Shown here one piece after another: positions 1-35,208 of a DNA stretch of 35,208 bases. The stretch comes from Alphaproteobacteria bacterium (GTDB taxonomy: Bacteria > Pseudomonadota > Alphaproteobacteria > JBFXJJ01). The stretch's first letter is position 1; each line of letters opens with the position of its first letter. The stretch spans positions 1 to 35,208 of the forward strand of contig JBFXJJ010000019.1 of the NCBI GenBank assembly GCA_050175015.1. The letters run 5' to 3'. The notes under the pieces are model-generated. The model was not told the origin of the DNA. It searched no databases and saw nothing but the letters and a program-made list of their open reading frames with translations. The position numbers and the translations under genes were made by a program.

Positions 1-3000
1 TATTTTTATAATCAGGCTTCATTGTTTGCCTAACATTCTTTTGATTTTCTAAAATGATGTCAAACCAGAAAGAGGAGCCATTGTTTTCCTCACTGTGAAC
101 CCCAATATGTCCTCCCATCATTTCAGAGAGTTCTTTGGATATAGCCAGACCTAATCCTGTTCCTTGATATTTTCTAGTGGAAGTGCCATCAATTTGAGAA
201 AAGGGCTTAAATAAAATATCAAGTTTTTCTGGAGATATTCCTATTCCCGTATCTATGACTTCAAATTTTATAACTGATTTTTCAGGGAGAAAACCATCGC
301 AGGTAACGTGAATATTAATTTCTCCTTTTTCCGTGAATTTAATTGCGTTGCTTATAAGGTTGGTTAAAATTTGGCGCAATCTTCCAGCATCACCTCTAAC
401 TAGAGAAGGAACATCAGGCTCAATTAAACAAATAAGCTCTAAACCCTTTGTCTGAGCATTGACAGACAACATTTCCGCTATATCTTCAACTGTTAACCTC
501 AGGTCGAAATCGATGTTTTCTAATTCTAATTTCTTAGCTTCAATCTTAGAGAAGTCCAAAATATCATTTATTAAAGACAAAAGGTTATCACAGCTTTGTT
601 TCAGCATATCAACATATTTTTTTTGCTTTTCGTTAAGTTCTGTGCGCATTAAAAGTTCAGTCATACCAACAACGCCATTCATGGGAGTTCTTATTTCATG
701 GCTCATATTAGCTAGAAATTGGCTTTTAGCGGTGCTGGCATTTTCAGCTACTTCTTTTGCAAGCAAAAGTTCTTTCTCAGCTTGCTTGCGCATTGTTATA
801 TCGGTATGTGAACCTGCAATACGGTATGGAATTTCATCATCATCTCTATAAGAATCTCCTTTAGCTCTGATCCAACGATAGGATCCGTCCTTATGCTTCA
901 TTCGGAATTCAATGTTGTATTCTGAGAATTCTCCTTGAAGATAATTCTCCAAATACTCCATTACATATAAAGCATCATCTGGGTGCAGATTGTTTTTAAA
1001 GCTGCTGAATTCATTAGGAAGTTCATCGTCTTTATATCCTATAATATCCTTCCACCTAGGTGATATGAAAAAAGAATTATTTGTTATGTCCCAGTCCCAT
1101 AAGCCATCGTTGCTTCCTTGAACGGCAAGAGAGAAACGTTTGTTGGCTTCTTTTAATTTTTCTTCAGCGTTCTTTCTATCCGTAATGTCGGTATCATTTC
1201 CTCGATAGCCTAAAAGTTCATCGTTAGCTCCGATTATGGGAGTCGCATTTGTTGAAATCCAAACAATTCGACCATCTTTGGTTTGAAGGTAGTTCTCTTC
1301 ATTTTGAAATGAAACTTTTTTACTGAAGGCGTCAAAGATACGTTCTTTAAATTCTTCACGTTCTTTTTCTGGGTGTAAATCATAGAAATGCATTTTGCCA
1401 ATAGCATCTTCTTCACTGTAGCCGCTAACAATTTCTGCAACGTGATTGACATAAGTATAAAGTCCGTTGACATCCATTTCCCATATAACAATTCTGCATT
1501 GTTCAACTAGCTGGTTATATCTTTCCTGTCCAGTTTTAATCTCTTGCATCATTTTATATTCATCACTTGTATCGCGAAAGACGAGAACCGCGCCTCGGAT
1601 ATTTCCCATATTATCTTTGATTGGAGATGCGCTGTCTGATATATGATATTCAGTTTTATCTTTGCTTATCAGTATGATATTTTTGCTTGTAGTCGTATTT
1701 TTACTGCCGCTTATAATCAAACTTACGGGATTAGGTGTTTTTTCTCTTGTATTGCTATCTATTATATTAAAAATTTCATCAATTTGCTTGCCTACTGCTT
1801 TTTCAGAAGTCCAACCTGTTAGCTTTTGGGCTATACGGTTAATTTGGGTAATCTTGCCATCAATATCGGTAGCAATAACACCGTCACCAATAGAATTTAA
1901 CGTTATATTTAAATTGTTTTCGGCAAGGCATACTTGTTTGAAAACGGATAGGAATTTTTTTTCTAATAATGATGCAATCATCCATAGCATTGTTATAAAT
2001 AAGGAACCAAGAACAATTCCCATTATAAGCTTATATAATACTCTATAATGAAGGTAGTGAAGAACGTTTGTTTTATCACTTATTATTATTATGTCTGCGA
2101 CATTTTCATCATTAATGCTGTAAATTTTGAAATAATCTAGATATAAAAAATGCCCATCAGTGTTGATAATTTGAACTTTGTTTTTGTTATCATAACTATC
2201 GAAATAAGATTTAAATTCGGATGGAATTTTTTCTAAAGTTTGGTTAACAATCACGATTTTGGAATATTTATCCCATTCACCAGATAGATTGAAAAGGTAT
2301 CGTCCTTTTTCAAACTTTTCTTTGGAGGAAAACTCTTTGCGCACAGCTGTTATGACGTCAATACCAAGAGCTTTACCAAAAATTTCTCCTAACCGTTCAA
2401 CCTCAATTCCTAATTCAATATAGCCAATTGTTTGGTTTTTATCTATCCAAGGTTTTACATATCTTAATGTCAATGTTCCTGCAGAACCAACTTCAATTCC
2501 CCAATCTTCTTTTCCTGTTTTCTGGGCATTTTTGAGTGATTTATGTTTGATAACATCTCCCCATCTTTCTGGGGTATAGACTCTAAAAAAGCACGTACCA
2601 TCATTTTCAATAAAATAAGCATGAGTAACATTAAATTCTTTCTTGAGTTTGGCAAAGTATGGCGTCGTTATTTCAGCAAAAGTATCGCGTTTTTTATCAT
2701 TAAAAGTTTTCAAAAACTGCTCTTTTTGCATAACAGCCTCGGTATGAGCCTTTAAAAGTTTAATCTCATACGATAGCAAATGCTGCCATTCATTTTGGGC
2801 TTCAAAAGCCTCTCTTTTTACATTTTTTTCTACCTCTTGGAGATAAAAATAGTGAGAGAAAGAAATAAACATTAAAATCAGCAATGATGTTAGCATTGCT
2901 GCGGGAACAACAATCCATTGCCTTATATTAAAATTTGAATATTCAATGTTTTTTATATGCTTAAAAACAAAAAAAATACTAATAGCAAAAATTACTATTA

Positions 3001-3136
3001 GTGAGATGAAAGTTATTGTTAGATTTGTAAGTGACAAAATAGACGTATTGGCGCACCAATGACTTATAAACACTGTTACGCCAATAATTGAAATTAAATT
3101 TAGAATAAAATTTCTTGATGATTTTTTGCTGTCCAT
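1..3136 (-). CDS. Membrane sensor histidine kinase, probably hybrid (periplasmic Cache-like domain, about 3 PAS domains, HisKA, HATPase); 3' end runs off the window
   Basis: Absent from the ORF track because it has no stop in the window. ATG at 3136 (MDSKKSSRNF...) is in the same frame as the H-box AKSQFLANMSHEIRTPMNGVVGM (about 670-730). Also present: N-box RLRQILTNLISNAIKFT, G-boxes DTGIGI and GTGLGLAI, PAS segments TLNSIGDGVIATD and GLWDWD, and hydrophobic TM segments flanking a periplasmic region. Confidence 0.9.
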   Translation of the reverse strand, partial: MDSKKSSRNFILNLISIIGVTVFISHWCANTSILSLTNLTITFISLIVIFAISIFFVFKHIKNIEYSNFNIRQWIVVPAAMLTSLLILMFISFSHYFYLQEVEKNVKREAFEAQNEWQHLLSYEIKLLKAHTEAVMQKEQFLKTFNDKKRDTFAEITTPYFAKLKKEFNVTHAYFIENDGTCFFRVYTPERWGDVIKHKSLKNAQKTGKEDWGIEVGSAGTLTLRYVKPWIDKNQTIGYIELGIEVERLGEIFGKALGIDVITAVRKEFSSKEKFEKGRYLFNLSGEWDKYSKIVIVNQTLEKIPSEFKSYFDSYDNKNKVQIINTDGHFLYLDYFKIYSINDENVADIIIISDKTNVLHYLHYRVLYKLIMGIVLGSLFITMLWMIASLLEKKFLSVFKQVCLAENNLNITLNSIGDGVIATDIDGKITQINRIAQKLTGWTSEKAVGKQIDEIFNIIDSNTREKTPNPVSLIISGSKNTTTSKNIILISKDKTEYHISDSASPIKDNMGNIRGAVLVFRDTSDEYKMMQEIKTGQERYNQLVEQCRIVIWEMDVNGLYTYVNHVAEIVSGYSEEDAIGKMHFYDLHPEKEREEFKERIFDAFSKKVSFQNEENYLQTKDGRIVWISTNATPIIGANDELLGYRGNDTDITDRKNAEEKLKEANKRFSLAVQGSNDGLWDWDITNNSFFISPRWKDIIGYKDDELPNEFSSFKNNLHPDDALYVMEYLENYLQGEFSEYNIEFRMKHKDGSYRWIRAKGDSYRDDDEIPYRIAGSHTDITMRKQAEKELLLAKEVAENASTAKSQFLANMSHEIRTPMNGVVGMTELLMRTELNEKQKKYVDMLKQSCDNLLSLINDILDFSKIEAKKLELENIDFDLRLTVEDIAEMLSVNAQTKGLELICLIEPDVPSLVRGDAGRLRQILTNLISNAIKFTEKGEINIHVTCDGFLPEKSVIKFEVIDTGIGISPEKLDILFKPFSQIDGTSTRKYQGTGLGLAISKELSEMMGGHIGVHSEENNGSSFWFDIILENQKNVRQTMKPDYKN

Positions 3137-3157
3137 TATGCCTTTATTTTATATAAT

Positions 3158-3634
3158 CTAATTTTTACTGTTAATTAGGGCATTGGCATCTAAAATAATC
3201 ATAATTTCTTTTGATAATTTCACAACACCAGAAGAGACACTCTGCCATTTTTTATCCATAGTTGAGGGGTTGTTTTCAATGTCACTGGTTTTTATTTCCA
3301 TAACAGTTCCAACATTATCAACTTTTATACTATATAGCTCTTCGCCTATTTCTACTGTGGCTAGATGCTGTTCTCCATTGTCATGATCAGGAAGACCAAG
3401 GCACCTTCTGAAATCAATTACCGTTACAATACGTCCTCTTAGGTTGATGTTTCCTGCAACCTTCTCAGAAGACAAAGGGATATGAGCAATGTTTTCTGAA
3501 ACTAGAATATCCTGTACTTTCTCTACAGAAATACCAAACAATTGTTTATCGACATAAAAAGTTACAAAAACTTGTTTAGGTTTTTTATCTTCTACAACAT
3601 TTTGTCTGGAGGAGACCGTAGCTAACTGGTTCAT
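3158..3634 (-). CDS. cheW: Chemotaxis coupling protein CheW
   Basis: Motifs FVTFYV..QLFGI.VEKVQDIL and VAGNINLRGRIVTVID; 2 nt downstream of cheA. Confidence 0.95.
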   Translation of the reverse strand: MNQLATVSSRQNVVEDKKPKQVFVTFYVDKQLFGISVEKVQDILVSENIAHIPLSSEKVAGNINLRGRIVTVIDFRRCLGLPDHDNGEQHLATVEIGEELYSIKVDNVGTVMEIKTSDIENNPSTMDKKWQSVSSGVVKLSKEIMIILDANALINSKN

Positions 3635-3636
3635 GA

Positions 3637-6378
3637 CTATTCTCCTTCTATAACTGGTTCTTTAACGTCTTCAAAAATGTCCTCTAAACTTTTTAATACT
3701 GCCTGACGGTCAAACTTTACAACATAATCATCAAAGCCTGCATCACGTCCTTTTTCGAAATCAGCTTTTGTGGCATGAGATGACAGGGCGATAAGAGGAA
3801 TGTTTTTCCATGCACCGTCATTCTTAACCTCTTTAGCAAATTCGAAGCCGTTCATTTTTGGCATTTCGATATCAGAAACAATAGCATCAAACATTGCACC
3901 TTTTTCTCTCATTTGTAAGGCATCAACTGGATTTGATACGCTAGTTACTTCATAGCCTTGAGCCGAAATTAAAGGTCTGATTAGATTCAAGAAAAAGTCG
4001 CTGTCGTCAATAACTAGAATTTTCTTGCCATAAGTTAAGCTTTTTACCCCTTCTTTGCCAGCTCCAAACCAATCGCCGAAAGCTTTAGTTAAGTAATAGC
4101 CAATATCAATAACATCAGTTGCTTTGCCTTTAATTACGGCGGTTCCAATGATGCCTTCTTTGTCAGCCTTGAGCTCAACTTTCATTTTGTCTTCGACAAT
4201 ATCAACGATTTCATCAACCATAAGTCCCATGCTGCGTTCATTATCAGCAAAAACAAGCACAGGTTGACGGCCTTTTTCTTTTAGTCTGAATTCTCCCGCA
4301 AAGCTTACGATAGGCATTAACTTGCCGCGATATTGGACAACAGGTTTGCCGTAAGAATGTTCAAATAATGAAACATCAAACTCTTCCAAGCGGGCTACAA
4401 GAGCAAGAGGTACAGCTTTTGGATCTTTGCCTTCTGATTTGAAAATCAAGAATGAAACAATATCATCAGACACAACAGCTGATTTTTGTTTCTCATCATT
4501 ATCAGATGAAGATTCAACAGTTTCACCAACAGCCGTTGCAATACCGTTAGGATCTAAAATCATAATAACACTGCCATCACCTAAAATGGTGTTTCCTGAA
4601 AACATAGTAATATCTCTTAAGATTTGAGACACAGGTTTAACCACAATTTCTTCGGTATCAAAAACATGATCGACAATAATACCAAAGGTAAAAGTTCCAA
4701 CTTGGGAAACAATAACAAAGATTTCATCTTGGCTGTCATCGTGTGGTTGCTTTTCTTGACCATTCAAGCGAAGAACTTCTTTTAAATTTACCAAAGGAAG
4801 GAGATGGTCTCTCAGTCTTAAAACTGCTGAGTTGTTAATTTTTTCAATCTGTTGTTCTGATTTTTTGGTAACTCTTACTAATTCAACAACAGAAATTTGT
4901 GGGAATGCAAATTTTTCACCACCTGATTTTACAATTAAGGCTGATACGATAGCAAGGGTAAGAGGAATTTTGATTCTAAAACTAGTTCCTTTCCCTTCTT
5001 TAGTTTTAAGCTCAATATTACCACCAATTTTTTCAATGTTGGTTTTAACAACGTCCATACCAACACCACGTCCAGAAACGGAGGTTACTTTTTCTGCTGT
5101 TGAGAAACCAGCATTAAAGATAAATTGGGCAATTTGTTGTTCATTCATAAGTTCGAGCTGCGACTCGGTAACAAGTCCATTATCAAGAGCTTTTTCTTTG
5201 ATTCTATTAATATTTAAACCTTTACCATCATCGGAAATTTCAATAATGATGTGTCCGCCTTCATGATAAGCATCAAGTTTGATAATGCCAGTTTCCGATT
5301 TGCCTGTTCTGGCACGTTCATCAGGGTGCTCTAAGCCGTGATCGGCAGAGTTTCTAACCATATGAGTTAGAGGGTCTCTAATTAATTCAAGCACTTGTCT
5401 GTCGAGTTCGGTTTCGGCGCCATACATTTGGAGGTCAATTTTTTTGCCAGTTTCAGTTGCTAGATCTCTAACAATTCTAGGAAGTTTGTTCCAAGCGATG
5501 CCTATCGGCTGCATTCTGGTTTTCATTACGCCTTCTTGCAAATCACTGGTAATCAAAGACAAGCGTTGCAGAGGTGATACAAATTCTGAGTCCGTTTGAC
5601 CTCTTACCATTTGTAGAAGCTGGTTTCTGGTAAGAACTAATTCAGAAACGAGTGTCATCATATTTTCAAGAAGATCAACATTAACTCTTATAGACTGCTC
5701 TGCCAGAGATGATTCTTTAGCTTTAGGGGCATCTTCTTTTGCGGGAGCAGGTTCAACTTTTTTATTTTCTTTTACAGCGACTAAAGGTTGTTTGTTTACC
5801 GCTTTTGGCTCGGAAGGCTCGCTTTCTTTTTCTCGCTCTTTCTCCATTTCTTGAGCAATTTCTTCAGGAGATGCTGCTTTGTTACCAGAAGCGATAGCTT
5901 CTTCTACTTCTTCTAGGAGTTCAGCAGCGACAGGGAAGCCCTCATCAGATAAGGGGACATCACCATTTTCGGTATCATCTGATGACGTTGTCTCAACATC
6001 CTTTCCCTCGGCAGTCAGATTTAATTTATTAATTAAATCTGAATCGTCGCCTTCAGGCTCCGTTTCGTATTGCTCAAGATACGCAAGGATTTCTTTAATT
6101 CTATCAATAGCGTTAAGAATTAAAGTAACAGATGTTGGTCTAACTTCAAGCTCCCCTGAACGGAATTTATCCATAACATTTTCGCCAGAGTGAGCTAATT
6201 TTTCTAAACGGGGAAGACCTAAGAAACCACAAGTTCCTTTAATAGTATGAACCATTCTGAAAATATTAGATAAAATATCCTTATCATTTGGATTTTGTTC
6301 TAAGTGAACTAGTTCAACGTCTAGTTCGGCTAAATTTTCATTGGCTTCTGTTAAAAACTCGGATAACAAATCGTCCAT
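3637..6378 (-). CDS. cheA: Chemotaxis histidine kinase CheA (HPT, dimerisation, HATPase, two CheW domains, C-terminal receiver)
   Basis: IFRMVHTIKGTCGFLGL (HPT His), DPLTHMVRNSADHG, SGRGVGMDVV, IPLTLAI, C-terminal REC ILVIDDS...SDIEMPKMNG; GGGGAG RBS upstream. Confidence 0.97.
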   Translation of the reverse strand: MDDLLSEFLTEANENLAELDVELVHLEQNPNDKDILSNIFRMVHTIKGTCGFLGLPRLEKLAHSGENVMDKFRSGELEVRPTSVTLILNAIDRIKEILAYLEQYETEPEGDDSDLINKLNLTAEGKDVETTSSDDTENGDVPLSDEGFPVAAELLEEVEEAIASGNKAASPEEIAQEMEKEREKESEPSEPKAVNKQPLVAVKENKKVEPAPAKEDAPKAKESSLAEQSIRVNVDLLENMMTLVSELVLTRNQLLQMVRGQTDSEFVSPLQRLSLITSDLQEGVMKTRMQPIGIAWNKLPRIVRDLATETGKKIDLQMYGAETELDRQVLELIRDPLTHMVRNSADHGLEHPDERARTGKSETGIIKLDAYHEGGHIIIEISDDGKGLNINRIKEKALDNGLVTESQLELMNEQQIAQFIFNAGFSTAEKVTSVSGRGVGMDVVKTNIEKIGGNIELKTKEGKGTSFRIKIPLTLAIVSALIVKSGGEKFAFPQISVVELVRVTKKSEQQIEKINNSAVLRLRDHLLPLVNLKEVLRLNGQEKQPHDDSQDEIFVIVSQVGTFTFGIIVDHVFDTEEIVVKPVSQILRDITMFSGNTILGDGSVIMILDPNGIATAVGETVESSSDNDEKQKSAVVSDDIVSFLIFKSEGKDPKAVPLALVARLEEFDVSLFEHSYGKPVVQYRGKLMPIVSFAGEFRLKEKGRQPVLVFADNERSMGLMVDEIVDIVEDKMKVELKADKEGIIGTAVIKGKATDVIDIGYYLTKAFGDWFGAGKEGVKSLTYGKKILVIDDSDFFLNLIRPLISAQGYEVTSVSNPVDALQMREKGAMFDAIVSDIEMPKMNGFEFAKEVKNDGAWKNIPLIALSSHATKADFEKGRDAGFDDYVVKFDRQAVLKSLEDIFEDVKEPVIEGE

Positions 6379-6430
6379 AATAAATCTCCCCTATTAAATT
6401 TTTTTATTTAGCTAAAATAGCTCAATTCTG

Positions 6431-6465
6431 AAAAAAAGGGAAGCTAGTAATTCTATGCTTCCCTT
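6431..6465 (-). terminator. Rho-independent terminator after the MCP gene
   Basis: On the minus strand, stem AAGGGAAGC...GCTTCCCTT followed by a T-run. Confidence 0.7.
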
Positions 6466-6523
6466 ATATACTTAATAATTATATCAAATTTATTAGGTAT
6501 CAGGGACTTTTTCAGAAATTAGT

Positions 6524-8217
6524 TTAAGCATTTCTAATAGTCTCAATAAAGTTTGCTACTTCATTCTTGAGCTGAGCAGACTTTTGAGAAAGTTCTTTAG
6601 AGGCTGCTAAAACTTCGCTTGCGGCGGCACCTGCTTCTCCTGCAGCTTGGGTTACGCCGGCAATGTTACTGGATACTTCAGCGGTTCCTTGAGATGCTTG
6701 TTCAACATTACGTGAAATCTCAGATGTTGCAGCACCTTGTTCTTCAACAGCAGAAGCGATTGCAGCTGATATTTCATCAATCTTATCAATCACGGTTCCG
6801 ATGTTGGTGATAGCTGATACAGCTTGATCGGTTTTGCTTTGAACGTCAGAAATTTGAGTAGATATTTCTTCGGTTGCACGTGCCGTTTGGTTAGCAAGAT
6901 TCTTAACTTCACTAGCAACAACCGCAAATCCTTTACCCGCATCACCAGCTCTAGCGGCTTCAATCGTAGCATTAAGAGCAAGTAAGTTGGTTTGGTTAGC
7001 TATATCGGTAATAAGTTCAATAACTTCACTAATTCTTTGTGCAGATTGAGCCAGTCCGCCAACAACTTGGTTAGTAGATTGTACTTCTTCTACGGCTTGT
7101 CTAGCTATAGCTGATTCTTCAGTTACTTGTCTTGAAATCTCAGTAATAGAGTTAGAAAGTTCTTCAGCAGCAGCGGCAACAGTTTGAACGTTTGCAGCGG
7201 CTTGTTCCGAAGCTGCAGCAACAGCAGTTGCTTGTTGAGCTGTTTGCTCAGAAATAGCTGACATACTTTCTGCGGTAGAATTCATTTCGGTAGCGGCAGC
7301 AGATACAGCGTCAACAATACCCATAACAGCTTTTTCGAAATCATCGGCTAACTTATGCATCATTTCTTTCTTTTCTTGAGCTGCTCTGATTTCAGCTTGT
7401 TTCTGAGCTTCTTCAAGTTCTCTAGCTTTGATAGCATTTTGACGGAAAATTTCTACATTGCGAGCCATATCGCCAACTTCACTTTTATCAAGATATTGAC
7501 TTACATCGATCTTGGTATTGCCATTTGATAAATCAATCATAAGCTTTCCTAAACCTTCAAGCGGCTTAGTAATAGTGCTGGCAAAGGTTACAGAAAGACC
7601 AATAGCAATCACAAGAACTATGATTAAAGCAACAGCGCTTTCGATAACTTTTTGTTTGAAAATAACTTCAATGTCGTCAATCCATATACCTGATGCAACA
7701 ACCCAACCCCATTCAGGAAAATCAACAGCAAAAGACAATTTTAAAGAAGGAATAGTTTCGCCTTGTTTTGCCCACATATAATAGACAGTTCCACGACCTT
7801 TATCTCTAGCAACACGATTGAGTTCTGAAATAAATTTTGTACCATCAGCGTCAGATAGATTGGCAACGTCTTTTCCAACTAAGCTTGGGTGAGCAATCAT
7901 ACCGTTATTGACTAGGTCATAATCTTGAATCCAAATATAGTTGTTGCCGTCATAACGCATTCCGTTGACTGCTCTTATGGCAAGTTTTTTAGCTTCAGCA
8001 ACGGTTATTTCGCCACTCTTTGCCATTTCAGCGTAGGATTTGATAGTATTGGTTGCAGCATCTACCAAATCTTCGGTTTTAATTATGCGGTCTTCTAATA
8101 ATTCTTTTTTAGTGCTTTTAGGTTTAAAACGGCAACTGTTATAAGACCGATAACAATTATCGTGTTTATGATAAAAAATCTTTTTCCAATTTTTAAATTA
8201 CGAATTGAATTTAACAT
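6524..8217 (-). CDS. Methyl-accepting chemotaxis protein (TM-sCache-TM-HAMP-MCP signal); frameshifted at the A6 tract 8105-8110 (564 aa if restored)
   Basis: MCP signature [40 protein letters not shown] at 8217 with a GGAGG RBS encodes TM1 but reaches TAG at 8095-8097. The remainder (track ORF 6524..8068) is in the -1 frame. The paralog at 20375 has A7 at the same site. Confidence 0.88.
7885..8217 (-). repeat. Dispersed repeat, copy 1 (5' part of the MCP gene)
   Basis: 333 nt aligning to 20042-20375 (334 nt) with about 33 mismatches and one 1-nt gap. Confidence 0.9.
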
Positions 8218-8470
8218 AGGTGTCCCCTCCATTTTTTTAAGTTAAATTTCTTTTTTTGTTTTTTATTATTATTTAGATATAACATACCTATGTTTCATAA
8301 ATGTTTCACAAAACAGGCTTTTTTGTTTCAAAAAAGTATCAGGTGCATTTTATGGATTTTTGAATCTTTTATGTATTGTAAAAGACGTTTCATATGACTA
8401 CATTACATCATAATGGTTTTTTATAAAATAGAACTTATTTTTTAAACAAGTTAGAACTTTGGGTGATAAT

Positions 8471-9757
8471 ATGCATAATCGTAAGGTTGCTGTAGTTGGG
8501 CTAGGATATGTGGGACTTCCTGTTGCGGTTGCTCTTGGCAATTTAGGACAAGAAAAAGTCATAGCTTTTGATATTAATAAGAAAAGAATTGCAGAATTAA
8601 ATCAAGGGATTGAGCATACAGGAGAAGTAGATTCAAAAGTATTACAAAAATCCGATTTGCTAATTACAGATAATGTTGATGATTTAAGAAAGGCTGATTT
8701 TTTTATAATTACAGTTCCAACTCCAATTGATGATGCTAAAAGACCTGATTTAAAACCTGTTTATTCTGCAACCAAAACCGTGGCCTCTGCTTTGAAGCGT
8801 GGTGACATTGTAGTTTATGAGTCAACGGTTTATCCTGGTGTTACTGAATTGGAGTGTGTTCCTATATTGGAAGAAATTTCAGGGCTTAAATATGTGAAAG
8901 ATTTTACCGTAGGTTATAGCCCAGAAAGAATTAACCCTAGCGATAAAATTCATCGTTTAGAAACAATTACTAAGGTTGTTTCTGGCTCTGATAGTAAAAC
9001 ATTAGATATTGTGGCTGATGTTTATGGAAGTATTGTTCACGCAGGCATTCACAAGGCTCCAAGTATCATGGTTGCCGAGTCTGCTAAAGTTATTGAAAAT
9101 ACTCAAAGAGATTTGAATATAGCTTTAATGAATGAGTTGGCAATTATTTTTAATAAGATGGATATTGATACCAAAGATGTTTTGGAAGCAGCTGGAACGA
9201 AATGGAATTTTTTAAAATTCTCTCCTGGTTTGGTTGGTGGACATTGTATTGGTGTTGACCCATATTATTTAACACATAGAGCTGAAAGATTAGGATATCA
9301 TCCGCAAGTTATTTTATCTGGTCGTAAGATTAATGATGATATGGGCAAATATGTTGCCACACAAACGATTAAACATTTAATGCGTAATGGAATTCAAAAA
9401 CATCCTAAAATTGTTGTTTTAGGACTTACATTTAAGGAAGATTGCCCAGATATTAGAAACACTAGAGTTGTTGATATCATCGCTGAGCTTAAGGAATTTG
9501 GGGCTAATGTTATTGTTTGTGACCCTTTTGCTGATGCAGAAGAAGTTTATAAGGAATATGGGCTAGAGCTGTCTACGATTGAAGATGCTAAAGATGCAGA
9601 TGCTGTAGTTTTTGCTGTCGCGCATAAAAAATATGCTCTAAAAGGTTGGGAGTTTATCAGTTCTTTATTAAAGAAAAATGGTGGTTTTGTCGCTGATGTT
9701 AAATCGATTCTTGACCGCGATAAAAAGCCTGAAAATATTGATTTGTGGCGCCTTTAG
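8471..9757 (+). CDS. Nucleotide sugar dehydrogenase (UDP-N-acetylhexosamine 6-dehydrogenase, WbpO/TviB-like)
   Basis: Rossmann VVGLGYVGLP, ITVPTP, YESTVYPG, GYSPERINP, AKVIENTQRDLNIA, catalytic GGHCIGVDPYYL, GLTFKEDCPDIRN. ATG 8471 after GGGTGA preferred over TTG 8459. Confidence 0.93.
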   Translation: MHNRKVAVVGLGYVGLPVAVALGNLGQEKVIAFDINKKRIAELNQGIEHTGEVDSKVLQKSDLLITDNVDDLRKADFFIITVPTPIDDAKRPDLKPVYSATKTVASALKRGDIVVYESTVYPGVTELECVPILEEISGLKYVKDFTVGYSPERINPSDKIHRLETITKVVSGSDSKTLDIVADVYGSIVHAGIHKAPSIMVAESAKVIENTQRDLNIALMNELAIIFNKMDIDTKDVLEAAGTKWNFLKFSPGLVGGHCIGVDPYYLTHRAERLGYHPQVILSGRKINDDMGKYVATQTIKHLMRNGIQKHPKIVVLGLTFKEDCPDIRNTRVVDIIAELKEFGANVIVCDPFADAEEVYKEYGLELSTIEDAKDADAVVFAVAHKKYALKGWEFISSLLKKNGGFVADVKSILDRDKKPENIDLWRL

Positions 9758-9876
9758 AGTAATGCTCTAATGTGCGAAGTTTAATAATTATAGAGCAACA
9801 TTAATTTCGTCATAACTTTGTGCCTTATGGCAAGTCTTAACAGACTGTTTTTACAAATAGGACACATTTTAAAACA

Positions 9877-9910
9877 AAAAAACCCAGATATTTTTATATC
9901 TGGGTTTTTT
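9877..9910. terminator. Bidirectional intrinsic terminator between convergent genes
   Basis: AAAAAACCCAGATAT-TTTT-ATATCTGGGTTTTTT perfect hairpin with A and T tails. Confidence 0.85.
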
Positions 9911-9934
9911 GCAAAAACTATAACGTAAAAACGA

Positions 9935-11014
9935 TTAACGTCCTTGTGATTTGTTTTTGATTTGAGAAATTGAAACCTCTTTTTGTTGTTTTTTGGTAAT
10001 AGATTTGGTTTCTCTCGTAATAACTCTTCCACTGAGTTCTTGAAGCTTCATTTTTCTTGCTAAATTAGCATCAATTTCCTTTTTCACTTCCGTTTTTTTT
10101 GCTTTGTTATCTTTACGGTCTTTTTTATTAGCTTTAGCTTTTGTTTTAATGCCTTTTCTAACTGTAGCAGCTTCTTTAAGGTTTTTAGGTTTGCTTTTTT
10201 TGGCATTTTCATTTTCAATGTTTTTAGTGACATCTCCAACTTTTTTATCAAAATCTTTGCTGTATTGAGAAATCATTTTAGCTTCATCCTTTCCAAGGGT
10301 TTCGCCTTTTCCTAATTTTCCAAAAGCTTGGCTTAAATTGTCATAGCGATTAATTGCATCAACATTAGTTTTATCTTCCTTCTGACTGCTTTTAGCAAAG
10401 ATATTAGAAAAAGCGGTCATAATATTTTTTTCGCCATCATTAAGAGTTTTGCCACTTGCTGCTTTCTCTAAAGCTTCTTTAACAGCGGTAGCTTTTTCTT
10501 TAAGATCTTTCATAGGATCTTTTTGGCTTTGCATCTCTTTTTCACTTGGATTGTAGATGCTGCCTTCAGATTTTTGGCTTTTATCTGTTTTTGCAGGTTG
10601 TTCAGAGGCTTTTGTTTGTTTTGGCTTGCCATCAGATGATGCCCATTTTTCACCTTGATTTTCAATAGCTTTAGCTAATTGCGTTGCAAGACCAAAGCGA
10701 CCATTTATAAGAAAATCGGCACCTTCAAATGCTTTACCAACACCCCAGCCAACGCTTTCACCCATAGCTGCAATAATAGCTTCAATCATATCTTGAGCGG
10801 AAAGATCGATATTAAAATTGTGATCAGAACCTTTGCCTTTTTCTTTTTTCTTTTTTTCTTTTCCTGTTCCGTCAATAGTAGAACCTTCGTCAACCATAAA
10901 TGCTTCTTGATTTTGGTTGACATTGTTAGCTTGAGCAAGAGTGTTAGCCTGATTGACACCTTTAGCTTGGTCAATAGTCATAGCACTTTTGTTGTCTGTG
11001 ATTTGAGTTTCCAT
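9935..11014 (-). CDS. Hypothetical Lys-rich, largely low-complexity protein (359 aa)
   Basis: Long ORF with AGGGA RBS, followed by a terminator; no recognisable domain. Confidence 0.75.
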   Translation of the reverse strand: METQITDNKSAMTIDQAKGVNQANTLAQANNVNQNQEAFMVDEGSTIDGTGKEKKKKEKGKGSDHNFNIDLSAQDMIEAIIAAMGESVGWGVGKAFEGADFLINGRFGLATQLAKAIENQGEKWASSDGKPKQTKASEQPAKTDKSQKSEGSIYNPSEKEMQSQKDPMKDLKEKATAVKEALEKAASGKTLNDGEKNIMTAFSNIFAKSSQKEDKTNVDAINRYDNLSQAFGKLGKGETLGKDEAKMISQYSKDFDKKVGDVTKNIENENAKKSKPKNLKEAATVRKGIKTKAKANKKDRKDNKAKKTEVKKEIDANLARKMKLQELSGRVITRETKSITKKQQKEVSISQIKNKSQGR

Positions 11015-11139
11015 AGTTATAATCCCTAAAACTAAGCAAAGATCCTATTAAATAAGATACCCTAACTTTATATAAAAAGCAATCTTTTGTCTACAGTTTT
11101 TCAAAATAATCATATAATAGTAACAATTAATTAAAATAT

Positions 11140-13056
11140 TTATGCCGTTATTGTTTTCATAATATTGGCTATTTTCTTATTCATAGCTTTGCAATCTTTA
11201 GCATTTGCTTTTATTAGTCCAAAAAATTTCTTTGGCATCTTATCAACTAATATAGGCGTGAAAAACGCCGGGTTGCTGATTAATGTACGATAAGCTGATT
11301 CAGGGTCATTATCCGCAGCTTTCAGGTAGTTTTTGATAAGAGCTTCTTCGTTTATTGGCAGATTTCTGCGTTTAAGTTTCTTAATAAATGAATTTGCAAG
11401 GCTTTGCTGTTCTAAGAATAAGTCAACGGCTTCTTCTTTAAGCATTTTGCTTTCTTTAACAACCTTGCTGGCTTTGCTTCTTATTTTGCAGGCTTCAATT
11501 TCAATGTCGACCTGCATAAAATTGAAAATGAATGACTGAATAATTTCATCTTTAGCTGCTTCAGCGATAGCAAAAAAAGTTTGATCGCTTTCTTGTCCTG
11601 TTACTCTGCCTAAAATTTTGGGGTATAGCGATTTAAAAATAGCTAATGACTTATACATATCATCTTTAATTAACATCGCAACATCTGGTTTTAGATGTGG
11701 AACTAAATCTTTGGCTCCTATGTTCTTGCTAGGATATTGACAGTTATTTATAATAGCTATTTCTTTAGTCATAGACATAGTATCTTTATAAGCATCATAG
11801 AGGCTTGATTCTTCATCAGATAATTGAGACAAGTACTCAAAATCATCATCAGGTTGTTCTGGTACTTTTGGAGAAGGCGTTTTGGCTGTAGGGGAAGCTA
11901 GGCTGAAGTCATCATCAGCTTCTTCTTCAAAATCTTCTAGTTCATCTTCATCATCAAATTCAGGGGGCTGTTCAAAGTCATCTTCATCGCCTTCTTCCTC
12001 TTCTTCCTCATAATTATCGTCCTCTTCCTCAGTGTTTTCTATCTCATCGTCTTCAATGTCAACATTACCTAAATCGGTTTCATCATAATCTAAACTATAG
12101 TCATCGTCGATACTGCCATCCTCTTCATCAGCTACGTCTTCAATGTCAATATTACCCAAGGTAGTTTCATCATAATCTAAGTTAAAAGAATCATCTTCAT
12201 CTTCATTTATTGTATTCTCTTCTGAAATATTTTTTTCTAGTTTTATTTCAGAATTGGTTGGAAGAGGGGCTTTGGCTGCAATGTTATTGTGGACAGCAGC
12301 TTGAGGCATAATGGAAGGTCTTTGAGGAACAATAGATGCAGGCATTCCCGTTGTATTATTGGGCGCGGTCATTGTCTGGGGTACAGGTCGTGAAGGTACA
12401 GCATTTGCTGTGCTGGCGGGTCTTTGTGGAACAGGCGGCATTTGATGTGTTTGAGATGCTGGCGTTATGCTCGGTCTTGGTGGAGCTTTAAACGGAGGAG
12501 GGGCCGCTTGGGTATTTTGGGGTGTTATATGCGGAGCTCGCTGTGGCTGTGGACTAGCTGTTTGTGGTACCGCAGGCCTTGGCTGAGTTTGAGCTGGCGC
12601 CTTTGTTATTGGTGATTTAGTTTGAGTAACAGCCACAGGTCTTGGTGGAGCCTGATGAGGTGCCTTTGTTGGTTGATGTTGTGGCTGTGGATTTGCTGTT
12701 TGAGGTGCCGCTGGTCTTGGCTGAGCTTGGTGTGGAGCTTTTGTCGGCGGTGCTTTTGCTTGATGTACCACAGGTCTAGGCTGTCCTTGTTGTGGAGGAC
12801 GAGCTTGTGGCGGCGGCGCTTTTTGTGGCTGCGTTTGAGCTGGTCTTGGAGCCTTAACCATAGGAGCTTTGGTTCCTGTTGGTTGTTGCGGTCTAGGAGC
12901 AGGAGCCTTGGTTCCTGGTATTTGAGGTGGAACTTTTTGAGGAATTTTATGAGCAACTTGTTGCGGTTGTGGTCTAGGTGGAGCTTTAGATGGAGTTGCA
13001 GCAACCGCCGGCCGTTTGATAACCGGAGCTATCTTTTTCATTGGCGGTTGGTTCAT
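11140..13056 (-). CDS. Hypothetical protein: Pro/Gln-rich basic N-terminus, Asp/Glu-rich middle, helical C-terminal domain (638 aa)
   Basis: Long ORF with AAGGGA RBS; compositional blocks visible in the translation. Confidence 0.85.
   Translation of the reverse strand: MNQPPMKKIAPVIKRPAVAATPSKAPPRPQPQQVAHKIPQKVPPQIPGTKAPAPRPQQPTGTKAPMVKAPRPAQTQPQKAPPPQARPPQQGQPRPVVHQAKAPPTKAPHQAQPRPAAPQTANPQPQHQPTKAPHQAPPRPVAVTQTKSPITKAPAQTQPRPAVPQTASPQPQRAPHITPQNTQAAPPPFKAPPRPSITPASQTHQMPPVPQRPASTANAVPSRPVPQTMTAPNNTTGMPASIVPQRPSIMPQAAVHNNIAAKAPLPTNSEIKLEKNISEENTINEDEDDSFNLDYDETTLGNIDIEDVADEEDGSIDDDYSLDYDETDLGNVDIEDDEIENTEEEDDNYEEEEEEGDEDDFEQPPEFDDEDELEDFEEEADDDFSLASPTAKTPSPKVPEQPDDDFEYLSQLSDEESSLYDAYKDTMSMTKEIAIINNCQYPSKNIGAKDLVPHLKPDVAMLIKDDMYKSLAIFKSLYPKILGRVTGQESDQTFFAIAEAAKDEIIQSFIFNFMQVDIEIEACKIRSKASKVVKESKMLKEEAVDLFLEQQSLANSFIKKLKRRNLPINEEALIKNYLKAADNDPESAYRTLISNPAFFTPILVDKMPKKFFGLIKANAKDCKAMNKKIANIMKTITA
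12051..12183 (-). repeat. Internal tandem duplication with 87-nt (29-aa) period: LDYDETTLGNIDIED / LDYDETDLGNVDIED
   Basis: cttcaatgtcaa..ttacc.aa....tttcatcataatctaa begins at 12051 and at 12138. Confidence 0.8.
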
Positions 13057-13153
13057 TGTTAATATTCCCTTTGAGTTTTTGTTTCTTGTTTCTTAAATAT
13101 TTTTGATTAGTATACCAAAATATTCTTAATTAAAAATATGGTATAATACAATA

Positions 13154-14119
13154 ATGTCAAATAATTACAGCAAAATCACTCTTCCTGAAGTGCCAAGCAG
13201 TCATAATAATGAGCGCATAGATAAGTGGATTTCATCAGAAAGTAAGGAAATCTCACGCTCCAGAGTGCAGCAGTTGATAGAGCAGGGATACGTTTTAAAA
13301 AATAATGACATTATTAATGATGCCGCTAAAAAAGTTCATCAAGGAGATATTATAGAAATTCTAATTCCACCAGCAGAAGAGGCTATCCCTGTAGGTGAAA
13401 AAATTGATTTGGATATAGTTTATGAAGATGAAGATTTAATAGTCATCAATAAAAATCCCAATATGGTTGTTCACCCGGCTCCAGGTAACAGCAGTGGAAC
13501 TTTAGTTAATGCTTTAATTGAGCATTGTGGCAGTAGTTTATCTGGTATTGGCGGGGTTAAAAGACCGGGGATTGTTCATAGAATAGATAAAGATACCAGT
13601 GGGTTAATTGTAATTGCTAAAAATGATTTAGCTCATCAAAGTTTATCCGAGCAATTCGCAGCTCACAGTATCAGAAGAGCATATATTGCTGTTGTATGGG
13701 GAGTGCCTAAACCTCTTAAAGGCAGGATAGAAACAAATTTGGGAAGGCATAAAGTCAATCGTAAAAAAATGGCTGTTTTAAAAAGCGGCGGCAAAGTAGC
13801 GATTACTAATTATGAAACTATAAAAAATATTCAAAATATGGTTTCAGTTTTAGAGTGCCGACTCGAAACAGGCAGAACACATCAAATCAGAGTTCATATG
13901 GCACATATAGGCTGTCCATTGGTTGGTGATCAGACTTATGGTAACAACAAAAAACATTTAGCTAAGTTTTTTGAAAATGCTGTTGTAAAAGATTTTTTAA
14001 GGCAGGCTCTCCATGCTAAAGAGCTAGGTTTTATTCATCCTCGAACTCAAAAAGAGATGTTTTTTAGTAAAGATATGCCAGAAGATATGAAAATCCTGAT
14101 CGAATCTTTTGATGATTAA
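13154..14119 (+). CDS. rluD: RluA-family 23S rRNA pseudouridine synthase with S4 domain (RluD)
   Basis: S4-like RIDKW...SRSRVQQLI, NKNPNMVVHPAPG, catalytic GIVHRIDKDTSG, LETGRTHQIRVH, RQALHA. Confidence 0.92.
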   Translation: MSNNYSKITLPEVPSSHNNERIDKWISSESKEISRSRVQQLIEQGYVLKNNDIINDAAKKVHQGDIIEILIPPAEEAIPVGEKIDLDIVYEDEDLIVINKNPNMVVHPAPGNSSGTLVNALIEHCGSSLSGIGGVKRPGIVHRIDKDTSGLIVIAKNDLAHQSLSEQFAAHSIRRAYIAVVWGVPKPLKGRIETNLGRHKVNRKKMAVLKSGGKVAITNYETIKNIQNMVSVLECRLETGRTHQIRVHMAHIGCPLVGDQTYGNNKKHLAKFFENAVVKDFLRQALHAKELGFIHPRTQKEMFFSKDMPEDMKILIESFDD

Positions 14120-14181
14120 AAGCTATTTTAAAAAAGTATTATAGATTTGAATTAAAAAAGAAGAGAAAAATAAATTAGACA

Positions 14182-14667
14182 TTACTCTGAAATTTTTACT
14201 TCTTCCCCCCAATTTTCAATTAGTTTTTGTTGGACAATTTTAAGATTGTTTGCGCGGCGGTATGCTGCAAGTTGGCTGAGCGTTCCAACGATTATGGGAA
14301 AGATGGTATAAACTAGAAGACCAAAACAGGCAGAGCCGTAAATCACGATTAAAGACGTAACATCAAGCAGGATATTAAGAGCCTCGGTAATAGTATGCGA
14401 TCCAAACCACATTTTTAGAAGATAATAAAATGAGCCTGAGATATTGAATCCGCCGATGCACAGCCATTTATATTGATATTTGTTTTTTTCTAACACAAAA
14501 GCAATAAGTGTTGGAAGCATAGCAAACGACAAAAAGATTATTGTCGGATGAATCACAATAAGTACGGGCATAATTAATATGATTAAAATCAAGCGGCTTA
14601 AAAAAATGCCAAAACCAGCTTTTTTAGGCGGTTGTTTTTTTTGGGTTTTAATTGGTTTCTTACTCAA
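14182..14667 (-). CDS. Hypothetical integral membrane protein (about 4 TM), coupled to the upstream kinase-like gene
   Basis: TTG start whose AGGTGAG RBS overlaps the upstream TAG; basic N-terminus followed by hydrophobic helices. Confidence 0.8.
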   Translation of the reverse strand: MSKKPIKTQKKQPPKKAGFGIFLSRLILIILIMPVLIVIHPTIIFLSFAMLPTLIAFVLEKNKYQYKWLCIGGFNISGSFYYLLKMWFGSHTITEALNILLDVTSLIVIYGSACFGLLVYTIFPIIVGTLSQLAAYRRANNLKIVQQKLIENWGEEVKISE

Positions 14668-14675
14668 ATTCTCAC

Positions 14676-16748
14676 CTAAAATTTTGAAATAAACATAATT
14701 AAAATAGTAATAACAGCGACACCAAAAGATGTTATAGCTGCTACTTGATGTCCAAAAGTTATTGCGTCTTCTTCACGTTCTTTTTTGCGGTTTTCAATAT
14801 TATAGATTTCTTTCTCCGCGGCGGCATATTCTTGTTTAGCTCTAGCAAAAGATTTAGCATCATCAGTTATTTCTTCATTGTTGTCTAAGAAACTGAATAA
14901 ATCATAAACCAAGCCTTTTCTGACTAATTTATGAATTTCTTTCTCCATAATTTTGCGCCGTACTCTACTATGATAACGTTTAATGACAGGAGCCATCAAA
15001 GAGCCAACCCAGCTTGTAAGATTATAAAGAGGATCTCTGTGAAAATGCCACTGTAGGAAAGAAATCATACCAAGAAGACCGACGGCAACTTCGGAAGGGT
15101 TAGAACTATTTAAAGAGATAAGATAGCTTTCGACTTTATTGCCGCAGTGAGCAGAAACAAATGCTATTATATGGCGATCAATAGGCCATGATTTATAATC
15201 TTGTTTTTTGGCGACTTTATCTAGTTCTTCAACAATGCTTCCCACATCTAAAATATAGGAATGATCGATAATTTTACTTAAGCAGGGAGCATATTCACAT
15301 AGTTCATAAAGACAACGCTCAATGCCAAAGCCTAAATCTTCTCGGTCGATATAATTACGTAAAGAAGCAAATTTGCTGGCATAAACATATTTTTCCTGAA
15401 CCGCATACCAATCTTGAACAATATTTCTTTGAATAATTTCAACTAGAGGTTTTATATTTTCTCCAACAGCTAAGGCCTTAAATAGATAAAAACCAAAGCC
15501 TTCGACTGTTGTACTTACAGTTTTATAGCGTATTGGTGCTTTAGGGTCTAAAAGCATACAAACTTTTGCCAGAATAATATCATTTTGACTTTTTATATTG
15601 TTTTCTCTCGCAGATATTTCTTCGACAATCTCTTTTATTTGATCAGCTTTTTTATTTTCTTGCAAACAGCGCTTAAGCCAAACTTCTAATTTGCCGTTTT
15701 TAATAATTTCTATAGCGCCTTCATGATTTTTTAAAAGAGCTATAGCAAGCAGTCTGGCAGTATAATAATCTTTATTATCAAAAGAAAATGGAGCAGAAGC
15801 ACGTTTGTCCGCTTTTGACTGAATTGGACTTAGTCTTCTACCGTTAACCCATAATTCGACGTCTTTAATTGTCCATCTCTGTTCAATATTATCTGCTAAA
15901 ACACCTTTTAAAAATTCAATCATTCCCAGAGATACCTTAGTGTCTCCGACGATGGCTGAATATGAGCCTCTTTCAATTTTTAAATCAAGAATTTGAGAAT
16001 CAGAAAGACGAGAGAGTTTGTTTCTACCGCTTATAAGTGTGAAGACCGTTACACCAAAAGCATATAAATCCTCATTATATTTACCTGGGCCGCGACCTTC
16101 AGGGTGGCACATAATAGATTCAATAGGCTCGCAAAATGCAGGCTGGTCATATCCTGGTGATGCTGTTATGCAGTCTCCTAAAACAATTTCTTTTTTGTCT
16201 TTATCCATATAAAAAAGATTGTTGGGTCTGATTGCTCTATGGCTTTCACCTTTTAGATCGAGTTCATAAAGTGCCGAGACAAGAGGTTTTGCTAAATTGT
16301 TAATGAAATCTAGTTCATTAATTGGTGATATTTCTGAGTTGGTGTCAGGCATAACTTTGCCGCCGAGAGGTTTTTCATAAACGACAACAAAGAGGTTCCT
16401 ATCTTCTGGAGGAAAAAAGACAGTATCGTGTTCAATATAAGGTATGAGACCTTTTTGATTAAAGTTTCTAATCGATCTTATAAGCGAGTATCTTGGCAGA
16501 ACTTTAGGATTGCATACCAAGGCAAACAAAGGGTGTCCTGATGAATTTTTTAAATCTGCAACTTCAAAAGCTTTAGCCGAAGGAGTATCAAAATCTGGAA
16601 TTCTTTTATCGCTTAATAGCTTGTACCTATTTTTAATAAGTATACCGTCTTTAGCATCAGCAAGATTAGGCAAATCACTATTATTAGAAGTAGCTTTATT
16701 TGCTTCTTCTTTAACGTTGGGCGCAGAATTAATGTTAATATCCGCTAT
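14676..16748 (-). CDS. Ser/Thr protein kinase-like protein, probably a pseudokinase, with C-terminal TM anchor; start probably ATA 16748 (track start TTG 16673)
   Basis: Kinase-fold motifs HRAIRPNNLF, LGDC, EPIE, DLYAFGVT, QRWT; C-terminal hydrophobic tail. GGAGGAG at 16761-16755 lies 6 nt before an in-frame ATA. Confidence 0.8.
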   Translation of the reverse strand: MADININSAPNVKEEANKATSNNSDLPNLADAKDGILIKNRYKLLSDKRIPDFDTPSAKAFEVADLKNSSGHPLFALVCNPKVLPRYSLIRSIRNFNQKGLIPYIEHDTVFFPPEDRNLFVVVYEKPLGGKVMPDTNSEISPINELDFINNLAKPLVSALYELDLKGESHRAIRPNNLFYMDKDKKEIVLGDCITASPGYDQPAFCEPIESIMCHPEGRGPGKYNEDLYAFGVTVFTLISGRNKLSRLSDSQILDLKIERGSYSAIVGDTKVSLGMIEFLKGVLADNIEQRWTIKDVELWVNGRRLSPIQSKADKRASAPFSFDNKDYYTARLLAIALLKNHEGAIEIIKNGKLEVWLKRCLQENKKADQIKEIVEEISARENNIKSQNDIILAKVCMLLDPKAPIRYKTVSTTVEGFGFYLFKALAVGENIKPLVEIIQRNIVQDWYAVQEKYVYASKFASLRNYIDREDLGFGIERCLYELCEYAPCLSKIIDHSYILDVGSIVEELDKVAKKQDYKSWPIDRHIIAFVSAHCGNKVESYLISLNSSNPSEVAVGLLGMISFLQWHFHRDPLYNLTSWVGSLMAPVIKRYHSRVRRKIMEKEIHKLVRKGLVYDLFSFLDNNEEITDDAKSFARAKQEYAAAEKEIYNIENRKKEREEDAITFGHQVAAITSFGVAVITILIMFISKF

Positions 16749-16834
16749 AGTCTACTCCTCCAGATAAAGTTTTTTTATCAACTCTACCTTAACCGCCTTA
16801 ATTTTTAAATGTTTTTTTATTAAAAACAAATTTT

Positions 16835-18124
16835 TTATAGATAAGGGTCTTTAAGCAATATGGTATCACATCTTTCTGGGCTGGTAGAAATCATTGCTAC
16901 AGGAGCTTCAACTAATTGTTCAATGCGTTTGATATAGTTTTTCGCTTCTTCTGGCAGGTCATCATACTTTTTTAAGCTTTTAATAGGCGTTTTCCAGCTC
17001 GGAAGTGTTTCATAAATTGGTTTCACTCGAGCTTGACCATTTAGGGTCATAGGAAATTTATCAATTTTCTGACCATCTAATTCATAGCCTGTACAAATTC
17101 TGATTTCATCAAGATTATCAAAAATATCAAGTTTTGTAAGAACTAGGCCTTTGACGCCGGAAACTTTGATTGCTTGTTTTACTAAAATGGCATCAAACCA
17201 GCCGCAGCGGCGTTTACGGCCTGTAACCGTACCATATTCTCCGCCTTTATCACAGATTAAATCGCCGGTTGCATCAAAGAGTTCGGTTGGAAAAGGACCT
17301 TCTCCAACTCTTGTTGTATAGGCTTTAGCAATACCTAACACAAAACCTATATTGCAGGCACCAAGTCCTGTGCCAGCAGAAGCTTGTCCTGCAATGGTAT
17401 TGGATGAAGTAACAAAAGGATAAGTACCATAATCGATGTCAAGCATAGAGCCTTGAGCACCTTCAAACAGGATTTTCTTATCAGCTTTAACCGCTTCATC
17501 TAGACGGCTCCATACTGGGTCAGCATAGCATAAAACTTTGTCTCTGATTTTCATTAATTCTTCGATTAAGTTATCGCCATTGATCTCATCTACACCTAAA
17601 CCTCGTCTTAAAGCGTTGTGATGAGATAATAAACGCTCAACTTTATGAGGAAGGGTATCTGTTTCGGATAAATCGCAAAGTCTAAGAGCTCTTCTGCCAA
17701 CCTTATCTTCATAAGCAGGACCAATGCCGCGACCTGTTGTTCCAATTTTGCCGCCTTTAGGAGCCTTAGATTCTCTTAAAAGGTCGAGTTCTTTATGAAT
17801 AGGAAGAATTAAAGGAACATTTTCGGCAATTTTTAAAATGTCTGGAGTTACAATAACGTTTTGTTCTTTTAATCTGGCAATCTCATCAATTAAAGCCCAA
17901 GGGTCTAAAACAACACCGTTGCCAATAATAGAGAGTTTTCCACGGACAACACCAGAAGGAAGAAGTGATAATTTATATTTAACCCCATCAACTACTAAAG
18001 TGTGTCCAGCATTGTGGCCACCTTGAAAACGTACCACCATATCGGCTTTCTCTGACAGCCAATCAACAATTTTTCCCTTGCCTTCATCGCCCCATTGAGC
18101 GCCGATAACTACTACATTTGACAT
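16835..18124 (-). CDS. purA: Adenylosuccinate synthetase
   Basis: [64 protein letters not shown]. Confidence 0.98.
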
Positions 18125-18549
18125 TTTTTTTAAAAATTCCTTATTTGTTTCAAAAACTTAAAAAAGCTTAGATGCTATCAACAAAAAGATGCTGCTTGTT
18201 ATGCGGTTTGAACATATTCGTTATTTACATTATGAAAGTTAAACAAGACATCCAATTTCACATCTAAAAACACTTTATTTGCTAAAACAATTTTTAAGGT
18301 GAGTCAATTTTTAATTTTTTTAGTTTAACCATAACTAATAAGTATGAGTAATCTTGTTTAAAGTGTGATGAAAAGCTTTTCCAGTTATTCTGTTATAATC
18401 CTAAGTTTTCCGCTCCATAGAGAAAAGATTTAGCAAATTAGGAATATTAATTAGAACAACCCAAAAAGCCAAAAGATATTCAAGAATAGAATTGCAGAAC
18501 GGCTGTTTTGCTGTTTGTTGTGGAATGAACTTTTTGTATTTATTTGAAG

Positions 18550-18625
18550 TGGTGCCGCCTATGTGACTTGAACACACGACCCTCGCATTACGAATGCGAT
18601 GCTCTACCAGCTGAGCTAAGGCGGC
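18550..18625 (-). tRNA. tRNA-Thr (anticodon CGT), CCA encoded
   Basis: GCCGCCT TA GCTC AGCTGGTA GAGC A TCGCA TT CGT AA TGCGA GGGTC GTGTG TTCAAGT CACAT AGGCGGC A CCA; 76-nt cloverleaf. Confidence 0.97.
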
Positions 18626-18680
18626 ACAAAGATAATTTTTATACTTTAATGAACAAAACTGCAAGCCCGCTTTTTAAAAA

Positions 18681-19928
18681 TTAACTGTTTTTTTCAAAAC
18701 TAGCAGAACTTGCACGATATTCATTAAAAGAACCTTTGGTTTCTAAATATTTGTTGCCTAAAATTTTGATAATAAAAGCTCCAATAGGGGCGGTGATAAT
18801 AATACTGATTACCGCCATGGAAAGGATTATTTCTCCAGGCGCAGAGTTCATACCGTTGGCTTTCATTGCGGCGAGAGGAACGGCACCTATGGCAGCCTGT
18901 ACGGTTGCTTTGGGTAAGTATGATGCTATAACAAAAATTCTTTCTCCAAAATTTAGTTTGCTTTTTATGAGGCATATTAGAACACCTATACTTCTAGCAA
19001 CTAAGCCTAAAATTAAAACTAAAAATCCTGCTAAGCCTGTTGCTAAGGCGACTTTTATATTTAGTTGTGATCCGATAAGAGTAAAAAGCAGAATTTCGGC
19101 AAAAATCCAAATTTTAGCAAGTTTAGCTGCAATTTCGTGAGCCATATATTCACGGTATTCGAGAATAATAAAGCCTAAAACCATTGATGCCAAAAGGGGA
19201 GAAAATGCAATTATAGAAAAATTCTTTTCAAGATTAATAAATAAAATAGCAATAGCAATAATAATAAGCACTCGTTTAGTTGCTCTAGGATTAAATTTTT
19301 CAAACAATTTACACAAAATAAAGCCTGTAATTGTTCCGATTATAATTCCTGTAAAGATTGAAATTGGGATATTTATTAAGGTGGTAACAATCGAGGTTTG
19401 TTTTCCTAAATAAATCATTAAAAATATGCCATTGGCGACGATAACGTTGATGTCATCAATAGAAGCTCCTGCTAAAACTAAGGTTGGGACTCCTTTTTCT
19501 CCGCCCCGCTTTTTCTGTATAAAATCAAGCATCAAGGGAACAATAACGGCAGGCGATACTGCCGCTAAAACCGTTCCTAGAAGGGTTGCTTCAAGAGGTG
19601 TTATGCCAAGAAGTTTGGGAGCAACTAAAGTTATGCCGACAATTTCACAAGTAGCGGGAATAAAAGATAACAGAATGGCTCTGAAGCCAACCTCGGCAAG
19701 CGTCTCTCTGCTTAAAGATAAGCCCGCTCGGAGCAGAATGACAACTAAGGCAATAGTTCTAAAATCGGTTGCTGTATCAATAAGTTCTGGGCGAATTAAA
19801 TTTAAGGCGTTAGATCCTAGTATAATGCCTAAAACAAGCATTCCCAGCAATCCAGGCAGTTTTGCTTTGCGGAATAAGTAATCAAAGAAAAGACCTAAAA
19901 TAGCAATTTCAGCAAGACCCAAAGCCAT
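18681..19928 (-). CDS. Cation:proton antiporter (Na+/H+ or K+/H+ exchanger, CPA superfamily, NHA2/NapA-like)
   Basis: About 12 hydrophobic segments; motifs ILLRAGL, AAVSPAVIVP, GASIDD, AEILLF, YLPKATVQAAIG; AAGGAG RBS. Confidence 0.9.
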   Translation of the reverse strand: MALGLAEIAILGLFFDYLFRKAKLPGLLGMLVLGIILGSNALNLIRPELIDTATDFRTIALVVILLRAGLSLSRETLAEVGFRAILLSFIPATCEIVGITLVAPKLLGITPLEATLLGTVLAAVSPAVIVPLMLDFIQKKRGGEKGVPTLVLAGASIDDINVIVANGIFLMIYLGKQTSIVTTLINIPISIFTGIIIGTITGFILCKLFEKFNPRATKRVLIIIAIAILFINLEKNFSIIAFSPLLASMVLGFIILEYREYMAHEIAAKLAKIWIFAEILLFTLIGSQLNIKVALATGLAGFLVLILGLVARSIGVLICLIKSKLNFGERIFVIASYLPKATVQAAIGAVPLAAMKANGMNSAPGEIILSMAVISIIITAPIGAFIIKILGNKYLETKGSFNEYRASSASFEKNS

Positions 19929-19940
19929 AAAACATACTCC

Positions 19941-20375
19941 TTATTTTTTTCGCCTGTTATCATAGTATGTTTGTTTGGAAATAAACTGCTTACCATTAGC
20001 ATCAGTCATATTTGATACATTTTTGCCAATCAGGCTTTTGGTTGGGTGAGCAATCATACCGTTATTGGCTAAATCATAATCTTGAATCCAAATATAGTTG
20101 TCACCGTCATAACGCATTCCGTTGACAGCGTTTATGGCAAGTTTTTTAGCTTCAGCAACGGTTATTTCGCCGCTTTTTGCCATTTCAGCGTAGGATTTGA
20201 TAGTATTGGTTGCGGCATCTACCAAATCTTCAGTTTTGATAATACGGTCTTCTAATAGCTCTTTTTTTAGAGCGTTTAGGTTTAAGGCCGCAACAGTCAC
20301 AATACCAATAACAATTATGGTATTGATTATTAAAAATCTTTTTCCGATTTTTAAATTACGAATTGAATTTAACAT
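19941..20375 (-). pseudogene. Truncated chemoreceptor copy (TM1 plus partial sCache domain, 144 aa)
   Basis: About 90% nt identity by hand count to 7885-8217. Homology ends after GKQFIS and the ORF closes with an unrelated KQTYYDNRRKK; no TM2, HAMP or signalling domain. Confidence 0.75.
20042..20375 (-). repeat. Dispersed repeat, copy 2 (truncated MCP copy)
   Basis: See copy 1; many differences fall at synonymous positions. Confidence 0.9.
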
Positions 20376-20420
20376 TTTTTATCTTCCCCAAATTCTTATA
20401 AATAAAACAAAATGTTTTAT

Positions 20421-20611
20421 GGTGATCGGGGTGTTGATAACCTTCCAAGAGAAAAGGCGTAATAGTCTTTAGCTGCACAAAAATGCGCACCCTGTACATA
20501 CACTAAGACCACCCCGATCATAAAAATCGAGGTGACACAAAAAACTACGGCCGTGTCAATGACCGCTCCTGGACAGGGTTATCAAGCCCCGAGTTTGTAT
20601 CTCCACAAACT
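20421..20611 (-). ncRNA. Structured leader RNA resembling c4/CI antisense-RNA (ash-type) regulatory elements
   Basis: GC-richer non-coding island. It contains a 7-bp hairpin (20592-20611), an 11-bp perfect inverted repeat (20423-20433 / 20510-20520), a 9-bp perfect inverted repeat (20434-20442 / 20577-20585), CCAGGAG/CTCTTGG pairing (20566-20572 / 20445-20451) and a TGACAC/GTGTCA stem. Family assignment is by recalled architecture, not by search. Confidence 0.6.
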
Positions 20612-20706
20612 AAATAAAATGTTACTTGAAATATTTTATAAAAGAAAGATTAAAGTGTGTTTTTTGCAAAAAACAACTTTTATTTGCTTGAAAAAATATT
20701 CCGCGA

Positions 20707-23175
20707 TTATTCTATTTTAAAAGATTTTACAAAATCGGGAATTTCTTTAGCAGGCATAGGTTTTGCAAACAAATAGCCTTGAATTAAATCACAACCATGG
20801 TGTTTTAACATTTCAAATTGTTCAAAATTTTCTACCCCTTCTGATACCACCTCAAGACCAAGAGATTTCCCCAAATTAATGATAGCACAAGCTATTTTAG
20901 CATCGTCATAGTCGCTAGTCATATCGCTAACAAAACTACGATCTATTTTTAACTTATCTACAGATAATTTTTTTAAATAACTTAAAGATGAATATCCTGT
21001 ACCGAAATCATCGATAGATATTCTAACTCCTAACTTAGTTAATTTTGATAGTTTTTCGTCTGTTTTCTTTAAATCCTGCATAAACACCGTTTCAGTTAAT
21101 TCAAATTCAAAATTTGCAGGATTAACATTAGATGCAATGATATTGCGTTCAATATCATCAACCAGATTTTCCTGCTGAAATTGAATTGCAGAAAGATTGA
21201 TTGATATAAAATTAGTTCCAAGCCCAGTTTCAATCCAGAATTTCTGCTGACCTATAGCCTCTTTTATAATCCAATCTCCAATAGGGATAATTAGTCCTGT
21301 ATCTTCGGCAATAGGAATAAAGTTAATAGGAGCAATCATTCCTTTTTGTGGATGTTTCCAACGAATCAAAGCTTCAAAGCCAACAACACGATTTTTGCTT
21401 ATACTTATTATTGGTTGGTAGTGAAGGACGAATTCATCGTTATAAATGGCTTTTCGTAAATCTTGCTCCAAAATTAGTCTTGCTTCTGTTTCGATATTCA
21501 TTTCTTTGGAGAAGAAAAAATAACTGTTAGGAGCGCTTCTTACGGCTTTATGTAAAGCCATATCTGCATAGTTAATTAGTTTATTGGCGCTGGCTCCATC
21601 GTCAGGATAAATTGAAATTCCGACGCAAGCACCAATATTAATAATATCTTTGCCAAGATCTACGGGCTCTAAAATGTTTTCAATAATGTTCCGTGCAAAA
21701 TTAGCAACATCTTCGGTTTTTTCAACGTCGGTTAAAGCTATCGCAAATTCATCTCCAGCCATTCTAGCAAGAGCGCTTTTTTCTGGAAGAATAAGAGATA
21801 TTCTGCCTGCCATAATCTTTAGGAGGCGGTCTCCTGCAAAATGACCTAGAGTATCGTTAATGCGATTGAAGTTGGTTAAATCAACAAAAATTACCGCAAT
21901 TTTTCTATCTTTGCCCTTAGCATTTTTAACGGCTTTGTTTAAAATCTCAATAAAAGCATTTCTATTGTAAAGACCAGTTAACTGATCGTAATTAGCTAAC
22001 TGATGAATTCTTCCTTCGGCATTTTTATGTGCGGTTAAATCGTTATGGACAGCTACGTAGTGAACATTACCATCATCGCCAACCTTAATAGGCGTAACCG
22101 TTTGTTCTACAGTGTAAAGTGAATTGTTTTTATGTTTTTCTATAAATTCCCCAAACCATACTTTGCCAGCTCTAATAGTACTCCAAAGGTCTTTGTAGTC
22201 ATTTTCTTTTTGTTCTCCTGATTTTAGTACGGCAGGAGTTAAACCTATAACTTCTTCAGGGCGATATCCTGATAACTTGGTGAAGGCATTGTTTACCCAA
22301 GTTATTATCCCATTATTGTCGGTAATAAAAATGGCGCTTGTGGTTGAGGCAATAGCTGCTCCTTGGAGTCGTAATTGGTTTTGATCGTGCATTATTTGTA
22401 ATGCAACACCAACTCTGGAGGCAAAATTTTCTAGAATGTCTCTGATTTCTTTAGTGAATTTTTCCGTATTAGAGTGGATTTCTAAAACAAAAATGACATC
22501 ATCATAAGCAATGAATGGAATGACTAGCACGTGATTAAGCGATTTAGGAGCAGAACTAATATTCTCTTCCATTGTCTTTTGGCTTCTAATTGCTCTAGCA
22601 ATCAAACCTTTATCATTTAAATCGTCCCATTTAATTTCAGGCAAAGAGTACTTATCGGCAAATCTTCCAGCTTTAGCTTCTAAAATTACTTGTCCGTTGC
22701 CTTTTTTAAGAACTAAACTGACTAGTGAAAATTTAAAAGTCTCAGTTAGACTGTCACAGATATAATTCGAAAACTGAGAAATGCCGCCACCACCAAAAAC
22801 ATAGCTTAAAAGGCCATTAATAGTGTCATCAATTTTTTCATAAATTCTAGTGTTTGATATATCTTTAATATAGCAGACATAAGCATTTTCATTATCAATG
22901 GTTATTTTGGTTACAGCAATTTCTAAAGGAACTTCGGTATCATCATATTTGATGCCGCTGTAATTTTGAAAGTTTAATTTATCATTTTCAGCAATCTTAT
23001 AAATGAGGCCTAATGGTTCATTTATATTGTGAGTGTCAGGAAGGATAATCCTTGCTTGTTTTCCAGCAAGCTCACCTTGATTATAGCCGAAAATATCTTC
23101 AACTCGGAAATCTGCTGAAGTTATTATGCCTTCATTATCGACAATAATTATTCCATTTAGTATTTTTTTTGACAT
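20707..23175 (-). CDS. Cytoplasmic PAS-GAF-PAS-GGDEF-EAL c-di-GMP signalling protein
   Basis: YDQLTGLYNR, INDTLGHFAGD, RMAGDEF; FEALIRW, ELTE, DDFGTGYSSL, KIDRSFV, EGVE, QGY; PAS WVNNAFTKLSGY. Confidence 0.95.
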   Translation of the reverse strand: MSKKILNGIIIVDNEGIITSADFRVEDIFGYNQGELAGKQARIILPDTHNINEPLGLIYKIAENDKLNFQNYSGIKYDDTEVPLEIAVTKITIDNENAYVCYIKDISNTRIYEKIDDTINGLLSYVFGGGGISQFSNYICDSLTETFKFSLVSLVLKKGNGQVILEAKAGRFADKYSLPEIKWDDLNDKGLIARAIRSQKTMEENISSAPKSLNHVLVIPFIAYDDVIFVLEIHSNTEKFTKEIRDILENFASRVGVALQIMHDQNQLRLQGAAIASTTSAIFITDNNGIITWVNNAFTKLSGYRPEEVIGLTPAVLKSGEQKENDYKDLWSTIRAGKVWFGEFIEKHKNNSLYTVEQTVTPIKVGDDGNVHYVAVHNDLTAHKNAEGRIHQLANYDQLTGLYNRNAFIEILNKAVKNAKGKDRKIAVIFVDLTNFNRINDTLGHFAGDRLLKIMAGRISLILPEKSALARMAGDEFAIALTDVEKTEDVANFARNIIENILEPVDLGKDIINIGACVGISIYPDDGASANKLINYADMALHKAVRSAPNSYFFFSKEMNIETEARLILEQDLRKAIYNDEFVLHYQPIISISKNRVVGFEALIRWKHPQKGMIAPINFIPIAEDTGLIIPIGDWIIKEAIGQQKFWIETGLGTNFISINLSAIQFQQENLVDDIERNIIASNVNPANFEFELTETVFMQDLKKTDEKLSKLTKLGVRISIDDFGTGYSSLSYLKKLSVDKLKIDRSFVSDMTSDYDDAKIACAIINLGKSLGLEVVSEGVENFEQFEMLKHHGCDLIQGYLFAKPMPAKEIPDFVKSFKIE

Positions 23176-23336
23176 GTCTTTATTTTAAGCAAGTTCCTGA
23201 TAATTTATTATTATATTAAAATTAGAATAAAATTGTTACTATTTTTTAAAAAATGTTACAAAAAAATGCATTAAAAATGGAAAACAATAAAAAAAGCTAG
23301 AGAACCAAAACAAAAAATAAAGATTTGATGCTAGTG

Positions 23337-24008
23337 TTAATACGATGCCATTGCTTGAATTGGTTCAATTCTTACAATGACTCTGCGATTCAGTTCCATA
23401 TTATGAGGTATAGGTTCGCCATAAGCATCTCTATTTGGTACTTTAGGCATCGTATCAGCGAGGCCAACAGCTTTTAATCTTGTTGGTTCAATGTTTTTTG
23501 ATAAGAAAAATCTAACGAAAGACGATGCTCTTGCTGACGATAGTTCCCAGTTAGATGGGTACATTTCAGTATTAATATCTTGGTCATCAGTATGACCTTC
23601 AACGATATATTTAAAAATACGATATCTCTCGGCTTTTAATGTCGAAGCTATTTTATTTAGAATAGGTAGGGCTTCTTGTTTTATTTCAGCTGACCCAGAA
23701 TCAAAGAACGAGGCGCTGGCAAATTCCATAACAACACCTTGGTGATCTGAGCCTAATGATATACCTTCGCCAATTTTCATACTTTTAATATCATCAGCTA
23801 AATCAACCATAATTAGTTCAACTGGGCGGACAACATCTCTATCTCCTATGCCTTTCGCCATACCAGCACGTATTTGTTCAAAAAGAACAATATCAACTTT
23901 GGAAGATGAAGCTAAAAGAACAAAGAAACACATCAACAAGGTGACCATATCACCGTATGTTGACATCCACTCTTCACATTCAGCACATTCCTCTTGTTTC
24001 TTTGCCAT
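23337..24008 (-). CDS. motB: Flagellar stator B subunit (MotB/PomB), OmpA-like C-terminus
   Basis: WMSTYGDMVTLLMCFFVLL TM with conserved Asp; VEGHTDD, NWELSSARA, NRRV. Confidence 0.93.
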   Translation of the reverse strand: MAKKQEECAECEEWMSTYGDMVTLLMCFFVLLASSSKVDIVLFEQIRAGMAKGIGDRDVVRPVELIMVDLADDIKSMKIGEGISLGSDHQGVVMEFASASFFDSGSAEIKQEALPILNKIASTLKAERYRIFKYIVEGHTDDQDINTEMYPSNWELSSARASSFVRFFLSKNIEPTRLKAVGLADTMPKVPNRDAYGEPIPHNMELNRRVIVRIEPIQAMASY

Positions 24009-24020
24009 ATAAAAAACCTT

Positions 24021-24824
24021 CTATGGTCGATCTGTCATATCTCTATCGATGCTATAGTGATCTTTGGGATCTAAGTATGAATTCATTTTATCTTGAATAT
24101 AACGAGGACTTTTTCTTTCAGCTAAAAGGACAAGACCTTCAGTTAGAAGATAATTTTTAAAGCGAGTTGCTTCTTCTCGTTGTTTTAGTTTTGCGGCTGT
24201 TGGAATTAAGATAATTCGAGCAAACCAAATACCATAAAGTGTGGTAATAAGAGCAACCGCCATTCCAGGGCCAATAGCGCTGGCATCTCCGCCCATATTG
24301 CCTAACATAATAATTAGACCGATAAGGGTTCCAATCATACCGTAAGCTGGGGCATTGCCACCCATATCTCTTAGAATATCAACTCTAACTTTGGCTCGTT
24401 CAAAAATCGTTTCAACGGTTGCAGTCAGAATGTCTCTGATTTCATCACCGGTATAACCTGTAACAACAAGGTCAATACCGAACCCCAAAAACATATCTTT
24501 TTGGGCAACTCCTTCAGAGTCGCCTTCAAGTCCTTGTAAGCCGTTTTTTTGAACAATGTAACCCCAGCGAATAACTCTTCCAACTTCTTCCTTAAGGTTA
24601 GCTTGGGACTGTTTATGGGTGAAAAAAATGCTGGAAATAGATCTTAAGGTGTCAATAGCGGATTTGGTTTCATATCCGATAAAAAGACAGAAAACAGTTC
24701 CTCCAACCACCATTAGAAAGCTTGGAAGATTAAGGAAAACACCCCAACTACTAGTAGAGATAACAATGGAACCTATGATAAGCCCCCAAGTTCCCAAAAA
24801 TCCTACAAGTGTTCCCATTGACAT
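24021..24824 (-). CDS. motA: Flagellar stator A subunit (MotA/PomA)
   Basis: VVGGT, APAYGMIGTLIGLIIML, IGPGMAVALITTLYG; directly upstream of motB. Confidence 0.93.
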   Translation of the reverse strand: MSMGTLVGFLGTWGLIIGSIVISTSSWGVFLNLPSFLMVVGGTVFCLFIGYETKSAIDTLRSISSIFFTHKQSQANLKEEVGRVIRWGYIVQKNGLQGLEGDSEGVAQKDMFLGFGIDLVVTGYTGDEIRDILTATVETIFERAKVRVDILRDMGGNAPAYGMIGTLIGLIIMLGNMGGDASAIGPGMAVALITTLYGIWFARIILIPTAAKLKQREEATRFKNYLLTEGLVLLAERKSPRYIQDKMNSYLDPKDHYSIDRDMTDRP

Positions 24825-24911
24825 CGTTAAATCGCCTTATTTCTTATTAATATTTTATCTAAATTCTTTTAAGAGACTATAACATAATAGCCGATAAAAG
24901 GCATAAATTTT

Positions 24912-25349
24912 TTAATCTATTTGTTTATCGTCTCCATCGTCATCGTTATTTTCAATGCGATCTACCATTTCAGTGTTATCGGAGTTCTTGCCAAGTTTTC
25001 CTGGAGCAACATAAGCTACGGCAGAGTGGTGAGGGCAATAAACGCCTCCTACAGGGATTTCTTTGCCGCAAAAATGGAAATTATCATCTTTAGGATCTCC
25101 GATAGGCCAGCGGCACATTCTGGATGTCAAATCCATTAATGTTATATATTTTTTGGATTTTTTTTCAGGTTTTTCTTCTTTTTTCTTTTCTCTTTTAATG
25201 GGAGAAGGTCTGCTCTCTAAACCTAATCTGTGAGCTTTTCCTACAACAGCATTTTTTGACACCCCTAACTTGCGGCCAATCTCAACTGTAGTAAGACCGT
25301 CATTCCAAAGTTTAGAAAGCTCTTCAATCATTTCATCTGTCCAAGCCAT
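24912..25349 (-). CDS. gcrA: GcrA-family cell cycle regulator
   Basis: MAWTDEMIEELSKLWNDGLT..EIG..LGVSKNAVVGKAHRLGL and CRWPIGDP...FHFCG...YCPHH. Confidence 0.93.
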   Translation of the reverse strand: MAWTDEMIEELSKLWNDGLTTVEIGRKLGVSKNAVVGKAHRLGLESRPSPIKREKKKEEKPEKKSKKYITLMDLTSRMCRWPIGDPKDDNFHFCGKEIPVGGVYCPHHSAVAYVAPGKLGKNSDNTEMVDRIENNDDDGDDKQID

Positions 25350-25375
25350 AAAACGTTCCTTTCAATATTTCTAAA

Positions 25376-25816
25376 TTACACTTTATGGTTTTCTACAATC
25401 GTCGTTAACTCTTTGATAGAACCAAAAAGATGCCTGCTGCGAGCTATTATATTACCTAAATTGTTACCAAAATTTTTAGCAAAAAACTTATCATAATTTT
25501 GACTGCTGATTAAATCTAGTAAAGATTTTCCTTCTTTTATCAAATACTCTAATGAGACTTCTCCAGCATTAAATGCACGGTTTAAAATTAACCAAGATGT
25601 AATTGATGTCAAACAGACAGTTAAATTAGAAAGAATTTTCATTTCATTTATTGCATCATTGTTTACAGCGGCTATGTCTTCAGGGGAAGTTTCGCTGATG
25701 TCTCCTATTTTTTTATTGTTCATATTGCTTTCAACTTGTCCCTTAACCGCAGTTAGAAGAGACACAGTTTCTTCAAAGACATCTTCAAATTCTTTTGTTT
25801 CTACCCATAAAACCAC
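25376..25816 (-). CDS. Divergent DUF1465/RcdA-like protein
   Basis: VFEETVSLL...LTVCLTSITSWLILNRAFNAGEV resembles the RcdA consensus (F.E.M.L...LT.RL..MASWLL.QRAV..GEM); adjacent to gcrA. Confidence 0.6.
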   Translation of the reverse strand: MVLWVETKEFEDVFEETVSLLTAVKGQVESNMNNKKIGDISETSPEDIAAVNNDAINEMKILSNLTVCLTSITSWLILNRAFNAGEVSLEYLIKEGKSLLDLISSQNYDKFFAKNFGNNLGNIIARSRHLFGSIKELTTIVENHKV

Positions 25817-25969
25817 AATAAAAATCCTTATAAAAATTAATATACGTTAAAATGATTTAAAACAAAAATAAAGTTAAAATCAAATAAATAACTTCACAAA
25901 AATCTTTTTTTACGCTTGAATAAAAATATTACAAATAAGGCTAATGTCTAGTAAAAAAGGTTATACAAT

Positions 25970-27382
25970 ATGAAGTTAAGCAAATTTTTAATAGCTGGGT
26001 TGATTTTTTTCCTTTCTTCTAATGTTTATGCAGAAGACGTTGAGGTAAAATCAGAATCTAAAGACAGAGTGTCACTTTCCGTGACAATTTATAATGAAAA
26101 TCTAGCGCTAGTAAAAGATAAAAGAAATTTAAATCTTGATAAAGGCATTAATAATATTGCTTTTACAGAGGTATCTGGAGAAATAAAACCAGAAACATCT
26201 ATTGTCAAAGGTTCAGGGATATCAGTTTTAGAACAGAATTTTAATTTCGACTTGCTTACACCTGAGAAAATTTTGCAAAAAGCGGTTGGCAGTAAGGTTA
26301 AACTTATTAATGTGAACCCTGCAACAGGAGAGCAGACTATAGAAGATGCTGAATTGCTGAGTGCTGTTGGTAGACCTGTTCTTCGCATCGGCGACCGTAT
26401 AGAAACCAATTATCCTGGTAGAATAGTCTTTGACTCTGTACCTAAAAATCTTCGTGATAAGCCAACGCTTACTTTAATGATTAACAGCGAGAATGCTGGT
26501 CAAAACGAAATGGAACTTGGGTATTTAACGAGGGGACTTGGCTGGAAGGCTGATTATGTTGCTGAACTTAACGACTCGGATGATAGTCTTGATTTAAATG
26601 GCTGGGTTACTTTAACCAACTCTTCGGGTGTTGATTATGAAAAGGCATCTTTGCAGTTGGTTGCAGGTGATGTTAATGTCGTTAGAGAGCATTTTATGGC
26701 GCCAAGAATGGCCAAGGCCGTTATGATGGAAGCTGATAATTCTTTCGGTGGTGGTATGCAGGAAGAAGGATTTTCTGACTTTCATCTTTATAGTCTAGGC
26801 AGACCAACAACTATAGCTTCTAATCAGACCAAACAAGTTTCATTGCTTAGTGCTTCTAATGTTAAAACAAACAGAGAATATAAGATGGAAAGCCCTTTTG
26901 GTATTTATAATGGCAATTCGGGTGACTTTGAAAATATTAATGCTAATATCTATCAAAAGTTTTTTAACAAAGAAGATAACAACTTAGGAATGCCTCTTCC
27001 TAAAGGTACTATCAGGGTTTATAAGTCCGACTCGAAAGGCAAAATGGTTTTTGCTGGCGAAGATAGCGTTGTTCATACGCCTAAAAATGAAGAAATTAAG
27101 CTTAAATTAGGTAGTGCTTTTGATATAACAGCTAGCGGCAAACAAACAGAATATAAACGCATCAGTAATCACAGTTTTGAAAATTCTTATGAACTAACGA
27201 TAAAGAATGCTAAAGATCAAGATGTTGTTGTTAATGTTCATCAAAGAATTAGCGGTGATTGGCGTATTCTTGCAGAAAGTATAAAAAATGAACAGGTAAA
27301 CAGCGGAGAGGTTCTTTGGAGTGTGCCTGTTAAAGCAAGCGGTGAAACTAAACTTACCTTTACGCTTTTTGTGAACAATTAA
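25970..27382 (+). CDS. Exported DUF4139-domain protein
   Basis: Signal peptide ending VYA; SVTIYNENLALVKD, EQNFNFDLLTPEK, YLTRGLGWKADY, LVAGDVN, QTKQVSLL, LGMPLPKGTIRVY. Confidence 0.85.
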   Translation: MKLSKFLIAGLIFFLSSNVYAEDVEVKSESKDRVSLSVTIYNENLALVKDKRNLNLDKGINNIAFTEVSGEIKPETSIVKGSGISVLEQNFNFDLLTPEKILQKAVGSKVKLINVNPATGEQTIEDAELLSAVGRPVLRIGDRIETNYPGRIVFDSVPKNLRDKPTLTLMINSENAGQNEMELGYLTRGLGWKADYVAELNDSDDSLDLNGWVTLTNSSGVDYEKASLQLVAGDVNVVREHFMAPRMAKAVMMEADNSFGGGMQEEGFSDFHLYSLGRPTTIASNQTKQVSLLSASNVKTNREYKMESPFGIYNGNSGDFENINANIYQKFFNKEDNNLGMPLPKGTIRVYKSDSKGKMVFAGEDSVVHTPKNEEIKLKLGSAFDITASGKQTEYKRISNHSFENSYELTIKNAKDQDVVVNVHQRISGDWRILAESIKNEQVNSGEVLWSVPVKASGETKLTFTLFVNN

Positions 27383-27403
27383 TACGATTAAGAATGATTA
27401 TAT

Positions 27404-27444
27404 AAAAAACGGGTTCTTGATAATTTTTAAGACCCCGTTTTTTT
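27404..27444. terminator. Intrinsic terminator, probably bidirectional
   Basis: AAAAAACGGGTTCTTGA-loop-TAAGACCCCGTTTTTTT between convergent genes. Confidence 0.75.
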
Positions 27445-27642
27445 ATTAGGTATTTTTTATAGAATAAGTTTTTTACTATTATAGCAGTGTTCTTTTCATT
27501 TAGAGCCTTTGTCATTTAGCTATGCACGTTTGTTTTGCTTTAATGCAAGCGGGTTGTGTTTATAAAAGTAAATATTTACATCGTAATAATTAGTTACAAT
27601 TAAAGGCAGAAAAACGAACTGTTCTTAAAATTTTTTAAGAGC

Positions 27643-28512
27643 TCATTTTTTTTTGACAAAGCTGGAAGCTATGTAGCGTGCGGTTTTTATTTGTCCCTCA
27701 TCAAGGGTTTTAGCTAAAATGGTTTTAAGCATTTCTGCTTGTTCCATACCATTTTTGCTGGCAAGATCAATTAAAGCATAAGCTTTAGTGTTATCAAGGT
27801 CAACTCCACGGCCTAAGGCATAAAGCATACCTAAGTTATATTGAGCTTTAGCATAACCTTTTTTGGCGGCACGTTCATACCATTTAGCCGCACTTAAATA
27901 GTTCTGTTTGATGCCAAGACCTGTTGCATACATAAAACCTAAATGGTAAAGCACATCAGGCTCATCGTCGTAAGAAAATGTCCGATTCCAGTCAGGATGC
28001 TTTCTTTGTTCTGCACCACTGATATACATAAACCACCGTCCAATTTGGGTATTGGCATAATCAATATTTAGAGCGCTCTTCGCCCATTTTGTGGCCGTTG
28101 TATTATTTTGAGCAATTCCTTGACCTGTGGCATAACGATACCATAGTTCAATTTTTGCGTTACCACAGCCTTCTTTGGCTGATTTCTCTAAGAGACTTAT
28201 GACATTATTGGTGTTAGTGTTAGCATTTTCACTTGGGTTTAGTTCTAAGTTCATGGCTAGAACATAAAGTTTTGCAGGGTTGTTATCATCAACATCTTTT
28301 AACTTATCTAAGGTTTTTTCAAAATTCAGATTACTCGCTCCTGAGAAGCAGAGCTCTTTATAAGGAAATTCTATTTCTTCTTCTTTAGTAGATGAAAAAG
28401 CCGATATTTTGCTTGGAAAATTAACCGACAGCAGGCAAAACATCGTTAAGATGAATAAGAATATTTTTCTTTCAAAATAAATAATTTTATTTGTATATTC
28501 TAGTTGAATCAT
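27643..28512 (-). CDS. Sel1-like repeat (SLR/TPR) protein, probably exported
   Basis: LGFMYATGLGIKQNYLSAAKWYERAAKKGYAKAQYNLGMLYALGRGV; N-terminal hydrophobic segment. Confidence 0.88.
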   Translation of the reverse strand: MIQLEYTNKIIYFERKIFLFILTMFCLLSVNFPSKISAFSSTKEEEIEFPYKELCFSGASNLNFEKTLDKLKDVDDNNPAKLYVLAMNLELNPSENANTNTNNVISLLEKSAKEGCGNAKIELWYRYATGQGIAQNNTTATKWAKSALNIDYANTQIGRWFMYISGAEQRKHPDWNRTFSYDDEPDVLYHLGFMYATGLGIKQNYLSAAKWYERAAKKGYAKAQYNLGMLYALGRGVDLDNTKAYALIDLASKNGMEQAEMLKTILAKTLDEGQIKTARYIASSFVKKK

Positions 28513-28639
28513 TCTTAGAATAATGCCTTAAATATTGAATTAAATTATAGCGTTATAACGTAATTCAATAAGTTAAATCGAAATACTGCAAAAAAAAAGG
28601 TTTTATTTTAAAAAACTAAAAAAAACTGCTAAGAAAGAG

Positions 28640-29458
28640 CTAGTTTGAGCGGTACATACCCATATTAAATCTATCTCGCAGGAAATTTTCTGTTATTGAA
28701 AACAGAGCTTCTGATGATCCCAAGAATAAAAAGCCATTATCATTTGTTTGTTTTCTAATACGTTCAACAATATCTTTTTTAGTTTTTTGATCAAAGTAAA
28801 TTAAAACATTGCGGCAAAAGACAACATCTTGTTTGCCGATTTTTTGCATATCATCAAGTAGGTTAAACTCTTTAAAAGTAACCATATCTTTTATTTCAGA
28901 GGAGATTTTCCAGAAATGTTTTTGCTGTGAAAAATATTTAACCAACATTAAAGAAGGGAGTCCCCGCTGAACTTCAAATTGTGAATATAGTCCTTCTCGA
29001 GCTTTGTTTAAGACTTCTTGGTTAATATCTGTTGCTAAAATTTCTACATCGATATTTGACGGTAGCCCCATTTCTTTTAGAGCGATAGCGATAGAATATG
29101 GCTCTTGACCAGTAGAGCAGGCAGCACACCAGATTCTTATTTTAGAAAGTTTATGGTTTAAAAGTTCAGGAATAACAACATTTTTTAGAGCTTCAAAAGG
29201 CTTGGTATCTCTAAAAAATAAGGTTTCATTCGTTGTCATCGCATTGGAAACATCGCGAAGAATTGTTTCATCATTACTGGTGCGAATTTGTTTTATCAGC
29301 TCACTAATGTTATGTGTTTTAAATTTTTCAGCGATTGGTTTGAGTCGGTTTTCTAATAAATAAACCTTGTCACTATTAACAACGATACCCGTTCTTTTTT
29401 TGAGAACATCGGTAAGGAAATCTATTTCTTGAGCTTCCATGGTCTTTTGTTGTTCCAT
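28640..29458 (-). CDS. cheR: Chemotaxis protein-glutamate methyltransferase CheR
   Basis: MTTNETLFFRD, RIWCAACSTGQEPYS, ILATDI, DVVFCRNVLIYFD, LFLGSSE. Confidence 0.97.
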   Translation of the reverse strand: MEQQKTMEAQEIDFLTDVLKKRTGIVVNSDKVYLLENRLKPIAEKFKTHNISELIKQIRTSNDETILRDVSNAMTTNETLFFRDTKPFEALKNVVIPELLNHKLSKIRIWCAACSTGQEPYSIAIALKEMGLPSNIDVEILATDINQEVLNKAREGLYSQFEVQRGLPSLMLVKYFSQQKHFWKISSEIKDMVTFKEFNLLDDMQKIGKQDVVFCRNVLIYFDQKTKKDIVERIRKQTNDNGFLFLGSSEALFSITENFLRDRFNMGMYRSN

Positions 29459-29551
29459 AAAAATATTTATTATATTGTCTTGTTTAGGATATTTATTTAA
29501 ATATTAATATCTTAAATTTTTATTAATGAGCCATATTAAAGGAAAAAGAGA

Positions 29552-30079
29552 ATGAATAAAAGCTTTTTTGTTGTAATGGCAGCAATATTATTATCTTTGG
29601 GAACTATTGGCTGCACACTTAAGCAATATTGGCTAAATAAAGCGCAAGATAAACCTTTGATGGTATTGTCTGATGAAATTTCAACAGACAATTATGTGAT
29701 ATTGACTAAGAGGCTTATTAATAAGATAGCAAGTGATGATTATTTTACAGGCAACAATCAAGAAAAAATTTTGCTTTATATTGGTGATATTAAAAATAAT
29801 CTTATAATTGATAGCAATAAAACAAATGACGTAATAAAAGATTTAATAGTAAATTTATTAAAAGATGTTCCTGCGATTGGTTTAACAGATAATTCTGATA
29901 ACAAAGATATTTATGGGCTTGATTTAAGATATTATCTTTCAGAATTTACCTATTCAGAAAATAGCAAACCTGTAAAATCGTTTAACGTTTATGCTGTTTT
30001 ATATGACAGAGCGGGCAAAGAGTTGAAAACTTGGGGCGATTTTTTGGTTAAGTCGGAAAATAATGGATTATGGCAGTAA
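29552..30079 (+). CDS. Hypothetical lipoprotein
   Basis: Signal peptide with lipobox-like TIGC; AAGGA RBS. Confidence 0.7.
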   Translation: MNKSFFVVMAAILLSLGTIGCTLKQYWLNKAQDKPLMVLSDEISTDNYVILTKRLINKIASDDYFTGNNQEKILLYIGDIKNNLIIDSNKTNDVIKDLIVNLLKDVPAIGLTDNSDNKDIYGLDLRYYLSEFTYSENSKPVKSFNVYAVLYDRAGKELKTWGDFLVKSENNGLWQ

Positions 30080-30549
30080 AAGTTTTTTATAAAACATTAT
30101 TATTTATCTTTTGTATATTGCTTGCGTTAAAAGCTTATGCAGAAGACTATACAGCATATTTAACCCCCAGTTTTTTTATTAAGCCGTTTAAATTTAACGA
30201 CGGAACATTTGCTCCAGATCTTGATGATATTTTGCGCAAAAACTTTCCTAAAGGCTGCAAGTTTGAGGAAATCAAAGATGATGGAGCCGATTATACTATT
30301 GCGATAGAGAGCATTAATGTTGATGCCGAAAAGATGATTGAAGACGATACTCTTATAGAAGTTTCGTTAATTATCAGCTTAAAATACGGAGTAACTGGTT
30401 CTGTTGTTAAAGACAAAACTTTTAAGTCGTCGGTTTTAAAATCTAATCAAAATGAGCAAGAGTTTGTTTATAACCTTATTAAGGATATGATTATATCCTC
30501 GTCATCATCAATTTTTAATATTGTGTGTCGTTCGCATCAAGCTAAATAA
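30070..30549 (+). CDS. Hypothetical exported protein
   Basis: Signal peptide ending AYA; start overlaps the end of the previous gene. Confidence 0.7.
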   Translation: MAVKVFYKTLLFIFCILLALKAYAEDYTAYLTPSFFIKPFKFNDGTFAPDLDDILRKNFPKGCKFEEIKDDGADYTIAIESINVDAEKMIEDDTLIEVSLIISLKYGVTGSVVKDKTFKSSVLKSNQNEQEFVYNLIKDMIISSSSSIFNIVCRSHQAK

Positions 30550-30583
30550 GCGATCATTTATTGATAATGATAAATTAAGGTCT

Positions 30584-31348
30584 TTATGCTTCAGGGCCAA
30601 TAGGAGCCCAGTGTTCTTTAACATCATAAACGGTAGTCATAACATTATCTAAAGGGGTAATATTTTCAGATTCATAATATTCTCTAACCGTTTTATCAAT
30701 TTCAACTTGAAGCTGATAGCGATCAACACTGTCTCCGCCAGCAAAAACACCAATCTCTAATTCTGGCCAGCCGCGTTCAGTTTCAACTAAAACTTCATAA
30801 CCCGTTTGCCTGCCTCGTAGTATTTTATTTATTAACTGTTGTTGTTTAGCAAAATGAGTTTCCAGTTTTGCTTCTCGTTGGTGCTTTATGAATAATTTTA
30901 TGGTTTCGGTTTCGGTTCCTAAGTTAGCTTTAACTGCGGCTCTCTCAAGAAGAGATAAATCACCCATTCCAACAGCAATATTAAAAATCACGGGATAAAT
31001 AACTTCTAAATCGAAATCTTTTTCGAATTTAGGCAAAGCTAGATTAAGGCACCAATCATACATTCCAAGGGAAATCAAAAGCTCCATATATGTTTCTTCA
31101 ACGTAAGATGCAATTTTTCCACCTTGACGCCATATTTGTTCTGCTAACTTAATTCCTTCGGCGGCATTTCCAAGCATAGTTAATGTTTTCAAAAAAGCCA
31201 CTTTAGCGCTTATATCCTGCGGTCTAGCTTGAATTATCCTAGAAAGACTGCTTTGAACTTCGCCTATTTCTCTTAACGCAGAATAAGGCAAAGTAATGAG
31301 TTTTTCATATAAATCTATTACATCATCGTTGGGAGTGCTAGTATTCAT
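30584..31348 (-). CDS. Hypothetical protein (helical, possibly TPR-like N-terminal half)
   Basis: 254-aa ORF with AAGG RBS; no diagnostic motif. Confidence 0.75.
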   Translation of the reverse strand: MNTSTPNDDVIDLYEKLITLPYSALREIGEVQSSLSRIIQARPQDISAKVAFLKTLTMLGNAAEGIKLAEQIWRQGGKIASYVEETYMELLISLGMYDWCLNLALPKFEKDFDLEVIYPVIFNIAVGMGDLSLLERAAVKANLGTETETIKLFIKHQREAKLETHFAKQQQLINKILRGRQTGYEVLVETERGWPELEIGVFAGGDSVDRYQLQVEIDKTVREYYESENITPLDNVMTTVYDVKEHWAPIGPEA

Positions 31349-31461
31349 TTCGTTGCCTTTAGAAACCGTTTAAATCATTATAATTAATATTTTATTTTAA
31401 ATATATTATTATTTTATTTAAAAGTGAAGTTTTCTTGACAATAAAAAGCTTTAAATTTTTT

Positions 31462-32214
31462 TTACCGAGTTTTAATAGTTTTAAAAAGGGTTAAAATATC
31501 AGTAATTTTCTGATCTTCAACCAAAGCATTCTTAAATGAAATGTTATCAACTACATCTTGAACACTATTAATCTTTTTTCCTACATCTTGTCTTAGTTTT
31601 AAATCATCAATTTGAATGTTCGCTGCTTTGTAGTCTTCGGAATCAATTTTCTTTGTAGTGTTGTTAGAGCGTTTTTTTGTTGCATTTAAGTTTGTTATTT
31701 CCAATTTTTCGGCAGTTAAAAACGCATTGTCTGGATTAATCTTTTCATTGTTTGTGTGGTTGTTCAATGCAAGATTTGTCATCTGAATTCTTTTGGCAAG
31801 CATAATCCAGTCAGTTGATTCACTGTTGTTTTTATCAAAATCTTTAATTGCAATATCGGAAAAAGAGGCCTTGCCGAAAGGGGTTTCTGTTCCAGACAAA
31901 GCTTTAACAACATCAACATCTTTAACTTCGACTTCGCCAATTTTGATGTGGCTTTTTAAATCGTTTTGTTCAACACTGATATCGATGTTGTATAAGATAA
32001 AAAAGTTATCGACGATATTGGCTTCGAGTTTGTCGTAAGTTGCGTTAACACCCTTTGGTAGATTTTTTATCGTAAGATCAAGAGCTTTTTGTGCAGTAAA
32101 ATCAATCATTTTCTGGCTGGCAATGGCTAAATCATCCAAAAAAGATGCTTTAGCATTGAAGCTTGCAATGATTGAAAATATAGTGATTATGAAAAAAATT
32201 TGCTTTTTATTCAT
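31462..32214 (-). CDS. Hypothetical exported protein
   Basis: 250-aa ORF with a signal peptide ending AKA. Confidence 0.75.
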   Translation of the reverse strand: MNKKQIFFIITIFSIIASFNAKASFLDDLAIASQKMIDFTAQKALDLTIKNLPKGVNATYDKLEANIVDNFFILYNIDISVEQNDLKSHIKIGEVEVKDVDVVKALSGTETPFGKASFSDIAIKDFDKNNSESTDWIMLAKRIQMTNLALNNHTNNEKINPDNAFLTAEKLEITNLNATKKRSNNTTKKIDSEDYKAANIQIDDLKLRQDVGKKINSVQDVVDNISFKNALVEDQKITDILTLFKTIKTR

Positions 32215-32275
32215 AGCAATTCTTTTAAACTAAATAAAAATGTTAAAATTAATAAATACACTTTAAGTTTGATTT

Positions 32276-32986
32276 ATGCTTTTTGCAAGTTCATTGATAT
32301 CTGGTGTCCTAATTGCCAGAGAAAAAAAAGTTTTAGCAACGGTGCTTTTGGACGATGGTCGAGAAGTTACAGCCTATTGCCCTAATTTTAGCGACATAAA
32401 AGATATTTTGCATCAAGGTTCTAGGGTTTATTTAAACCACAATGTCAATCCGAGGCGCAGAGCTAAATATATTCTGGAACTAGTTGAATCATCTGGAAGT
32501 TTAGTGTCAATTAATAATGCCCACAATGTTCCATTAGTTACCGAAGCGATAATAAGCGGCCGTATTGAGGAACTTTCTAATTATCGTGACATTTCTTGGA
32601 GAATAGATGCGCTTAATCTTGGCTTTAGCGGTGTAGATGTTTTGCTTTCAGGAAACAAAGATGATTCTAGAAATTGTTATGTTGCAATTAGCAATATTTT
32701 ATTAAAACGCAAAGCTGAAGCTGTTTTTCCAGATGATGTTTCTGTTGGCAGTCAAAGGCAGCTTTTAGAGCTTGAAGAAATTGTAAAAGAAGGGGGACGA
32801 GCTGTTCTTTTATTTCTGGTTAGGAGAATGGATTGTCTTTCTGCCAATATGGTTTGGGATATAGACCCTCTTTATTCAGGTGTTTTGGTAGATATCATTA
32901 ACAAAGGTGTTGAGGTGGCTTGCTATTCTTGTAGTATCAGTTTAAAAAGTATTGTGGTAGATAAATCAATATCAGTTTTTATATGA
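32276..32986 (+). CDS. sfsA: SfsA-family protein with degenerate nuclease motifs
   Basis: LDDG.EVTAYCPN, NPRRR.KY.LELV, FPD, LLEL, G.RAVLLFLV.R.D, IDP.Y, GVEV; sfsA-map-radC synteny. Confidence 0.8.
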   Translation: MLFASSLISGVLIAREKKVLATVLLDDGREVTAYCPNFSDIKDILHQGSRVYLNHNVNPRRRAKYILELVESSGSLVSINNAHNVPLVTEAIISGRIEELSNYRDISWRIDALNLGFSGVDVLLSGNKDDSRNCYVAISNILLKRKAEAVFPDDVSVGSQRQLLELEEIVKEGGRAVLLFLVRRMDCLSANMVWDIDPLYSGVLVDIINKGVEVACYSCSISLKSIVVDKSISVFI

Positions 32987-33002
32987 AGGACGTGATTTTC
33001 TT

Positions 33003-33794
33003 ATGAATGATAATAATATAACTATTCATAGCGATGAAGATTTTGAAGGTATGAGAGTAGCTGGGAAGCTGGCAGCAGAAACACTTGACTATATTACTCC
33101 GTATGTGAAAGAGGGCGTTACAACTGAAGAGCTTGATAATCGTTGTCACGATTTTATGGTTTCAAACGGAGGGGTTCCTGCAACTTTAGGATATAGAGGT
33201 TATCCTAAATCAAGCTGCATATCGCTAAATCACGTTATATGCCATGGAATACCTGGAGAGCGAAAACTTCAAGATGGTGATATTTTAAACATTGATGTGA
33301 CTGTTATTGTTGATGGTTGGTATGGTGATACCAGCAGAATGTATACTGTGGGCAAAGTAGGGGTAAAAGCGTCTAGGCTCATTGATGCAACGTATAAAGC
33401 AATGATGCTTGGTATCAAAACTGTAAAACCTGGGGCAACGATTGGTGATATTGGACACGTTATCCAAAAATATGCCGAAGGCTTAGGTTTTTCTGTTGTT
33501 GTTGATTTTTGTGGACACGGTTTAGGCAGGGTTTTTCATTCTGCTCCAAGTGTTATTCACGCTGGTCGTCCTCATACTGGTACGGTCATAGAAAAAGGAA
33601 TGTTTTTTACGGTTGAACCTATGATTAATATCGGTAAACCTGATACCAAAATCTTGTCTGATGGCTGGACAGCTGTTACTCGAGATAAATCTTTGTCTGC
33701 TCAGTTTGAGCATTCAATTGGAGTTACGGATAATGGCTTTGAAATATTTACGTTATCGCCTCAAGGGCTTCATTATCCACCTTATAATGTTTAG
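33003..33794 (+). CDS. map: Type I methionine aminopeptidase
   Basis: CISLNHVICHGIP, NIDVT, GDTSRM, FCGHGLG, FTVEPMIN, SAQFEHS. Confidence 0.97.
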   Translation: MNDNNITIHSDEDFEGMRVAGKLAAETLDYITPYVKEGVTTEELDNRCHDFMVSNGGVPATLGYRGYPKSSCISLNHVICHGIPGERKLQDGDILNIDVTVIVDGWYGDTSRMYTVGKVGVKASRLIDATYKAMMLGIKTVKPGATIGDIGHVIQKYAEGLGFSVVVDFCGHGLGRVFHSAPSVIHAGRPHTGTVIEKGMFFTVEPMINIGKPDTKILSDGWTAVTRDKSLSAQFEHSIGVTDNGFEIFTLSPQGLHYPPYNV

Positions 33795-33802
33795 AAAAGA
33801 TA

Positions 33803-34495
33803 ATGAAAGAAGATAAGTCCGTCCCTCATTACTTAGGACACAGGCAAAGGCTTAAAGAAAAACTTATTAAGCAGGGATCCGCATCACTTGCTGATTATGA
33901 ACTCTTGGAACTGATTTTGATGCTTGCTATTCCAAGAAAAGATGTCAAACCCTTAGCCAAAGAACTTATTGAAAAATTTGGAAGTTTTGGGAATGTTATT
34001 ACTGCAGATAATGGTGAGTTGCTAGGGGTTAGCGGTATTAAAGAAACGGGGCTAGCAGCGTTTAAAATAATTGAAGCTGCGGCAATCAAGATGTTATTAG
34101 ATGAAACCTCGAAGAAGCCTATCATTGACTCATGGGATAAGCTCCAAGACTATTGCAAAATTGCAATGTCATATAACAAAATTGAACAGTTTAGAATATT
34201 TTTTCTGGATATAAAAAACAGATTAATTGCGGACGAGTTGCAGCAAAAAGGCACCGTTAATCATACGCCGGTTTACCCTAGAGAGGTTGTTAAGAGAGCG
34301 TTAGAGCTAGGGGCAAGTTCAATTATTATGGCTCACAATCACCCCTCAGGAGATGCAAGCCCATCTCAAGCAGATATTATGGTTACAAAAAAAGTAAGCG
34401 AAACAGCTAATGCCGTAGGAATAACATTAATTGATCACATTATTGTTACTAAAGAAAGTTGTTTTAGTTTTAGAGAAAAAAAGATGATTAAATAA
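33803..34495 (+). CDS. radC: RadC-family protein (JAB domain)
   Basis: GHRQRLK, LADYELLEL, GTVNHTPVYPREVVKRAL, HNHPSGD.SPSQAD, DHII. Confidence 0.95.
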   Translation: MKEDKSVPHYLGHRQRLKEKLIKQGSASLADYELLELILMLAIPRKDVKPLAKELIEKFGSFGNVITADNGELLGVSGIKETGLAAFKIIEAAAIKMLLDETSKKPIIDSWDKLQDYCKIAMSYNKIEQFRIFFLDIKNRLIADELQQKGTVNHTPVYPREVVKRALELGASSIIMAHNHPSGDASPSQADIMVTKKVSETANAVGITLIDHIIVTKESCFSFREKKMIK

Positions 34496-34520
34496 AAGTT
34501 GAATTTAAGGAGATTTTTTT

Positions 34521-34958
34521 ATGGATAATAAATGGCACAAACGTTTTTTAGAAGCTGCTAATCTTTTTGCATCTTGGTCAAAGGATAGATCGACCAAGGT
34601 TGGAGCTGTCGTTGTTGGTAGTAAAAAAGAAATAAGAGCAATAGGATATAATGGCTTTCCTCGTGGAGTCGATGACGATATAGACGCACGCCACGAACGT
34701 CCTATCAAATATGAATATACCGAACACGCTGAAAGAAATGCCATTTATAATGCCTGTTATACTGGAACCTCCCTCGATGGTTGTACTATATATGTGACCC
34801 ATCTTCCTTGTGCCGATTGTGCAAGAGCCATTATTCAATCTGGAATAAAGACCGTTGTTGTCGATTCTCAAAATACTTTACGTAAGGAATGGGAAGAAAA
34901 AAATCAGGTTGCAAATATAATGTTTTCTGAATCTGGAGTTGAGGTTGTCTTAATATAA
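34521..34958 (+). CDS. Deoxycytidylate (dCMP) deaminase
   Basis: SKDRSTKVGAV, GYNGFPRG, HAERNAI, PCADC zinc-binding motifs. Confidence 0.92.
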   Translation: MDNKWHKRFLEAANLFASWSKDRSTKVGAVVVGSKKEIRAIGYNGFPRGVDDDIDARHERPIKYEYTEHAERNAIYNACYTGTSLDGCTIYVTHLPCADCARAIIQSGIKTVVVDSQNTLRKEWEEKNQVANIMFSESGVEVVLI

Positions 34959-35081
34959 AATATCAATCCCCCTAAAAGTCAGGCGCTTTGCAAAAATATA
35001 ATGCAAGTATTTGTTGTAATTAAAAGTTGCAACAAAACTTTCACACAACTTTTCTTTGACGATTTTTTTGTATTAAATTAT

Positions 35082-35208
35082 GGCTCTTGACTAGTATCTC
35101 CTGTTTGGGAGATTATAAGAGCTATGAAATACAATAGATTAAGCAAATATAAGATAAGAAAAATAATTGAATGTTTTGCAGAAGATATAACGGCAAGTTC
35201 TGCATCAA
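35082..35208 (+). mobile_element. Left end of an IS1595-family (IS1016-like) insertion sequence, truncated by the window edge
   Basis: Begins GGCTCTTGACTAG after the AT-rich 8-mer TAAATTAT and is followed by a transposase-like N-terminus. Confidence 0.65.
35124..35208 (+). CDS. IS1595-family transposase, N-terminal fragment (partial)
   Basis: MKYNRLSKYKIRKIIECFAEDITASSAS resembles IS1016-type N-termini (LS.YK..K.I..F....TA...A). Confidence 0.65.
   Translation, partial: MKYNRLSKYKIRKIIECFAEDITASSAS

Follow-up and report, generated by a model that had tools for sequence, protein, structure and literature searches.

The immunity RNA c4 of phages P1 and P7 is a processed RNA of ∼77 nt made by RNase P, of which it is reportedly a substrate. 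A second RNA of interest here, sRNA-Xcc1, is said to have been first described as integron-encoded. The available text on sRNA-Xcc1 presents it as an 88-nt RNA detected by Northern blot and end mapping (PMC2996969). It is reported to sit upstream of genes such as symE and one for an ORF6N protein, and it is described in print as a trans-acting small RNA whose mechanism is unexplained. A third comparison is with the Brt RNAs of the alphaproteobacterium Bartonella, known here by description alone and not by sequence comparison; the available portion of the report gives nine copies of a 194–203-nt structured RNA, each 10–18 nt upstream of a gene, with a 3′ part that is a terminator or riboswitch-like, and calls the RNAs genus-specific on BLAST evidence (PMC5387305). 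In the literature found, as far as its accessible text goes, c4 and sRNA-Xcc1 are seldom mentioned together, and no mechanistic link between them is made there.

Here we analyze a 35,208-nt stretch of alphaproteobacterial DNA (the window), for which an earlier note had proposed a c4-like antisense switch wired to a cation:proton antiporter. We favor, with moderate confidence, the explanation that the segment spanning 20422–20593 on the minus strand is a structured 5′ leader RNA of the c4/sRNA-Xcc1 branch, most likely setting the translation of the next gene, and that it belongs to a large, unannotated family, absent from Rfam, that forms a distant branch of the c4/sRNA-Xcc1 kind of cis-encoded antisense RNA.

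Elements and alternative folds of the leader RNA

The motifs that the earlier note had read from the minus strand (P0, a1, b1, the 11-bp stem, b′, a′, TGATAAC and AGGAG) are all located where it had placed them (Table 1). The leader matches covariance model R1 with 120.7 bits (E 2.5e-25) and has, by both sequence and covariation, the c4-kind layout that had been claimed for it: a1 and b1 lie upstream and are complementary to a′ and b′, which are carried inside a stem-closed unit in the order b′, a′. By eye, hairpins like P0 touch the 5′ GGGG in other copies too. A 164-nt contig from a run labeled RNA-Seq, but judged to be probably DNA, covers 20491–20592, with adapter-like letters at 20592, and its P5 hairpin differs from the window copy beyond 20491.

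Table 1. Features of the leader RNA and of the genes behind it, in window coordinates
Feature	Position	Strand	Remarks
Small 7-bp hairpin P0, AGTTTGT-GGAGAT-ACAAACT	20592..20611	-	Abuts the RNA on its upstream side
Structured leader RNA	20422..20593	-	Matches all 169 positions of covariance model R1
Segment 1, TCGGGG	20587..20592	-	5′ strand of outer helix; partner in fold A is CCCCGA of segment 4
a1, TTGATAACC	20577..20585	-	Partner a′; A6 helix 1
b1, CCAGGAG	20566..20572	-	Partner b′; A6 helix 2
P2 hairpin GCGGTC...GGCCGT, then U-run AGTTTTTTGT	20537..20566	-	Terminator-like site; A6 helix 3
Segment 2, CACCTCGAT	20526..20534	-	Local partner in fold A is segment 3; A6 helices 4 and 5
Segment 3, TGATCGGGGTG	20510..20520	-	In fold B, 5′ strand of 11-bp closing stem; in fold A, paired with segment 2
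P4-P5 hairpin, internal loop GTGTATGTACAGG ... CTAAAGAC	20459..20509	-	A6 helices 6 and 7
b′, CTCTTGG	20445..20451	-	Partner of b1; small second hairpin when unit is folded alone
a′, GGTTATCAA	20434..20442	-	Partner of a1; single-stranded beside closing stem when unit is folded alone
Segment 4, CACCCCGATCA, and CCA tail	20420..20433	-	Partners: segment 1, segment 3 or Shine-Dalgarno region of next gene
Shine-Dalgarno region of first ORF, TTGGGGAAG	20383..20391	-	Possible partner: CCCCGA of segment 4
First downstream ORF, 144 aa	19941..20375	-	Transmembrane segment and truncated sCache_2 domain
Candidate pair a2 TGATAAC (19962-19956) and b2 AGGAG (19941-19937)	19937..19962	-	b2 is the antiporter Shine-Dalgarno
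Na+/H+ exchanger family gene	18681..19928	-	Second in likely operon; Pfam Na_H_Exchanger, E 1.5e-35

Folding of a 191-nt leader gave −69.9 kcal/mol (z = −4.94), a value equaled by none of 200 shuffles, and the unit folded alone gave −38.5 kcal/mol (z = −4.24) with its 11-bp stem closed. Comparison of homologous sequences shows two predicted structures. In fold A, GGGG, a1 and b1 pair with b′, a′ and CCCC, and segments 2 and 3 pair locally with each other; in fold B, segments 3 and 4 close the ∼100-nt unit, so that b′ and a′ are exposed and a CCA tail follows. In the alignment of 52 homologues (A6), which was fitted to the covariance model and hence favors fold A, 91.1% of the cells of fold A are paired, as against 36–50% when the partners are slid, and G-U pairs are retained. 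Double-sided changes occur in 45 of its 47 pairs, and the observed values were attained in none of 500 shuffles, although shuffle and permutation counts of this kind overstate significance because the homologue sequences are related. The changes are spread over the a1:a′ helix (12 of 13 pairs; 89.4% of cells paired), the b1:b′ helix (6 of 6; 97.9%), P2 (6 of 6; 83.6%), the segment 2:segment 3 helices (9 of 9; 86.5–91.9%) and P4-P5 (12 of 13). The outer helix formed by segments 1 and 4 (A6 columns 4–7:351–354) has G-C in 32 to 49 of the 52 rows per pair, with a few double-sided changes, and also appears in the minimum free energy (MFE) folds of the window copy. An alignment of three sequences made with MAFFT yielded a poor structure in RNAalifold and was replaced by a hand-set structure on alignment A3.

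Together, the fold energies and the 52-row covariation bear out the a1:a′ and b1:b′ pairings as real and beyond chance. The 11-bp closing stem between segments 3 and 4 is conserved in the homologues as well, with 93.0% of cells paired as against 38–56% when slid; at columns 210:350, for example, U-A is found in 19 rows and A-U in 15. The remark in the earlier note that the a1 pairing competes with this stem to give two alternative folds therefore holds, both folds being kept and mutually exclusive. Conservation differs between parts of the RNA. Among four G002 paralogues the b helix, the most variable of the family, has a pairwise difference of 0.51 compared to at most 0.12 for the other helices. 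The columns of the P4-P5 internal loop are the least variable, with a pairwise difference of 0.19.

Relation to sRNA-Xcc1 and P1 c4

Scans of the window against Rfam 15 (at the gathering score, and with E values of up to 10 allowed on 951 nt and on 131 nt) returned only a tRNA and chance-level matches. The c4 model (RF01695) had no match in the window with an E cut-off of 10, nor in 17 related loci with a cut-off of 1, and the riboswitch models of Rfam 15, including nhaA-I, DUF1646 and ydaO, matched neither the window nor these loci. The scan thus did not place the locus in the c4 family, or in any other Rfam family; a strong match to an unrelated riboswitch, which had been named as a refutation of the c4 interpretation, was not seen either. 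The sRNA-Xcc1 model (RF02221) likewise failed to match the window with the E cut-off of 10 and had no match in genome G000, but it matched the 3′ unit of 5 of the 17 relatives over its whole length of 87 positions, at 31.7–42.7 bits against a cut-off of 53 bits. In the opposite direction, R1 searched against true sRNA-Xcc1 loci and P1 gave no match at E up to 10.

In topology the 3′ unit is like sRNA-Xcc1, with a closing stem of 9–11 bp, then a hairpin whose internal loop is conserved, next another hairpin or the b′ region, and finally a tail rich in C; folded alone, the unit of the window shares the closing stem, two internal hairpins and the C-rich 3′ tail with the structure line of RF02221. 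The internal loop of the present family differs from that of sRNA-Xcc1 (GTRTATGTYCARG against AAUACAAYA). Upstream, the true RF02221 loci have GGGG-a1-b1 followed by a GCGG hairpin and a U-run, an arrangement like that of the P1 c4 leader, and in alignment A8 the P2 hairpin and U-run of the present family resemble the GCGG hairpin and TATTTTTGTG of the sRNA-Xcc1 and P1 c4 leaders. To judge from its letters, P2 with its U-run looks like a terminator.

For P1, the layout was taken from the annotation of the P1 record. The order of elements in P1 c4 and its immI leader is that of the window, namely a1, b1 and a unit carrying b′ and then a′. Between b1 and the unit lies a GCGGAC...GCGGTATTTTTGTG hairpin that resembles the hairpin of the sRNA-Xcc1 leader, and the closing stem of the unit begins GGUGGGG. 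In the P1 MFE fold this stem has ∼17 pairs and does not compete with the a1b1:a′b′ fold, whereas the stem in the window does. Before the ATG, an a2-Shine-Dalgarno-b2 arrangement is present in at least 7 of 14 true RF02221 loci, with P1 as the control scoring 17. Since true sRNA-Xcc1 loci thus have a leader like that of P1 c4 together with a1b1 and a2b2 sites, the analogy to c4 drawn in the earlier note is largely right. A chain of similarities, made up of sub-threshold matches and alignment by eye, connects the present family with sRNA-Xcc1 and with the leader of P1 c4.

Downstream genes and ribosome-binding sites

Across the family, comparison of sequences shows that the C-rich segment 4 co-varies with the ribosome-binding site (RBS) of the next gene in most members, which do not use a2b2; in this they differ from sRNA-Xcc1, an anti-Shine-Dalgarno segment taking the place of a2b2. 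Variants of segment 4 match variants of the RBS: AACACCC occurs with GGGTGTT or GGAGTGTT, AACTCCC with GGGAGTT, AACATCC with GGATGTT, and AACTTCT with GGAAGTT. A segment 4:RBS score of at least 6 is found for 20 of 51 members with their cognate RBS and for 566 of 2472 non-cognate combinations, and the cognate mean was attained in 0 of 5000 permutations. The pairing in the window copy comprises 6 bp including one G-U (score 5.5) and is weaker than in many members. Because segment 4 can pair with the RBS directly behind the RNA, the gene there most likely has its translation set by the leader, which in other copies may control termination as well.

The gene directly behind the RNA in the window is not the antiporter but a 144-aa ORF, which the earlier note had missed, matching Pfam sCache_2 at profile positions 9–94 of 155. 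The antiporter comes second; its Shine-Dalgarno is overlapped by the stop codon of the 144-aa ORF, and its ATG is at 19928. This ORF was recently duplicated from the 5′ end of a chemoreceptor gene (6524–8217) that encodes a full-length MCP: in tblastn it is 86–87% identical to 8217–7823, and the DNA alignment shows clear similarity from ∼25 nt before the ATG to ∼40 nt before the stop. The locus is a recent mosaic, so that its present wiring may not reflect long selection.

The earlier note had also pointed to a second target pair before the antiporter ATG. The letters are present where the 144-aa ORF ends, ∼460 nt beyond the unit, but as a target pair they are weak: a 7-mer of a1 lies within 40 nt upstream of 12 of the 544 AGGAG-N4-12-ATG sites in the genome, the antiporter site included, which corresponds to a chance of ∼2%, and a2b2 is missing from 53 of the 55 family members. 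A duplex-energy test for a2b2 was confounded by G+C content and was replaced by exact-word tests. In these, a clear a2b2 was found only in L060 (AntA/AntB) and L044 (Rha), where it sits at the start codon and where the scores exceed those of all 2970 non-cognate pairs. Both relatives adjoin antirepressor-type genes and in this resemble c4. The antirepressor of a phage immunity region is absent from the window locus; as the earlier note had observed, no phage gene is nearby: the 15 ORFs scanned against Pfam, which reach ∼14 kb to one side and 9 kb to the other, match ordinary chromosomal families or none.

These data bear on an explanation compatible with the favored one, in which the antiporter is the target of a genuine c4-type switch: the processed unit or the cis leader would pair a′ and b′ with a2 and b2 and so block the antiporter RBS, the chemoreceptor fragment being a later insertion between unit and target. 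We regard it as unlikely. The sites exist, the 7-mer is found at few comparable positions in the genome, and start-codon a2b2 is common in the wider group (the sRNA-Xcc1 loci and P1); in the present family, 2 of the 55 members have it. The unequal spacing of the sites (4 in the window for a1-b1 and 14 for a2-b2) is no objection, since spacing is unequal also in P1, with gaps of 7 and 22. The intervening ORF is a duplicate with ∼90% identity, and excision of the aligned stretch would place a2 an estimated few tens of nt from the unit. However, b2 is the Shine-Dalgarno itself and has only 5 nt, 24 of 210 non-cognate pairs also attained the summed match of 12 when the sRNA-Xcc1 loci were tested, and the target is distant from the unit and lacks a counterpart in nearly all members.

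Distribution of the family and a possible mode of action

The ∼170-nt RNA is present in five copies in the genome of the window (nhmmer; model R1). Of 151 genomes drawn from its class, which is probably Alphaproteobacteria, 22 gave R1 matches, and a single genome had as many as 9 copies. Looking along the same strand, an ORF follows every copy examined except L033, which is at a contig end. The genes concerned include those for restriction-modification methylases, outer-membrane proteins, lipoproteins, proteins of no family, antirepressors and chemoreceptors. Non-phage genes are the usual downstream partners, and U-run terminators stand behind many copies. Sphingomonad versions are carried on plasmids, 19 of the 26 records being typed as conjugative, and one of them adjoins ParB-, zincin- and nuclease-type genes. 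Stretches identical over ∼280 nt occur at L019, L024 and L035, in records titled as three genera. A search of the phage collection gave no match for the sphingomonad version and two weak 51-nt matches for L060.

The several copies per genome, the plasmid location with its neighboring ParB-, zincin- and nuclease-type genes, and the identical stretches shared by three genera are features that would also fit an element that does not act as RNA, whether a mobile repeat such as a MITE or single-stranded DNA in the manner of the Frpo-like leading-strand promoters found on conjugative plasmids. This we consider very improbable, because G-U pairs are kept, U-run terminators follow many copies, the copies have the same orientation as the ORF behind them, with whose RBS they co-vary, and the related sRNA-Xcc1 is a detected RNA (PMC2996969, in the text available). 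In an Frpo-type promoter, according to the accessible part of the report, the −35 and −10 hexamers are rebuilt in the hairpin arm leading into the gene (PMC11541004). Inspection by eye of the 3′ arm of the window copy and two others found no such mimic, there being no −10-like hexamer at the right spacing, and a promoter scan of 20376–20620 on the minus strand returned no site. The Frpo idea was dropped because no promoter mimic was seen and terminators follow the element.

A riboswitch, in which the P4-P5 internal loop and the junction would bind a small molecule or ion, stabilize fold A and thereby free the RBS or prevent termination, seems improbable to us. The RNA is large and has many helices, its best-conserved nucleotides are unpaired ones in the internal loop, its position is always that of a leader, and an anti-Shine-Dalgarno segment and terminators are typical expression platforms; like c-di-GMP riboswitches, it also has many copies in one genome. 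Against this, the downstream genes have no common pathway, the RNAs that it resembles are antisense RNAs working through RNA pairing, the helix that diverges fastest among paralogues is the b helix, and no known riboswitch class matches.

If the favored explanation of a translation-setting leader is correct, the unit would be cut out as an RNA of ∼100 nt, by analogy with c4 and sRNA-Xcc1. An RCCA directly after the stem, found in 23 of 55 members (NCC in 36 of 55), suggests together with the stem that RNase P may carry out this processing. The released unit RNA, or another signal, might then bind a1b1 of new transcripts; with a1b1 occupied, segment 4 would be freed and the gene shut off. The variable b helix could keep the five copies from cross-talk. 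In the case of the window, the gene directly behind the RNA would be the truncated chemoreceptor fragment, with the Na+/H+ exchanger next in the same likely operon.

A bolder proposal, which we think doubtful, is that the family is a domesticated phage-immunity module forming orthogonal, self-addressed switches, the hypervariable b′ and a′ of each released ∼100-nt RNA recognizing only the a1b1 of its own locus. Were this true, binding of b′ and a′ would free the anti-Shine-Dalgarno segment and turn the gene off, giving each gene a private feedback or memory loop, and sRNA-Xcc1 would be the same device as c4.

As a two-state RNA of natural origin, whose specificity helix can be exchanged and whose output at the RBS is simple, the leader is directly testable and could interest RNA engineers. 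For the biology of the group, it represents a widespread structured RNA family with strong covariation that lies outside every Rfam model, and it links the P1 c4 immunity RNA to sRNA-Xcc1. The genes behind its members suggest that, on many occasions, a phage immunity switch was recruited to control ordinary outer-membrane, lipoprotein, restriction-modification and chemoreceptor genes.

Locus of the leader RNA and the antiporter

Reading of the minus strand bore out the inventory of the earlier note: the small hairpin, sites a1 and b1, the 11-bp stem, the complements b' and a', and the downstream TGATAAC and AGGAG motifs all lie where it had placed them. Absent from that note is a 144-aa ORF that separates the RNA from the antiporter gene. 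This ORF, the first one past the RNA, encodes a truncated sCache_2 fragment (Pfam), and its first ~133 codons match the start of a full-length chemoreceptor gene in the same window with 86-87% protein and ~90% DNA identity; clear DNA similarity runs from ~25 nt before the ATG of the ORF to ~40 nt before its stop. The start of the chemoreceptor gene is itself split over two tblastn frames (8217-8104 and 8110-7823), which may point to a frameshift close to the 5' end of the gene. Because the stop codon of the 144-aa ORF overlaps the antiporter Shine-Dalgarno, the ORF and the antiporter gene probably form one operon. Fifteen ORFs scanned in the neighbourhood belong to ordinary chromosomal families, including purA, motA/motB, cheR, a pseudouridine synthase and UDP-glucose dehydrogenase, or had no match.

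Features of the leader locus and related sites in the window
Feature	Position	Strand	Remark
Chemoreceptor gene	6524-8217	-	full length
tRNA gene	18553-18625	-	68.6 bits; 56 nt 3' of antiporter stop
Antiporter gene	18681-19928	-	downstream of 144-aa ORF
144-aa ORF	19941-20375	-	between RNA and antiporter gene
Intergenic leader	20376-20706	-	flanked by GGDEF-EAL gene and 144-aa ORF
P2 hairpin and U-run	20537-20566	-	within leader, upstream of unit
Self-complementary stretch	20630-20700		just past GGDEF-EAL stop

The self-complementary stretch, in which the palindrome GTTTTTTGCAAAAAAC lies, matches its own reverse complement at 78% over 71 nt and may terminate transcription in both directions. 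The P2 hairpin and its U-run score as an intrinsic terminator; the leaders of phage P1 and of sRNA-Xcc1 have a hairpin and U-run of the same kind, and P2 may act as an early point of attenuation or as an Hfq site.

The earlier note had connected the RNA to the antiporter through a second target pair, a2 and b2, at the antiporter start. The a2 that it named falls in the short junction after the duplicated chemoreceptor piece, and a 7-mer of a1 lies within 40 nt of 12 of the 544 AGGAG-ATG sites in the genome, the antiporter site included. Specific wiring of the RNA to the antiporter, and any sensing of ions, are unsupported. It is an attractive idea that, with the duplicated piece removed, a2 would lie a few tens of nucleotides from the ~100-nt 3' unit, as in true c4-type loci.

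A family of leader RNAs with two exclusive folds

Two further genomic copies were found by searching with the leader sequence, and a profile search gave five in all: the window copy, two on contig C1 and one each on contigs C12 and C45. In all five, a1:a' and b1:b' are complementary yet the sequences differ. When one genome per species was scanned with a sequence pattern, 27 loci came up, all titled Alphaproteobacteria (Candidatus Enterousia, Sphingomonadaceae and uncultured lineages). A covariance model, R1, was made from eight sequences on a structure set by hand; of 151 genomes sampled from the same class, 22 contain full-length matches to it, with at most nine copies in any one genome.

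In one structure, fold A, the outer helix combines GGGG:CCCC, a1:a' and b1:b', and encloses hairpin P2, a local hairpin in which segment 2 (CACCTCGAT) pairs with segment 3 (ATCGGGGTG), and hairpin P4-P5, where the best-conserved unpaired nucleotides of the family are located (GTRTATGTYCARG / CYAAARAC). Fold A is the minimum-energy structure of the window sequence (-69.9 kcal/mol, z -4.94; -75.7 with the downstream flank). Across 52 aligned members, 91.1% of its cells are paired, as compared with 36-50% for slid partners. Changes on both sides occur at 45 of 47 pairs and none of 500 shuffles reached the observed values, figures that derive from an alignment fitted to the model and from related sequences; an earlier 30-row set agreed with them.

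The 11-bp stem of segments 3 and 4, which closes the unit, is also kept across the family (93.0% paired versus 38-56% slid). One of its positions is U-A in 19 rows and A-U in 15, and the same segment 3 position also co-varies with segment 2. When the ~100-nt unit was folded alone, the 11-bp stem closed, P4-P5 formed, a small second hairpin covered b', and a' was single-stranded. Because the stem is conserved though it cannot coexist with fold A, the comparison backs the two alternative folds claimed in the earlier note.

A 164-nt contig from a wastewater sequencing run (X1, judged probably DNA) is identical to the window over 20491-20592 (-), carries adapter-like letters exactly at 20592, and has a different P5 hairpin beyond 20491. 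The different hairpin therefore indicates that a variant copy of the leader RNA is present in that sample.

Relation to c4 and sRNA-Xcc1

An Rfam scan of the window and 17 related loci returned no family at threshold, and the window unit had no Rfam match at E values up to 10. At a relaxed threshold, the whole model of sRNA-Xcc1 (RF02221), which consists of a closing stem, a pair of hairpins and a C-rich tail, was matched by the 3' unit of five of 17 other related loci at 31.7-42.7 bits (cut-off 53); in a local search one of them reached E 1.8e-6. RF02221 is common across the phylum, with matches above the cut-off in 24 of 151 sampled genomes, and has none in the genome containing the window.

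Upstream of the annotated 87-nt RNA, most of 14 true sRNA-Xcc1 loci (L076-L089) carry GGGG-a1-CCCC, b1, and a GCGG hairpin with a U-run behind it. This upstream part can be aligned with the phage P1 c4 leader (L075:240-475), whose record annotates a1, b1, c4, a2 and b2, and in at least seven of the 14, a1 and b1 recur on either side of the Shine-Dalgarno just before the next ATG (a2-SD-b2). On both grounds sRNA-Xcc1 looks like a c4-type device. An a2b2 score of at least 14 was reached by five of the 14 loci versus one of 210 non-cognate pairs, with the P1 control at 17. From sub-threshold scores and by-eye alignment, the RNA family of the window looks like a further branch of the same kind; R1 detected none of the true sRNA-Xcc1 loci or P1. 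The c4 analogy of the earlier note is largely right in kind and mechanism; Rfam-defined membership in c4 or sRNA-Xcc1 was not found.

In Xanthomonas, sRNA-Xcc1 is an 88-nt RNA according to Northern blotting and end mapping (PMC2996969). Integron cassettes are reported to carry it ahead of symE (bioRxiv 10.1101/2025.06.18.660453), and APSE phages ahead of an ORF6N protein; a Xylella genome table places it in tandem with C4 and isrK (PMC12189769). The passages found that name both 'sRNA-Xcc1' and 'C4 antisense' (APSE-phage work, PMC12189769) hold no statement that both work alike. The c4-a1b1 motif is listed in print without an Rfam number.

Output of the proposed switch, downstream genes and spread

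Examination of the strand that carries the RNA showed an ORF behind every copy examined except L033, which runs off its contig. In many copies a hairpin with a U-run comes next and overlaps segment 4; other copies pass directly into a ribosome-binding site. As a rule, a1 and b1 are not repeated near the following start codon (longest shared words, cognate mean 5.60 versus non-cognate 5.57). Two of 55 members exceed all 2970 non-cognate pairs in a2b2 score: L060, which precedes an AntA/AntB antirepressor gene, and L044, which precedes a Rha-family gene on an IMG/VR contig. In the remaining members, the sequence that extends from the end of a' across segment 4 shows complementarity to the ribosome-binding site of the following gene, and the two vary together. 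Scores of at least 6 were obtained for 20 of 51 cognate members versus 566 of 2472 non-cognate pairs, and none of 5000 permutations reached the cognate mean; in the window copy the pairing is just CCCCGA with TTGGGG. Because segment 4 has three possible partners, namely segment 1, segment 3 and the ribosome-binding site, we read the leader RNA as a cis-acting translational switch.

Three features guide a model of how it may flip. Among four close paralogues in one genome, no part diverges nearly as much as the b helix (pairwise difference 0.51 versus at most 0.12 elsewhere), as would be expected of a specificity determinant; a stem with RCCA behind it, the mark of RNase P substrates (PMC11143913), comes after segment 4 in 23 of 55 members; and both relatives, c4 and sRNA-Xcc1, are short RNAs. 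In the preferred model, the unit would be released as a short RNA and pair with a1b1 of new transcripts from its own locus, freeing segment 4, which would then close the ribosome-binding site or complete a terminator. The main alternative to such a released RNA is a switch driven by a ligand or protein.

Defence genes recur downstream of the leader RNA. Restriction-modification methylases follow family members, with EcoRI-type, HsdM and N6_N4 methylases at Enterousia loci, and the C45 copy (L013) precedes a Type ISP restriction-modification enzyme at 3-2231 (-) with Mrr_cat_2, ResIII and ISP_coupler domains. Other downstream genes encode outer-membrane beta-barrels, one PMP-repeat protein, and many small proteins without Pfam match, several with signal-peptide or lipoprotein-like starts by eye; in the genome containing the window, a Cache chemoreceptor, a DUF1232 protein and an Fe-hydrogenase-like protein also lie behind copies.

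The sphingomonad versions are plasmid-borne (19 of 26 records typed conjugative), and one adjoins ParB-, zincin- and nuclease-type genes. Element and flanks are identical over ~280 nt in L019, L024 and L035, from records titled Sphingomonas, Hephaestia and Altererythrobacter, and conjugative sphingomonad plasmids carry related copies, up to three per plasmid. These observations point to recent horizontal spread of the element. The family deserves description.
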